Below are positions 1-64,000 of a DNA stretch of 64,000 bases, one piece after another (positions within the stretch are counted from its first letter, which is position 1; each line of letters begins with the position of its first letter). The DNA is taken from the NCBI GenBank assembly GCA_964538085.1, contig CAZIDF010000008.1:80466-144465 (forward strand), in the 5' to 3' direction. The notes beneath the pieces were generated by a model, which worked only from the letters and a program-made list of their open reading frames with translations, ran no database searches and was not told where the DNA came from. Position numbers and translations under genes: made by a program. Source of the DNA: an uncultured Eubacteriales bacterium. Its GTDB lineage: Bacteria; Acidobacteriota; Aminicenantia; Aminicenantales; Aminicenantaceae.

Positions 1-837
1 ATGCTGGTAACTGGATTTATCCTGATGATTTGTATTTTGCTAACCCTGATCGTCCATAAAAGGGAAGTCACCAAATCCTCGAGGAAAATCCTCGAACAAA
101 AAACAAATGAATCCGTCACCGAAAAAGCCGAGGAAAAACCACTCAAAAAAGGCGGCGGCTTTCGTATAATATTCCAGAGCAAGTACCTTTTCTTGGTCGC
201 ATTAGTCATTTTGTGTCTTAATTACGTCAACACTACAGGAGAATACATAAAATCCAGCGTGTGGCAGAAAACAACGACTGAAGCTATCGCGTCAGGAAAG
301 ATCGAAAATACAGCGGAAGCTAGGTCGGAATTCTACACAAAAACAGAATCTGATTTCACCTCAGTCGCGAATCTGTTGGCCATGCTCATCCAGCTCTTTT
401 TGGTTTCCCGAATTTTCAAATGGTTTGGCGTAAGAGGAGCAATGCTCTTTCTCCCCTTCATCGCATTGGGGGGTTATTTTCTAATCGGTCTTGGCGCATC
501 ATATGCTGTTGTCAGATGGACTAAAACGGCAGAAAACAGCACGGACTATTCTTTGATGAACACCGTCAAGCAAGCTTTATATCTCCTCACGGACAGGGAA
601 GCAAAATACAAAGCTAAGGCAGCCATAGACACGTTTTTCGTGAGAACGGGAGATGTTTTGGTGGCTTTGACAATATTTATCGGGACTACCTACTTTGCAT
701 TGAATTTGGAAAGTATTGCGAGACTAAACGTGGCGGTTGCTGTGATTTGGATAATTCTGAGCTTTTTGACTATCAAAGAGCACAAACGATTATCAGCGAA
801 AAGAGTCGCCGATCAGCAAAATCCAAATGCCGAATGA
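1..837 (+). CDS. C-terminal portion of a polytopic membrane transporter, possibly a TLC-family nucleotide (ATP/ADP) translocase-like protein; the 5' end lies outside the window
   Basis: The ORF is open at the window start and contains several hydrophobic helices. The segment KYKAKAAIDTFFVRTGDV resembles the conserved K-x-K-A-A-V-D...GK region I recall from TLC ATP/ADP translocases. This assignment is from memory of the family only. Confidence 0.45.
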   Translation: MLVTGFILMICILLTLIVHKREVTKSSRKILEQKTNESVTEKAEEKPLKKGGGFRIIFQSKYLFLVALVILCLNYVNTTGEYIKSSVWQKTTTEAIASGKIENTAEARSEFYTKTESDFTSVANLLAMLIQLFLVSRIFKWFGVRGAMLFLPFIALGGYFLIGLGASYAVVRWTKTAENSTDYSLMNTVKQALYLLTDREAKYKAKAAIDTFFVRTGDVLVALTIFIGTTYFALNLESIARLNVAVAVIWIILSFLTIKEHKRLSAKRVADQQNPNAE

Positions 838-861
838 ATCGAACACAAAGAACAGCCTCCC

Positions 862-1698
862 CTATCGCAAATCCTTGACCTTCAGGATTCCGCCCGAATC
901 CTGGGCGATGTACAAAAAGCCCTCATCGTCTCTGGCGATTCCTTCCTGATTATCCCCAACGAATGCATACTCTTTGACGATCCTGCCTTCGAGGGTTATC
1001 TCGACAAGGATGTTGTCCGCATCGTCCACCACATTCAACAATCGGGTTCGATGATCATAATACATGGCCGCAGGGTCGTCTAATTTCAGGGGCAAAACCC
1101 GAAGGATGTGGGCTTCCGCTGTCCGCTCCTGGCTGGATTTCAAAGGAATTTGGACTTCCATGACACAAGGGGGATCCCACTGGTTCCCGATATAAAATGT
1201 CCCCCCTTCCGGATGTTCTTTATCCTCCACGAATGCGATGGATTCGATTCCATTGTCAAAACGGTCCTCTCGCTTCTCGATATAACCGGGATTGCCTTCA
1301 TACTCACGATTTAAAGGGAAGGAACGGATGACCTCCCTTTTTTCAGGATCGAACTCTAATATTATATCAGCTCCCTCTTTCACCAGATACAAAAGCCCTG
1401 ACTCCGGATTGACTGTAACACCTTCAAGATCTCCCGGAATTGCTTTCCTGAACACGGGAGTGCCATCTTTTTCGATTTCCATAATCTCACCTTCATCGCT
1501 GACGACAAAAAGCGTTTTCCTCGTCGGATGAAAACAAATACCCGATGGCTCAGGGAACTCTTGATGATCTATAGTCCCGCCATACCCAGGCTCACCCAGC
1601 CACTGGTAGGGAAACCGGATGGTAGGAGAATACTTTGTATTCGAGCAAGCCGCCAGAAAAAACAGGAATATCAACACCCAAATTTTTGTTCTTTTCAT
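862..1698 (-). CDS. lipoprotein with an SdiA-regulated/phytase-like beta-propeller domain
   Basis: The N-terminus MKRTKIWVLIFLFFLAACS has a lipobox Cys. The motif EPSGICFHP...LFVVSDEG is typical of the SdiA-regulated (YjiK-like) propeller family. Confidence 0.55.
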   Translation of the reverse strand: MKRTKIWVLIFLFFLAACSNTKYSPTIRFPYQWLGEPGYGGTIDHQEFPEPSGICFHPTRKTLFVVSDEGEIMEIEKDGTPVFRKAIPGDLEGVTVNPESGLLYLVKEGADIILEFDPEKREVIRSFPLNREYEGNPGYIEKREDRFDNGIESIAFVEDKEHPEGGTFYIGNQWDPPCVMEVQIPLKSSQERTAEAHILRVLPLKLDDPAAMYYDHRTRLLNVVDDADNILVEITLEGRIVKEYAFVGDNQEGIARDDEGFLYIAQDSGGILKVKDLR

Positions 1699-1810
1699 TT
1701 AACCTGCCTTTTGTGAATGATCCATAACATTTTATTTGATTTTCTAGCGACTTGTCATTATTATATTAAGGCAAAACGAATGGGGAAAAGATAGACATGA
1801 GGGAAAAACC

Positions 1811-2635
1811 ATGAAAAGGGCAATTTTTCTCACCATAACCTCCGTTTTTATGTTATCCACTTTTTTGGCCCATGCGCAATTCAGTATGGATGAGATCGCC
1901 AAAAGGGAAAAAATTGAACAACTACTCAAAAAAGCCGATATTTCCAAAGCCGAAGAAATCGGGGAAGGCGTTACTAAGCCCTGGCGGCTTTACCTAAACA
2001 AAGAGGAAGAAGAACTGAGCGGGTGTTGGAAGAATCCCCAAGGAGTCCAGAAGGGCCACTTGGAAGGATGGCAGTATGAGATCGCAGCTTACCGGATGGA
2101 CAAGCTCCTGGGATTAAACATGATTCCTCCCACTGTCGAGAGAGAGTTCGAAGGAAAAAAAGGCTCTCTTCAGCTCTGGGCCGAATCGGATTTCAGTTTA
2201 CTCGATGTGATGGAACAAGGTATTCCTCTTCCAGTCAAAAATCCCGAAGCTACGATATTCAACAGAGGTAAGTATTTAGCCCGGGCATTCGATAGCCTCA
2301 TTGCAAACGAAGATCGAACACAACAAAATGTCCGCTATAGAAAGGATTGGCGAATGATTCTGATTGATCATTCTCGTTCCTTCCGCAGCAAGAAGAAATA
2401 CCAGAAGAAACTGTTGTATGGAAAGAATGGATCGAAAGAAAAAAAACTTTTCAAGCAGCTCCCCTACTCATTCGTGGAAAAGGTCAAATCCTTAGATTTT
2501 GATACAATTAAAAATGCAGTGGGCCCTTACCTTTCGAACGAAGAGATAACCGCTATTCTGGCTCGTAAAAAACTGCTCCTCGAAGAAATCGAGGAGATGA
2601 TCGAAGAAATGGGCCAAGACAAGGTACTATACTAA
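1811..2635 (+). CDS. secreted atypical protein kinase, Fam20C/four-jointed-like fold (paralog 1)
   Basis: There is a signal peptide (MKRAIFLTITSVFMLSTFLAHA). The catalytic-loop-like LIANEDRTQQN and metal-binding-like ILIDHSRSF align with GNMDRHH...HLDNGRGF of Fam20C as I recall it. It is 60-70% similar to the adjacent paralog over the core. Confidence 0.5.
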   Translation: MKRAIFLTITSVFMLSTFLAHAQFSMDEIAKREKIEQLLKKADISKAEEIGEGVTKPWRLYLNKEEEELSGCWKNPQGVQKGHLEGWQYEIAAYRMDKLLGLNMIPPTVEREFEGKKGSLQLWAESDFSLLDVMEQGIPLPVKNPEATIFNRGKYLARAFDSLIANEDRTQQNVRYRKDWRMILIDHSRSFRSKKKYQKKLLYGKNGSKEKKLFKQLPYSFVEKVKSLDFDTIKNAVGPYLSNEEITAILARKKLLLEEIEEMIEEMGQDKVLY

Positions 2636-2662
2636 ATTACCTATGAAGGAGGGACAATAACG

Positions 2663-3493
2663 ATGAAAAAGCTTTTCCTCTTGTTATTAATCTTGACATT
2701 TGCCGTTGGCTTCCCATTCCAGGCTTTTGCCCAATTCACTGACGAAGAAGTGGCCGAAAGGGCAAAGTGGGAGGATTTTCTCACCAATGCAGAAGTCACT
2801 GCGCAGGAACAGCCTTTCAGTGAATCGGAAGCTGTGACAAAACCATGGAAACTCACCCTGGAAAAGGATGGAGTCACAAAAAATGCGCTTTGGAAGAACG
2901 CCGAAGGGCGCATGAGGGGATTTGTGGAAAATTGGAGATGGGAGATCGCCGCGTACCTACTGGATAAACATCTGGGGTTGAACATGGTTCCTCCCACAGT
3001 AGAAAAAAGATTCCAGAATAACCTTGGTTCTTGCCAGATTTGGGTGGATGCCAAGATGAGCCTCAAGGAGAAATTCGAGCAAGATATAAAGACACCTTCA
3101 TATAAAGTTTTTCCTTGGAATCGGGCTCTTTACCTGCAACGGGCGTTCGATAATCTGATAGCCAACGAAGACCGTCATCAGAATCAATACCTTATAACCG
3201 AAGACTGGCGTATGATATTAATCGATCATTCCCGCTCTTTTCGCACTTCCGGTAAATTCGCCAAAAATCTCATCTACGACGAGAATTACAAAGAAGGTCC
3301 CCGTTTGATGAAACAACTGCCTCGCGCATTTGTGGATAAATTGAAAGCTCTAGATGCCGACTCCATCAAAGGTGTTGTCGGTGAATATTTAACTGACAAA
3401 GAGATCGAGTTCGTCCTGATTCGGCGGGACCTTATCATCAAATGGCTGGATAAAGAAATCAAAAAAGAGGGAGAAGATAAAGTATTATATTGA
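2663..3493 (+). CDS. secreted atypical protein kinase, Fam20C/four-jointed-like fold (paralog 2)
   Basis: There is a signal peptide (MKKLFLLLLILTFAVGFPFQAFA). It carries the motifs LIANEDRHQNQ and ILIDHSRSFR, in tandem with its paralog. Its RBS/start lies 28 nt after the previous stop. Confidence 0.5.
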   Translation: MKKLFLLLLILTFAVGFPFQAFAQFTDEEVAERAKWEDFLTNAEVTAQEQPFSESEAVTKPWKLTLEKDGVTKNALWKNAEGRMRGFVENWRWEIAAYLLDKHLGLNMVPPTVEKRFQNNLGSCQIWVDAKMSLKEKFEQDIKTPSYKVFPWNRALYLQRAFDNLIANEDRHQNQYLITEDWRMILIDHSRSFRTSGKFAKNLIYDENYKEGPRLMKQLPRAFVDKLKALDADSIKGVVGEYLTDKEIEFVLIRRDLIIKWLDKEIKKEGEDKVLY

Positions 3494-3949
3494 ATCCGAA
3501 GCTTTGATTTCCTCGATGCTTTTGTGCATAATCAAAATATTCTGATCATTTTCCCTTCGGTACTCAAATCCATTCATGAGCTGCCGGGATAAAAATATAC
3601 CCAAGCCTCCTGTCTGGCCTTGGTTGACCATTTCCTGGATATCCGGATCCGGAGCTTCCCTGGGATCGAAAGGAATACCCCAGTCTCTAATCTCAAAAAA
3701 TAATTTTTTATCCTGATTCCATATTTTCAGGAAAATTTCCCCCTTCTCCTCCGGATAGGCGTAACGAACGATATTGATACACATTTCCAGGAGGGATAAT
3801 TCGATCGAATAGTAAGCTTCTTCAGAAAGGTTGAGGCTTTTGAGTGTTTTTTCCAGAAAGTTGCGAACCTTCTCTATCTCGATGAGTTCGCTTTTTACAG
3901 TTATAGAATTCTCCATCCAAATTGCTATTTCTTCTCTTATTTCTGCCAA
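3485..3949 (-). CDS. anti-sigma regulatory factor-type serine kinase (RsbW/SpoIIAB-like HATPase)
   Basis: It is 154 aa, with a GGLGIFL G2-box-like motif and an N-box-like LEMCINIVRYA, which fits the RsbW family size. No STAS partner is adjacent. Confidence 0.6.
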   Translation of the reverse strand: MAEIREEIAIWMENSITVKSELIEIEKVRNFLEKTLKSLNLSEEAYYSIELSLLEMCINIVRYAYPEEKGEIFLKIWNQDKKLFFEIRDWGIPFDPREAPDPDIQEMVNQGQTGGLGIFLSRQLMNGFEYRRENDQNILIMHKSIEEIKASDSI

Positions 3950-4096
3950 TGCATCGAATGTATCTAGCAGATTCCCTTGATACTTTATATAAAAGCAAAA
4001 TTGATGTCAATCCATAATTGCCAAAATTGCATGGGCGGGATGTGTTGGCTTCACAAAGGGTTTAGAACTGATAAGAACAAGGATATTCCAGTCAGT

Positions 4097-4360
4097 TTAT
4101 TGCAGACTTTGAATGGAAGGCTTTCCATCTGTCGGGGCACTGTCCTCGTCATCATCTTCGATTTCCACTTGAACACCCAAAAGTTCAGCCGTTCCCACAT
4201 ATATCTGCTTAAAGGATTTTTTTGATTCTTGGAGTTTAGCCAAACGTTGCCGAGCTTTTTGCAGTTCTTTCTCCATCTCACCATCGATCCCGTTCAGCTG
4301 ATTTTTGGCTTCATTCATGGTTTTTTTGTAGAGTTCTTCTTGTTCTTTGGTTAATGACAT
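4097..4360 (-). CDS. small coiled-coil hypothetical protein with an acidic C-terminus
   Basis: The 87-aa ORF lies directly upstream of the receiver-TonB gene on the same strand, and its stop is 10 nt before the next start. It is KE-rich and helical. The overlapping ORF 4051..4284 was rejected. Confidence 0.4.
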   Translation of the reverse strand: MSLTKEQEELYKKTMNEAKNQLNGIDGEMEKELQKARQRLAKLQESKKSFKQIYVGTAELLGVQVEIEDDDEDSAPTDGKPSIQSLQ

Positions 4361-4369
4361 TTTTTACAC

Positions 4370-6247
4370 CTATTCTGTTTTATTTTTCTTAAATGCGATG
4401 GAAAATGTTTTCCATACTTTAACATTCACACCATCTTTCTGGGCCGGGGAAAACCTCCATTGACGAACAGCCTCATCACACACTTTCTTAAATGCAGGAG
4501 CCGTTTTTGTTGGATCCAAAAAGGCAACATCCAGGACATTCCCGAATTCGGAGATGAGCGCACGAAAAACGACCGTTTCTTCAATCCCCTGTTGAAAGGC
4601 AGCAGGGGGATATTTGGGATTGACCTTTTTCGTAGCCACAGGAGGCACGTCAACGGATTCAATCGGTACCAAATCCCCAGTCTTGATCCTGTCAGAGGTG
4701 TTTTCTGACTGGATGATGTTTTGGACTGTTTCCTTTAACAGAGGTGAGCTCATTTCAACATCCGATTGTCCTAACTCTTCCTCGCCTGTCTCTTCTACCT
4801 CGATAATCTCGAACTGACGTGACTCAGGCTCGGGAGCACCCTCTTGAAGCATAACCTGACGCTGATTCGAAGGCAGCCCTGTTGTGGACATAAACTCAGC
4901 CGTCGATTCTGGCACTGTCTCCGTTTCACCAGAGTTATCATTAGAAGTCGAGTCAATAGCGGCTGGATCCCCCATGACTCCTTCGAGAGAAGACTCACCT
5001 TGCGTTCCCCCTTGATCATTTTCCTCCTGCGTCACTGGAGTGGAGGAATACTCCAAATTTCCCATGGCGGACGTCGAACGCTCCACATCTGAAATCGATT
5101 TCATGCTTTTTGGATCGGAAAGTGTCTTTGGTTTATCCGGTTTCAAGAAATAATATGTAGCTCCAGCGGCAGCGAGGATCACAAAAACAGTCGAGACTAT
5201 CATCAAAGGAAGGGATTTCCTGATCTTTGTAATAAAAGCGAATATATTTTTAGAACCAGATGTTTTTTCTGGTTCTTCAAAATAGTCTTCAAAGATTTTT
5301 TCCTCGGGCTCTTCTCCCTCAGCCTTTTTTTCTTCTCTGCTCTCTTCTTCCGCAACTTCGATTTTCTCTTCCCGTTCCTTTTCGACAGCACCAACTTCAT
5401 ATTTTTTGCTTTCTTCTATCTCTTCTTCTTTCTGAATCAACTCTTCAATGAGCTCTTCTGTTTTCAGTTCTTTTTCCTCAACTGGAGATTCAACCTCAAG
5501 CTCAAGTGGCTGGACAGGTTCCTTATCATGAATCTTTTCAGCCCTCTGGGCCTCTTTTTGGACTACCCGTGCTTCACTTTTCTTTGCGTCTTCCTTTTTT
5601 TGTACCTGTTCATCTTTTTTTTCTGCAGGTTTTTTATCGATATTCAGTCCGAAATCGGAGAGTGCATCCTGAAGCATCTCATCGACTTCGGAAGTTAGAC
5701 CGTGTTTAACAGCTTTTTGTGCTGTCGCCCTGGATTTTTGGTTTCCATCTGCTGGGGACAGATCTTGTTCTTTGATGCTTCTCTCCATTTCCCTCACACT
5801 TTCTTCAATATCAAACGAAGCGGCTTTTTTCTTCTGGATACTCTTTTTAAGGTCTTTAACACTCCCTGATGTCCCGTTTCCCAATAAATCATGGATGGTC
5901 GTCAATAAATCTTCATTTTTGTAGGGCTTTTCGAAAAAAGCAGCGGCGCCGAAGGTTTCGAGCGCTTCAGATCTATAGTGATCCCCTTTATAAAAACCTG
6001 TTGTGATAATGACAGGGGCGCTTTTTTTGGAGTCTTTAGAAATTTTCCGACAAAGATCGAAACCGTGGAGCTTCAGGAGCATAGGCTCAAGGATGACTAA
6101 ATCTGGATTCTCCGACTCAAACATCAGTAATCCTTCGTGCCCATCTTTGGCTGTTACTACTTGAAATCCCTCTGTTTGCAAAGTTTGTAAAAGCGTATTT
6201 AGGGAATTCTCTTCGAATTCAACGACCAATATTTTTTCGTTTCTCAT
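4370..6247 (-). CDS. fusion protein: N-terminal CheY-like receiver domain (Asp to Glu at the phospho-acceptor), long Glu/Lys-rich linker, one TM helix, C-terminal TonB C-terminal domain
   Basis: The receiver is KILVVEFEEN...DLVILEPMLL...VIITTGF...FFEKPY, with E where D57 is expected. The TM segment is LPLMIVSTVFVILAAAGATYYFL. The C-terminus (VNPKYPPAAFQQGIEETVVFRALISEFGNVLDVAFL...AVRQWRFSPAQKDGVNVKV) matches the TonB_C consensus. Confidence 0.65.
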   Translation of the reverse strand: MRNEKILVVEFEENSLNTLLQTLQTEGFQVVTAKDGHEGLLMFESENPDLVILEPMLLKLHGFDLCRKISKDSKKSAPVIITTGFYKGDHYRSEALETFGAAAFFEKPYKNEDLLTTIHDLLGNGTSGSVKDLKKSIQKKKAASFDIEESVREMERSIKEQDLSPADGNQKSRATAQKAVKHGLTSEVDEMLQDALSDFGLNIDKKPAEKKDEQVQKKEDAKKSEARVVQKEAQRAEKIHDKEPVQPLELEVESPVEEKELKTEELIEELIQKEEEIEESKKYEVGAVEKEREEKIEVAEEESREEKKAEGEEPEEKIFEDYFEEPEKTSGSKNIFAFITKIRKSLPLMIVSTVFVILAAAGATYYFLKPDKPKTLSDPKSMKSISDVERSTSAMGNLEYSSTPVTQEENDQGGTQGESSLEGVMGDPAAIDSTSNDNSGETETVPESTAEFMSTTGLPSNQRQVMLQEGAPEPESRQFEIIEVEETGEEELGQSDVEMSSPLLKETVQNIIQSENTSDRIKTGDLVPIESVDVPPVATKKVNPKYPPAAFQQGIEETVVFRALISEFGNVLDVAFLDPTKTAPAFKKVCDEAVRQWRFSPAQKDGVNVKVWKTFSIAFKKNKTE

Positions 6248-6616
6248 TTTAACCCTTGCCTATTTTATTTTTCATTAGAGTCATCCGACTTGACGCCAAT
6301 ATTGTACTTCAATAGGCTTTTCCCTGGTCAATCACCCTTTGAGGTGATATTGGGGATGATTTTTTGCTCAGTCAGTTTTTCATGAAACCAGCTGGATTAA
6401 CGCTGATGTATTCACCCCTTGCAAATGCAGTATTATCACCAGATTGCTCATAAGACAAATATCGCTTCCAATTTGTTCTTTTTGGCGGTTGCTGGCTTAA
6501 GAGCTGATCAGGGAGGAAGGATTCAAAACCTTCAGACAGGAATAAAAATGCGAGGAGGCCAGATCTCGTTTCCTAAGAGTGAAGGCAGGACCAGGGGCCT
6601 GCGGCATGGCTATGCA

Positions 6617-8587
6617 TCATCGCTCATCCACATCATCAGATAACAATCGAAAAGCTTGAACGCGGCTGTTGTCTCTCTCGACAACGTACACATTCCCGTT
6701 GGAATCGACGATAATTCCCGAGGGATAATTAAACTGGCCATCACCTGCACCTTTATCTCCCCATTTGGAAATGAACTGACCCGACCTATCAAATTTTTGT
6801 ATCCTGTTATTGCCGGAATCAGCGATGTAAACAAACCCGTTTTTATCGAGACACACTCCCATGGGAATATTGAGGTCACCATCATCAGAACCGGCTTTTC
6901 CCCAAGAATCGAGCAACTCTCCATCCAGGGAAAATTTTTGAAGCCGGGTTCTATCCAGAACGTACAATTCATTTTTTTGATTTATGGCAATGGCTGCCGG
7001 GAAAATAAACTCTCCTCCCTCAGTTCCCCTCTTCCCGAAACTTCGTTTAAAATCACCAAGATTCGAGAACTTTTTGATGCAATGGTTTGTGGAATCAGCG
7101 ACATAGACGTTTCCTTCTCTATCGACTGCAATGCCCAAAGGTGTTTTAAATTCAAGGTTATCCGATCCTTCCTTTCCCCATTTTTTTACTAAATTCCCGC
7201 TTTTATCAAACTTCAGAACAGCGTGTTTTTTTTCATCCGTCACAAATATGTTCCCTTGGCTATCGACCGCAATCCCTCCAGGACTTTTCACATTTTTGAA
7301 ATCTTTTCCTCCAGAACTCCAGTTGGGATCGATCTTTCCATCTGGCAGGATTTTTTTTATTTTCGTTTCGCTGTCATCGGCGACATAAAGGATACCATTA
7401 TGATCCACTGAAATGCTGACGGGTCGTTGGAATACCGTGCTGTTCGGAGCACCCCACTTCTTGACATACACATAGGTTTTTCCGGCGAGCAAAACATCGA
7501 TAGAGATCGGATTTTCCCCAAGGGGAATCTCGACTATGCCTTCCCAATCGGCATAATTCTTTTTAGATATTCTTACGTTATGGGTACCGAAGGAGACATA
7601 GGGCAATACGCTATCCGTTACCTGCCCTGTATCTTCCTCGTCCAAAAAGATATTCGCACCCTGCGGCATGGATTTCACTTCCAAATTCCTTCCCAATCTT
7701 TCTAAATCATATTCTTTATCCGTATCTTCCTGGGATAGGAACAGTTCATCTTTTTGGATTTTGTACCCCTCTTTTTCTATCTCAAGAATCACTTTAGGGG
7801 ATTCTGACCTGTATATCAGAGGTGTCACCCCGATATGTTCGCCATTGATCTTTATGCTTGCCTGCTCTGGCCGAGATGAAATTCGAAGGGAATAGTTCTT
7901 GATTATACCAAGATATTCCTTTTCCGCTTGATCAATCAAGCCCCCGATATTTGGATCATAGATATTGCGTGTGATCATCTTTCCATAGGCATAATCCACC
8001 TCAAACATGTTTCTGATTTCTTTGAGAGCCGCATAGGCATCTCCCAAGCCTGAATAAGCCATCCCTGTCCATAAAAATATCTCTGTTGCCAACTGTCTTT
8101 GCTTCTGGATATCTTCCACACGAAAAGTCTTGGCAACAAGGGGACTCAGAGAAACCAAAGCGTCTTCAAATTTATTCTCCTGCCTGATAAATTGCCTGCT
8201 TTCCTCCAACCGGATTTCGATCTTACGGACAATTTCTGATTGGCTCTCGACGTTTAAAGGAATAGAGGCACTGGTTGCCTCGGCCAGCTCATCTTCACTC
8301 ATGGCTCTAACCAGCATCTCATGAATAAATCCCGTGATCTTAAGGCCTTCTTTGTCAAAAGTAACTTTATACCACTCCCCTTGTTTTTCCATTGCATCGA
8401 GAAGGGTGTTTAGAGGAATTCGCGCCAAAGTCTCACCATCGATCTCAGGTGTTACTTTGACAGTGGCGCTATCCACAATGACTTTGACTTTGACTGGATT
8501 TTCTTCTTGAGAAATTGCCGGCAGAAAAACGACTGCCATGAGTAGAATTATCCATGTGAAATGTATTTTTCGTGCCATTCGAGACAT
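6617..8587 (-). CDS. exported NHL-repeat beta-propeller protein with a PEGA-like domain and TPR-like N-terminal region
   Basis: There is a signal peptide. NHL-like motifs repeat (GIAVDSQGNIFVTD, GIAVDREGNVYVAD, GVCLDKNGFVYIAD, GIIVDSNGNVYVVE). A PEGA-like segment IKINGEHIGVTPL is present. Confidence 0.7.
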   Translation of the reverse strand: MSRMARKIHFTWIILLMAVVFLPAISQEENPVKVKVIVDSATVKVTPEIDGETLARIPLNTLLDAMEKQGEWYKVTFDKEGLKITGFIHEMLVRAMSEDELAEATSASIPLNVESQSEIVRKIEIRLEESRQFIRQENKFEDALVSLSPLVAKTFRVEDIQKQRQLATEIFLWTGMAYSGLGDAYAALKEIRNMFEVDYAYGKMITRNIYDPNIGGLIDQAEKEYLGIIKNYSLRISSRPEQASIKINGEHIGVTPLIYRSESPKVILEIEKEGYKIQKDELFLSQEDTDKEYDLERLGRNLEVKSMPQGANIFLDEEDTGQVTDSVLPYVSFGTHNVRISKKNYADWEGIVEIPLGENPISIDVLLAGKTYVYVKKWGAPNSTVFQRPVSISVDHNGILYVADDSETKIKKILPDGKIDPNWSSGGKDFKNVKSPGGIAVDSQGNIFVTDEKKHAVLKFDKSGNLVKKWGKEGSDNLEFKTPLGIAVDREGNVYVADSTNHCIKKFSNLGDFKRSFGKRGTEGGEFIFPAAIAINQKNELYVLDRTRLQKFSLDGELLDSWGKAGSDDGDLNIPMGVCLDKNGFVYIADSGNNRIQKFDRSGQFISKWGDKGAGDGQFNYPSGIIVDSNGNVYVVERDNSRVQAFRLLSDDVDER

Positions 8588-8624
8588 CCTTCTCTTTATA
8601 TATTTTAACCGATAGAGACAAATA

Positions 8625-10364
8625 TTATCTAAATACCAATATTTTCCAAGTGTTTTCCAGTCTCTCCAAAGTTAATGTTTTTTTCCCTTCGAAAATCACT
8701 TTATTGCTTCCCGTTTTTTTGTCAAGGCCGACTAAAAGATGGGAGAAACTCACATCGGCATGGTCCCGATCTATAAAATTGATCTGAAGATCGGCTATTC
8801 GAGAGTTAATATCATCATAGTTATTGAATAACTGCATAGCATCAGCCCTCTTTTTGGACGAAAGTGACGCAGGGCCGATATCGCTTAAAAATGCCAATAG
8901 ATCCTTTTGCTCTTCTGCATTCCTCTGACGTTCGATGATTTGACGAATGGCATTTTCTGAGAGCGCACGATCAGCCAAATCGAAATAACGTTGAGCCTCT
9001 GTGTTGTGGCTGTCTATTTTCAGCGCTTGTTCCATGTTGACCATTGTCTGCTCGTAATTGCCACTTTCATAATCCCGTTTTCCTGCTTTGATGTACCTAT
9101 CTACCTGGTTCTGACTTATTTTGCCTCTTGCTCTTGAAAGATAATCGAGGGCTTCTTTATTCTGTTCGTCTTGAGCCAATATCATCTGGGCGATTCTGAT
9201 AGACTCTGAATAGTCACCTCTCTCAAAGCTTTTCACCAGCTTTTCCGAATCTGTCTCAAAAAATTCCATAACCGGGATCATCGGGCGTGAAACCGGCAAG
9301 GCGCTTTCGACCAAAAGGGGCTGAACATCCCCTGAAAAAGATGTTCTGTTCCCGAATTTTCGGTACAGGAAAAAACCTCCGATCCCAGCTACGATGACAG
9401 CCCCTGCCAAAGCGAGCGGAAGGATAATTTTTTTCTTCTTTTTCGCCGGAGCTTTTATGCCAAATGCTGATTCTCGAATACCAGTCATGGCCAAGGTCTC
9501 ATCAGAGAAATGTGTTATTTTCCTCAAATCGGCGGCCAAATCCGCACAAGAACTGTACCGGCTATCCGGATCCTTTGCTAGAGCTTTTGCAATAATGAGT
9601 TCGAATTCTGGCGGAAGTTCCTTTCTGACCTGGGCTAAGGGTATAGCTTCTTCATTGACGATTTTGTATATCACCGTCGTGATACTTTCGCCATCGAAAG
9701 GCCTCTTTCCCGTAAGCAGTTCGTATAATATGGCACCCAAAGAAAATATATCTGAACGCTTATCTATCTTTTTCCCCATCACCTGTTCTGGCGACATATA
9801 GCTTGGAGTTCCGATCGTTGTCCCGGTTTGAGTTATTGTCGACATCTCGACATGTGCCACTCCGAAGTCACAAATGTGCGGTTTCCCATGGATATCCAGC
9901 AATATGTTGGCGGGCTTGATGTCTCTATGCACGATTCCGCGTTGGTGAGCGAAATCCAAAGCATCACAGAGTTGGAGCATGAGCTTCACGATATCGGGAG
10001 CTGAAAATTTCTTTTTGGAAGAGATCCAATTCTGAAGACTGGGACCCTCGATGTACTGCATGACGATATAGGTCATATCTTTTTCTTTTCCCACATCGTG
10101 AATGGTTATGATATTTGGATGGCCAAGTCTGCCCGCGGCCCTGGCTTCCCGAATGAACCTCAACATAAGCTCATTCTTTTCCTCATCATCTGAGATAAGA
10201 TCGAAACGGATGGTCTTGACAGCGACTTCACGATCTATATCAGGGTCGAGAGCTTTGTACACGATGCCCATCGCACCTTTGCCCAAAAGATCGATGATTT
10301 CGTATTTCCCGATTTTTTCCATACGCCCTTTTCTAAATCCAGAAAAATTGTGTTCGCTAGACAA
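8625..10364 (-). CDS. Hanks-type Ser/Thr protein kinase with a TM segment and C-terminal TPR-like domain
   Basis: Kinase motifs are GKGAMGIVYKA, VAVKTI, HRDIKPANILL, DFGVA and GTPSYMSPE. A TM segment LPLALAGAVIVAGIGGFFLY follows. The start may instead be the downstream Met at about 10322. Confidence 0.85.
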   Translation of the reverse strand: MSSEHNFSGFRKGRMEKIGKYEIIDLLGKGAMGIVYKALDPDIDREVAVKTIRFDLISDDEEKNELMLRFIREARAAGRLGHPNIITIHDVGKEKDMTYIVMQYIEGPSLQNWISSKKKFSAPDIVKLMLQLCDALDFAHQRGIVHRDIKPANILLDIHGKPHICDFGVAHVEMSTITQTGTTIGTPSYMSPEQVMGKKIDKRSDIFSLGAILYELLTGKRPFDGESITTVIYKIVNEEAIPLAQVRKELPPEFELIIAKALAKDPDSRYSSCADLAADLRKITHFSDETLAMTGIRESAFGIKAPAKKKKKIILPLALAGAVIVAGIGGFFLYRKFGNRTSFSGDVQPLLVESALPVSRPMIPVMEFFETDSEKLVKSFERGDYSESIRIAQMILAQDEQNKEALDYLSRARGKISQNQVDRYIKAGKRDYESGNYEQTMVNMEQALKIDSHNTEAQRYFDLADRALSENAIRQIIERQRNAEEQKDLLAFLSDIGPASLSSKKRADAMQLFNNYDDINSRIADLQINFIDRDHADVSFSHLLVGLDKKTGSNKVIFEGKKTLTLERLENTWKILVFR

Positions 10365-10515
10365 AATATCTCAGAAATCCCCCACTTGTCAAGAAAAGAT
10401 TCCCCTGTTGAGTCCACCCCGTGCCAGCTCACCCCTCCGCTAACCCACCTCGCCCTACATTAAGGTAGTATTGTGTCCTATGTTAAATAATGATATACAG
10501 GAATGTTTTTCTGCC

Positions 10516-11610
10516 ATGAAGATTTCTAAACAAAATGCCCGAGAGTTCCAGAAAAAACTCCAGGCTTGGTATTCCACACATCACAGAAAACTGCCATGGC
10601 GGGAAACACAAGATCCTTACAAAATATGGATATCCGAAATCATGCTCCAACAGACAACAGTCCAATCCGTTATTCCCTATTACACCGAATGGATGACATC
10701 TTTCCCAGACATGTTGACATTGAGCAAGGCTCCCCTGCAAAAGGTACTCAAAGCATGGCAGGGATTGGGATATTACAACCGAGCGAAAAACCTCCACCGG
10801 GCATCCAAAATCATCGTGACTGATTTCAACGGCCACATTCCTCAAGATTACGAGGATTTGATAAAATTGCCAGGGTTCGGTCCGTACACAACAGCGGCAG
10901 TCCTAAGCATCGCTTTTGATAAGCCCCATCTGACTATCGATGTCAACATCCGACGTATTATGATGCGGCTATTGAAATGGTCCCAAAAAGCCACCTCCAG
11001 CATCGACAAAAAGCTTCATCTATATTTCTTGCATCTTCTTCCACAAAAAGACATAGGGATATTTAACCAAGCGTTGATGGAACTGGGATCACTCGTTTGC
11101 AGGCCAAAAAATCCCTTGTGTCTGCTGTGTCCGGTGATCGACTTCTGTGGTGCCTACAAAGCTGGCAAACAGGAGGTCATCCCTATCCCCGAGAAGCGAA
11201 GTTATAAAAAAATTGACGCCGTTATTGGAATAATCGAAAAAAACGGGAATTTTTTGATCCAGAAAAGACCTCCGACTGGATTGTTGGCCGATCTTTGGGA
11301 ATTTCCAGGGGGAAAACTAAAAAAAGGAGAAACAGCCGAACAGGCTCTTAGGCGAGAAATCCAGGAAGAAATCGGTTCTAATATCCAAGAGGTACGATTC
11401 CTCACGAAGGTGCAGCACTCCTACACTCAGTTTCAGGTTACCCTCCAAGCTTGGTCATGCACCCTGAAAACTAATCCAGCCTTAGACAAGGATCGTCATC
11501 GCTGGGTGTCTCTCAAAGGAATGCGGCAGTTCCCCTTTCCATCCGGGAGCGCTAAGGTTATCCAATTTTTAGAAAACAGAAGAGAGGCCAATCGCAAGCG
11601 ATGTCCATAA
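10516..11610 (+). CDS. mutY: A/G-specific adenine DNA glycosylase MutY with C-terminal NUDIX-like domain
   Basis: HhH-GPD motifs are LPWRETQDPYKIWISEIMLQQT, LPGFGPYTAAAV and an Fe-S Cys cluster CRPKNPLCLLCP. The C-terminus carries LWEFPGGK...E. An alternative upstream start is at 10471. Confidence 0.8.
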   Translation: MKISKQNAREFQKKLQAWYSTHHRKLPWRETQDPYKIWISEIMLQQTTVQSVIPYYTEWMTSFPDMLTLSKAPLQKVLKAWQGLGYYNRAKNLHRASKIIVTDFNGHIPQDYEDLIKLPGFGPYTTAAVLSIAFDKPHLTIDVNIRRIMMRLLKWSQKATSSIDKKLHLYFLHLLPQKDIGIFNQALMELGSLVCRPKNPLCLLCPVIDFCGAYKAGKQEVIPIPEKRSYKKIDAVIGIIEKNGNFLIQKRPPTGLLADLWEFPGGKLKKGETAEQALRREIQEEIGSNIQEVRFLTKVQHSYTQFQVTLQAWSCTLKTNPALDKDRHRWVSLKGMRQFPFPSGSAKVIQFLENRREANRKRCP

Positions 11611-12653
11611 CCCGAATCACATCCGATTATCGATTCGTTCCTTATGGAAGCCGGTTCCGGCCCAAAAAGGACACCCTTGTGTTGGATGTCGGAATGGAAA
11701 CCATCCCCGGGATCATCGATCATCACCATCCCGATGCAGAATCCGAATGCACGGCCTCCCTGATCGTCAAATACCCCTCCTTGGTCCTGAACCACATCGA
11801 CAGGGAAAAAATAACACAAGAATCCGGCCAACCCTATGTCTTGAATATTTTTACACATCGTCGGCCTGACTTCGATGCCATCGCTTCGATATTTTTGGTC
11901 CTCCGGCTATTGGAAACAGGAAAGGTCGATCCTGTCATGAAAAAAATCGGCAGCTTCACAAAAATGGTCGATTCCGCTACCCTTCCCAAAGGATGGGACC
12001 TTCCTTCGACTCCCTATGCCATTCTCAGGGCTCTGTTCCTGAAGATAAGAAAAAAGAATGACGAAGGCTATCTCAAGAGGGTGAGAAAGGGCCTGAATTT
12101 CATGAATTTCCTTTATAACAAATCGAGGGAAGGCCAAGAGATCTTCCAAAATAAATCCATTTATGCTGGAATTTCTCATTACGAACAAGCTATCCGCAAA
12201 GCAGAAGAGGATTATTTCGATTATCTATGGGATCTGGAGCAGAGCCAAATTCTCAGCCTTGATTTGCCTCTTTCTTCAGGATTAGGAAAAAAGACGGTGG
12301 ATGGGCTTATAACGAGAAATCCTCGCAGCTACCTCTTTAAAGACTGGGCCCGCAGAGACAACACCCACACGCCTCTCATGCAAGGATTTTCATTTCTTAT
12401 GACCAATTTCGGGAATAAACGTTATATTCTTGGAGTGGATCCTGAGATGGGTGTCTATCTCAAAGGTTTGGGGGATCTACTCAACATCAAAGAAGCTGAA
12501 CGAAGAAAACGGGAAAACCGGCCCTTTAACGAGCATTGGTATGAAGGCAAATGCCCGTTGTTTAACTTCCGTATCATCGACTCCCCTCAAGATGTCTCAT
12601 CGCTATCTCACCAGGAGATCTTGGACACGATACTGAAATTCAGCCAATCATAG
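11601..12653 (+). CDS. hypothetical protein; overlaps the mutY stop by 10 nt
   Basis: The 350-aa ORF has coding-like composition. It contains IIDHHHPD and RRPDFDAIAS, reminiscent of DHH phosphoesterase motifs but in atypical order. No confident family assignment. Confidence 0.45.
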   Translation: MSITRITSDYRFVPYGSRFRPKKDTLVLDVGMETIPGIIDHHHPDAESECTASLIVKYPSLVLNHIDREKITQESGQPYVLNIFTHRRPDFDAIASIFLVLRLLETGKVDPVMKKIGSFTKMVDSATLPKGWDLPSTPYAILRALFLKIRKKNDEGYLKRVRKGLNFMNFLYNKSREGQEIFQNKSIYAGISHYEQAIRKAEEDYFDYLWDLEQSQILSLDLPLSSGLGKKTVDGLITRNPRSYLFKDWARRDNTHTPLMQGFSFLMTNFGNKRYILGVDPEMGVYLKGLGDLLNIKEAERRKRENRPFNEHWYEGKCPLFNFRIIDSPQDVSSLSHQEILDTILKFSQS

Positions 12654-15600
12654 TTATTTTTTGCGCCTCACAATAAATATGGTATACATGGCTGGGACCA
12701 CCACAAGAGTGAGTATGGTGGCAAAGGAAAGCCCGAAGATGATCGTCATGGCAAGAGGATTCCAAAAGGCTGCATTGTCCCCTCCGAAATAAATTTGAGG
12801 GTCGAGACGGGTCAGGAATGTCTGAAAGTTGAAGTTCATCCCGATAGCCAGAGGAACGAGCCCTAGGACAGTAGAAAGGGCAGTGAGAAGAACCGGCGTG
12901 AGACGCGTGGCACCGGCCTGGATAATCGCCTCCATCCTGTCCATCCCCGTTGCGATGCGGTTGTCGATGTAGTCGATGATGATGATACCGTTTTTCACCA
13001 CGACTCCGGCTACAGCGATGATACCCATCCCTGTCATCATGACCGAGATATCGATCCCAAAGACCACAAATCCCAATAATACCCCGATGAAACTGAAAAA
13101 AAACATCGAAATAATGATGAGAGGTTTAGCTATGGAATTGAACTGGGCCACCAAGATGATAAAAATAAGAGCAAGGGCGATGAACATGGCCAGAACCATA
13201 AACTGGCCGGTCTCCTGCTGCATATCCTGTTCACCCGTAAACTGGATGGTATAGCCTTCAGGCATGGGGAATTTGGGCAAAACACGGCCGATGCGGAAGA
13301 TGATCTCGGTGGCATTGTATCCGGAAAGCACGTTGGATGAGATGGTGATAACCCGCTTGTTGTCGATGCGTTGGATGCCCCCATAGCTGGTCTGGTACGA
13401 AATATTGGCCACGGATGCAAGAGGGACCTTATAAGGCATTGAGTTCGGCTCACGGGAAGGTACGGTGATTTCTTGGCTGAGCAACACTCCGAGATCTTCC
13501 CTGTATTTTTTGGCCAAACGCAACTGAATGGGATACTCCTCATCGCCCTCTTTGAACTCCGAAATCTCTAGCCCGTAGATGGCGGTTCGAAGGGCCATTC
13601 CGATCTGGGCAGTGCTCATCCCTAATTTATTGGCTTTGTCACGGTCGAGCTCCAATATCAGCTCAGGTTTGTTGACCTCCATGCTTGATTTAAGCTTTTC
13701 GATCCCTGCAATGTTCAATGACTCGACGAATTCGATGAAACGTTCTGAGATGACCACCAATTCATCTATTTCCTCTCCGGAAATTTCGATATTGATCGGC
13801 ATTCCTGTAGGGGGTCCCATAGCTTCCCGGTCGATACGGATTTGTGCACCAGGAATTCCCTTCACATCTGCCCTGAGTTTATCTAGATATGTGCGCGTAC
13901 GTGGTCCGGTTCGGTATTTGTACTCGACAAACGTTATGGTGACCTTAGCCAGTTTGTCCTGTGCAAATCGCTCGAATAAACTGGCTCCTGCACCGAGTGC
14001 CACGTTGGAAACCACTGACTCCACATCCGGATTGTCTCGTCCCAGTACGTCAAAAACTTTATCCTCCACCTGCTTACAGACCTCGTTTGTAACATCAATG
14101 TGAGTCCCTTCGGGCATGGTGATATACACAAGCAGAGAGTTGGGATCGCCGCTTGGGAAAAATACGATTCTGGGTGTTTTGATCCCCATCAGAAAAAAGG
14201 AAAAAAACAAAAGGAGGACAATGGAAGTGACAACAAGATAGGGCCGCTTTCCCTTGAGAGAAAAGCCCAAGGTCTTCCGGTAAAGATCCAAAAATTTCGG
14301 TAGCACACAGCACTGGAATTTGTCGATAAAAAAGTAAACCACATACTTGAAAAGATAATAAAGGATCAAACCGAAAATCAGGAGGTTCGCCAGCACTCGC
14401 ACGCCGGATACAGTGAAAAACACGATCAAGGCCAAAGCAATACCAGTCAGAATAAGGGCTTTTTTTGATGGGAGCCGGGTGCGCTTTTTATCGTCTTCAG
14501 GGTCTGGTCGTTTCATGAAGGAGACGGCAAATACCGGATTCATGATATAGGCCACTAATATGGAGGCCGCCAGTGTAATGATGATCGTGATAGGGAGAAA
14601 TGACATGAATTTGCCGGGGATTCCGGGTGTGAAAATCAAAGGAAAAAAAGGCGCGATCGTGGTCAATGTCCCGGTAAAAACGGCCAACGCGATCTCGCCT
14701 GCACCTCGTTTGGTAGCATCGATTATGCTCAGGCCTTCCGTCGTCGTGAAATGTCTGTAGATATTTTCTACCACAACGATAGAGTTATCCACCACGATCC
14801 CCAGCACCATGATGAATGACATCAGCACGACCATGTTCATCGTGAATCCCACCAATGGAATGAAGATAAAAGCGATCAGCATGGAAAGGGGGATGGAAAC
14901 GCCTACGAACAGAGCATTGGCTTCGCCCATGAAAAACATCAAGATGAACACGACCACGATGAACCCAAGGATAACGGTGTTGAACAGGTCATCGACAGAA
15001 TTTTTGGTTTGGGTGCTGCTGTCTCCAGTAAGGGTCACGATCAGGTTTTTGGGTGCAGTTTTTTGATAATCGGCCACAATAGCTTTGATCTTGTCAACAG
15101 CGAAGATCAGGTTCTCGCCACTCTTTTTGATGATATTGAGGGTGATAACGTCCTGTCCGTTTAGCCGGGCGTAGCTCTCCCGGTCTTTGTATCCATCCTT
15201 GACCTCAGCGATATCTTTGAGATAGATTCCTTCCTGGAGCATGAGGTTTGCGATCTCATTGACGTTGCTGAATTCCCCCACGACGCGAAGATTTCGTTTC
15301 ATCCCGTCGGTATCGATCTGACCGGCCGATATCGTCAGGTTTTCAAAGGACACGGCGTTCTGGATGGTGTTAAAAGAGAGCCCAGCCGCTTGCATCTTGT
15401 AAAGATCCACATTGATCTGGATCTCTCTATCGAGAGCTCCAGCTATATCGGCTCTCGTGATCTCTTCGAGGGCTTCGATTCTATCCTGGAGTTTTTCGGC
15501 GATCTCCTTGAGATTGACCAATCCGAGGTCTCCCGAGAGGTTGATGAACAGGACCGGGATCTCGGACAGATCGATCCGTGAGATCTGAGGTTCCTGGAAG

Positions 15601-15983
15601 AGATCTGTCGGAAGTTCTGGCCGGGCATCATCCACAGCCTGCTTCACATCGAGATAGGCTTGGGTCTCGTCGGCCGAAAGTTCGAATTCCACAAAAATGG
15701 AGGAATAGTCTTGGATGGAGTTGCTGGAAATCTGTTTAACGCCATCGATTCCTTCCAGCTGTTTTTCGATCGGCCGGGTTATCAGGTTTTCCACATCTTC
15801 AGGAGCCGTTCCCGGATGGATCGTTCCGATCATGAAATAAGGGAATATGATCTCAGGAAACCGTTCTTTAGGAGTGGCATTGTACTGAATGATACCGAAG
15901 ACAATGAGCAAAACGGTGAAAATATAGACGGTTGTGCGATTGGCAATCGCCACATTGGAGGGTTTGAATTCTTTGTACTTCAT
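12654..15983 (-). CDS. RND efflux transporter permease (AcrB/HAE1-like)
   Basis: The protein is 1109 aa with 12 TM helices and two large periplasmic loops. The N-terminus MKYKEFKPSNVAIANRTTVYIFTVLLIVFG is typical of the family. Confidence 0.9.
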   Translation of the reverse strand: MKYKEFKPSNVAIANRTTVYIFTVLLIVFGIIQYNATPKERFPEIIFPYFMIGTIHPGTAPEDVENLITRPIEKQLEGIDGVKQISSNSIQDYSSIFVEFELSADETQAYLDVKQAVDDARPELPTDLFQEPQISRIDLSEIPVLFINLSGDLGLVNLKEIAEKLQDRIEALEEITRADIAGALDREIQINVDLYKMQAAGLSFNTIQNAVSFENLTISAGQIDTDGMKRNLRVVGEFSNVNEIANLMLQEGIYLKDIAEVKDGYKDRESYARLNGQDVITLNIIKKSGENLIFAVDKIKAIVADYQKTAPKNLIVTLTGDSSTQTKNSVDDLFNTVILGFIVVVFILMFFMGEANALFVGVSIPLSMLIAFIFIPLVGFTMNMVVLMSFIMVLGIVVDNSIVVVENIYRHFTTTEGLSIIDATKRGAGEIALAVFTGTLTTIAPFFPLIFTPGIPGKFMSFLPITIIITLAASILVAYIMNPVFAVSFMKRPDPEDDKKRTRLPSKKALILTGIALALIVFFTVSGVRVLANLLIFGLILYYLFKYVVYFFIDKFQCCVLPKFLDLYRKTLGFSLKGKRPYLVVTSIVLLLFFSFFLMGIKTPRIVFFPSGDPNSLLVYITMPEGTHIDVTNEVCKQVEDKVFDVLGRDNPDVESVVSNVALGAGASLFERFAQDKLAKVTITFVEYKYRTGPRTRTYLDKLRADVKGIPGAQIRIDREAMGPPTGMPINIEISGEEIDELVVISERFIEFVESLNIAGIEKLKSSMEVNKPELILELDRDKANKLGMSTAQIGMALRTAIYGLEISEFKEGDEEYPIQLRLAKKYREDLGVLLSQEITVPSREPNSMPYKVPLASVANISYQTSYGGIQRIDNKRVITISSNVLSGYNATEIIFRIGRVLPKFPMPEGYTIQFTGEQDMQQETGQFMVLAMFIALALIFIILVAQFNSIAKPLIIISMFFFSFIGVLLGFVVFGIDISVMMTGMGIIAVAGVVVKNGIIIIDYIDNRIATGMDRMEAIIQAGATRLTPVLLTALSTVLGLVPLAIGMNFNFQTFLTRLDPQIYFGGDNAAFWNPLAMTIIFGLSFATILTLVVVPAMYTIFIVRRKK

Positions 15984-17128
15984 GGCATCCTTTCTACCTT
16001 TTCCTCTTGGATAGAAACGGTCTGACCATCAGCCAATGTCTGGAATCCAAAGGTGATCACGAATTCTCCTGCGCTAAGGCCTTCCCGGATCTCGACCCGG
16101 TCGGAATAATTTTCGCCCAAGGTCACGGTTTGCCGGCGTGCAATCCATTTGTCGTTCTGTTTCTCTGCAACGAATAAAAAGTTAGCGGTTCCTGTATCCT
16201 GGACGATATTTTGAGGAACGGTAATGGCCTCTGTGTTGGTGTAATCGTTTATGGTCACAACCGACAGCATGTTGGGTTTTAAATCTTTCTCCTGAGCTGG
16301 GATTTGAATTTCGATCTGGAAAGTGCGATTGTTCAGATCGATAACTTGAGACACCGCATCGATTTTCAGTTCCATCTCACGCCCCACAACAGGGACCTGT
16401 ACCTTGACAGGATAGTTTTTCCTGACACTGGAGATGTAGTTTTCAGATAGAGCGACAACGATCTTCAGACGAGATAACTGGACTATGCGGATGGTACCGC
16501 GGCCTGCGGCAGCCATCTCCCCTTCTTTGATCATCACATCATCCACAGTGCCGCTGATCGGCGCATAGATTCTGGTAAGTTTGACCTGTTCGTTGAGGGT
16601 TTCCAGTTTTTTCTCTAGGTTTTCTTTATTATTTTTAGCCTGAAGATATTCAAGTTCGCTGCCGATATTCTTTTTCCACAACCTCTCTTGTCGCTCGTAT
16701 ATGGTGGTGACCAGTTGAAGAGAATGTTTAACCTCATCGATATTGCTTTCCAAGATAGCTCCGTCCAATTCCGCCAAAAGCTGACCTTGGTTCACACGGT
16801 CTCCTTGTCGGACATGGATTTTTTTCACAACACCGTTAGATTGAGCAGGAATTAAAATGTTGTTATCTGACTCAATAGTGCCCTGTACTTGGATATAATG
16901 CTGAAAAAGAGAGGGTTGCACTTCGATTCCCCGAACAAACGCTATATCTTCCTTTGGAGATACACTTGTCTCCCCCTCGATCTCATTTTTGAGTTGTTCT
17001 ATCTGGGTATCGAGAGCCTCTCGCTGAGCTTCTAGCCGAGCTAGCCGTGCCTGATTGTCCTGGGGAGGGCCACAAGCAGCGATAATCAGCATGATCAATA
17101 CCGGAATTATGAATGTTTTTTTGTTCAT
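15980..17128 (-). CDS. RND efflux periplasmic adaptor (membrane fusion protein), lipoprotein
   Basis: The true start MNKKTFIIPVLIMLIIAACG carries a lipobox. It has coiled-coil and beta-barrel MFP architecture. It overlaps the RND gene by 4 nt. Confidence 0.85.
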   Translation of the reverse strand: MNKKTFIIPVLIMLIIAACGPPQDNQARLARLEAQREALDTQIEQLKNEIEGETSVSPKEDIAFVRGIEVQPSLFQHYIQVQGTIESDNNILIPAQSNGVVKKIHVRQGDRVNQGQLLAELDGAILESNIDEVKHSLQLVTTIYERQERLWKKNIGSELEYLQAKNNKENLEKKLETLNEQVKLTRIYAPISGTVDDVMIKEGEMAAAGRGTIRIVQLSRLKIVVALSENYISSVRKNYPVKVQVPVVGREMELKIDAVSQVIDLNNRTFQIEIQIPAQEKDLKPNMLSVVTINDYTNTEAITVPQNIVQDTGTANFLFVAEKQNDKWIARRQTVTLGENYSDRVEIREGLSAGEFVITFGFQTLADGQTVSIQEEKVERMP

Positions 17129-17132
17129 GTTT

Positions 17133-18530
17133 TTATCCTTCTGTCGAAACTTTATAGTCGTTGCGAAGTCTGTCCAGCTTGTTTTTTGCATCCAATAGTT
17201 CGGACATGGCCTGAATATAGCTGGACTGAGCAGCAAGGAATCGGTCATTGGCCTGAGTTAGGTCTGTGCTGGATGCCAACCCTTCCTGATACTTGATCAG
17301 TGTTTTTTCGTATACCTTTTGGGAAAGTTCCATATTCTCTTTTACATTGATATAATTTTCGTAAGCAGAAGAGAGGGCATTTTTAGCTCTGGCCTCTTCA
17401 AGAAGAAGACCTTGAGAGACTTGGAGCTTTGTCTGACGGGCCTGATCCAATGCAATAGAGGCCTGATTCACTCGAGCTTTTTGCACACCGCTTTTGAAAA
17501 GCGGGATGTTGAGGTTCACTCCGACGATTTGCGAGCGGTACCATCGTTCATCGAAATCTAAAAAATTGAATCGGTCGCGTTGAGCAGCCCATGATAAAGA
17601 ATAAAAGGCACTGATGGTCGGCCAGTACTGGGCTTTTTCATTCTTGAGATTCATCTCTGCCAGCTTTTCTTGTGTTTGGATCAGACGATAATCGATGTTC
17701 TCTTCCAAGTCGAGACTTCCTTCCAATGCATTTTGTACATCTTGCTCCGAGATGATCTCTTCTAAGCTTTCCGTGAGCTCTATCTCTTCGCTGAGGTCGA
17801 TCCCCATCTGGAATTTCAGCAATTGATATGCCGTTTCCGTTTGCTTCTCGAGGTTCTGGAGACCATTTTTAAGCGCTGTCACCGAGATCTGGATGACATC
17901 GGCATCTGTTTCCTCGACAAAACCCTCATTATAAAGTTCACGAATCTCGTACAATGTCTTTTCCAGATTTTGCAGGTTTCCCTGGAAGATTCTTTGGCTC
18001 TCCTGAGAGACAAGGATCAGGTAATACGTTTGGGACACTGTTTCCATCACATCTAACTGGGTTCTTTCCAAACCTTCGGTGGCCAAACGTTTGTAGATCC
18101 GGGAAGTCGCCAGACCGACAAAGTAACTTCCGTTGAACACAAGCTGTTGGATTTGCAGATTGAGATTGGCATTGTGTTGCGTGCCGAACTGAATCTCGAT
18201 CTTGTCATTAGGATCATTGAAAAAATCTGGAATAAGTACAGTGGGCAGCTCGATGTTGTTGTTGTAAGCAAGCGAGGTGGAGATCTGAGGCAATCCTGCC
18301 CCGATGGTTTCTCTTATCCTTCTCTCGGTCACAGCCACATTCATCTCGGACTTGATCGACTCATAGTTGTGCTGGATGGCATAAGTTTGAGCCTCCTGCA
18401 GGCTGAAGGTTTTGAGACTTTTTTCAGCAGATGCATTAGGCTTGATCAGAACCATCAGCATCAATCCCATACATACTATCTTTGTAAGATTCCGACTGAG
18501 ATGGCTTTGATTAATAGTTTGAACCGACAT
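17133..18530 (-). CDS. TolC-family outer membrane efflux protein
   Basis: It is 465 aa with a signal peptide and the two-repeat OEP architecture. It ends 4 nt before the MFP start, forming an OMF-MFP-RND operon. Confidence 0.85.
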   Translation of the reverse strand: MSVQTINQSHLSRNLTKIVCMGLMLMVLIKPNASAEKSLKTFSLQEAQTYAIQHNYESIKSEMNVAVTERRIRETIGAGLPQISTSLAYNNNIELPTVLIPDFFNDPNDKIEIQFGTQHNANLNLQIQQLVFNGSYFVGLATSRIYKRLATEGLERTQLDVMETVSQTYYLILVSQESQRIFQGNLQNLEKTLYEIRELYNEGFVEETDADVIQISVTALKNGLQNLEKQTETAYQLLKFQMGIDLSEEIELTESLEEIISEQDVQNALEGSLDLEENIDYRLIQTQEKLAEMNLKNEKAQYWPTISAFYSLSWAAQRDRFNFLDFDERWYRSQIVGVNLNIPLFKSGVQKARVNQASIALDQARQTKLQVSQGLLLEEARAKNALSSAYENYINVKENMELSQKVYEKTLIKYQEGLASSTDLTQANDRFLAAQSSYIQAMSELLDAKNKLDRLRNDYKVSTEG

Positions 18531-18736
18531 GATTCATCCTTTATTCTGATATAAATTTCCTTTTAGATATTTAAAAGGATGAGGAAAAAGATCGTAGGTT
18601 TATCTAAAAAGCATCGACCCTAAAATTCTTTCTTATTTTCCTCTTCTAAGTTGTTAAATACGTATTTTAGCATAATTGGTTCACTATGTATCGGGTTTTT
18701 CTCCTTATCTGGAAAAAATAGGTTCACTGGCAGTCC

Positions 18737-18829
<93 letters not shown>

Positions 18830-18878
18830 ACCGGAGGATTCCGGTCCTCATTGTAACACTTTTACAACCGGAGTCAAC

Positions 18879-18968
18879 TGGCGGAGGGAGAGGGATTCGA
18901 ACCCCCGTCACGATTGCTCGTAAAGCGGTTTTCAAGACCGCCGCCTTCAACCACTCGGCCATCCCTCC
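18879..18968 (-). tRNA. tRNA-Ser (anticodon TGA)
   Basis: The reverse complement reads GGAGGGATGGCCGAGTGGTTGAAGGCGGCGGTCTTGAAAACCGC...GGGGGTTCGAATCCCTCTCCCTCCGCCA. It has a long variable arm and anticodon TGA. Confidence 0.85.
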
Positions 18969-18969
18969 G

Positions 18970-20316
<1,347 letters not shown>

Positions 20317-20565
20317 TCATCAACATTCTCGGCCCTGCGGAACTGCGCTTTCCTATGTGAATCCCAACTCAACGATCCATGTTTTCCTCAACATCTCCCA
20401 ATGCCTATTCCAGTGCTCAAACAGTCCTCGGGTCCGACTTTGTCGGATTCCCTCGAATACTGAATCGAAAAGGCTAAATCTTTAATATCGTTCAGTAGAT
20501 TAATAAAAACATCACTAGAGTTTGCAGATATGACAGTTGACTAGAGGCGGGGGAATAAAATATAG

Positions 20566-21123
20566 TTGAAGAAGATGGAAGATCGAGATCAGGGCGATAA
20601 ATTCAAGGGCTACATCCAGGTCTATACCGGCAATGGCAAGGGAAAAACTACGGCGGCTTTAGGTCTCGCTTTACGGGCGGCCGGTCACGGCTTCAAGACA
20701 TATTTCGGACAGTTTCTCAAAGGACAAGATTATGGGGAGCTGTCTGCCATCCAAAAACTCTCACCTCTTATAACCATCGAGCAATTCGGCCGCAAGGGCT
20801 TCATTCATGTGACGGAAAATCCCGATAAAGAGGATGTAAACAGAGCCCAAAGAGGTCTGCGAAAATGCAAACAGATGATGACGTCTCAGAAGTACCGCAT
20901 TATCGTGCTGGATGAGATAAACGTAGCCGTTCATTTCAATCTTTTTTCGGAAAAAGAGATCCACGACTTTCTGGATAAAAAACCGGAAGGCACAGAAGTG
21001 ATACTGACAGGACGGTACGCTCCCGAATCTTTTATCGAACGAGCGGACCTGGTTACCGAAATGAAGGAGATCAAACACTACTACAAAAAAGGGACTCAGG
21101 CCCGTCTCGGGATCGAAAAATAA
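20566..21123 (+). CDS. cob(I)yrinic acid a,c-diamide/cobalamin adenosyltransferase (CobO/BtuR family)
   Basis: It has the P-loop-like GNGKGKTTAALGLALRAAGHG and is 185 aa, typical of the family. Confidence 0.75.
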   Translation: MKKMEDRDQGDKFKGYIQVYTGNGKGKTTAALGLALRAAGHGFKTYFGQFLKGQDYGELSAIQKLSPLITIEQFGRKGFIHVTENPDKEDVNRAQRGLRKCKQMMTSQKYRIIVLDEINVAVHFNLFSEKEIHDFLDKKPEGTEVILTGRYAPESFIERADLVTEMKEIKHYYKKGTQARLGIEK

Positions 21124-21137
21124 GCTCCCCTACATCG

Positions 21138-21521
21138 ATGGTAAAAGAAAAATTCGAAAAACTCGTGGAAGAAGCATTGTTAGATCTCCCAAAAGAATTC
21201 AAGAAACTCATGGACAATGTGGTCGTGATGGTGGAAGAGGAGGCTCCTCAAGAGGTTTACAGACAAACAGGAGTCCATCCTTTCAGCAGGATATTGGGCA
21301 CCTACCACGGGGTTCCATACCCTCACAGGGGGCCATATTATGGGAACATTCTTCCAGATAGAATCACCATCTATCAAAATCCGATCGAAGAGATCTGCTC
21401 CACCGAGGAAGAAATCAAAGAGCAAGTTAAGAAAACTGTCCTGCATGAGATCTGGCACTATTTTGGACGAACGGACGAAGAAATTGTTGAGTTGGAGAAG
21501 AAAACTCTCATGAAAAAATAA
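21138..21521 (+). CDS. small zincin-like metallopeptidase family protein
   Basis: It is 127 aa with the HExxH motif HEIWHYFG near the C-terminus. Confidence 0.5.
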   Translation: MVKEKFEKLVEEALLDLPKEFKKLMDNVVVMVEEEAPQEVYRQTGVHPFSRILGTYHGVPYPHRGPYYGNILPDRITIYQNPIEEICSTEEEIKEQVKKTVLHEIWHYFGRTDEEIVELEKKTLMKK

Positions 21522-21533
21522 ATAGGAGAAAAA

Positions 21534-22427
21534 TTGATGGCGGAGAAACTTCAGGGCGTTTATGCGGCGCTGACCACACCTTTTGAAAAAGACAAAATCT
21601 CGACACACCATTTTCGGGATAACATAAAAAAATACAACAAATTTGGACTGGCCGGTTATGTCATCGGCGGAAGCAGCGGAGAGGCGGCCTATCTAACAGA
21701 CGAAGAATGCGAAATTTTAGTTAAAGAAGCTCTCGAATCCCGTGACCCAGAAAAAAAAATCATCGTGGGAACAGCAAGGGAATCCACCGATTCCACCATC
21801 GCCTTCACCAAACGTCTGGTTGATCTTGGAATCCATGCGGCCTTGATCCGCACACCCAGCTACTTTAAATCAGCGATGACAGGAGAGGCTTTGAAAAAAC
21901 ATTATTATGCCATCGCCGATGAGGTCCAGATCCCGGTGATCCCCTACCATATCCCCCAGGTAACGGGATTATCCATCGACCCGAAGCTTGTCATCGAACT
22001 TTCCGAACACCCCAACATCATCGGTATGAAGGACAGTTCTGGAAATCTACCCTTTTTGGGAGAGGTCATTCTAGACCTTCCCCCCGATTTCAGTTATTTA
22101 TGGGGGGCAGGCAGTGTGTTTCTCTTTGGCCTCTGCTTGGGAGCCTCTGGAGGAATCCTCAGGCTTGCCGATATCATCCCTGAACTGTGTGTGAGAGTGT
22201 ATAACGATTTTCTGGACGGTGAATGGGAGAGGGCAACCAAGCTTCAGCGGGACATCATTCCTTTGAACAATGCCATCATCCAGAGGTACGGTATCGCTGG
22301 AACAAAATATGCGATGGAATTTTTGGGTCTTTATGGTGGGCCTCCGAGAAATCCGATCCTTCCCCTCGATACAAAAGGCCAAATCGAGATCGAAAAGATC
22401 TTGAAAAGATTGGATTTGATTCAATAA
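21534..22427 (+). CDS. DapA-family class I aldolase (dihydrodipicolinate synthase / N-acetylneuraminate lyase family)
   Basis: Motifs are GVYAALTTPF...GYVIGGSSGEAAYLT and the 297-aa TIM barrel size fits. The substrate is not assignable. Confidence 0.7.
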   Translation: MMAEKLQGVYAALTTPFEKDKISTHHFRDNIKKYNKFGLAGYVIGGSSGEAAYLTDEECEILVKEALESRDPEKKIIVGTARESTDSTIAFTKRLVDLGIHAALIRTPSYFKSAMTGEALKKHYYAIADEVQIPVIPYHIPQVTGLSIDPKLVIELSEHPNIIGMKDSSGNLPFLGEVILDLPPDFSYLWGAGSVFLFGLCLGASGGILRLADIIPELCVRVYNDFLDGEWERATKLQRDIIPLNNAIIQRYGIAGTKYAMEFLGLYGGPPRNPILPLDTKGQIEIEKILKRLDLIQ

Positions 22428-22469
22428 AGAAAAAAAAGGCCGTGCACCCAGCTCCGGCAGGACTCCCCC

Positions 22470-22610
22470 TGCGTTATCCATGCAGTTAGCTCAGGAAAGG
22501 CTGATCTGCCGCACAAGAGACCGCTCTGCTACCGCTGCTACCTCCCGGTCCTGACGGGGTTTACAGAGAGTTCTTCGCGCAGGGCCCATACCTTCAACAC
22601 CACTTACATG
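22470..22610 (-). ncRNA. ffs: signal recognition particle RNA (4.5S/ffs); the exact ends are uncertain
   Basis: The minus-strand sequence CTCTCTGTAAACCCCGTCAGGACCGGGAGGTAGCAGCGGTAGCAGAGCGG matches E. coli 4.5S domain IV (CTCTGTTTACCAGGTCAGGTCCGGAAGGAAGCAGCCAAGGCAGA) nearly position for position. It lies in an ORF-free gap; the overlapping ORFs 22223..22489 and 22608..22817 are spurious. Confidence 0.65.
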
Positions 22611-22820
22611 AACACAGTCCAGAAAAAGCACAGCCTCGGCGGGGAATTCGATCCCACTGTAGCGGATTGTGAGTTACAGGGCACCGCTAGCTCCCCATCT
22701 AGCACGGCCAAGCTATTCATAAAAAAATGCCGTTTCAAAAATCTTTTTTTAAAATTGTCCAAAAGAATATTTTATCATAAACATAGGCTTTTTTTTATGA
22801 AATGTTCTGGGGCATAAAAC

Positions 22821-23663
22821 TTAAAATTTGTAGGCAAGGCCTGCTCGGAGAATAAAACCGTCCCAGATGCCTGCCTCTGCTTTTAAATGCAGGTGTGGGA
22901 TGACTTCGGCTCTCACACCGAGGGAAATCTGCAAAAGCGGGAGGATATTCGGCAGGTTGAAATCGGCGTCTTCCTCGGCCTCTTTTATATTTCTCGAATC
23001 TTCCTCCTGGTAACCTTCGGTCCCTCTGGCCCAATAGTACGTCCCATTATAATTATATCTCACCTCTCCGTTAAGGGCGGCTACACCTATTCCGAGGACA
23101 AAATAAGGGGTTACGATCCAATCCGGTTTTATATCCCAACGGAAACTGAGGTTGGTAAAAAGAGGGTTCAATTCCACAACACCCACAGCTTCCATCTCGG
23201 CGTATGAGCCGTCATTGAACTGCACATTGATCGGCCCCTCTACTGTGGCCTCCATGTGTGTTTTTTCGATGGACACGCCCAGGCTGAAGGAAGAATAACG
23301 TCCTCCAGGATAAAACCTTAGCTCGAATCCATAAATCGACCCAGAGGAGCCGAATACGAGATTGTGGTCATGCCCGACTTTGACTATGTTATAGCCGGAT
23401 TCATTGATCTTGATGCCGATTTCTTTCGCAATCTCATCGCTCAACGACTTGGTAAGGTCATCCTCGAACAATCCTTTAAACACATCCAGGGTCCAGTACC
23501 CGTAATGAACATCAACCTCTAGTTTTCCTGCGATGCCGTCATCGAAGATCAAACGCGGCAGCTCTTCCTCCTGTTCTTCCTGCTGGGCGAAAATACCCTG
23601 TGCTGAAACAAACACGATCAATAGCACCAAAACCAAAGATTTTTTCCAGCTCATCTGAATCAT
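22821..23663 (-). CDS. outer membrane beta-barrel protein
   Basis: There is a signal peptide (SWKKSLVLVLLIVFVSAQGIFAQ). It has alternating amphipathic strands and a C-terminal LAYKF. Confidence 0.5.
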   Translation of the reverse strand: MIQMSWKKSLVLVLLIVFVSAQGIFAQQEEQEEELPRLIFDDGIAGKLEVDVHYGYWTLDVFKGLFEDDLTKSLSDEIAKEIGIKINESGYNIVKVGHDHNLVFGSSGSIYGFELRFYPGGRYSSFSLGVSIEKTHMEATVEGPINVQFNDGSYAEMEAVGVVELNPLFTNLSFRWDIKPDWIVTPYFVLGIGVAALNGEVRYNYNGTYYWARGTEGYQEEDSRNIKEAEEDADFNLPNILPLLQISLGVRAEVIPHLHLKAEAGIWDGFILRAGLAYKF

Positions 23664-23841
23664 GTTAACCTCTGCAAAATCCTATATGTTACTCATTTTT
23701 TTGTCAATACTAATGCATAACAGATACTTATTTATATTAGTCGTAGAAAGCAAGAGATGCATGACAAGTTGAATTCTCTTGACAGCCGTCCAGTCCAAGT
23801 GATAGATAAAAAGCTCGGTATTAAAAAAAATGGAGGGACTC

Positions 23842-26442
23842 ATGAAAAAAACGACCATACTTACTACTGTATTTTTGCTTTTGGTTCTCCCCTGTTTTTT
23901 AGCCTCCCAGACCTCGCCTGAAGAATTTTTGGGGCACAGAGTGGGAGCGGATAGAAAACTGGCTGACTACGGCCAAATTCAGGATTATTTTACGAAGCTG
24001 GATTCAGAATCCAATAAAATGAATGTGTTGACCATCGGTAAATCAACGCTTGGAAAACCGATGATCTTGGCTGTCATCTCTTCTGAAGAAAACATGGCCA
24101 ACCTTGAAAAATACACGGATATAACAAAAAAGTTAAGGAATGCCCGGGGTCTCACCCCTGCGGATGCCAAGGAGCTTGCCCGGCAGGGAAAAGCTATCCT
24201 TTTGATAACATGCAGTCTGCATGCCACAGAGATCGCCGCTTCCCAGATGGCCATGGAGCTGGCCTATTTGCTCGTCACAGGCAAAACGCCTTTCGATGCG
24301 GATAAGGCATTGAACGATGTGATCGTGCTCCTCTCCCCTACCACAAATCCAGACGGCCAGCAGATGGTCACGGATTGGTACCGAAAGTATGTGGGCACAG
24401 AATTTGAGGGAGGCAGTATGCCATGGCTGTACCATCACTATGCAGGACATGACGACAACCGCGACTGGTTCATGTTCAACCTCAAAGAAACCCAGGCCGT
24501 CACTAAAGTCCTGTATCACGATTGGATCCCGCAAATCCAAATCGATGAACACCAGATGGGCTCCACAGGAGCCCGGCTTTTCGTTCCTCCTTTCATGGAC
24601 CCTCCGGTCCCGACGATCCATCCCCTTCTCTGGCGGGGGGTAGCCCTTTGCGGCACCAACATGGCCTATGACCTTCAAAAAAACGGCTACAGCGGTGTTG
24701 TCCATGGACGGAGCTACACAGGATGGTGGATCGGGGCCTGCGACGACACGACCTGGCTCCACAACACCATCGGGCTACTTTCCGAGATGGCTTCCGCCCG
24801 GATAGCGACCCCGATATACATCGATCCCACCGAACTCCCCCAGGCCTATGTCGAAAAACGCATGGAATTTCCTGATCCCTGGCCAGGCGGCTGGTGGAGA
24901 TTGAGAGACCTTGTGGATTATGAACTGACGCTATCCTTGAGCCTAGTTGAAACTGCCTATCATCACAAGGAAGATCTGCTCTTCAATTTCTACAAGATGT
25001 GCAAAGATGCGATAGAAATCCAAGAAGAAGGCCAACCTTTTGCTTTTGTCATCCCCCAGAAACAACATGACTACCCGACAGCTTTACGCATGCTGAAAAT
25101 CTTGATGATGGGCGGCGTCGAGATCCACCAGGCAAAAACGGATTTCGTAGCCGATGGCAAATTCTATCCGGCCGGATCCTTCGTGGTCCTGATGTCCCAA
25201 CCATACCGGCCCTATGCCCAGGCACTCCTCGAGAAACAAAAATACCCGGATATGCGGCAATACCCGGGAGGCCCTCCCGTCCCCCCTTATGACAACGCCG
25301 GCTGGACCTTGCCTCTTCAAATGGGCGTAAAATGCGATCAAATCGACGATTCCTTCGCAACAGAATTAGAGATGCTGGATGCCATCGAATTCCCCACAAT
25401 CCCTGCACCTGACGAATCGGCACCCTATTATGTGCTGGATTCCCGTCACAATGCCTCCCATTCGGTCGTTTTTGCCTTGATGAAAGGGAACGCCGAAATC
25501 TACCGCTCCCAGAATCCCATCGGGGGAGACAGATACAGCGCGGCCGCCGGAAGCTTTATCGTGAAAAATTCATCCGGGGTGATGAAATTGCTGCCTGCTC
25601 TGGTCCAAAAATGGCATATCCGCGCTCATTCGCTCGACGACATTTCAGGAATTGCAAAATCCAGGATCGCCAATCACCGGGTAGGTCTCTACCAATCCTG
25701 GCGAGCCAACATGGATGAAGGGTGGACCAGGTATTTATTTGACGATCTGGAAATCCCCTACACCACCATCCACAACAAGGATTTCGAAGGAGAAAAGGAC
25801 AAGAAGGTCGACCTGAAAGAAAAATTCGATGTCATCGTTTTTGCCGACGAGAGCGCCGACATCATCAAAGACGGAAGGCGAAGTCCATCTTCCCAATCCG
25901 GAAGGTATTCCCGAGGTGGCAATATGCCTCCCGAATACGAAGGCGGAATCGGCAAAGATGGGGTGGATGCGTTGAAGAAGTTTGTAGAGGACGGCGGTAT
26001 CCTTGTGACCCTCAACGGCGCCTGCGAATTAGCTTTTAAAGAATTCACAGTACCGGCTCAAGATGCATTGGAAAGGGTGAACCGGGAACAATTTTTCTGC
26101 CCCACATCCATCCTCAGGATCAAGGTAGACAACATGACTCCCATCGGGTATGGGATGCCGAAGGAAGCCAGCGCTATGTTCTCTGGAAGCTTAGCCATTC
26201 GGACAAGGGTACCCTCAGGAGAATGGGATAGGAAGGTGGTGGCCAGCTTCCCGGAGCAGGATGTGTTAATGAGCGGATGGCTGCTCGGGGAGGATGTTAT
26301 CGCGAGAAACGCCGCTGTTGTGGATATCACGCACAAAAAAGGACACATCATCCTGATCGGCATCCGCAGCCAGCACAGGGCCCAATCCCACGGCACCTAC
26401 AAATTCCTGCTCAACGCGCTGCTTTACCCCGAATCCAACTAG
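23842..26442 (+). CDS. secreted M14-family zinc carboxypeptidase with large C-terminal extension
   Basis: The start is the second ATG, preceded by GGAGGG. There is a signal peptide. The Zn-ligand motif is CSLHATE and NPDG is present; the protein is 866 aa. Confidence 0.7.
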   Translation: MKKTTILTTVFLLLVLPCFLASQTSPEEFLGHRVGADRKLADYGQIQDYFTKLDSESNKMNVLTIGKSTLGKPMILAVISSEENMANLEKYTDITKKLRNARGLTPADAKELARQGKAILLITCSLHATEIAASQMAMELAYLLVTGKTPFDADKALNDVIVLLSPTTNPDGQQMVTDWYRKYVGTEFEGGSMPWLYHHYAGHDDNRDWFMFNLKETQAVTKVLYHDWIPQIQIDEHQMGSTGARLFVPPFMDPPVPTIHPLLWRGVALCGTNMAYDLQKNGYSGVVHGRSYTGWWIGACDDTTWLHNTIGLLSEMASARIATPIYIDPTELPQAYVEKRMEFPDPWPGGWWRLRDLVDYELTLSLSLVETAYHHKEDLLFNFYKMCKDAIEIQEEGQPFAFVIPQKQHDYPTALRMLKILMMGGVEIHQAKTDFVADGKFYPAGSFVVLMSQPYRPYAQALLEKQKYPDMRQYPGGPPVPPYDNAGWTLPLQMGVKCDQIDDSFATELEMLDAIEFPTIPAPDESAPYYVLDSRHNASHSVVFALMKGNAEIYRSQNPIGGDRYSAAAGSFIVKNSSGVMKLLPALVQKWHIRAHSLDDISGIAKSRIANHRVGLYQSWRANMDEGWTRYLFDDLEIPYTTIHNKDFEGEKDKKVDLKEKFDVIVFADESADIIKDGRRSPSSQSGRYSRGGNMPPEYEGGIGKDGVDALKKFVEDGGILVTLNGACELAFKEFTVPAQDALERVNREQFFCPTSILRIKVDNMTPIGYGMPKEASAMFSGSLAIRTRVPSGEWDRKVVASFPEQDVLMSGWLLGEDVIARNAAVVDITHKKGHIILIGIRSQHRAQSHGTYKFLLNALLYPESN

Positions 26443-26443
26443 A

Positions 26444-26592
26444 GGGGAATCCCATTCGGTACCACCCTATAGCAATGTAGACCTATATCGTGTGAATGCA
26501 TGCTTCTTCGTCATTCTAAAAAGTAATCCTGAACTTCATTTTTTTCAGATAAGGATCGAAAGACATAAGGTGGGACCGAATGGGATGTCCCC
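26444..26592. repeat. long-range inverted repeat: 23-nt arms (26444..26466 and 26569..26592, 2 mismatches) separated by about 100 nt
   Basis: Arm 1 is GGGGAATCCCATTCGGTACCACC. Arm 2 is GGTGGGACCGAATGGGATGTCCCC, which is its reverse complement with 2 mismatches. It lies between the M14 stop and the arsR promoter. Confidence 0.8.
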
Positions 26593-26610
26593 CTATCTCC
26601 GCCTATCTTA

Positions 26611-26639
26611 TTGAAATAATGATGTTTGAATATTATAAT
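26611..26639 (+). promoter_or_regulatory. sigma70-like promoter TTGAAA-17-TATAAT with the palindrome AATATTATAATATT over the -10 element (candidate ArsR operator)
   Basis: TTGAAA is at 26611..26616, the spacer is 17 nt, and TATAAT is at 26634..26639. It sits about 30 nt upstream of the arsR-family start. Judged by eye. Confidence 0.45.
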
Positions 26640-26668
26640 ATTAGTAAAGAAATGGAAAGGTGAACCAG

Positions 26669-27004
26669 ATGAAAAAAAAGGAATTTTATTCGCTGCATTC
26701 CGGTGTCTGCAAAACCCTGGCCAATCCCAAACGGCAGGAAATCCTGGATTGCCTCCGGCACAAGGACATGACGGTTAACGAACTGGTAAAAAAAACAGGG
26801 ATTTCCCAGGCCAATCTCTCGCAGCATCTCGCCATTTTGAGAGCCAAGGGCATCGTCTCTACCGAGCGTAAAGGGATCAATGCGTATTACTCTCTCTCCA
26901 ATAGCAAAATAATCCAAGCCTTCGACCTGATCAGCGAAGTGCTTCAAGATTCCTTAGACTCTCAGAGCAAGACGGTGAGATCAGCCATTTATCGAAAAAA
27001 GTAA
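26669..27004 (+). CDS. ArsR/SmtB-family transcriptional regulator
   Basis: The winged-HTH segment is LANPKRQEILDCLRHKDMTVNELVKKTGISQANLSQHLAILRAKGIV. The ATG at 26669 is preceded by GGAAAGGTG. Confidence 0.8.
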   Translation: MKKKEFYSLHSGVCKTLANPKRQEILDCLRHKDMTVNELVKKTGISQANLSQHLAILRAKGIVSTERKGINAYYSLSNSKIIQAFDLISEVLQDSLDSQSKTVRSAIYRKK

Positions 27005-27022
27005 AAAAGGGAGATTTTTCTG

Positions 27023-27505
27023 ATGGAAGAACAAAAAAAGAAAAAGCTCGCTATGGTCGTTTTTAGCGGGGATTTGGATAAATTATTCGCCGCCTTCAGC
27101 ATCGCCACTGGAGCGGCGGCTTCCAACATGGATGTCACCATGTTTTTCACGTTCTGGGGACTCCGCGCTCTAAAGAAAAAAAAGCGGACCGGTAAAAGTG
27201 TTTTAGGCCGTTTGATGGGCATTTTTTATGGAGGCGACATCGATCGCGCCTCTCCAAGTAAAATGAGCTTTGGCGGACTCGGCCGCTGGATGTTCAAAAA
27301 GATGATGAAAGCCAAACGTGTGCCCACCCTGGCCGAGATGCGAAAGTTGGCCATCGACCTCGGCGTGAAACTCTATGGTTGTCAAATGAGCATGGAAGTC
27401 ATGGAAATTCCCAAGGAAAAGATGATCGATGAGGTCGCCCAGTGTGTGGGAGTTGCCACCTTCCTCGAACAAGCTCAACAAGCCGACGTCTCACTTTTTG
27501 TTTAA
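27023..27505 (+). CDS. DsrE/DsrF-like (DrsE_2-type) sulfur-relay family protein
   Basis: It is 160 aa. The N-terminus LAMVVFSGDLDKLFAAFSIATGAAASNMDVTMFFTFWGL is typical of this family, and pairing with an ArsR regulator is common. Confidence 0.5.
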   Translation: MEEQKKKKLAMVVFSGDLDKLFAAFSIATGAAASNMDVTMFFTFWGLRALKKKKRTGKSVLGRLMGIFYGGDIDRASPSKMSFGGLGRWMFKKMMKAKRVPTLAEMRKLAIDLGVKLYGCQMSMEVMEIPKEKMIDEVAQCVGVATFLEQAQQADVSLFV

Positions 27506-27582
27506 TAGACAGCACCCTTTCCTTAAATTTTGAGATATAATATACTGCATTATAGAATTTCATAATTTATTGGAAGGGAATT

Positions 27583-29518
27583 ATGAAAAAACCCACCGAA
27601 GTAGGGATTATTCTTTATGCATTGTTTGTTTTTTTGAGCGTGTCTCTATGGGGAGACGAATTCTGTGTCAAAACATCCATCGAGATCCAGAATGCTTTGA
27701 CTGAAGCCGCATCAAACGGGGAGGACGACGTCATCCGTATTGTTAGGGGGACCTATGCCGGGAATTTCATCTTCGATTCCTCAGAAGGAAAAAACCTAAC
27801 CTTGTTAGGGGGATTTTCCTCAACCTGCGCAAACCGGATCCTCGATCCTGCCAATACGATCCTAGATGGCAACAGTATTGGCCGGGTATTATTTCTTAAT
27901 AATACATCTGGCGGAGACATTTATGTGGAGGGATTAAAAATAAGAAAAGGCCTAACACTGGATAAAGGAGGAGGCATTTATGCCGTTTCTCAATCGTGGG
28001 ATATGGCAGGAAACATCACGATTACGGATAACATCGTACTGGATAACGAGGCCGCAATGGGGAGCGGAATATATGCTCTGACATCAAATGAACAAGTTGA
28101 CTTGAAAACAACGATCGGAAGTAGGGCTGGAAGGAGAGGGGTATTTCCTCAAGAAAACAGGATGGCAAGCCATGAAATGAAGGTCGAAACGAACAGTACA
28201 GGTGATATCGTCATTTCAGATAATAAGATCAAAAACAACAGAGGCGACGGGCTTTATGTCGGAACGGGTGGAGAACTTTTCGGCGGTTTCGTCACAATCA
28301 GAAACAACCTCGTCACAAGGAATTCAGGCAGAGGAATCGTTGCAAACACTTTTGCGGGCAATATGAGAATAGAGGGAAACTTCATCTCTAAAAACACATC
28401 CTCGACAAACGGCGGGGGAATTTATGCAAGGGGTTATCTCTACCTCGGGGGAGGAGGAAATATTCGACTCATAAATAACATCATCACGGAGAATTCCTCT
28501 GTCTACGGCGGGGGGATATATGCCATTGTCGCAGGTGACAGTATTGCCGGCCAACTAGACCTAATCAATAACACAATCACAGAGAACAGTTGCTCCGATT
28601 CGGGTGGCGGGATATATTTTGACGGAAAACTGGACAGTGTTTTAAACCTATACAACAACATCGTTTGGGGGAAACTCTGCTCTTATTGGAAGGGATATTT
28701 CCCTCGTTTTCGATCCCTCCTATGGGGCAGAATCCAACGGTTTCAATAATGACTTTTCCTTCATTTCCGGAAAATGGATCCACTCTGGTCAGAACATCAA
28801 CACCTCTCCTCAATTTGTGGCTCCTGCAAATGAAGACTATCATCTTCAATCCACCTCTCCCTGCATAGATAAAGGGAATAACACAGCGCCTAGCTTGCCA
28901 GATAAAGACTATGATGGTGAACCTAGGATATTCGACGGGGACCAGGACAACACGCCAACAATCGACATAGGCGCCGACGAATTCATCGGTGTGCCTCTGC
29001 AATACCTAACGATAGAATCCACCAGCGGAGGGAGTACAATACCCCAACCAGGTCAACACGTTTATGCCCAAGGAATTTCAGTTCAAATCACGGCCACTCC
29101 AGAAGCGGACTATAGATTTCATGAATGGACTGGCGATATCCCAGCAGGGAAAAAACAGGATAATCCACTGGTTATAAGCATGGGATCGAATAAATCAATC
29201 AAAGCTCATTTCGTCCGGATTATCTATCCTCCTTCTGGAGTGACAGGACAGAAAGTCATGAACCGTTCTCTCTCACAAGTCGAATACATCAATGTTCTGA
29301 AATGGAGCGTCAATCCAAACAATCAGGGTTTAGCTATTTCCCAATATCGCATATATGTTTTGGATGGAGCAAGCCGAACCCTTTTGGCTGAACTAAGCTC
29401 AAACATTTTTGAATTCTGGCATCGGGGGGTGTCGAAGGATAGGATATACAACTATGTCATTTACGCCGTGAATGACAATAGCCAGGAAGGCGATCCGGTT
29501 TATTTAACCGTACAATGA
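27583..29518 (+). pseudogene. secreted right-handed parallel beta-helix repeat surface protein with C-terminal Listeria-Bacteroides-type repeat and FN3-like region, interrupted by a +1 frameshift at a G5 tract (28667..28671)
   Basis: ORFs 27583..28749 and 28817..29518 are parts of one gene. Removing one G from the GGGGG run joins NLYNNIVWG to NSALIGRDISLVFDPSYGAESNG...FVAPANEDYHLQSTSPCIDKGNN...IDIGADEF, which is the canonical C-terminal part of these proteins. There is a signal peptide and repeated GGGIYA beta-helix motifs. Confidence 0.6.
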
Positions 29519-29532
29519 CAAGGAGTATGAGG

Positions 29533-30081
29533 ATGAAAAAAAAGATCCTTTTCATGGCTCTCTTTATGATTATATGTGGGACGGTCGGTGCGACCAGCAT
29601 CCGATTCGAAGCAAAAGCTAAATATTTTAATCCCGGAGAACAGGCATTCAAGGACATATACGGAAGCGGCATCATGTTCGGAGCAGAGATAAGCATCGGC
29701 ATTTGGAAAAATCTCGAACTTTGGGTGACAGGGGGCACCTTTTCCAAAACCGGGGAACTAACATTCACAAAAGAACAAACGAAGCTCAGGATAACACCTG
29801 CAGGAATCGGAATAAAATATGTTCATCCGGCTGGATCGAAGATGGACATCTATGGGGGCATTGGTATCAATTATTACTCCTATAATGAAGAGAATCCCAT
29901 AGGAGAGGTCAAAACGAATAAAATTGGGTATATCGGCACGATAGGAACTTATGTGAAAGTGACGGAAGGTATATTTTTTGACTTATTTTTTGATTATTCC
30001 CATTGCAAAATAAAACCAGATGAAATCAACGTTAATATCGGAGGATTCGGAGCCGGTGTCGGCATAGGATTTCGAATCTGA
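29533..30081 (+). CDS. small outer membrane beta-barrel protein
   Basis: AGGAG lies 7 nt upstream of the ATG. There is a signal peptide MKKKILFMALFMIICGTVGA. The protein is Gly/Tyr-rich, strand-like, and ends GIGFRI. Confidence 0.5.
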   Translation: MKKKILFMALFMIICGTVGATSIRFEAKAKYFNPGEQAFKDIYGSGIMFGAEISIGIWKNLELWVTGGTFSKTGELTFTKEQTKLRITPAGIGIKYVHPAGSKMDIYGGIGINYYSYNEENPIGEVKTNKIGYIGTIGTYVKVTEGIFFDLFFDYSHCKIKPDEINVNIGGFGAGVGIGFRI

Positions 30082-30088
30082 GTCTAAT

Positions 30089-30508
30089 CTACTCCCCGAT
30101 AATTTTGACAAGGACTCTTTTGCGACGACGGCCGTCGAATTCGCCATAAAAGATCTGCTCCCAGGGGCCGAAGTCCAAACGGCCTGCGGTGATCGCCACG
30201 ACAACCTCCCGGCCCATAATCGTTCTTTTCAGGTGCCCATCCGCGTTGTCCTCCCCTGTCCGGTTGTGCTTGTACTTGGATATTGGCTGATGGGGTGCCA
30301 ACTCCTCCAGCCATTCCTCGTAGTCGGCGTGCAGCCCCCGCTCGTCATCATTGATGAACACGCTTGCTGTGATGTGCATGGCGTTGACCAGACAGAGGCC
30401 TTCCTGAACATCGCTTTTCTCTACCAGCGCCTCGACATCGGGTGTGATGTTAATAAAGTCCACCCGATTTTTCGTGTCAAAAACCAGATATTCCGTCAGA
30501 GATTTCAT
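30089..30508 (-). CDS. YjbQ/UPF0047 family protein (secondary thiamine-phosphate synthase-like)
   Basis: It is 139 aa starting from MKSLTEY. The motifs [20 protein letters not shown]...[15 protein letters not shown] match the YjbQ family. Confidence 0.7.
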
Positions 30509-32010
30509 TTTTTCCCTTTCAAACTGATCAATATGCCCCCACCTCCTAAAGTTAACATGATCAATGATTGAACGAAAGTTTTCCACTGGATCTGGTCGGC
30601 GAGGAAAACAGCTTGGATCAAGAAAAAGACCCCGGCGATGCCTATCACACTGTAAACACCCAGCATGATCCCCCAAGCCTTCCGGTTGGTTTTGGGCGTG
30701 TCTTCAGAGAGATAACGATCGTACAGCAGCATCCCGGCCAAACAAAAGATCCCCAGCCCGGCAAAGATAAGCCAAAAATGCCGGACTTGGCCCAGAACTT
30801 CTGGGGATAGTGGTGTGCCTGCGGCAACAGCCTCAGCAGTGGGTGCGATAGGAGCGAGCATTTTCTCATAAAGAACCGCCCCGAGGTTGCTGCCGATAAG
30901 GCTTCCGAGAACCCCGTACAGAAAGGCATACCCCATGTACACGGCCTTTTTATCCTGCGGGGCGACAAGACCGACATAACTGTAATACTTGGGATGAGCC
31001 GTCATCTCGCCTAAAGAAAAAACAGCGATCCCCAGAATAAACATCCAGGCACTGTGCGTGAAAGCCAAAACCACAAATCCCCCCAGTCCGACCACGATTC
31101 CCCCTGCCATCACAGGAAGGGCTTTCATGTTCTTGGTGATGCGGCTGACTAAAACGACAAAAAGAACGATGGTCCCGGCATTGATGATGGTGACAAACTC
31201 GGCATCGAATGTGAAGGGTTTTAATATCCAGATTTTCTGCATGAAGGCATCCACCGGCGCCCTATAGACGAAATCGCGCAGGTACCAGAGCACGGACCCG
31301 AACATCTGGAAGTAAAGGATCCAGAAGGTGGAGTAAACGATGATCAACAGCATAAAACGGGAATCGCTCAGCACCAGCATGGCCTCCTTCAGCACCTGCC
31401 GGATGGGCTTGGTACTGGTGGGCTTTTCCGGATCTTTGTACAGGAACACAGAGGGAATGAGCATCAGGAAACACCAGAAGGCCGAAGCAAAAAACACATA
31501 CCGCCAGCTGAATCCTTTGATCCAACTGATGAAAAACGGGGCGAGGAATGCGCCCAGATTGATGCTCCAGTAATAAACGCCGAATCCGAAACCGCTGGTC
31601 TCCTTGGTCGTGGTCCGGGCCACGGTTCCGGTGATGATGGGCTTGAACAACCCGCTGCCTGTGGCCATGATCAACAGGAACAAGAATATCAATCCGTAGG
31701 AGTCGAAATTTCCTGCCGCAAAATAACCGATCGTCAGCAGCGAAAAGGCAACAAGAAGGATCTTCCTGTATCCCAGGCGATCCCCCAAGGCACCCCCGAT
31801 GATGGGAACGATGTAGGTCAAGGCATACACGAATCCCTGCAGCAATCCCACTTCCTGCTGGCGGAAACCGAGAACATCCACAAGATAAACGGCCAGGACA
31901 GAATTCAACCCGTAATAAGCGCCTCTTTCGAAAAATTCCATCATGTTGGCTAGCCAGAACGTTCCCGGAAAGGATATCAGCATGCCTTTTTTCTTCGTTT
32001 CTTCTGTCAT
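30505..32010 (-). CDS. POT/PTR2-family proton-dependent di-/tripeptide transporter (MFS)
   Basis: [18 protein letters not shown] matches the POT ERFSYYG signature, with 12-14 TM helices. The start MTEETKKK is preceded by GGGAGA. Confidence 0.75.
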
Positions 32011-32023
32011 GGTTTCTCCCTCT

Positions 32024-33130
32024 CTACTCCCAATCACTCACCAGAGCTGCGATCAGGTCCGTGAGCGCTTCGAGATCCGCCCTGTGTATTTTTTCGATGA
32101 AGGAATGCGAGTATGTACCCGGCCAGGAGAGCGGGATGTTCACCGCTCCTTCCGGAACGAACATCGATCCGTCATTCCCTCCCCTTGTGTTCCCCAGTTG
32201 GATCGGGATCTTATGGGTTCTGGCGATGGCGATCACCTTTTTCAACTGCGCTTGTGGTGCGATATTGCTGGAATCGATGGCCCGGAGAACGGCCCCTTTT
32301 CCCAAAGGCAAATGGGCGAACCTCTTGGAATCGAACGGCCCTGCCGATGAGACAAAAGTATCCACAGGAAAAACATAATCAGCATCGAGCTTTTTGGCAA
32401 GCTCGGATGCACCAAAAAGGCCTGTTTCCTCCTGCACGTCCCAAGCAAACGTGATGGTTTTGTTATCGATCTTTGTCCAATCAACTCTTAGGGCCGTATC
32501 TAAAAGAGCTGCGCATCCTGCTCTATCGTCCACAGCGCGTGTTGCCAAAAGGTCTGGAGAAAGTTCGACGATTTTTTTCTTGATCGTGACCGAATCTCCT
32601 TTGGAAATTCCCAACGCCCTGGCTGCTTCTTGACTTGAAACGCCGAGATAAATATCGACCTCCTCTTCAGTAAAGGGGGAAAGCTCCAGATCGCGCTGAA
32701 AATAACCGGGTCGAGGTGCCACGATACCTTCGACCACTCCGCTGTTTGTGTGAACCTGGACAGCATGCCCTTCGTACATCTGGGGCAGGAATCCTCCCCG
32801 GCTTGACACCTTCAGCATGCCTTGAGCTGTAACTTCCTCGATGACAAATCCGAGCTCATCTGTGTGTGCAACAAAAACGAGGTGTGGTCTGCCTTTTCCG
32901 ACGGAAAACCAGAGATTGTGCATATCATCGACCTGGGCCTCGACTTCCCGAGGCAATCTGGACCTAATGAATTCGGCCACTTCGTTTTCATATCCTGAAA
33001 CCCCAGGGATCAAAACCAGTTCTTTGAGCATCTCCCAAGCAGAATCGGGTCGGTTCGATGTTTGAGAGAGCAAACTACTACCCAAAAGAATAGCCAGGCA
33101 GATCGTTAAAAGTGTGTTTCTTTTCATCAC
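32024..33130 (-). CDS. M42-family (FrvX/glutamyl aminopeptidase-like) peptidase with N-terminal signal peptide
   Basis: It has GYENEVAEFIRSRL...HLVFVAHTDELGFVI and the M42 fold length. The N-terminus MMKRNTLLTICLAILLGSSLLSQ is signal-like. Confidence 0.65.
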   Translation of the reverse strand: MMKRNTLLTICLAILLGSSLLSQTSNRPDSAWEMLKELVLIPGVSGYENEVAEFIRSRLPREVEAQVDDMHNLWFSVGKGRPHLVFVAHTDELGFVIEEVTAQGMLKVSSRGGFLPQMYEGHAVQVHTNSGVVEGIVAPRPGYFQRDLELSPFTEEEVDIYLGVSSQEAARALGISKGDSVTIKKKIVELSPDLLATRAVDDRAGCAALLDTALRVDWTKIDNKTITFAWDVQEETGLFGASELAKKLDADYVFPVDTFVSSAGPFDSKRFAHLPLGKGAVLRAIDSSNIAPQAQLKKVIAIARTHKIPIQLGNTRGGNDGSMFVPEGAVNIPLSWPGTYSHSFIEKIHRADLEALTDLIAALVSDWE

Positions 33131-34242
33131 ATCCTCCCCTCTTGCAACAGGGCAGAAAGCAAGGAATCTAGCGCCTCCATATCTCTGGCATCCACAATCT
33201 CGGAAGGCGTTTGTTCAAATTTCACGGGTAAAAAAAGTCCGATGACTTCCTTCTCTTCCGCTGAAAAAGGACTCAACACAGAGGAGCTGTAATCCGGAGC
33301 GACCTGGAGGGGAAGGCCCAATTCTCGAGCCAGGTCTTGAATTCTCTCCCCTATTCTTGTGATTTTGTCTTCAGAGTACACAAGCACCGGTCCATTTCCC
33401 ACAACCAGATTCCTATGTTCTTCCACATCACAAGGAAAAACATCGACGACGATAATGTTTTTAGCCTGGACCTCTTTGGATACACGTAGTGCTCCTAAAG
33501 CTGATCGGGGTCGGGACCGTCGCACAGGAAATTTTGTCTGGGCCATCCATACAAACGTGGCGATGGGATTTTTTGATACGGAAAAACTATTCGCTTGATC
33601 CAGAACGAGAGCCATGCAACATTTAAGACCCAAAGAATGACCCGACATCTTGCCGTCTGCCAGCATCGTGATCTCTCTCCAGGGAGTGACGGCATCCAGC
33701 ATCTCGATTCCTTTTTCCCGCGCTTCTGTCTCTGAATTCACTCCGACATCCAAAAAAGCCAGCTGCAAACCTGGATTCTCCTGAAAATCTTTCCTGACAT
33801 CAGAGGTAAGGATGTGCAGCGAGGGAAGAGCCAATACGCCTTCGATCGGTCCTTTATCGGTCCACACGATCATCGGATGCCCGAGGTGATAGGAATCGAT
33901 CAGAGAGGGCACATTAACGGCTTTGTCGATCCTCAAATATCCCTGCGAATTTATGCCACTGACAAAATAGCCTGCTTCATCCATCGGCGTACAGACAGCC
34001 AGCTGGGAGCCCTGATTTTCCGGTCCCCAATACAAACTTCCTAGGTTATCTCTCTTGATCTGAAAGCCCGAGGGCAGAATCCCTGTGATAACCTTAACGA
34101 TAGGTTCTTCATATCCTGTTGGACATGGGATGGGAAACAAGGTTTGTGCAAGTTTCAGGACAGAAGATTCTTCGGTATATGAAACTGCAACAGAAAACAC
34201 AACGAGAATACCGAAGGCAATAGAGATAAACCGTTTATCCAT
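33127..34242 (-). CDS. M42-family peptidase paralog with N-terminal signal peptide
   Basis: It is paralogous to the preceding gene (TGYEEPIVKVI..., similar length). The N-terminus is MDKRFISIAFGILVVFSVAVS. It overlaps its neighbour by 4 nt. Confidence 0.6.
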   Translation of the reverse strand: MDKRFISIAFGILVVFSVAVSYTEESSVLKLAQTLFPIPCPTGYEEPIVKVITGILPSGFQIKRDNLGSLYWGPENQGSQLAVCTPMDEAGYFVSGINSQGYLRIDKAVNVPSLIDSYHLGHPMIVWTDKGPIEGVLALPSLHILTSDVRKDFQENPGLQLAFLDVGVNSETEAREKGIEMLDAVTPWREITMLADGKMSGHSLGLKCCMALVLDQANSFSVSKNPIATFVWMAQTKFPVRRSRPRSALGALRVSKEVQAKNIIVVDVFPCDVEEHRNLVVGNGPVLVYSEDKITRIGERIQDLARELGLPLQVAPDYSSSVLSPFSAEEKEVIGLFLPVKFEQTPSEIVDARDMEALDSLLSALLQEGRM

Positions 34243-34400
34243 AATACCTCCTCGAACCTGGACGATTCATTGAATATACCCATACCAGCCCGCCCTGCCC
34301 AGCCTTAAGATACTCGACAGAATATTATCCTGATATTTTTACAAATGGCAACACAAACATTTTCGATCCTTAAGAGTTGTGGGGGAAATGTTTGGCTTGG

Positions 34401-34781
34401 CTACGCCTTCAATATCTTCAACGCTCTGTCTATATCTGAAACATCCATGATGACGGAAAATGTGTTGGCTTTCGAAGCAAGCGTTCCGTAACAATACTCG
34501 ATGTTAATACCTTTGTTTCCCAACAAAGCGGCCACATCGGCAAGAGCACCAGGTCTATTTTCTAGATCCACCCTCAAAACATCCCTTGTTTCTATCTCAT
34601 AATTGTAGTTTGCAAGGATTTTCATCGCTTTGTTGATTTTTTTCACATACAACTTGGCGGAGTCTTGAAAAAGCCCTATCGCCTCGATGTTGATATCGTT
34701 CTCAGAAAGACACCCACAAAGATCTCCCAGTGTTGAAGGTTTGTTTTCCAAAACAACGAATATTTCAGTGATTCTTTTCAT
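34401..34781 (-). CDS. tandem ACT-domain protein
   Basis: It is 126 aa with two repeats of the ACT-like pattern (IFVVLENKPSTLGDLCGCL...; LRVDLENRPGALADVAALL...). Confidence 0.65.
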   Translation of the reverse strand: MKRITEIFVVLENKPSTLGDLCGCLSENDINIEAIGLFQDSAKLYVKKINKAMKILANYNYEIETRDVLRVDLENRPGALADVAALLGNKGINIEYCYGTLASKANTFSVIMDVSDIDRALKILKA

Positions 34782-34804
34782 CTGTCCCCCTGTTTTTTTT
34801 AATT

Positions 34805-35797
34805 TTATTTTTTTCCTGAATAGGTTTTTATGAACTGGGAGCGAAAATAGGCCTGAGCCTCACCTAGATCCTTCAAGCTCAACTCCTGATTTTTAAACGA
34901 GAGCTCCCCGCGGAAACTTGCAAGATCGGGATATTTATGTTCTGCCATCCACGCTTCCAGCTCACCCAGAAGATTGGCGGTTTCCTCCAATCCTTTTTGA
35001 TAAAAAAGAGAACACACTTGAACAGCAGAGGCCCCGGCAAGTATTTGCTTGACCACGTCGCTGCCATCCTGAATTCCCCCTGATGAGGCCACATCACAAC
35101 CCACCCTCCCAGAAAGAATCCCCACCCAGCGCAAGCTCTGATGGAGAGAACCGGTTCCCTTCATGCTCTTTGTCCGCAGGTTGCGAACATCGATATCCGG
35201 GACCAGGAACCAATTGAATAAAACCACGGCATCACAACCCGCTTCGGCAAGCCTCTTTGTCAAATGAGGAAGAGCGGTGATCTGATGGGTGAGTTTCACA
35301 GCCACAGGAATGCTAATTTCCTTTTTCACTTTTTCCAAAATATCGAGGTGATATCTCTCATAGTCGGCCCCTGAGGAATCGAGATCGATCGGGAGGAAGT
35401 ATATGTTCAATTCCAATCCATCGGCTCCCGCATTCTGAAGTTGCCGGGCAAAACTTGGCCATAGCTTGTTCGATCGACAGTTGATGCTCGCAAAAATCGG
35501 GATGTCCACCTCTTTTTTTGCTTGTTCTATCATTTTGACAAGCTCCTGGGGAGCATATTCAAGGAGCCCACCGTGCCTCATGTAATCCAGAGCTTCCGGA
35601 TAAATATTGATTTCCTCTTCAGGAATTTCTTGTTCGACCTGGAATTGCTCCTCGAATATGGACTTCAGAACGACCGCACCCGCTCCTGAGTCTGCGCAGC
35701 GCTTTATTCCGGCTAAAGATTTGGTCAGTCCAGAGCTTCCGACAATGATCGGATTGCGGAGTTCCAATCCCATATAAGAGGTTTTTAAATCAATCAT
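34805..35797 (-). CDS. dihydroorotate dehydrogenase-family (class 1 PyrD-like) TIM-barrel flavoprotein
   Basis: It has the class-1 DHOD-like N-terminus LELRNPIIVGSSGLTKSLAGIKRCADSGAGAVVLKSI and is 330 aa. There is no adjacent pyrK. Confidence 0.55.
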   Translation of the reverse strand: MIDLKTSYMGLELRNPIIVGSSGLTKSLAGIKRCADSGAGAVVLKSIFEEQFQVEQEIPEEEINIYPEALDYMRHGGLLEYAPQELVKMIEQAKKEVDIPIFASINCRSNKLWPSFARQLQNAGADGLELNIYFLPIDLDSSGADYERYHLDILEKVKKEISIPVAVKLTHQITALPHLTKRLAEAGCDAVVLFNWFLVPDIDVRNLRTKSMKGTGSLHQSLRWVGILSGRVGCDVASSGGIQDGSDVVKQILAGASAVQVCSLFYQKGLEETANLLGELEAWMAEHKYPDLASFRGELSFKNQELSLKDLGEAQAYFRSQFIKTYSGKK

Positions 35798-35931
35798 CTA
35801 TCTCTCCATTCTGAATTATTGTAGCGTATACGCAGTATTCATGTACAGCTTCATGAGCCATTGCCTTGTCCCACCTTGAATGTAGGGTGGGGTGGGTCGG
35901 CTATGTCATTTTGCGATTTAATGCAAATACT

Positions 35932-37353
35932 CTACATGTCAAAGATTTTCCCTGGATTGAGGATATTGTTTGGATCGAAGGCTTTTTTTATTCCCTTCAT
36001 GAGGAGAATGGATTCTTCATCTATAACATAGGAAAGGTAGGTCTTTTTCACGATCCCGATCCCGTGTTCACCAGAAATCACGCCTCCCCTTTCTTTACAA
36101 TCCCGGTATAGCTCCTGTCGGACCTTTTCCAACTTGTGGCCCCAATCTAATTCAGGTAGAGGGATTATCTCGCCATCTTCGAATGCGGCTTTCATGATGT
36201 GCGTGTGCACATTCCCATCAGCAGCATGCCCAAAAGTCGGCAGCCAGATCCCGTATTTCCGGGAAACTTCTTGCACGCGTTTGACATGCAAGGCGATCTC
36301 AGCACGCGGAACTGAGATATCCAAGATTTCTAATGTGTGGGCTTTGATGGCTTCGTAAATTTTGCTGCGGATCTCGAGTACCTGCTGCTGTTTGCTCGGA
36401 CTGTCAGCAACAAAAACATCCAGAGCGTCGTTTTCCATACAAATGGCGGCAACCTGCTCGGATAACTTCTCCATCTGTTCAGCGCTCGATGCATCGAGGA
36501 TGATCAGCAGATAGGTGTTGCCCAGTGTGCTTGGCCATCTTTTGCTCAAGAATTTTTCCGTGATCTGGATGACATCCTTGGGAATAAACTCAACAGCTAA
36601 CGGCATTATTTTTTCTGCGATAAGTTTGGGCACGGTATCGATGGCCCGCTCCAGGTTATCGTATGGAATGATGAGAGAACGAGACATCTGGGCAGATGGC
36701 ATAAGCTGTATGATAGCTTTGGTGATTATTCCCAATGTTCCTTCCGAGCCGATCATCAAATTCAATAAATTATACCCTGTGCTGGATTTCATCAGCTTCC
36801 CACCGAAGTGGACAACGGCCCCGGAAGGCAGAACCACTTCCAATCCTCTCACATAGTTCCGGACGACACCGTATTTGACCGCCCTGGATCCTCCGGCATT
36901 GGTGGCAATCACACCGCCGATCATGGCGCTCTCATCTCCAGGATGTGGGGGGAAAAACAGTCCCTCCTCCTCGACTCGGGGATAAAAATCCATCAGCATA
37001 ACTCCAGATTCAACCACGACCATCTGATTAGGCTTGTCTATCTCGATGATCTTATTCATCCTCTCGAGTGAAAGAACGATGCCTGCATAGGCCGGGACAC
37101 ATCCTCCACACAACCCTGTTGCCCCTCCTCGAGGAGTGACCGGGATCTTATTTTCGTTAGCCAAACGAAGGATACGAGAAACCTCTTCTGTGGATTTGGG
37201 TTTGACCACGACATCCGGTTCCCGGGCTATATCCCTGAGCGAGAATTCATCATGGCCATAATCTCTCATCTTTTCCGGATCACGAATCACATATATTTTC
37301 CCGATTATATTTTCCAGTTCCTGCACGATCCTATCCGTCAAAGAATTGAACAT
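35932..37353 (-). CDS. FAD-linked oxidase (GlcD/D-lactate dehydrogenase family)
   Basis: It has the FAD-binding PCMH motifs IPVTPRGGATGLCGG and is 473 aa. Confidence 0.8.
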   Translation of the reverse strand: MFNSLTDRIVQELENIIGKIYVIRDPEKMRDYGHDEFSLRDIAREPDVVVKPKSTEEVSRILRLANENKIPVTPRGGATGLCGGCVPAYAGIVLSLERMNKIIEIDKPNQMVVVESGVMLMDFYPRVEEEGLFFPPHPGDESAMIGGVIATNAGGSRAVKYGVVRNYVRGLEVVLPSGAVVHFGGKLMKSSTGYNLLNLMIGSEGTLGIITKAIIQLMPSAQMSRSLIIPYDNLERAIDTVPKLIAEKIMPLAVEFIPKDVIQITEKFLSKRWPSTLGNTYLLIILDASSAEQMEKLSEQVAAICMENDALDVFVADSPSKQQQVLEIRSKIYEAIKAHTLEILDISVPRAEIALHVKRVQEVSRKYGIWLPTFGHAADGNVHTHIMKAAFEDGEIIPLPELDWGHKLEKVRQELYRDCKERGGVISGEHGIGIVKKTYLSYVIDEESILLMKGIKKAFDPNNILNPGKIFDM

Positions 37354-37355
37354 GA

Positions 37356-38534
37356 TTATTCACCTATAAGCCCGGTTTTTTTTCTTCGTCCTTTTTGAAA
37401 CGCAATGATGATCAACGGAGGGGTGACGATCGTCGTTAGAAGAGACATACCCAACACCACAGTATACACCTCTTGTGTGATCGATTTGAGAGAAAGACCG
37501 ATCAGAGCGACGATAATGCCCACTTCTCCCCGTGGAATCATGCAAACGCCGGTTTGAATCCTCGTACGCCAATCCTCCTTCCAGCAAGCCAATGCTGCTC
37601 CGATCATCTTGCTCACTACAGCAACCGCTGATATGGTAAGAACCAATAGGACTAAACGGAGATCGAGAAAGGTCCGGGGATCGAGGTGCGCTCCCATCAT
37701 AACAAAAAAGAAAGGGAGTAAAAATTCATTGACGTATTTGACTTTATTCTCCAAATCATACACCCCCGCCATCTCGTCGATCACGACCCCAGCCATAAAA
37801 GAACCGATGATGGCAGCCAATCCGATTACATCGGCCAGCTCTGCCAGCCCCAAACAGAGAATAACGGATAAAACGAAGGGACCTTCTGGGATGTTTAATT
37901 TTTCCACCCATTTTCGCGTTCGTTTTGCCACTTTCGGTCCCCACCACGTGAGGAATCCGACAAAAGCGATGGACTCCAAGACCAATAGGGAAATTTCTAT
38001 GACATGGAATTCCTGGCGCGCAAGTCCCTTCACGATAGCGAGCACGATCAAGGCAAGGATGTCATCAAGCACTGCAGCGCCCAAAACGATGTAGGCCACC
38101 TTGTGTTTGATCAATCCCATATCTTGAAGAACCTTGACCGATATACCCACACTGGTGGCCAATATGGCCGTCGCGATAAAGAGGCTCTCGACAAAAGGGA
38201 AACCCAGCCAAAAAACGGTTAGGAAGCCCATGACAAGCGGAAAAAGAACACCCAGCAATCCCACAAAAACAGCGGTACGACCCACGGCAAACAGGTCCTT
38301 GACCCGGATCTCCAGTCCGACATGAAACAACAGAAAAATAACCCCGATTTCAGCAAAGGACATCAAAACATGATTTTCCGTACTGATGATCCCCAGAACA
38401 TAGTTCCCCAGCACTATACCGGCCATCAACTCTCCGACGATGGCAGGCATTCGGAGGCGAATGAACAATTCCCCCAGTATTTTGGCCGAAGTAAAAATGA
38501 TGAAAAAATAAAAAAGGAGATTGCCTTCTTCCAT
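37356..38534 (-). CDS. cation:proton antiporter (CPA family Na+/H+ exchanger-like)
   Basis: It is 392 aa with about 12 TM helices. The N-terminus LFYFFIIFTSAKILGELFIRLRMPAIVGELMAGIVLG is typical of the family. Confidence 0.8.
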   Translation of the reverse strand: MEEGNLLFYFFIIFTSAKILGELFIRLRMPAIVGELMAGIVLGNYVLGIISTENHVLMSFAEIGVIFLLFHVGLEIRVKDLFAVGRTAVFVGLLGVLFPLVMGFLTVFWLGFPFVESLFIATAILATSVGISVKVLQDMGLIKHKVAYIVLGAAVLDDILALIVLAIVKGLARQEFHVIEISLLVLESIAFVGFLTWWGPKVAKRTRKWVEKLNIPEGPFVLSVILCLGLAELADVIGLAAIIGSFMAGVVIDEMAGVYDLENKVKYVNEFLLPFFFVMMGAHLDPRTFLDLRLVLLVLTISAVAVVSKMIGAALACWKEDWRTRIQTGVCMIPRGEVGIIVALIGLSLKSITQEVYTVVLGMSLLTTIVTPPLIIIAFQKGRRKKTGLIGE

Positions 38535-38544
38535 CTTTACAGAT

Positions 38545-39336
38545 TTATTTTTTAAACCAAGTGAGACTTTCTGTCAAATTCCTTTTTTTTGGGACCCTCC
38601 CTTTTTGAACTCCAATCTGGCTGGGGAAAAAGAGCATGATCTGGGGTTGTCCTCTGTATTCCTCCAAGAATCCGGAGACCTGGATTGTTTTTCCTTCCAT
38701 CCCTCGAGGATCCTGGAATAATGGAAGATATTCATCCTGTATGACCGCAGCGAAATCTCCGGTTTTGGTTTGGAGAAAGAGCAAGCGCCCACTTTCTCTG
38801 ACGCGGGCGCAGAAAAAACTCACCTGTACAAGCTCCCCGATGTGCTCCTGGACCTGCGGCATTGCGACTGACGGATAAGGTTTGTCATACCAGAATCCTC
38901 TCCCCTCCTCCTGGGCCTCTTTTTGTGCCTGGATGAATTTTCTCTTCACGGCATATGGAAATTTGAGATAGACACGGGCAAATCCTTGTTCCAGAATGAA
39001 CTGGTTGAAAAGCCCGCTATCTTTCCAAACATAGGCTAAGAGTCTCCCATACCTGTCTTCCAGTTCGCGTTCATATGTCAGTTCTACTCGTTGCCGGAAA
39101 AGATGGTGGAAAGTGAACCGCTTGGCCAACAATGCCTCCAAGGGTGTCTCTTTAGGTGTTTCCCCGATCTCCGGGGTGTCGATCCCGATCAGCCGGACCC
39201 GCCGCTCCGCTCCGCTATCGAACCTCACCTTGACGGTGTCCCCATCATAAACGACAACCACAGTTCCTTGGCTGGCCGGACGGATCTGTGCGGCTAAAAG
39301 ATCGATGAACAAAAGAAAAATCAGCGCTTTTTTCAT
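38545..39336 (-). CDS. secreted thermonuclease (SNase-like) family protein with C-terminal extension
   Basis: There is a signal peptide. The SNase motifs are VVYDGDTVKV...RVRLIGIDTPE...YGRLLAYVW. Confidence 0.65.
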   Translation of the reverse strand: MKKALIFLLFIDLLAAQIRPASQGTVVVVYDGDTVKVRFDSGAERRVRLIGIDTPEIGETPKETPLEALLAKRFTFHHLFRQRVELTYERELEDRYGRLLAYVWKDSGLFNQFILEQGFARVYLKFPYAVKRKFIQAQKEAQEEGRGFWYDKPYPSVAMPQVQEHIGELVQVSFFCARVRESGRLLFLQTKTGDFAAVIQDEYLPLFQDPRGMEGKTIQVSGFLEEYRGQPQIMLFFPSQIGVQKGRVPKKRNLTESLTWFKK

Positions 39337-39363
39337 CTTTCGATAGAAGATAAGAAGAATAAG

Positions 39364-41193
39364 CTACTTCTTTTTGATGATTTGCTTCACAGCCTGTTTT
39401 ATATGCTCGGCAGAAATGCCATACTTTTCCAGCAATTCATGGGGTTCGCCAGAACGGGGAAGTTCATCGACAGCCAGATGCAGGATATCCGCCTCGCCGG
39501 CGAGCAGAGAAGCGAGGGCGTCTCCAAGGCCGCCGCTCCGGAAATGATCCTCCACGACCACGACCTTGTTTCCTGCTTTGGCGATCTCTGTTCGAATCTT
39601 GAGATCCAAAGGCTGGACAGAGTAGGCATCGATCACGCGAATAGGAATATTATCCTTCTTGAGATCTTCATAAGCCTTCAGAGCTTCATGAATGGTTATG
39701 CCGGCAGCTACCACAGCGACTTTGTCTTTTTGGCTCTTTTTCAAGACCTTCGAGCCCCCGATAGGGAAAGCCTCTCCCTTCTTGTAAAGGATAGGTGTCG
39801 CTGGACGGGAGGTCCTGAGATACGCCAATCCTCTGTATTTGGTCATGGCTTCGACACACCCTTCTGTGGAATATGCGTCGCTGGGATAAAGCACAGCACA
39901 TCCTGGAATCGGGCGAAACAGAGCGAGATCCTCCAGGCCCATCTGGGAAGGCCCGTCAGCCCCGATGCTCACCCCGACGTGAGAACCGACCAATTTCATG
40001 TTGGAAAAGGAATAGCCGGCCATCCTTATCTGGTCATGAGCCCGGCACAAAAACGCCGCAAAGGTGGCAAGAAACGGGAGATACCCCCTTGCGGCCATCC
40101 CGATCCCGATCCCCACCATGTTCTGCTCGGCTATAAACACATCGAAAGATCTTTTGGGATAAGCGGCGAAAAAAGAATCGGCATACGTGGAATTTTTCAC
40201 ATCTCCATCGATGCATACTACCGAATCGTTGACTTTTCCCAGGCTGACAAGGGCATTGCCATAGGCACGTCGAGTGGCCGTCTCCTTGCTGTATGTGTTT
40301 TTCGCGAATCGAAAACCCCTTTTTAATTGGGGTTTTTTCAGTTTGTTCGGCTTTCTCACATATTTTTTTGCATCGATCTCCGGCATCGGCCCGAGCTCAT
40401 CGAGCGCTCGCTGGAGATCTTCCCGATTCAAGGGCTTGCCATGCCATCCATTTCTGTCTTCTAAAAATGAAACTCCTTTGCCCTTTATGGTCTTTGCGAC
40501 GATCGCCGTGGGCTTTTTGGACTGTTTGGCTTTTTTCAAAGCGGATAGAATCTGGGGAATGTTATGGCCATCGATCTGGATAGCATTCCAGCCAAAGGCC
40601 TTGAATTTTCTTTCATAAGCATCCAGATCGTATTCATGCATGGTCACACCGGACTGACCGAGCCTGTTGATATCCAAAATCGCACAGAGGTTATCGAGAC
40701 CAGCCAGAGCGGCTTGGTTCGCTGCTTCCCAGACAGCTCCTTCAGCACATTCCCCGTCTCCCAACACGACATAAACCCGTCTGGGGCATTTTCCGAGCTT
40801 CATCGCCAAGGCCAATCCCACCCCGACAGAAAGCCCTTGTCCGAGAGAACCGGTCGCTGCTTTAACCCATTTCATACGCGGTGTCGGGTGTCCTTCCAAT
40901 GTGGACGTGATCTTCCGAAGATTCATAAGGCTTTTTTGCGAAATGATACCGGCTTCGGCATAAGCTGCCCATAGGAGGGGAGCCGCATGGCCTTTGGATA
41001 AAACGAACTCGTCGTTGGACCAATCAAAAGGATCATGGATGTTGTACCTCATTTCATCGAAGAATAAACAGGCAGCCAGTTCTGCCATGGACGAACAAGT
41101 GGTCGGGTGCCCGGATCCTGCTTTGGTGGTCATTTTGAATGAGTGGATCCTTAACCTCTGAGCAATCTTTTCCAGGGCCTTTTTTTTGTCCAT
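39364..41193 (-). CDS. tkt: transketolase (N- and C-terminal sections fused in one 609-aa protein)
   Basis: The TPP-binding motif is SGHPTTCSSMAELAACLF and GDGECAEG is present. Pyr and C-terminal domains are also present. Confidence 0.75.
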   Translation of the reverse strand: MDKKKALEKIAQRLRIHSFKMTTKAGSGHPTTCSSMAELAACLFFDEMRYNIHDPFDWSNDEFVLSKGHAAPLLWAAYAEAGIISQKSLMNLRKITSTLEGHPTPRMKWVKAATGSLGQGLSVGVGLALAMKLGKCPRRVYVVLGDGECAEGAVWEAANQAALAGLDNLCAILDINRLGQSGVTMHEYDLDAYERKFKAFGWNAIQIDGHNIPQILSALKKAKQSKKPTAIVAKTIKGKGVSFLEDRNGWHGKPLNREDLQRALDELGPMPEIDAKKYVRKPNKLKKPQLKRGFRFAKNTYSKETATRRAYGNALVSLGKVNDSVVCIDGDVKNSTYADSFFAAYPKRSFDVFIAEQNMVGIGIGMAARGYLPFLATFAAFLCRAHDQIRMAGYSFSNMKLVGSHVGVSIGADGPSQMGLEDLALFRPIPGCAVLYPSDAYSTEGCVEAMTKYRGLAYLRTSRPATPILYKKGEAFPIGGSKVLKKSQKDKVAVVAAGITIHEALKAYEDLKKDNIPIRVIDAYSVQPLDLKIRTEIAKAGNKVVVVEDHFRSGGLGDALASLLAGEADILHLAVDELPRSGEPHELLEKYGISAEHIKQAVKQIIKKK

Positions 41194-41310
41194 AAGGGGA
41201 AAGCCTCCTTTTTGGATTTTTTATTCAGGGCATTTCAGGCGCATTATAGTATCATCTCTTCGATTTAACAACCCTTATTGTTTTTAAACGATTATTTCAT
41301 TTTTTCTAGG

Positions 41311-42237
41311 TTAAAATAGATTTTTTTCGTACCAAAATTCTCGCGATTTCACGCGAAAACCCATTGTTTTGTACAGCTGTATGGCGGGAGTATTTTCGCT
41401 ATCGACCGTTAGTTCCAATGAGGAAACTTCCCTTTTTTTCAAATGTTCCCAGCATGCGAGGAACAGCTTTTTTCCCCATCCTTTTCCTTGGAAATCAGGA
41501 TCGATCCCGAACATGTGAAGCCGCCATTTTCTTTTTTCGACGGGCTTTCCCTCTCTTATAAAAGGATGCAGCCAGCCGTATCCGATGATTTTGGCATTCT
41601 CTCGAATCAGGAGGATATCCTGCCATTTGGACTGGGTAAGACGAAAAAAGTAGCGGATATCATCGGGGGAATTGGGGCAAAATCCCCAACTGCCCGTAAA
41701 AATGCGATTCTGAACCGTGGCCAGTAAAGCTGCATCTCCAGCTCGAAAATGTTCCACAGGAACAGAATCAACTGTTTTCTTATGCGGACCTGCCAGAACG
41801 GCTTCCATCCCTAAAAAACACCGGGCTTGAGAGAAACCCAGCTCGACAGCAAAATTTCGGTTAAACTTGTCTTCTTCTGGAGAACTGAGGTGAGCCACAT
41901 GGGCTCCCTGTTGTCGACCTCGCTCACAGCCATACTTCACCAGTTCTCTCCCAATTTTTTTTCTCTGGACGCCAGGATGCACGAACCATTCGATGATCGC
42001 CCGGCCTATGCGAAGCTCTGTCGTCACATCGACGATACCCACGAGCCTCCGGTTCAACTCGGCGATGAATAGGTCCTTTTCTAATGAATAATTGGACCGG
42101 CCCAGATTATTTTTGACGACCGGAGATCCCCCTTGCCAGATTTCGCCCTTCATATGATACGCGTAGCGAAAAAAGCTTTGAAATTTGGCCCAATCTCGAG
42201 ATGTGGGATTTGTGATGGAGAGCGATCCAGTGTACAT
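41311..42237 (-). CDS. two-domain GNAT N-acetyltransferase (MshD-like architecture)
   Basis: It is 308 aa with two GNAT cores (VHPGVQRKKIGRELV...; IDPDFQGKGWGKKLF...). Confidence 0.7.
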   Translation of the reverse strand: MYTGSLSITNPTSRDWAKFQSFFRYAYHMKGEIWQGGSPVVKNNLGRSNYSLEKDLFIAELNRRLVGIVDVTTELRIGRAIIEWFVHPGVQRKKIGRELVKYGCERGRQQGAHVAHLSSPEEDKFNRNFAVELGFSQARCFLGMEAVLAGPHKKTVDSVPVEHFRAGDAALLATVQNRIFTGSWGFCPNSPDDIRYFFRLTQSKWQDILLIRENAKIIGYGWLHPFIREGKPVEKRKWRLHMFGIDPDFQGKGWGKKLFLACWEHLKKREVSSLELTVDSENTPAIQLYKTMGFRVKSREFWYEKNLF

Positions 42238-42330
42238 GATTTAATCGGGGATGTTCCCCAAAGGCAAGGATTGTATCAGAGAATATGTTAATATACAATT
42301 TCTGACACATTATTTTAGAGAGGGAATGAT

Positions 42331-43035
42331 ATGACTGAAAAAAAAGCCGATTTTCTGGTGTTCACGCCACATCCAGATGACGCTGAATTCGGAACCTCTG
42401 GCACCGTGGCCAAGCTGACGCAAGAGGGAAAAACAGTCGTGTATATTGTCTGCACCAACGGAGACAAAGGCACGGATGATATAAATGTGCTCCCTGAGGA
42501 TCTTGTCAAGATTCGAGAAAAAGAACAAGAGGAGGCAGCGAAAATTTTAGGGGTCCAAGAAGTGATATTTCTGCGCCACCCAGACCAGGAATTGGAGGAT
42601 ACTCCAGAATTTCGCAAAGAAATTGCCAAATACATTCGTATGTACAAACCTGAAATCGTGATCACGGCTGATCCCTATCGGCGATACGTGTGGCACAGAG
42701 ACCACAGGATCGTCGGCAGAGTTGTCATGGATGCCATCTTTCCTTATGCCAGAGATGTGTGGGCCTACCCGGATTTCATGGACTTGGGGCTTCTCCCTCA
42801 CAAAGTCAAAGAGGTGTGGCTGTGGGCACCTGAAGACCAGGATATCAACTTTCGTTCAGACATCACGGAAACCTTCGAAACCAAGGTCAAAGCATTGAGC
42901 TGCCATAAAAGCCAGATCAAGGAGCCATTCAAATCAGAGATGGAAAAATGGCTCTGTAAGCGGGCAAAAGACATGGCAGAAGGTCAAGCGTTCAAGTTGG
43001 CGGAAGGCTTTCACCGTGTTGAAATATGGTTTTAG
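42331..43035 (+). CDS. PIG-L/LmbE-family N-acetylglucosaminyl deacetylase (BshB/MshB-like)
   Basis: FTPHPDDAEFGTSGT...VVYIVCTNGDKGT matches the LmbE signature, and the 234-aa length is BshB-like. Confidence 0.8.
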   Translation: MTEKKADFLVFTPHPDDAEFGTSGTVAKLTQEGKTVVYIVCTNGDKGTDDINVLPEDLVKIREKEQEEAAKILGVQEVIFLRHPDQELEDTPEFRKEIAKYIRMYKPEIVITADPYRRYVWHRDHRIVGRVVMDAIFPYARDVWAYPDFMDLGLLPHKVKEVWLWAPEDQDINFRSDITETFETKVKALSCHKSQIKEPFKSEMEKWLCKRAKDMAEGQAFKLAEGFHRVEIWF

Positions 43036-44275
43036 ACCGAAAATCGATCTTCAGCAGTTCTTCGAAAATCCGATAAATTTTTTCGGCTGTTCTGTCCCAT
43101 GAAAACCTGCGGACAACGTCCTCTCTGACCGAGGCTACACTCCAGAGTTTTTTACGATGATCGAACAAATTTTCTATCGCGTGTAAAAGGGAGACAGGAT
43201 CACCCGGACGAAAAGAAAATCCATTTTTCCCCTCTTTTACAATGTTTCTCATTCTCCCGACCTGACTGACGATGATCGGTGTCCCGCAAGCCAGGGCTTC
43301 CACTGTTACGAGGCCAAATGATTCATACAACGAAGGAACGATCAGGGCATCGGCAACAGAATAATATTTACGGAGCTTAGAATGGTCGATCGATCCTAAA
43401 AAACTCACTTTATTTTCAAGCCCAATTTGTTCGGCCTGTGCTTCTATGCGAGAGACTTCCTCGTTTTCGAATAATTCTTCTTCCATTTTTCCTCCCCCGA
43501 TGACAAGAAGCTTGGTCTTTTCGAAGAGGAGAGGATTTTTTTGCTTCATGATTTTCAAGGCCTCGATCACGAGGGCAAGTCCCTTTACAGGTTCGATTCG
43601 TCCCACGAACAGGAGAATAAAATCATCCTTTCGGATCCCCTTTTTATTCAGAAACACCCGGTTCTCTCCTGGATAAAATAGCCTCGGATTCACACCAGGA
43701 TGCACAACTTCTACCTTTGAGGGAGAAATGCCATATTCCTTGACCAGACTTTCCCTTTCTTCTTTGGATGGCGAAATGATCAAGTCGGAATCGTTGGCGA
43801 TATATCGCTCCGAATTTGCCCGGTTGCTGTGTTCCTTTTGGCCCAATGCCCTCCTCTTGATGAACCCGAGAGTGTGATAGGTATGAACGAGAGGCAAACC
43901 TAATTTTCGTTTGATGAAAATCCCAGCTAATCCTGAAAGCCAGTAGTGGGAGTGGACAATATCATAGTCTTCCTTTTGGCGGTGGATATACTCTTCCAGA
44001 TTTTTCGAGAATTCCGGAATAAACGGATACAGATCCGTCCGATCGATAGCAGTCTCCGGGCCTCCCCTCAGCTGGACAACACGGATCTGTGGGGAAATAT
44101 CCTTGGCCTCCACACAAATGGGGTCCTTGGCACGCGTGAGAATGTCGACGCTGACGTGCGGGAAATCTACCAATCCGGCTGTCAACTCGCGCAGGTAAAC
44201 ACTCATGCCTCCACTTCCGTTTCCGCCTAAACTGGAATACGGACAGCTGTGAAAGCTGATCGTGCAGATTTTCAT
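42992..44275 (-). CDS. GT4-family retaining glycosyltransferase (MshA/BshA-like)
   Basis: It has the GT-B fold with an EX7E region and the N-terminus MKICTISFHSCPYSSLGGNGSGGMSVY. Its 3' end overlaps the convergent LmbE gene by 44 nt. Confidence 0.8.
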   Translation of the reverse strand: MKICTISFHSCPYSSLGGNGSGGMSVYLRELTAGLVDFPHVSVDILTRAKDPICVEAKDISPQIRVVQLRGGPETAIDRTDLYPFIPEFSKNLEEYIHRQKEDYDIVHSHYWLSGLAGIFIKRKLGLPLVHTYHTLGFIKRRALGQKEHSNRANSERYIANDSDLIISPSKEERESLVKEYGISPSKVEVVHPGVNPRLFYPGENRVFLNKKGIRKDDFILLFVGRIEPVKGLALVIEALKIMKQKNPLLFEKTKLLVIGGGKMEEELFENEEVSRIEAQAEQIGLENKVSFLGSIDHSKLRKYYSVADALIVPSLYESFGLVTVEALACGTPIIVSQVGRMRNIVKEGKNGFSFRPGDPVSLLHAIENLFDHRKKLWSVASVREDVVRRFSWDRTAEKIYRIFEELLKIDFRSKTIFQHGESLPPT

Positions 44276-44280
44276 CGTTT

Positions 44281-45282
44281 CTATTCTCTTGGTCTCAATT
44301 TTAAGCTGTATATTTTACTTTCTTCCGCGCCAAAAAAATACTTATATTTTTCCCCTCCTCTCAGGAAGTCTGCGATTGAAATTTGATTAGCTATAGCATG
44401 CTTGATCGCACGATCGAAAAGATAGAATCCAGGGCTGTAAGACGCATAATCTCGATCATAGGCAATATTATAGAAATACAATATGTCTTCAAACCAAAAA
44501 TTCAACAGGGCGGCTATAAATCTATTTTCGAAATACAGCATGTTTAATTCCACCCAACTCTCGGAAGAAAAGTGATCGGTAAGAGTTTGGAAAAAATCGG
44601 ACATCTCTCGTTTCTGCCAAAATTCCCGTTTCGAGAGATTGCTCCTTTTGTGCAGAGATATGAACTCTTGGATGGCAGGCTTCAATTCCTCGGACGTTTT
44701 GATTTGCTCATACCGAATATGCCCTAATGATTCCAATTTCCGGATTTTTCTGCGAAGTTCATGTCGATTTTTTCGGCCGAGGTTCGTGACATATTCCTGG
44801 TAGGAGCCCGGCAGTCTCAAGATCGGGACACTTTCCCCCTCCTTTATTTCGCAGGTCATATTGTGTTCGTTTGCCAATCGAGGGAGGACCGACAAAGTGG
44901 GAGAAGATCCGGGAATGTTGATGAACTCTGCATGAGAATATTCGGGAATATTCCTTTGCAAATGATCCAGCAAGTCTCCATAGAACTCATCATGTTTTTC
45001 TGCATTCGAGAAAAAATCGCAGTAATCCGTCACTTCATGACTGGCAATAAATCCAAGCACATTGTTGGATTCCATCAAAGGGGCGATTCCGACAAGAGAT
45101 TCCGACCTATCTCGAAAAAATAATATTTCGAGTTCTCTATCCCGTCCAAAATTTTGCCACCAGGCATCGAACCACTGATGTGCAAGAAACGGGCTGTTCT
45201 GACCGGAACAAGATAGAAGCGCATTCCACTGCTGCCTGGTTTCGATGAACCTTTCATATCTGGCTATCCGCTCGACTTCCAT
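44281..45282 (-). CDS. Fem/CelD/BioF2-like acyl- or aminoacyl-transferase (GNAT-fold, Acetyltransf_6-like)
   Basis: It is 333 aa, and family resemblance (FemAB-like fold) is judged from length and pattern only. It lies immediately upstream of the GT4 gene on the same strand with a 5-nt gap. Confidence 0.45.
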   Translation of the reverse strand: MEVERIARYERFIETRQQWNALLSCSGQNSPFLAHQWFDAWWQNFGRDRELEILFFRDRSESLVGIAPLMESNNVLGFIASHEVTDYCDFFSNAEKHDEFYGDLLDHLQRNIPEYSHAEFINIPGSSPTLSVLPRLANEHNMTCEIKEGESVPILRLPGSYQEYVTNLGRKNRHELRRKIRKLESLGHIRYEQIKTSEELKPAIQEFISLHKRSNLSKREFWQKREMSDFFQTLTDHFSSESWVELNMLYFENRFIAALLNFWFEDILYFYNIAYDRDYASYSPGFYLFDRAIKHAIANQISIADFLRGGEKYKYFFGAEESKIYSLKLRPRE

Positions 45283-45496
45283 GAATTTTCTATTTTAATA
45301 AATTGGGGACAGGATATCCATTCACCAATTAGATTGATTTGCCCTAAGGGAAAAAATTGAGAATGTTAGCCTGGCCAACCCACTCCCACCCTGACATTAA
45401 AGGAACGACAAAGCAGCTGCTCATACAGCTTTTATTTGTCTGCCGCGAATGAGCTACGATGAAGCTGATACTGTGAAATGAATAAATTTGTCATTG

Positions 45497-45631
45497 TTAG
45501 CCTGAATCATTTTACAGGTTTTGATTGCTGTAGCGGCGAGGAGATGGCTCATGAGTTGTATTATGTATACTGCGATTGGGCCATGACGATGCCGATGCAG
45601 TGAGATTAGCCTGTAAAATGATTCAGGCTAG
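45497..45631. repeat. inverted repeat: 22-nt arms (45497..45518 and 45610..45631, 21/22 match) flanking about 91 nt
   Basis: Arm 1 is TTAGCCTGAATCATTTTACAGG; arm 2 is CCTGTAAAATGATTCAGGCTAG. Additional TGTTAGCCTG/ATTAGCCTG copies occur at 45371, 45493 and 45605. The element is intergenic. Confidence 0.85.
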
Positions 45632-47661
45632 AACATGTAGGCGAATTTGAGGAACAGAGTATGCCCCTGTCTTCCTCTCTCGCCGAATTCCCCTGTTCCC
45701 TTTTGGTAAGCGACTTGAATGGAGCCGAACGGAGGCTGGAAACGGTAGACAAAAAGAACCTGTACATTGCTCTTGTCGATCACGGTGTTCAGTTGATAGA
45801 AAAGTTTGATGAACAGATCGTTCGTGAAATAATTCGTAGCACGAACGACATGAATCCATGTGCTCTCATTTTCCGGATCAGGATCGAACAGCACGCGTTC
45901 TAATCCGTAAGAAACCGAAAGGTCTTGTGTCAGTTTGAAGTTGACATTCCCCTCGAGAAGCTGGAAATCCCTATCATAATTTTTCCCGAAGCTGTAGGCG
46001 ACAGAAGCATGCTGCCACTCTCGGGTGTTATAACCGATACCGATCTCACTCTGCCGGTTCCGGAATTCTTTCTCATACAACTTGAACTCCTCATGATGTT
46101 CCAGTGTGACAGAAAATTTATTTTTCAAATCGAAACCCACTTCTTGATCGATCTTCCAGCTGCGCAACGTTCCGTCCAGGCCCCAATAGATGTTGTAGTT
46201 GGAACTATACTCGATGCGCTGGAATCCCCAATTCTTAGGAAAGAACGTCTTTTCCACGGCCGAATCCAGTTCTCTCCGGTTGTCATCCCGGATAAATCCC
46301 ACTTCGTTAGCATTGTCAGCAAAGTTTCTCCCCAGTTGGGTGTACCGTATATGAATATGAAAGGTAGTGGTGTCATAACTGGGACGGAGGAAGAAAGCGA
46401 TGTTATCGGTATTATGGTCTCCATAACTCAGGGCAAACTGGCCGGTGAACTTGAATGTATCCGAAAAGTAGAGGGCTGTATCGATACCAGTAGTGCCCCA
46501 ATTTTTGCCATTGACGAGCTTGTTTGCCGCGATGAAACCGATGTTCGAGGATTTCATCACATCCTTTTTCAGGCGGAATACCGTGAAATTGGCCGAATCC
46601 TCGCCTCTTTCTTCATCTTCTCTTGTCTGGGTAGTTAACCCCTGAAACTCAAAGCCCCCGACCTTCCCGTAGACTTTGGCACCCCCATAAATATCTGAAA
46701 TTCTCCTTGAATAGAACAACTGGATTCGCTGCTGGTAGATCTCGCTCCCCTCCAGGAAAAAGTTTCTCTTTTCTGGAAGAAAGGTTTCGAAACGGGTAAG
46801 GTTGATGACCTCTTGATCCGCCTCGACAGTGGCAAAATCAGGATTGATGCTAAGGTTCCCTGAGACCGTCTGAGAAAAGGCATACCGGGCATCCACACCC
46901 ACATCCGCTGTCGTTTTTTGCCCTTCCTGTGCTTTAGCGATGATATGGGGAATGATCTGGAATTTTTTCTCAGATTTCTTCAGATCCAGGCCCTTCAATT
47001 CGCCGAATTGGGAAACCTTGTATGCAGATTCCAAAGGCCCTGTCCAGAAGCTGAATTCCAGTTTTCGGGGAATCCCACGTCCCAAGCTCAATCCCCACGT
47101 TTTTCCATCTCCCGGTTTGTATTTGATACTGCTGAGCTCGACGGCAAACTCAGCCGTCCACCCAAATTCGGCTCGATGTGCTCCTGACTTCCAAATTCCA
47201 TCCCAGGTGGAATCGAATGTACGGCCGTTTTCCGTGATTCGGCCATCCCATTGGGTGCCCAGCAGATTGGTACACACATAATAACACGTTCTCCGGTCGT
47301 GAAAAGTATCGAGGAGAACATACACCGAGTCATCCGAACGGATGTCGGTATCCCTCTTTGTCATCCGTCCCACTATTTTATCCGGCTCCGAATCGTAACA
47401 CCAAAAACCGATATAGATATATCTGTCATCGAACAGGACTTTGACAACAGTCCTTTCTGAAGCTGATTTTCCCTTTTCGGGCTGCAGCTGGATAAAATCC
47501 GTCGCTTCAGGCGCAGATTCCCAAATCGATTCATTCAAAAGGCCATCCACTAGAATGGGCGAATCGGTTTTTATCCCTAACAACTCTTTGGATTTCCATT
47601 GGGCAGCCAGGATCGAAGACAAGAGAAAGAAACAGGCCAAAATGGAAAAGAGCTTTTTCAT
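45628..47661 (-). CDS. outer-membrane protein with N-terminal CBM9-like (DUF5916-type) domain
   Basis: The signal peptide MKKLFSILACFFLLSSILAA is present. The N-terminal ILVDGLLNESIWESAPEATDF...VKVLFDDRYIYIGFWCYD resembles CBM9/DOMON-like modules. The C-terminus FAYMF is a typical barrel terminus. Confidence 0.45.
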   Translation of the reverse strand: MKKLFSILACFFLLSSILAAQWKSKELLGIKTDSPILVDGLLNESIWESAPEATDFIQLQPEKGKSASERTVVKVLFDDRYIYIGFWCYDSEPDKIVGRMTKRDTDIRSDDSVYVLLDTFHDRRTCYYVCTNLLGTQWDGRITENGRTFDSTWDGIWKSGAHRAEFGWTAEFAVELSSIKYKPGDGKTWGLSLGRGIPRKLEFSFWTGPLESAYKVSQFGELKGLDLKKSEKKFQIIPHIIAKAQEGQKTTADVGVDARYAFSQTVSGNLSINPDFATVEADQEVINLTRFETFLPEKRNFFLEGSEIYQQRIQLFYSRRISDIYGGAKVYGKVGGFEFQGLTTQTREDEERGEDSANFTVFRLKKDVMKSSNIGFIAANKLVNGKNWGTTGIDTALYFSDTFKFTGQFALSYGDHNTDNIAFFLRPSYDTTTFHIHIRYTQLGRNFADNANEVGFIRDDNRRELDSAVEKTFFPKNWGFQRIEYSSNYNIYWGLDGTLRSWKIDQEVGFDLKNKFSVTLEHHEEFKLYEKEFRNRQSEIGIGYNTREWQHASVAYSFGKNYDRDFQLLEGNVNFKLTQDLSVSYGLERVLFDPDPENESTWIHVVRATNYFTNDLFIKLFYQLNTVIDKSNVQVLFVYRFQPPFGSIQVAYQKGTGEFGERGRQGHTLFLKFAYMF

Positions 47662-47740
47662 TTTTTTCCCAAATAGTCTGACAATGTAGCACAAATAGTA
47701 TTCAAGGACAACCGCTCAACACTCGCAATGAAGAGCGATT

Positions 47741-50700
47741 TCAGAGAGTGGAAAGATAGTGTTGGGCCCAGATATGATTGATGTTCAATCCCAAGGCATT
47801 CTCGAATTCTGATTTGGCTTTTTCCTTATCTCCCTTTCCCAAATAGCTCAAGCCCAATAAATAATGCGCTTGGGCTTTCCGGAACGCTGCCGATTGCCTT
47901 TCCCCGAACTTAGCGAAAAAATCCATGTCCGCTGTCGCTTCCAATCTTTCTTCTGCAAACTGTTTCAATCCCGAAAACATCCGCATGGCATCCTCTTTTC
48001 GTCCTAATTCCCGGTAGGACATCCCTTGGTAAAAACTCAACTCAGACCATTCTCTTTCCTGCTCGATAGCCTTTTCATGATATTCTCTAGACTTTCCCTC
48101 ATCTCCCAGACTTTCATATGCTAAACCCACAAAATACTGGACTCGCGGCTCCCCTCCTCCACGAACCGGCTTGCCGACTTCCAAATTCTCTGGATACTCC
48201 AATGCAGCGAGAAAACTCCTGAGGGCGCTCTCATAACCTCCGGATGAAAAAGATCGCAGCCCACGCAAGAGATGGGCATCGACATACACGTTGTGGATCC
48301 TCCCTCCTCCTTCCCACACATGGAAGTGATGGGTTTGGAGCAACTCGATCGCTCTTTCATAATCTCCCATCTGAACCAAAAGACCGATCTCCCGGGATAG
48401 AGCATCGTCCCTCATTCGCACAATCTCGTGGTTCTCCGCCAAGAGGGCAAGCCTTTTGTCCGGAGATACTCCCCCCGCTTCATACAAAATGTCTAACTCA
48501 TAGTAAAGCCGGGGCTCCGAAGGAGCAAACGCACGGGCCTTCTCCATGCTCTCTATCGCGCGGGCAACATCATTTTGCACCCGGGCATACGCTAATCCCA
48601 AGTTGCGATGGCATAGGGCAAAATGATCATCCAAAGATATGGATATATCCCAGTGCTTTATAGCTTCTTCCGGTTGATGGTCGAACAACAGGTTTCCCAT
48701 ATAATAGAATGCTTTAGAATCCAACGGATTTTTCTCAAGGGCTTGTTTGAGGACATCCCTGGTTTCCCATCGGAAGGGAAAACAGAAATCTGGAGGCATT
48801 TGACTGGCTCTTTTGTAATACGCGACGGCTTTATCCTCGTCTCCTTTTTTCCCAAAATAATACCCTATATAGTAATATACCATCGGAAATGGAGATTTTT
48901 GTCGCTCCAACCGGCTCAGCACATCGATCGCTTCATTCCATAATCCGGCCCTCCCGTAGTCCACAGCCAGCTCCAGAAAATTTTGAGCAAAATAATGCAT
49001 TTTCGAGTCTAATTTTTTTTGATGTGCGGCGGCTTCACTCTTGTGTCCCAACTCTGCCAGTAACATTCCTAGCTCATTGGCCGCCCAAAAGTTTATGGGA
49101 TCTTCTGACAATATCTTTTCCGCAGTCCAAGAGGCCTCTTCCTTTTTGCCGATTTTTCTCAGCAACACAGATTTCAGATTCTGTGCCCGCAAATTCATAG
49201 TATTCAATGCAAGAGATTTGTCGATAAACTCCAGGGCTTTCGGATACTCCCCCTTGATGCATGTAAGTTCTGCCAATTCATAATAACTCGCTGCTCCCCA
49301 CGCCTGACTCCACGCAGCTCTGAAAAAAGCATCATAAGCCTCGTCATATCTGTGCTGTGAACGAAGAGCCAATCCAAGATAATAGTATGCCTCCCCATCT
49401 TTTGGCCTGACGTAATTTTTTGTCGCTCTTCGCAAGGCCCGATTTAAACATTCTTCGGCTTGGACAAACATGCCCCGTTTGCAAAAGAGGATAGCCAAAG
49501 CCGTGTTGACAGCATAATTGTCCGGATCTCTTTTCAGAGCTTCCTCATAATAAGGATAGGGCTCGAGGGCTGGATTCAAGAACTGTTCCAGTTTTAATCC
49601 TGTGTGGTAGAGTTCGTCTACCGTGCCGATCTTTTCTGGGGTAGGTGGAGATTTGACCGCTTCTGGCAAGGAATTTCCTTCTGGCTTTTCGGGAACATAA
49701 CTGATCAGGTTCTCCCCCGCAGGGGAAAAAAGTGAAAATCGAAGGTTTTCCCTCTGCAAATCGATTGGAAGTTTTAGCTCCTCAAAATAGGGAGCCTGCG
49801 GAGAAATATCGATTGTCTTTTCAAACACAACTTTTTTTCCTGCCAATAAGACCAGCTTTGCACCCCGATGCGAGCGGGTTGTATTCAATCCCATCTGTAC
49901 AAATCCCTCAGGATTCGTTTCAAGATAGAGGGCGGCTTCTCTGTTGGCATTTTTTACACCCTGGATCTTCCGCAAAGGAAACCAGAGCTGCTTGACCACC
50001 CTCGCTTCAAAAGGCTGGAGCCAGCTGTAATCAGGCTGGTTGTCCGAGTAGGCTCCGACCATCAACTCGATATATGGGCCATCCGCGTCGGTCAGGATCT
50101 TTTCCCACATCTTTCCCTGCGTTCCAGTTCCCCATGTCCAGAACTTCTTGCCCGGAACGATGTGGTGATCTGCGACATGAACCACGCCGGCCTTTTTCCC
50201 ATGGTCGTATCCAGCCGAAAAATCCTCCTCACAATCCCAGGCAAAAAAGGATGTGGGAGCTGGATGGTTTTTGTACCAGCTGATGTCCACACCTTGGGTA
50301 TAATCCACACCATTGAAGACCTCGGTCGAAATCGGCCAGCGCGAAAATTGATTTTTCCCGTGGAAAGTGGCAAATTCAGTACCCGGTGGAAAGATGATCT
50401 GGTAATCCTCGTTGGCATGAACCGCCACATTGGCCCAATAAAGCATGGACTGGGCCAGAGGCGTGCGGTTGAAGAGTTTGACCGTCGCCTCCAGGTAGGA
50501 TCTCTCGGGATAAAGAGTGAGACCGATGATCCATTTGGTCCGGTGGCGGATCTCCACCTCCCCTATCCATATGGTTTTGCTGCCATCGGGATTTTCTGTC
50601 AGGGTGTAGTCGACCGGCATAAATGACGTGGCCCTGTGATGATGGGGAAAATTCCACTCCACTCCACCGGATATCCAAGCCCCCAACATACCGATCAAGG

Positions 50701-51088
50701 CGGGCTTTATGACGTTTTGGCGATAGAAAAAATCATACCCGTTGGTCTTATCCAGGGCAGAGAAAATTCTCCCGCCGATCTCCGGAAGCACGCAGATCTG
50801 CACATAGTCATTCTCGAGATACAGCGCTTTGTATGTTTTGTCCTCGTATTGGTCTGTCAGCATATCCAGCATCGGATAGGGATAGATCGGCCCTCTGGCC
50901 CCTTGATAGGCACGTCCGTTGTAGAAGAGGGGAAATTTGTCGGGTTCACCCACGAGGTAAGTGGGAATGATAAGAGACTCTTCCCAAGCCTTAACATCCG
51001 GAAAAGCAAAAGAGGATTGTGTTCCCCACAACAATACGACCATCCCAAGAACAAGCGATAGGGCACCCCATCTTTCCCTTTTTTTCAT
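47741..51088 (-). CDS. large exported TPR-repeat protein with N-terminal non-TPR domain (DUF5107-like)
   Basis: It is 1115 aa with a signal peptide. The C-terminal roughly 650 aa are TPR-like (repeated AxxYYxLGxxY patterns). Confidence 0.55.
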   Translation of the reverse strand: MKKRERWGALSLVLGMVVLLWGTQSSFAFPDVKAWEESLIIPTYLVGEPDKFPLFYNGRAYQGARGPIYPYPMLDMLTDQYEDKTYKALYLENDYVQICVLPEIGGRIFSALDKTNGYDFFYRQNVIKPALIGMLGAWISGGVEWNFPHHHRATSFMPVDYTLTENPDGSKTIWIGEVEIRHRTKWIIGLTLYPERSYLEATVKLFNRTPLAQSMLYWANVAVHANEDYQIIFPPGTEFATFHGKNQFSRWPISTEVFNGVDYTQGVDISWYKNHPAPTSFFAWDCEEDFSAGYDHGKKAGVVHVADHHIVPGKKFWTWGTGTQGKMWEKILTDADGPYIELMVGAYSDNQPDYSWLQPFEARVVKQLWFPLRKIQGVKNANREAALYLETNPEGFVQMGLNTTRSHRGAKLVLLAGKKVVFEKTIDISPQAPYFEELKLPIDLQRENLRFSLFSPAGENLISYVPEKPEGNSLPEAVKSPPTPEKIGTVDELYHTGLKLEQFLNPALEPYPYYEEALKRDPDNYAVNTALAILFCKRGMFVQAEECLNRALRRATKNYVRPKDGEAYYYLGLALRSQHRYDEAYDAFFRAAWSQAWGAASYYELAELTCIKGEYPKALEFIDKSLALNTMNLRAQNLKSVLLRKIGKKEEASWTAEKILSEDPINFWAANELGMLLAELGHKSEAAAHQKKLDSKMHYFAQNFLELAVDYGRAGLWNEAIDVLSRLERQKSPFPMVYYYIGYYFGKKGDEDKAVAYYKRASQMPPDFCFPFRWETRDVLKQALEKNPLDSKAFYYMGNLLFDHQPEEAIKHWDISISLDDHFALCHRNLGLAYARVQNDVARAIESMEKARAFAPSEPRLYYELDILYEAGGVSPDKRLALLAENHEIVRMRDDALSREIGLLVQMGDYERAIELLQTHHFHVWEGGGRIHNVYVDAHLLRGLRSFSSGGYESALRSFLAALEYPENLEVGKPVRGGGEPRVQYFVGLAYESLGDEGKSREYHEKAIEQEREWSELSFYQGMSYRELGRKEDAMRMFSGLKQFAEERLEATADMDFFAKFGERQSAAFRKAQAHYLLGLSYLGKGDKEKAKSEFENALGLNINHIWAQHYLSTL

Positions 51089-51483
51089 TCTTTTTCCTTC
51101 GATCTATTTTTATCTTTTCTCCTCTTGAAATCGCGCACATTCAACCCGATCGATAGACAAAAAGCGGTAACTAAAAAAGCGATAGCGAATTTATCCACCA
51201 GCGCCCGGCTGACATCCAGACCGGTCAATTGCTCGACAAGGAATTCTAGATAGGAGGTCGAACTATCGTACAGGCCCAGTTTCATCCTCACCTGCCAGTG
51301 CCAATCCGTGCAGGGACAATAGCCGAAGCCATACCAGATCCCCAAAAAAAACCAGGATAATGCTGTCAACAGGATAATAACCAGATTGGCCAATCTCGTC
51401 TTTTTCCAGATCCATCCAAAAACGATGAACAGAATAAGACAGGTGTGGAATACAAAGAAAAAAATGTTCAGGAAGACGTACAT
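51085..51483 (-). CDS. small polytopic membrane protein (DUF2784-like)
   Basis: It is 132 aa with 3-4 TM helices. Its stop overlaps the TPR gene start. Confidence 0.4.
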   Translation of the reverse strand: MYVFLNIFFFVFHTCLILFIVFGWIWKKTRLANLVIILLTALSWFFLGIWYGFGYCPCTDWHWQVRMKLGLYDSSTSYLEFLVEQLTGLDVSRALVDKFAIAFLVTAFCLSIGLNVRDFKRRKDKNRSKEKE

Positions 51484-51491
51484 GCTCCGAA

Positions 51492-52094
51492 CTAAAATTC
51501 TATCCCAAAATTCAACCTGATATAAAAAGCATCATTGTAGAACGACTCCTTTGGATCGTATATATAAATAAAAGAACTTCCCAGGTTCAAGGCTAGATGG
51601 GGATTGGATTTCCATAAAAATATTTTTACCCCCGGATTTCCAACCAAGTGATAATAGACTCCGCTATAACTATACCACTCTCCCCAGTTTATCCCCCCTC
51701 CCCCAGAGATATACAGTTGGAATAAACCCCATTTGGGGAGACTGTAGATTCCTTTCAAACCCAATGCCGAAAATCCATAGCTGTTTTCGCCAGAATTATA
51801 AGGGAAACTGGGATGGTGAAAGGTCCATTCATCGAGCACGCTCTGATAGTTGAAATCCAACTGCAAACCAAAACTCGGGGAGAGGTTGAGCTGGGCATAC
51901 CCGCCCAGATGAAACTGAAGGACATGCCGGTCAGACCAGGGCCTGTAATGCCAGCGGAAGGTGTAACCTGTCCCCCAGGACCATCCTCCGTATACTCCCC
52001 ATGTGAATTTTTTCGATCGTTGGGGAAAAAGAGGCAAAGCCAGGTATACAAGAAAGAGAATAATGGATGCCTGCTTGACCAACTTTTTTTGCAT
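51492..52094 (-). CDS. outer membrane beta-barrel protein
   Basis: There is a signal peptide. It is Gly/Tyr/Trp-rich and ends NFGIEF. Confidence 0.45.
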   Translation of the reverse strand: MQKKLVKQASIILFLVYLALPLFPQRSKKFTWGVYGGWSWGTGYTFRWHYRPWSDRHVLQFHLGGYAQLNLSPSFGLQLDFNYQSVLDEWTFHHPSFPYNSGENSYGFSALGLKGIYSLPKWGLFQLYISGGGGINWGEWYSYSGVYYHLVGNPGVKIFLWKSNPHLALNLGSSFIYIYDPKESFYNDAFYIRLNFGIEF

Positions 52095-52233
52095 CGTAAA
52101 TACCCCTTTTTATCGTATTCTTCCTAAGTATAGCCAATTGAAATGATTTCGTGAACAGTTATTTATCGCCCGAGCGAATCCTTTTGTGATTGGGTTACGT
52201 ATATATAAATGGGGATGGGAAAGGAAGAACAAA

Positions 52234-52410
52234 ATGAAAACAAAAACGAAAATCGCCATCTTGGTGGTTGCAGTCCTTCTTTCCCTGTTCGGTTTTAATC
52301 TGATCACATGCAACGACTGTGTCATGGAAATGCTTGCAGGAAAGGATGCCGGTTACACAGTAACGACACAAGTGATTTCTGTCGTGCCGAATATGGCAGC
52401 GGTACCTTAG
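52234..52410 (+). CDS. small exported peptide (58 aa) with a CNDC motif
   Basis: The RBS GGAAAGGAAG precedes the ATG. The N-terminal MKTKTKIAILVVAVLLSLFGFNL is signal-like. Short ORF, so low certainty. Confidence 0.3.
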   Translation: MKTKTKIAILVVAVLLSLFGFNLITCNDCVMEMLAGKDAGYTVTTQVISVVPNMAAVP

Positions 52411-52415
52411 ATCTA

Positions 52416-52991
52416 TTACTGGAGACTTTTAAGAGCCTTTATAAAAATGCGCCGCATTTTAATGCCTTGGATTTCGCCGGACACGCCATCCAAAGCTTTA
52501 AAATCATACCCTTTTTTCTTTTTGAAATAAGCAACCCAGAAAGGATAATAAATCTTCCTTCCTTCAGATATTTCCGTAGCATGAGGATGGCTGCGTGTCC
52601 GTAACCCGTGCTCCAACAGGATACCTTTATACTGGTCCAGAGCCATTTTTGCAGCTTCGGACGAAGAAATTTCAAAATCACAGGCAGGCCCAGGTGCTTG
52701 AAGGCCTTTTACGAGATCCAAGCCATGCTCTGCGTAGAGCACAGTATGCCCCAGAAGACCATCCACAAAAAGAGCCACGTGTTGTTGACTTGTGGGTGTG
52801 TTTTTCTGCCTCTTTTCATCCTTTTCGACCAGAACATCGAATAGATAAAAGGGCAGGTACACAACCTCCAATCTTTCGGGAGAAATATGTCTTTTCAGAA
52901 GAGAAAATTTAGAAACCAAGGGGAATGATGATTTCTCAGTAGAAAAGAGTCTCCCAGCCTGTTGTTGGGAGACTATCGGTTCGATGAACAT
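52416..52991 (-). CDS. hypothetical protein
   Basis: It is a 191-aa ORF with no recognisable motifs. Confidence 0.35.
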   Translation of the reverse strand: MFIEPIVSQQQAGRLFSTEKSSFPLVSKFSLLKRHISPERLEVVYLPFYLFDVLVEKDEKRQKNTPTSQQHVALFVDGLLGHTVLYAEHGLDLVKGLQAPGPACDFEISSSEAAKMALDQYKGILLEHGLRTRSHPHATEISEGRKIYYPFWVAYFKKKKGYDFKALDGVSGEIQGIKMRRIFIKALKSLQ

Positions 52992-52995
52992 ACAA

Positions 52996-53268
52996 TTATC
53001 TTCTGCGGCGTTTGTTGGATCTCCCTTTCAAGAAGGAAAAAATGCCGGCCGCAAGAAGCAGGGCTGCAGCGATGATGTTCGTAACGATCCCACGCATCAA
53101 CGGGACGTTTTCTGTGCCTTTGACAAAAAATGTGGCCAGCAGAACCACTATGCCGAAAAAGAGCCAGAAAACTCCCATGATTTCCAAGGGTTCGAAGCTC
53201 TGTTTTTGTTCTGACTGATTATCGTTTGTTTGCATTCGGTCCTCCATCTTGCCCTCAGAATATGACAT
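52996..53268 (-). CDS. small membrane protein
   Basis: It is 90 aa with two TM helices, upstream of the SSS transporter pair. Confidence 0.35.
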   Translation of the reverse strand: MSYSEGKMEDRMQTNDNQSEQKQSFEPLEIMGVFWLFFGIVVLLATFFVKGTENVPLMRGIVTNIIAAALLLAAGIFSFLKGRSNKRRRR

Positions 53269-53458
53269 AGAGAACGACCTGGATTCCCAGAAAGACAGTG
53301 GCCCAGATCCTCAGGTCCCGCCAACGCTTCTTATCCAACGCTCCTTCGAATATGAACTTAGGGGGACGAAACCAAGCCCAGATGATCATGCCGATAAAAA
53401 ATAAGGCGGCAATATATTTCCCTAAAACAGGAGGCAAACTTTCCAACCATCCCATCAT
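53255..53458 (-). CDS. small membrane protein, likely the accessory small subunit of the adjacent sodium:solute symporter (DUF3311-like)
   Basis: It is 67 aa with two TM helices. Its stop is 2 nt from the SSS gene start. Confidence 0.4.
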   Translation of the reverse strand: MMGWLESLPPVLGKYIAALFFIGMIIWAWFRPPKFIFEGALDKKRWRDLRIWATVFLGIQVVLYVIF

Positions 53459-53459
53459 T

Positions 53460-54977
53460 TTATTCCTCCCCTTCGGCTCTTTTTTTCAAGATGCCTTGCA
53501 TGTTTTCATCCTTCATCACAAGTCCGTAGACCAATCCCTCCAGTTTCTCGATCGGATCGGGTTTGGTCAACAAGCTGACTATGATCGTGATCAAGATCGA
53601 TCCTAAAAAGGACCACCAAGCGATGTACAGAAAACTGGCTTTGGTTACGAAAAATAACGAGCTGGAGATGGCCACGCCGCCCAAAAGTCCGAACAATCCG
53701 CCCCATTGATTGGCTCGCTTCCAGTAGATCCCGAGCAAGGTGATGGCAAATGTGGGCCCCTGGAATATGGACAAAAGAGTCTGCATCGCCACATAGATCC
53801 CAGGAAATGCTTTCGTGACCGGGGCAAAGGCGATAGCCCATATCACGAAAACGAGGGTGAGGATCCGGCCGACTTTGAGATAGTGTTTGTCCGAAGCATC
53901 TTTCTTGAAAAATCGCTGGTAGATGTCCCGTGTCCAGAGCGTAGCGGCAGAGTTAAGTGTGGAATCCACGCTGGAGATGAGGGCGGCCATAAAAGCGGCA
54001 AACACAAGTCCTGCCAGGCCCGCAGGCAACAAGTTTTTGATCAGCCAGGGAAAGGCCTTGTCCATGTCCGCTCCAGCTAATCCAGGATTGAGAGCCAGGG
54101 CAAGCAGCCCAGGCAGCACCACCAGGATAGGGATGAACATCTTGGGAAGAGCTGCGAACATCATGCCAGCCTTGGCATCCCATTCGCTGCGGGCTCCGAG
54201 TGTCCGCTGGATGATGGCCTGATGGCAGCACCACCAGGCTGGGGATAGGACAAGAGCCAGCCCGAAGATCATGCCCAGCCAGGGGTAGGTGGGATTACTC
54301 AACGGTAAAAACAACTTGAAGTGATCGGGATTGGCAGGCTTTATGGCTTCCACAAGACCGGACCATCCGCCTACGGTCCAAAGACCGAGTACAGTGAGAG
54401 CCACCCCGCCGATGAACATCACGAGAAGTTGGACCACATCGGTCATAGCGACGGCTGCAAGCCCTCCAGTGATGGTATAAACCCCGACGATCAGGGCTGT
54501 GATAAGGAGGCTGAATTCTACCGGGATACCCAGGTATTCGTTAAGCATAAGGCCGCTGGCCCAGAAAAAAACTCCCAATACACAGGCCAAAAATGCCCCC
54601 CAGAGTATGGCCTCGATCACCCGCACGGCCGTGTTGTATCGTCTACCCAGGAATTCCGGGACCGTGTAAACGCCGGCTTTCCAGTAATAGGGAACGAACA
54701 ATAGAGCTGCAAGCACCATGGCCGGGATGGCGCCGATCCACTCATAGTTGGCCTGGGCGATCCCGAACCTGTAGGCTCCGCCTGCCGCTCCCATGTAATC
54801 GTAAGCACCGATGTTGGTGCCGATGATGGACATGCTGATCACCCACCAGGGCAGCATCTTCCCGGCAAGGAAATAGTCTTCTTCGGTTTTGACATACTTC
54901 TTGAAATACACGCCGAAGATAGGGATCGCGACCAGGTAGGCGATAACGATGACCAGATCAATTCCGTGTATGCCCAT
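53460..54977 (-). CDS. sodium:solute symporter (SSS family)
   Basis: It is 505 aa with about 13 TM helices. The N-terminus IDLVIVIAYLVAIPIFGVYF...DYFLAGKMLPWWVISMSIIGTNIGA is typical of SSS. Confidence 0.85.
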   Translation of the reverse strand: MGIHGIDLVIVIAYLVAIPIFGVYFKKYVKTEEDYFLAGKMLPWWVISMSIIGTNIGAYDYMGAAGGAYRFGIAQANYEWIGAIPAMVLAALLFVPYYWKAGVYTVPEFLGRRYNTAVRVIEAILWGAFLACVLGVFFWASGLMLNEYLGIPVEFSLLITALIVGVYTITGGLAAVAMTDVVQLLVMFIGGVALTVLGLWTVGGWSGLVEAIKPANPDHFKLFLPLSNPTYPWLGMIFGLALVLSPAWWCCHQAIIQRTLGARSEWDAKAGMMFAALPKMFIPILVVLPGLLALALNPGLAGADMDKAFPWLIKNLLPAGLAGLVFAAFMAALISSVDSTLNSAATLWTRDIYQRFFKKDASDKHYLKVGRILTLVFVIWAIAFAPVTKAFPGIYVAMQTLLSIFQGPTFAITLLGIYWKRANQWGGLFGLLGGVAISSSLFFVTKASFLYIAWWSFLGSILITIIVSLLTKPDPIEKLEGLVYGLVMKDENMQGILKKRAEGEE

Positions 54978-55065
54978 GGATAACTCCCTCGTCCATTGTT
55001 GCCTACACTATATAAAAATTCCCCTCAAAAACTCAAACATAAAAAATCAATAAATAAAAAAAAGA

Positions 55066-56973
55066 CTATTTATGAAAAGTGTATTTGAATCCTAAAGCAA
55101 CGGCTCTGGCTTTCATCGGGTATCCGGGTTCTGTCACATAACCGTTATCCAAGAGGTTCTCGCCCTTGAGGAATACATCCACATTTGAAATCCTCACAGA
55201 AAAAACCGCGTTCAGGACAAAATAGCCGGGTATCCGGACGATGTCATTGAAGACGAGCACCTCTGCACTGGATGAGTATAACCCAAACAGCGTAAATTTT
55301 GTGTTCTTCGGTCCTTTGACATTCAGGACAAAATTCAGTTGAGACCGGGGAACTAGGTCCAACGGACGGTCTTCATCCTCGTTCACTCCATCGAGGTAAG
55401 TGTAATTGACGGAAAGGTCGAACCCCTGGAATGTTTTGGATAATTCCATCTCAAATCCAGCTATATGGGCCTGTCCTATGTTCAAATTCGTCTGGCTTCC
55501 ATCGATCTGCCGGACGCTTTGGATGAGATCCTTTATTTTGTTGTAAAAAACAGCTCCGGATAACAGGAAATCTCTCTCATACAGGAATCCCAGTTCGAAA
55601 CTCGTGCCCCTCTCATCCCTGAGATCTGGATTTCCCCCCGAAGAGCTGTACAGGGACCTCATCGAGGGGAATCGTGACTTTTGAGAGACGGAAATCCGGA
55701 TATCCATATAATCAGAAGGATTGAACTTGAGGCCGGCAATGGGATTCAAGGATGTTTTGTTCTCCCCTATAAATTTCCTAAGGTGGTCGAGGCTCACGCC
55801 TGCGATCAACCGCCATTTGGGATTCAACCGAAAATGGTTTTCCAATCCGAGGGAAACCGTCTGGTGCTGGAATTCTTCCCAAGCTTCTCCGATATCATCC
55901 TGAGTTCTGACCCTGTCGTCACGGAAATTCAGGCTGAATTTCCACTCATTTTGGGATGCATACGGCAAAGTGCCCAAAATGAATGCGCCATAGGAGTCGT
56001 TTTTATAAGTGGATACCCACTGCAAGTCATTATAATCCGGACGGGTGTAGGCATCCAGGACATTGAAATGGCGCACATAATAACTTCTGACCTTGAGGTT
56101 CCCACGCTTAAAAATAGTAAAGGTGCCACCCAGATTGAGCTGCCACCTGTCCCAATCCTTGAACCGCCAATAGCGGGGCCTGTAGTATTCTGTTGCTGCC
56201 GGAATGCCATAGTCTGAAGTGTAATATCCGGCCTCGAACAGGATTTCACTCTTATCATTGGGATAAAAATACACCTTCCCCGTGAAATTGGCCCTCGAGT
56301 AGCCGCTGTTATCCATCGCGGTGTGACGGCCTTCCTGTTTCCACTCGAATCCATCGGATTTATCGTAGGAAAAAAAGCCAGAGAAAAAGACTTTTTTCCA
56401 GCGAAGGGAGCCGGTCGATGCAAGATTGAACGCCTTCTGGCTGTCATAGGATGTGCTCAAAGAAAAGGAAGGAGATTCGGGTCTTCGGGTAATGACATTC
56501 ACGATCCCGCCCATGGCGTTCGGACCGTAAAGGACAGAAGATGCCCCTCTGACCACCTTGATGTTTTCGATTTCTTCCGTGGTGATGGTTTTCAGGTCGA
56601 AGGAGTTGAAATAAGGTTCATAAATCGGGATCCCGTCATAGAGCAGAGCAATTCTCTGGCCTTCGAGCCCGCGGATTTTGAGGTGAAATTCGTTTTTGGA
56701 CCCGACCGAGACAAACGTCCCTGAGGAATAAGAAAGCACATCCGATAGGTTTCTGGGCAGCAGGGCTTCCATTTTTTCCTTGAGGATTATGGTTGTGGTG
56801 GACAGAGGAACATCCTTGGGGCGCTCTGCTTCGACAACGATCTCCTCTGTTATCTGTTTTTGTTTTTTGCCTTCTTCCTGTTCTTTTTCCTGAGCAAAAA
56901 AGTCGGGTGGCGATAAAAGTGTTGCCATAATGAGCAAGCACGATAGTGCTAAGAATGCAATTCGGTGTTTCAT
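55066..56973 (-). CDS. TonB-dependent outer membrane receptor
   Basis: There is a signal peptide. The plug motifs are VVEAERP..., RNLSDVLSY and VLYGPNAMGGIVNVITRRP, followed by a 22-strand-barrel length. Confidence 0.8.
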   Translation of the reverse strand: MKHRIAFLALSCLLIMATLLSPPDFFAQEKEQEEGKKQKQITEEIVVEAERPKDVPLSTTTIILKEKMEALLPRNLSDVLSYSSGTFVSVGSKNEFHLKIRGLEGQRIALLYDGIPIYEPYFNSFDLKTITTEEIENIKVVRGASSVLYGPNAMGGIVNVITRRPESPSFSLSTSYDSQKAFNLASTGSLRWKKVFFSGFFSYDKSDGFEWKQEGRHTAMDNSGYSRANFTGKVYFYPNDKSEILFEAGYYTSDYGIPAATEYYRPRYWRFKDWDRWQLNLGGTFTIFKRGNLKVRSYYVRHFNVLDAYTRPDYNDLQWVSTYKNDSYGAFILGTLPYASQNEWKFSLNFRDDRVRTQDDIGEAWEEFQHQTVSLGLENHFRLNPKWRLIAGVSLDHLRKFIGENKTSLNPIAGLKFNPSDYMDIRISVSQKSRFPSMRSLYSSSGGNPDLRDERGTSFELGFLYERDFLLSGAVFYNKIKDLIQSVRQIDGSQTNLNIGQAHIAGFEMELSKTFQGFDLSVNYTYLDGVNEDEDRPLDLVPRSQLNFVLNVKGPKNTKFTLFGLYSSSAEVLVFNDIVRIPGYFVLNAVFSVRISNVDVFLKGENLLDNGYVTEPGYPMKARAVALGFKYTFHK

Positions 56974-57473
56974 TTCAGGTCCTTCTCATATTCGATAAGC
57001 CTATATTTTGGGCATCCTTCCCAAGGGATCCATCTCTTCACATAAAATCCACAGCTAAGATACATCTTTTGGGCAGGAATGAAAAAGGGATGGTCTAGCG
57101 TGGATACTTTTGCTCTACTGAATCTCCTCTTTTGGAACCGCCGGAGAATTTCTGCGATCTGCAGTTTTCCGAATCCTCGCCCCTGATACTCGGGAAGGAT
57201 ACCGTTGTGTCCAATGATGCCCAATGTCGGCCACTGCCTCGGGTCATAGGATGCGAAACCGATGAGTTTATCATCGAGCCAACTCAGAAATGTGCAGTCT
57301 CCGATGCCACCAGGATCTTCATATACATCGGTATCGAACCGTTCCCATCCTTCGGCTTCATTAGCCCAAAAATCCGGTTCGGAGGTGACAAGATCGGCAT
57401 AACAGATTTTCAAGATCGAAGCAATCTTCCCCGGTTCTTGAACGTGAGGTGATGTGAACTTTAGATCGGACAT
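56970..57473 (-). CDS. GNAT-family N-acetyltransferase
   Basis: The start is MSDLKF. The GNAT motif A is YQGRGFGKLQIAEIL. It overlaps the TBDR start by 4 nt. Confidence 0.65.
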   Translation of the reverse strand: MSDLKFTSPHVQEPGKIASILKICYADLVTSEPDFWANEAEGWERFDTDVYEDPGGIGDCTFLSWLDDKLIGFASYDPRQWPTLGIIGHNGILPEYQGRGFGKLQIAEILRRFQKRRFSRAKVSTLDHPFFIPAQKMYLSCGFYVKRWIPWEGCPKYRLIEYEKDLK

Positions 57474-57499
57474 GACAACCTTTGTGTCAGAGTATTCGT

Positions 57500-59143
57500 T
57501 TATTCCGATATGGCCTTCATCTTCTGGATGTGTTCGGCCATGAGCTTTAGCAACTCGGGCCCTCCCGGACCCCAGCAATGGGGCTCCCCTTCGCCGTATT
57601 CCACCACGCCGCCATAGTATGGATCTTCAGTGCTTTCCAGGAATTTCTCCATGAATACGACGGCATTATTCAGATAGTAGGAATCCATGTCCCCGACATA
57701 GATATGGAGTTTCCCCTCCAATTTTTGGCCGATCTCAGCCCAGTTCTGCTCTAGGTAAAGGCGCAGGTCAAAGTGTTCCTTCCAATAGCGGGCCACATCG
57801 GGATCGATGTCTCCTGTGAGCTTGTCCCAGGCTTCTTTAGGATAGCCAACCTCCCCGACCGGTCCGTAACAGGCCATGTAGATCTCCCACTGCCCTCCTG
57901 ACCGGCAATTATCTCCCACAGCCAGTTCGTAGTGGTTTTCGTCCTTCATCATCTCCCGGACTTGACCGTCCGTGCTTCTGAGAACTGGGCGTTCTACCCG
58001 CAACCAATCATAATCTGTGTAATAGGCATTTTCGTGTTCATACATATTCACCAGATGCTGGGCCCGGAAGTCTAAAGCATCGGGACATAAAGAGAATGTG
58101 CCGCCGAAGAAATCGGGATGAAAAACCTGAAGCGCAAAGGAGATCCAGCCTCCTGTGGATCCTCCTGAGAGAACGCGTGCATAGGGCTCTCGGATGATCC
58201 GAAAATTCTCCTCGATATACGGGATCAACTCCTGCATGATAGCATCACCGTAGGGCCCTAGATTGGGAGAATTCATGGCATGGGAGTCGTCATAATAGGG
58301 GCAGGGATGCTGGAATGTCACGGCTATCATCGGAGGACATTCGTCCGATTTCCAATACTCGAAAAACTCATACCCTCTGCTGCCCCAGCGATCGTTCTCT
58401 TCTGCCTTCTCTTCGCGGAAACCATAAGGAGCGCGCAATGAAAAATGCCCTTGGATGTAGTTGACAGGGTAATATTCATCGGGATTTTCATCGTATCCCT
58501 TTGGCAACAGGATGGTCGCCCCTAGGTACATCGGCTGTCCCCAGAAATCTGAGAGCAGCTTACTCTGGAATTTTATCCGCTTGACCCATTTTGTATCCGG
58601 CTCGACTTCGATGGGAGGAATCACATGATCGCAGGTGATGGATACGGTTTGTTTCTGGGATGGATCGATATGGATTTTGTGCACATCGCTGTACATGTTT
58701 CCGGGCGATCGCAGCCAATTTTGCCCCTCCCACTGGTCGTTGTGCAGCCACACGGTGTGGCCATCGGCGCGTTCGAATTGGGTGTAGACGTTGATAAAAC
58801 CCTGGACATAGTAATCCCCGGGTGGAATGTCACGGATGCTTTGAAGGGGGAATCCGTAAGATCTCTCATCTATAACTCCTGCCTCTCCTGCTTCCAATCC
58901 CGAGAAATTTTGCCCCCAAAAAGGGATCCCGCTCGCTCGGCGCACCTGAAACCGTGGCTCACGCTGGTCTGTCTGTGCCAACATGACATACACCCGGCCA
59001 GTCAAAGGCCCGGCATGAGCATCTTCCGTAAAACTTATGGCAAATTCAAGGTTCGAAACATTCGATACGCTGGTTCCATTTTGACAGCAGACTGAAACAC
59101 AAGCAAAGACAAAAAAGATGATCAATTTTAGGTTACTTTTCAT
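57500..59143 (-). CDS. exported alpha/beta-hydrolase esterase (putative esterase / enterochelin-esterase-like family)
   Basis: There is a signal peptide. The nucleophile-elbow-like motif is LSGGSTGGW. It is 547 aa and is the first gene of the esterase-GNAT-TBDR operon. Confidence 0.55.
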   Translation of the reverse strand: MKSNLKLIIFFVFACVSVCCQNGTSVSNVSNLEFAISFTEDAHAGPLTGRVYVMLAQTDQREPRFQVRRASGIPFWGQNFSGLEAGEAGVIDERSYGFPLQSIRDIPPGDYYVQGFINVYTQFERADGHTVWLHNDQWEGQNWLRSPGNMYSDVHKIHIDPSQKQTVSITCDHVIPPIEVEPDTKWVKRIKFQSKLLSDFWGQPMYLGATILLPKGYDENPDEYYPVNYIQGHFSLRAPYGFREEKAEENDRWGSRGYEFFEYWKSDECPPMIAVTFQHPCPYYDDSHAMNSPNLGPYGDAIMQELIPYIEENFRIIREPYARVLSGGSTGGWISFALQVFHPDFFGGTFSLCPDALDFRAQHLVNMYEHENAYYTDYDWLRVERPVLRSTDGQVREMMKDENHYELAVGDNCRSGGQWEIYMACYGPVGEVGYPKEAWDKLTGDIDPDVARYWKEHFDLRLYLEQNWAEIGQKLEGKLHIYVGDMDSYYLNNAVVFMEKFLESTEDPYYGGVVEYGEGEPHCWGPGGPELLKLMAEHIQKMKAISE

Positions 59144-59203
59144 GCCTTCTCCTCTCTATCAAACATTATATTTTCTTCAATCCCGCCCTAAAAAGCAATT
59201 ACA

Positions 59204-59297
59204 ATTCGGGGACAGGATACGTTTTCACTTAATTCTGTGCTGAGATACTTGATACCTTAATCATGATATGGAATAATTCGGTACCTGTTCCCGAATT
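59204..59297. repeat. inverted repeat AATTCGGGGACAGG (59204..59217) / CCTGTTCCCGAATT (59284..59297), 13/14 match, about 66-nt spacer
   Basis: It lies in the divergent intergenic region between the esterase and cupin genes. The left arm is part of a motif shared with 45301..45325. Confidence 0.7.
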
Positions 59298-59321
59298 AGA
59301 GTTATAACAAGGATAAAAGCA

Positions 59322-59681
59322 ATGGAAAAAGTCAATTTAAGCGAAAAATTCAGTTTATTCAAGGAAACCTGGACACCTAAAATCGCCGGTGAACTCAACG
59401 GGCAGTACGTCAAACTGGCCAAAACCAAAGGGGAGTTTGTCTGGCACAAACATGATACTGAAGATGAGTTTTTTCTTGTCATAAGCGGCACTTTGACCAT
59501 CAAACTCAGGGATAAGGACATTCGACTCGATCCAGGAGAATTTCTCATCGTCCCCAAAGGCATCGAACACAAACCCGTCTCAGAAAATGAGGCCCACGTC
59601 TTGGTATTCGAACCAAAAAACACAAAACACACCGGAGATGTCGAGAGCGAGATGACCGTTAAAAAATTCGACTGGATTTAA
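59322..59681 (+). CDS. cupin-domain protein
   Basis: It is 119 aa with the cupin motifs HKHDTEDEFFLVISG and PKGIEHKP. Confidence 0.7.
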   Translation: MEKVNLSEKFSLFKETWTPKIAGELNGQYVKLAKTKGEFVWHKHDTEDEFFLVISGTLTIKLRDKDIRLDPGEFLIVPKGIEHKPVSENEAHVLVFEPKNTKHTGDVESEMTVKKFDWI

Positions 59682-59776
59682 TCCCCTCTCTAGCAATTGG
59701 GGGATAAAATCCTTTGTCCTTTCAGCATGCAAAAATAGGGAAACACATATCCAGGTACCGAATTAAAAAAAAATGT

Positions 59777-59805
59777 TTGACAGAAGTTGCATTTTTTTTT
59801 ATTAT
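59777..59805 (+). promoter_or_regulatory. sigma70-like promoter TTGACA-17-TATTAT upstream of the helicase gene
   Basis: TTGACA is at 59777..59782 and TATTAT at 59800..59805. The next in-frame ATG (59816) would then be about 4-6 nt from the transcript start. Judged by eye. Confidence 0.35.
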
Positions 59806-59815
59806 GGTGAACAAA

Positions 59816-62161
59816 ATGGTGAACATACGGATCTCAGTCCGGGCTCTGGTCGAACATCTCCTCAAGAGAGGCGACCTATCGATGAGTTTCGATATTGCCG
59901 CGCGGACATCCCTATTCGCCGGCAACCACGCCCATCATAAGATCCAAAAATCCCGGCCAGAACCCTATACCGCCGAAGTACCCGTTTTTTATCGAGTCGA
60001 TAACGAACGCATCGTTCTCGACATCCAGGGACGGATCGACGGACTGTACGAACTAGCCGATTCCGTGGTGATCGAAGAAATAAAGACCACCCGAAAAGAC
60101 TTGGAAGGTTTCATAAAACAAAACAGCGAACTTCACTGGGCCCAGGTTAAAGTGTATGCTGCGATCTATGCGATCGAAAATAACCTGGATCGGATACTCG
60201 CTCAACTCACATACGGCCACATAGAAACTGGGGAGGTCAGGACCTATTTCCAGGAATACAATACAGATGAGCTCCGCATGTTTTTTTTGCATTTGCTGGA
60301 ACAATATTTCCAGTGGGTTGAAAAGATCCAAGATTGGCATGAGGAGAGGGATCGATCGATCTTCACATCAGATTTTCCCTTCGTGTCCTTCCGCAGCGGT
60401 CAACGCCAAATGATCGAAGACGTTGCCGCCATCATCGAACAGGAAGAGCAAATCATCATCCAGGCCCCAACAGGCATCGGTAAAACCGTGGCCGTCCTTT
60501 ATCCAGCCATCAAAGCTATAGCCGAAGGGCACATCCAAAAGATGTTTTACCTGACGTCGCGTACAACAGGACGCTTTATCGCTGAAAAAACTTTGATAGA
60601 GCTAAAAAAAAGCGGACTCCGCATAAAATTCGTGACATTGACCGCCAAGGAAAAGATCTGTTTCAACCCGGAAAAAAATTGCACTCCCGATGAATGTTCT
60701 TTTGCCAAGGGATATTATGACCGCTTCGTCGAAGCCCGTAAGTCCCTGTTTGACGAAGAAGCCTTCACTGCCGACAAGATCGCTGAGATTGCCCGTGTCC
60801 ACCAAATCTGTCCCTTCGAATTTTCACTCGACATGGCGCTTTGGGTGGAGTGTATCATCTGCGACCTTAACTATGTGTTCGATCCAAGGGTGTGTCTCCG
60901 ACGGTTTTTCCTGGAAAACCCAATCGATTGCACCATTCTCGTAGACGAAGCTCACAATCTCGTCGACAGGTCAAGAGAGATGTACTCCGCTAAAATCGAT
61001 AAAACAGATTTCTTGAAAATCCGGCGTCTCCTCAAGAACAAAGAATCCGAGCTCTATCGAGCAGCAGGAGAGGTCAACAGGCAAATGTCGGAAATGAAAA
61101 AAACGCTCGAAGAGGAAAATAGCGCTTGGCAGGATGAACGCCCCGAAAAACTCCTTCCCCCTCTCAGGCATCTTCTCACGAGCCTCGAACGCTGGCTATC
61201 TTCCCACCCAAGCTCCCCCCAAACCCAAGAGATGCTCGATCGCTACTTTGCGGTAAACTGGTTTCTAAGAGTCTCTGAACTTTACGATAAAAACTATGCG
61301 ACTTGCCTCGAACAAACTTATCGTAATTTCAGCACAAAACTTTATTGCATCGATCCTTCCGAACATCTCCGTGAGACTTTCGAACGGGTCAATTCATCCG
61401 TTCTTTTTTCAGCGACCATCACACCCATGTCCTACTTCGCTCAGATTTTTGGATTAAAGGATTCGGTCGAAAAACGGATTCTCCCCTCTCCTTTTCCCCA
61501 AGAAAACCTGTGTGTCCTCGTTTCTGATTCTGTTTCCACACTCTACAGACACAGGTCTCAAACAAAAAAAGCTCTGGTTCAGACCATCGGTTCTCTGGTC
61601 GAAGCCAAAAAGGGAAATTACATGGTTTATTTCCCTTCCTATGAATACCTGCAGATGGTGCATCCTCTGTATGAAGCGGCCTTTCCCCACCACAAAATCC
61701 TCATGCAGACACATGAGATGAGAGAAGACGAAAGAGTGGACTTCCTATCTAATTTCTCGGAAGAAAACGATCACAGCCTCGTGGGTTTTGTGGTGATGGG
61801 AGGTATTTTCGGGGAAGGCATCGATCTGGTCGGAGACCGGTTGACAGGAGCTGTCATCGTCGGTGTCGGATTGCCCGGAATTTCGCTGGAAAGAGAAATG
61901 ATCCGCCATCATTTCTCTGAAAACCAGCTCTCCGGTTTCGACTATGCTTATCGCTATCCAGGGCTGATCCGCGTGTTTCAAGCGGCAGGTCGGGTTATAA
62001 GAACCGAAAACGACCGTGGAACGATACTCTTGATCGATCCTCGTTATTCTCATCCCCAGTATAACGAACTGTTTCCCCAGGAATGGCTGGTCCAACCGGT
62101 ACAAAATCACGGTCAGATCCGGCAGATATTGGATGAATTTTGGGTTGAGCCAAAATCATGA
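59816..62161 (+). CDS. fusion of an N-terminal Cas4/RecB-like PD-(D/E)xK nuclease domain with an XPD/DinG-type (Rad3-like) Fe-S SF2 helicase
   Basis: Nuclease motifs are GRIDGL...VVIEEIKTT and QVKVY (QxxxY). Helicase motifs are Walker A QAPTGIGKT, a 4-Cys cluster (C-FNPEKNC-TPDEC...QICPFE), DEAH box VDEAHNL, and C-terminal helicase_C_2-like motifs. The upstream in-frame ATGs at 59714 and 59804 conflict with the predicted promoter. Confidence 0.7.
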   Translation: MVNIRISVRALVEHLLKRGDLSMSFDIAARTSLFAGNHAHHKIQKSRPEPYTAEVPVFYRVDNERIVLDIQGRIDGLYELADSVVIEEIKTTRKDLEGFIKQNSELHWAQVKVYAAIYAIENNLDRILAQLTYGHIETGEVRTYFQEYNTDELRMFFLHLLEQYFQWVEKIQDWHEERDRSIFTSDFPFVSFRSGQRQMIEDVAAIIEQEEQIIIQAPTGIGKTVAVLYPAIKAIAEGHIQKMFYLTSRTTGRFIAEKTLIELKKSGLRIKFVTLTAKEKICFNPEKNCTPDECSFAKGYYDRFVEARKSLFDEEAFTADKIAEIARVHQICPFEFSLDMALWVECIICDLNYVFDPRVCLRRFFLENPIDCTILVDEAHNLVDRSREMYSAKIDKTDFLKIRRLLKNKESELYRAAGEVNRQMSEMKKTLEEENSAWQDERPEKLLPPLRHLLTSLERWLSSHPSSPQTQEMLDRYFAVNWFLRVSELYDKNYATCLEQTYRNFSTKLYCIDPSEHLRETFERVNSSVLFSATITPMSYFAQIFGLKDSVEKRILPSPFPQENLCVLVSDSVSTLYRHRSQTKKALVQTIGSLVEAKKGNYMVYFPSYEYLQMVHPLYEAAFPHHKILMQTHEMREDERVDFLSNFSEENDHSLVGFVVMGGIFGEGIDLVGDRLTGAVIVGVGLPGISLEREMIRHHFSENQLSGFDYAYRYPGLIRVFQAAGRVIRTENDRGTILLIDPRYSHPQYNELFPQEWLVQPVQNHGQIRQILDEFWVEPKS

Positions 62162-63951
62162 ATAAAGAAAGATTGAACAAGCGAAAAAGCGATCTGAGCC
62201 TCAGAAAATTGACCGTGCTTGCCCTAGACTGCCAAGCTACCCACAGCAATCCCGAAATCGGTCGTCTATTCGAGATAGGCTGGGTAAATACACAAGCCAC
62301 TCCCCTATTCGACCATGAATTGACGGCTGAAAAAGTCAAATCACACTTGGTCACGATGGAGGACAATTTCCAGGTCCCCAAACAATTTCTTAGAATAACC
62401 GGGATAAAATCCGAGGAAATGAACGAGGCCATTTCTAAACGAAACACATGGCAAAAGCTCTATCGCACGGCAAAAAAAACGGCATCCAATAATCAGGGGA
62501 TATGCCCCGCCGTGATCCACTATAGCCGGTATGAAGAGCCATATCTCCAACACCTTCATCAGGAATTCGCACCCCAGCAGGATTTGCCGTTCACAATCGT
62601 CTGCACTCACAAGATTGTCAGCAGGCTTTTTCCCGGACTCCCCCGGAAAGGATTAAGGGCTGTAGCAGGTTATTTCGGATATTCCCTGCCAAATTTCAGG
62701 CGGAGCCTGCACCATGTGGTGGCAACTGCCTTTATTTGGAATCATGTAGTCCGGGTACTCGAAGAAAAAGAAAATATCACAACGTTTACTGGACTTCAGG
62801 ACTGGCTTAACTCCCCTGCTCCTCCTGCCCATTCCAAGCAATGGGAACGGGAATACCCGATGGAAAAGGCTCTTAGGCAAGACCTCCCGGAAAAACCAGG
62901 GATTTACAGGATGTACCGATCTTCAGGGGATTTGCTCTACATCGGGAAGGCAAAATCTCTCAAACACCGGGTGAACAGCTATTTTACCAAACGAGGACGG
63001 CATGCCGAGCATATCCTCGAGATGCTCAGCCAGGCTCGAACTCTTTCGACCACCGTGACACTGACAGCGTTCGAAGCAGCTATCAGGGAATCCGATGAGA
63101 TAAAGCTCCAATCTCCCCCGTACAACAGGGCTCTCCAACCAAATGAAAGACAACTGTATTTCTACCGCGAAAATCTCAAAAACAAACAAACAGAACCAAA
63201 CACAAAACATCCGGTCGGCCCCATTCCCTCTAATATCAAAATGGAATCGCTCGCAAAACTCCTCGATTTGCTAAATGCAAAGATAAAAAAAATCACCCCA
63301 CGCTTGATAGAGGAGTTGCTGGATTGTCCGCCAGAATATTCACCCGAAAAACAATGCTTTATCTCAGGTTTTGAAACATTCAAAAAGGAATTTTGTGTCT
63401 CCATCGAAACACCCGTAACATTAAACAAAATGATGAAATGGGGCACACAGTTCTGGCAGGAAAAATTAATTGAAAAGGAATCCGATATTGCGATAAGGGA
63501 TGCGGAAGAAACTCAAAAGGATGAAGATCAGAAAGAAATCGAGGAAGGCTGGACTCCTGAACGGGTTTTTAAGACTTTGAAGAGGAAAATCCGGATGGAT
63601 TCATACCAGATGCGTCGATCGCGGTGGTTCTGCCGCCTGAGCGAATCTCGCCTTGCTTGGACTAACACAAATGGAGCAGAAGAGGATAAAAATGTTCTCC
63701 TATTCGAGAATGGAACGATACAGTCTAACAATAGCGATCCGCTATCCAAAATTTCAGAGATTCCACCGGGACACCAAAAAACGCTCAATCAAAGACAAGC
63801 CAACTTCGATATCGCCACCTACGACAGGATGCGTATCGTCACGACCGAAATGCGTCGTATTATTCAAGAGGGTCGTGACATCGAGCTGACATTTCATCCA
63901 GGGAGCATTTTGAATAAGCAGCAGCTAGAAAAAATCTTGAAATGGATATGA
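62158..63951 (+). CDS. fusion of a DnaQ-like DEDDh exonuclease-fold domain (catalytic residues largely substituted) with a GIY-YIG nuclease domain
   Basis: Its start overlaps the helicase stop (ATGA). The exo-I-like motif is LALDCQATH (DxE to DxQ); exo II is IHYSRYEE; exo III is HHVVATA. The GIY-YIG motifs are GIYRMY...LLYIGKAKSLKHRVNSY, with downstream E and N. It is 597 aa. Confidence 0.7.
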   Translation: MNKERLNKRKSDLSLRKLTVLALDCQATHSNPEIGRLFEIGWVNTQATPLFDHELTAEKVKSHLVTMEDNFQVPKQFLRITGIKSEEMNEAISKRNTWQKLYRTAKKTASNNQGICPAVIHYSRYEEPYLQHLHQEFAPQQDLPFTIVCTHKIVSRLFPGLPRKGLRAVAGYFGYSLPNFRRSLHHVVATAFIWNHVVRVLEEKENITTFTGLQDWLNSPAPPAHSKQWEREYPMEKALRQDLPEKPGIYRMYRSSGDLLYIGKAKSLKHRVNSYFTKRGRHAEHILEMLSQARTLSTTVTLTAFEAAIRESDEIKLQSPPYNRALQPNERQLYFYRENLKNKQTEPNTKHPVGPIPSNIKMESLAKLLDLLNAKIKKITPRLIEELLDCPPEYSPEKQCFISGFETFKKEFCVSIETPVTLNKMMKWGTQFWQEKLIEKESDIAIRDAEETQKDEDQKEIEEGWTPERVFKTLKRKIRMDSYQMRRSRWFCRLSESRLAWTNTNGAEEDKNVLLFENGTIQSNNSDPLSKISEIPPGHQKTLNQRQANFDIATYDRMRIVTTEMRRIIQEGRDIELTFHPGSILNKQQLEKILKWI

Positions 63952-64000
63952 TAAAATTATTATTTTTAGCAGACACACATCTGGGATTCGATTATCCCTT

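Follow-up and report, generated by a model that had tools for sequence, protein, structure and literature searches.

Two short sites of related sequence lie in separate intergenic spacers of the window, by which we mean the whole 64-kb stretch of DNA analysed here. Each is located upstream of a minus-strand gene, a GNAT gene in the case of site 1 and a gene for a putative esterase in the case of site 2. Going by the names of homologues, the window comes from an Aminicenantes-like member of the Acidobacteriota. Three spacers of the 64-kb window carry members of the repeat family described below, and none of them contains an intact inverted doublet of two such members. The features discussed are as follows, "arm" being used for the single repeat unit.

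44281–45282, minus strand: GNAT gene of the Acetyltransf_6 (CelD/BcsL, Fem-like) type, downstream of site 1.
45292–45320, minus strand: predicted sigma-70-like promoter, TGGATA-17 nt-TAAAAT, of the GNAT-GT4 operon (consensus scan, 9/12 matches).
45299–45330, minus strand: site 1, lone arm (putative REP singlet), AATTGGTGAATGGATATCCTGTCCCCAATT(T) on the gene strand; profile E = 4e-7, flank rank 29.
57500–59143, minus strand: putative esterase gene, downstream of site 2.
59203–59235, minus strand: site 2, intact subfamily-1 arm, GAATTAAGTGAAAACGTATCCTGTCCCCGAATT; profile E = 7e-12, top score of the flank-only matrix.
59230–59263, minus strand: decayed subfamily-2 arm (GTATCCCGTCACC type); alignment to the arm of orthologous locus L226, score 20 over 35 columns.
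59275–59297, plus strand: mini-palindrome of 23 nt, AATTCGGTACCTGTTCCCGAATT, the "other arm" of the initial annotation; weak profile match, E = 4.4.
59732–59764, plus strand: third-subfamily arm (core ATATCCAGGTACC + GAATT); exact core match, sequence read directly.

Read directly from the window sequence, AATTGGGGACAGGATATCCATTCAC is present at 45301–45325 and AATTCGGGGACAGGATACGTTTTCAC at 59204–59229, corresponding on the gene strand to AATTGGTGAATGGATATCCTGTCCCCAATT (site 1) and GAATTAAGTGAAAACGTATCCTGTCCCCGAATT (site 2), and a window scan places an exact copy of the 12-mer GGGGACAGGATA in each, starting at 45305 and 59208 on the plus strand. The initial annotation, which had proposed these two strings as a shared motif, was correct on both, as it was on their location upstream of minus-strand genes in equal orientation. 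Its distance of 25–75 nt was roughly right, the measured values being slightly different at 19–43 nt from the ATG at 45282 (site 1) and 61–86 nt from the ATG at 59143 (site 2). The second copy had also been described as one arm of an inverted repeat, and 59204–59221 does pair with 59278–59295 (15/17, one gap).

By itself, the pairwise likeness of the two sites is not significant and lies within chance, because the 64-kb window holds 355 identical 12-mer pairs and, of its 582 self-matches, 77 rank ahead of the gapped 16/17 match between site 1 and site 2. Nor was the 12-mer GGGGACAGGATA enriched in the window when up to two mismatches were allowed (9 found vs 5.1 expected). By comparison, a profile of 36 columns, built from 38 arms of other genomes, matched the window at 59203–59235 (E = 7e-12) and secondly at 45299–45330 (E = 4e-7), with the next-best match at E = 0.41. 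The training loci of this profile had been retrieved with the window's own 17-mer, which makes the core share of its scores circular, hence a flank-only matrix was used in which the shared core was left out and 16 flank positions were scored at 127,970 window positions. The flank of site 2 ranked first (22.3 bits; next 15.6) and that of site 1 ranked 29th, both in the exact register beside the core. On this outside evidence, the two window sites are homologous members of one repeat family.

The unit of this family is an arm of ~32 nt, AATTAAGTGAAAnnGTATCCTGTCCCC(G)AATT. When one genome per species was searched for TATCCTGTCCCCGAATT, 99 stretches were obtained, ~70 being expected by chance on a rough estimate, and many of the 99 were coding-sequence coincidences. 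In the non-coding matches, the likeness reaches far past the 17-mer and shows the same extended arm, laid out as AATTGGGGACAGGATAC-nnn-TTTCACTTAATT on the left and AATTAAGTGAAA-nnn-GTATCCTGTCCCCGAATT on the right, with a variable spacer between the two arms. Eight exact 17-mers were found in the fragmentary Aminicenantes MAG CSMAG_1012 and six in a MAG labelled Eubacteriales; the latter label is probably wrong, because this MAG has an orthologous locus in common with Aminicenantes MAGs. High-GC contigs of Bryobacterales, Phenylobacterium, Beijerinckiaceae, Roseiarcus and Sumerlaeota carry the same core combined with other inner stems. Core variants of the arm include CCTGTCCCC, CCCGTCACC and CCAGGTACC, and arm variants are genome-specific, with GTGAAAACGTATCC present in the window and in binchicken_co275_143, and GTGAAAGrGTATCC in CSMAG_1012. 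In the consensus, GTAT precedes the core and the foot is AATT, GTAG at the arm being seen in a single copy (locus L011).

The family is abundant in metagenomes, where a scan with a 21-nt arm pattern, GTGAWWNNRTATCCTGTCCCC, detected at least 119 loci against ~7 expected by chance (again a rough estimate). Applied to 726 kb of the metagenome loci listed, the profile found 170 arms, most of them paired in 49 inverted doublets and the other 72 solo. In these listed loci, the two arms of a doublet range from overlapping or directly adjacent (0 nt) to 146 nt apart, inter-arm spacer sequences being unrelated from copy to copy, and ~97% of arms are extragenic (5 of 170 lie inside ORFs). The nearest gene side was an end for 76 arms and a start for 65, with a median gap of 3 nt from arm to stop codon and 52 nt from arm to start; in a smaller genome set, ends and starts numbered 18 and 19. 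No positional bias toward gene starts, on which the initial annotation had made its idea of a regulatory element depend, was therefore found in either set. The mix of tandem, convergent and divergent spacers was near background in the listed metagenome loci, with convergent spacers slightly enriched (24% vs 19%).

Behind many right arms, the outer end (TGTCCCCGAATT) recurs in incomplete, stuttered form, 2–5 times at intervals of 2–4 nt, and a T-rich tract follows some arms (L010). A tRNA 3′-end or integrase att-site was considered for the stuttered copies and rejected, these being only 2–4 nt apart with no island between them. At the gathering threshold of Rfam 15, no match was obtained at the window sites or at elements in 16 loci, and at a permissive E-value two perfect elements matched just sub-threshold generic hairpin (microRNA precursor) models. 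A full-text literature search for the motif strings gave no relevant context, with unrelated primer-type matches alone, and clustering of the ORFs around elements in 38 genome loci detected no recurrent neighbour apart from orthologous loci.

Base pairing in the doublets runs between arms, not within one arm. When both arms of 69 doublets were joined via an artificial GAAA loop and pairs were counted, 85.7% of cells were paired and changes on both sides were observed in 24 of 37 pairs. None of 500 shuffles reached the observed values, and sliding the partner by 1–3 columns reduced pairing to 34–49%. Across the 69 doublets, there is essentially no variation in 12 base pairs (GGGGACAGGATA with TATCCTGTCCCC). 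The next 3–5 pairs beyond this core covary freely (column 21/58: GC 26, CG 21, UA 15), a covariation that whole-doublet inheritance may partly explain in a set selected at no more than 12 arm-to-arm mismatches. For intact doublets, folding as single-stranded DNA into hairpins of 25–30 bp gave −29 to −40 kcal/mol (z −9 to −12). The solo arm of site 1 folds poorly (dG −3.5 kcal/mol, z −1.3), as does the segment 59200–59300 at site 2 (z −1.5), and the window copies are decayed relics which no longer fold.

A transposase gene emerged from arm pairs located 0.8–0.9 kb apart in the metagenome loci. In L136 and L124, which have one flank in common, arms bracket ~850 nt containing an ORF of 219–226 aa that begins MARLPRIVVPGCPHHVINRGNRRQ, with one inverted arm on each side of the gene. 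Arm-bracketed homologues of this protein are present in L086 (Aminicenantes CSMAG_1012) and L182, and a 44%-identical homologue in L012 (Beijerinckiaceae) is bracketed by copies of ATATCCTGTCCCC; L042 (Roseiarcus) holds a partial copy or fragment of the gene. The layout in L086, L182 and L012 is an arm, 40–165 nt, the gene, 50–70 nt and a doublet. In all, arms and a Y1 transposase gene lie physically together at four independent loci, one of them alphaproteobacterial, in several genomes from two phyla. No homologue of the arm-flanked transposase was found within the 64-kb window.

The arm-flanked protein matches Pfam Y1_Tnp (PF01797) with 50.4 bits (cut-off 23), and its best NCBIfam model is REP_Tyr_transpos (NF047646), with 59.5 bits, below the cut-off of 80. 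Its sole solved relative is the distant E. coli TnpA-REP (4ER8, E = 3.5e-4). At E ≤ 1e-10 it has ~3,300 homologues, the closest being proteins of 218–230 aa named "transposase" in Aminicenantes MAGs. The sequence motifs are NHVH, WQ and YIEQNP, then SS. Y---NP is the signature of class 2 (Quentin et al. 2018, PMC6006769), and together with NHVH, WQ and SS it agrees with that class, the assignment being ambiguous among subclasses 2.1, 2.6 and 2.7. Subclass 2.1, to which the protein is close by its motifs, is listed without REPs, and subclass 2.6 and class 3 are listed with atypical structures (Quentin et al., PMC6006769).

At site 2, 59 nt separate the intact arm from the esterase ATG (59143) downstream of it, and this arm is identical in sequence to the arm of L032. 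The decayed subfamily-2 arm is placed head-to-tail with it, GAATT being common to both, and at the same position an 88% orthologue (L226) carries a full subfamily-2 doublet with a GTATCCCGTCACC arm. The mini-palindrome is a truncated arm remnant pointing to the cupin gene (ATG 59322); it is also found beside the cupin gene in L226, and L013 and L032 have it in the same short form. Further along, the spacer that separates the cupin gene from the helicase gene holds the third-subfamily arm, shortly ahead of a canonical helicase promoter (TTGACA-17-TATTAT); the core of this arm, ATATCCAGGTACC, stands at the site 2 position in two 84% orthologues (L228 and L229). Site 2, which lies in a divergent promoter region, is a mosaic made up of the remnants of three arms; its interpretation as a simple decayed doublet was rejected, the orthologue alignment showing remnants of two or three subfamilies. 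Since lineages carry different arm subfamilies there, the esterase spacer is a turnover hot spot, in which arms are added beside older arms and are also replaced.

The lone arm at site 1 ends 17 nt ahead of the ATG of the GNAT (Acetyltransf_6) gene, and the predicted −35 hexamer TGGATA sits within it. An mRNA of the GNAT operon would be leaderless or nearly so, because no Shine-Dalgarno sequence was found ahead of the GNAT gene and its ATG (45282) follows 10 nt after the predicted −10 box. In orthologous loci, where the gene order DUF5107/TPR, DUF5916, GNAT, GT4 and PIG-L is kept, the GNAT spacer retains the block GGTrAwTGGATATCCTGTCCCC(G)AATTnnTAAAATAG, or TGGATATCCTGTCCCC(G)AATTnnTAAAATAG in arm notation, with the ATG a few bases on, and most of the other spacer sequence has diverged. 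The arm is conserved in the orthologous spacers L004–L007, L082, L231 and L232, and the block at protein identities of 79%, 67%, 64%, 62% (L232) and 60% (L231). In L231 it is kept although the spacer is 53 nt, and the genome from which L231 comes has a different arm core at the site 2 position (L229). The block is missing from L233 (56% protein identity), where the two genes abut. The outer edge of the site 1 arm coincides exactly with the end of one contig of a short-read assembly.

The site 1 singlet has been kept since before the split of lineages with 60%-identical GNAT proteins. The conserved block and the consensus match, contrasted with turnover at site 2, suggest that the arm is under selection as the −35/spacer part of the GNAT operon promoter. 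This may rescue part of the promoter idea in the initial annotation, since a predicted −35 overlaps the site 1 arm and orthologues have kept this arm, but not as the general nature of the motif.

We consider it very probable that both motifs belong to a single REP/REPIN-like (TIRtron-type) family of short palindromic repeats linked to a Y1 transposase. Among the possibilities raised by the initial annotation, the "footprint of a repeat" was the one that held, both sites being copies of a palindromic repeat that is abundant, interspersed and linked to such an enzyme. Two inverted arms around a variable spacer would form a long hairpin in single-stranded DNA, and, by analogy with the REP systems of E. 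coli and Pseudomonas, a REP-associated tyrosine (HUH/Y1) transposase would act in trans to cut such doublets and copy them. The transposase that the arms flank would itself mobilise them, and AATT may serve as the cleavage or target site. The transposase gene is itself flanked by arms, and copies would pile up between genes.

REP/REPIN-RAYT systems are defined by transposase-flanking repeats, dispersed extragenic copies, hairpin doublets and decayed singlets (PMC3116915, PMC3337134, PMC6006769). As in the systems of E. coli and Pseudomonas (Nunvar 2010; Bertels and Rainey 2011, PMC3116915; Messing 2012, 4ER8), the repeats described here are extragenic and over-represented, inverted hairpin doublets occur along with decayed singlets, the transposase gene is bracketed by its own repeats ("REPtron"), and TnpA-REP is the closest solved relative of the arm-flanked enzyme. 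They differ in that the 5′ GT[AG]G tag is missing from the arm, one arm alone makes no hairpin or palindrome, spacers are highly variable and the transposase is distant (E = 3.5e-4), with NHVH/YIEQNP instead of DHLH/YIHYNP.

A closer description is that of TIRtrons (Di Nocera et al. 2013, PMC3733652), whose tyrosine-transposase (TIRYT) genes stand between long inverted repeats that bear no relation to GTAG REPs. This type has been reported in Acidobacteria (Koribacter) and Proteobacteria; some TIR repeats have GGGGWSAS in common, and they are moderately abundant as singles, dimers and clusters, for example in Koribacter versatilis (PMC3733652). As in TIRtrons, a Y1 gene is flanked at set distances by long non-GTAG inverted repeats, and singles, dimers and clusters are dispersed (PMC3733652). 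Furthermore, part of the core that is invariant in the 69 doublets, GGGGACAG, fits GGGGWSAS; no such fit was found in subfamilies 2 and 3 (GGTGACGG and GGTACCTG). In a comparison by description and motif only, the present family differs from TIRtrons (PMC3733652) in its abundance in Aminicenantes metagenomes, in having at least three core subfamilies, and in a 12–17-nt core that is identical across phyla. We therefore class the element as one that would work like a REPIN and as a member of the GGGGWSAS kind of TIR repeat, not of the canonical GTAG REPs.

Two other Y1 systems are similar in part. The TnpA (Y1) of IS200/IS605 elements is of the same HUH/Y1 superfamily (PF01797) and shares hairpin recognition and short conserved boundary sequences, a part that AATT at both arm ends would play here; unlike IS200/IS605, the arms are dispersed without the gene, the layout is REPtron-like and the motif is Y---NP (class 2), not Y---Q. 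In Solibacter usitatus, a class 3 TnpA-Y1 occurs with ~600 atypical hairpins (Quentin et al. 2018, PMC6006769). That system, too, has an acidobacterial host and high-copy atypical secondary structures flanking the gene (PMC6006769), whereas its Y----Q motif and CnGA foot (PMC6006769) differ from the class 2 signature YIEQNP of the arm-flanked protein and from the AATT foot.

Some observations count against a REP-type reading. In the 64 kb there is no such transposase, and just three spacers carry arms, none as an intact doublet. The GT[AG]G foot is missing and a single arm makes a poor hairpin. Unrelated inter-arm spacers are unusual for a unit that replicates whole. The transposase motifs are nearest to subclasses reported as REP-less or atypical (Quentin et al., PMC6006769), and the NCBIfam REP transposase score of 59.5 is under the cut-off of 80.

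Of the alternatives, a primary role in RNA is improbable but fares best. Here the doublets would be bidirectional terminators or mRNA-stabilising hairpins at gene ends, functions that REPs have in other bacteria (PMC3733652, PMC6006769), and the association with a transposase would be incidental. The strength of the hairpins, their median position 3 nt after stop codons, the excess of convergent spacers (24% vs 19%) and the T-rich tracts after some arms (L010) agree with such a role, but a 12-bp core that is invariant across phyla is unnecessary for termination, a T-run directly after the stem is missing in most copies, the arms have a fixed layout around the transposase and no Rfam family matches. 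As a secondary effect on the host, an RNA role could be compatible with the REP-type explanation.

Slightly less credible, and likewise improbable, is a MITE, that is, a non-autonomous derivative of a DDE insertion sequence moving by cut-and-paste with the arms as its terminal inverted repeats. Like the bacterial MITEs Correia/NEMIS, ERIC and RUP, the elements are small and intergenic, have terminal inverted repeats, in this case inverted terminal arms around a short non-coding segment, and may affect nearby promoters; the stuttered outer-end copies (TGTCCCCGAATT, 2–5 times) could be excision footprints. Unlike in MITEs, however, no target-site duplication was found and the flanks form inverted, not direct, repeats, the outer AATT lying inside the inverted repeat, which reaches 3 nt further in the Phenylobacterium and Bryobacterales copies. 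The interior is not conserved among copies, there is no DDE partner (no DDE gene is recurrent near arms), and the gene bracketed by the arms is a Y1/HUH transposase.

We regard as very unlikely that the sites are operators of a transcription factor, or promoter elements of an alternative sigma factor, which co-regulate the GNAT and esterase operons. Both window copies do lie upstream of genes in equal orientation, and site 1 is partly palindromic (11/15 pairs around GGATATCC), is retained in orthologues and shares positions with a predicted −35. Across the family, however, arms face gene ends as often as starts and usually abut stop codons (median 3 nt), so the transcription-factor site or promoter element put forward by the initial annotation fails as a general property of the motif. 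Moreover, doublet halves are 0–146 nt apart, which no dimeric regulator would tolerate, and the inner positions covary between arms, as a protein-binding dyad would not require. There are very many copies, the arms go with a transposase gene, and orthologues have different cores at the site 2 position. The GNAT and esterase operons have no regulator in common, and a false lead is thereby removed. Sigma-54, sigma-32 (TTGAAA/CCCCAT-like), sigma-28, ECF and SigH promoters were also compared by eye and set aside, as spacings and key bases misfit and there is no start bias.

The chances are slimmer still for a DNA uptake sequence, raised to high copy number by biased transformation as in Neisseria and Haemophilus and often present as inverted pairs after genes. 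Such sequences would account for a short invariant core, many copies, inverted pairs near gene ends and persistence at orthologous sites, but not for a core common to unrelated phyla, covariation well past that core or the link to a transposase. In addition, the arms are nearly absent from coding sequence (5/170 in the loci listed), whereas known uptake sequences are not. Chance resemblance of two AT-rich spacers, to which the 355 identical 12-mer pairs and 77 better self-matches of the window might point, can practically be dismissed given profile E-values of 4e-7 and 7e-12, flank ranks of 1 and 29 of 127,970 and conservation in orthologues.

Returning to the REP-type family, two further claims can be made together only tentatively, and we consider the pair rather doubtful: that the site 1 singlet was domesticated as a promoter part of a leaderless GNAT-glycosyltransferase operon (retained with hardly any change at 60–79% protein identity, against turnover of site 2 at 84–88%), and that a transposase clade with a fixed DNA specificity crossed phyla. 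The 12–17-nt core and the arm-gene-doublet layout are found in both Acidobacteriota and Alphaproteobacteria, the core also in Sumerlaeota, and from this common core and layout in different phyla such a crossing would follow. REPIN-RAYT systems described so far are lineage-bound and vertically inherited, from which a cross-phylum clade of fixed specificity would differ.

Aminicenantes are an uncultured lineage that has received little study, and a REP-like repeat family is now on record for them together with its tyrosine transposase. The arm family breaks short-read assemblies, can be masked in motif searches and is a possible lineage marker. If site 1 is indeed part of the promoter, it would be a clear-cut example of a REP relic put to use in gene expression.

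The arm of the repeat family (a unit of about 32 nt) probably breaks de Bruijn assemblies, because a 31-mer identical to that at the lone arm upstream of the GNAT gene (45299-45330, minus strand) recurs elsewhere, in a left arm of locus L107. The short-read contig L001, a Logan contig from SRR8557364, stops exactly at the outer edge of this lone arm, its first base corresponding to window position 45330. Arms of the Aminicenantes type were also present in MAG SRP068000_co1_174, which is labelled Eubacteriales and was the source of the genome-scan loci L013, L015, L020, L022, L041 and L076, and two loci from Aminicenantes MAGs (L049 and L106) are orthologous to L076. The Eubacteriales label of this MAG looks wrong.

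At least two more arm subfamilies were observed, with other cores (GTATCCCGTCACC; ATATCCAGGTACC) and an unchanged overall arm design, at times in tandem with subfamily-1 arms. Arms of these further subfamilies, which may have their own transposases, lie in the following loci:
L076, 5172-5222
L086, 28-45
L098
L226, about 1370-1435
L228/L229, about 1396-1424

Next to right arms in seven loci (L010, L012, L033, L062, L068, L074 and L229), the outer end of the arm recurs in stuttered, incomplete copies 2-4 nt apart, e.g. TGTCCCCGAATT-ATT-TGTCCCCGAATT, with up to five in L012. These copies may have arisen by slippage, by recurrent insertion at AATT or as footprints of excision.

A 133-nt inverted repeat (45498-45630) has perfect 21-nt arms (TAGCCTGAATCATTTTACAGG), the outer of which overlaps the stop codon of the DUF5916 gene; a terminator-like hairpin is located at 45415-45430. 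The inverted repeat was also found in L002 (100%) and L082 (93%). In L006/L007, identity is 92% over its central ~52 nt (about 45532-45583), although the remaining spacer has diverged. This element may act as a terminator, encode a small RNA or belong to a different class of repeat. A further inverted repeat at 26440-26595, with 31-nt arms (84% complementary) that contain CGGTACC/GGTACCG-like strings and enclose a 94-nt spacer, had no match among all fetched loci. The window also encodes RNA genes:
18738-18968, minus strand, two adjacent tRNA-Ser genes (anticodons GCT and TGA)
22440-22707, minus strand, large-type bacterial SRP RNA (178 bits)

Two protein-coding genes have a -10-like box only 7-12 nt before an ATG and lack a Shine-Dalgarno sequence:
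45282-45300, start region of the GNAT gene, box TAAAAT
59778-59820, start region of the DinG/XPD-like helicase gene, box TATTAT after a perfect TTGACA

The esterase gene, unlike these two, has a strong GAGAGGAGAAGG. This organism may often use leaderless mRNAs. For the helicase ORF, the ATG at 59804 or 59815 fits better than the listed TTG start (59714), which is probably wrong.
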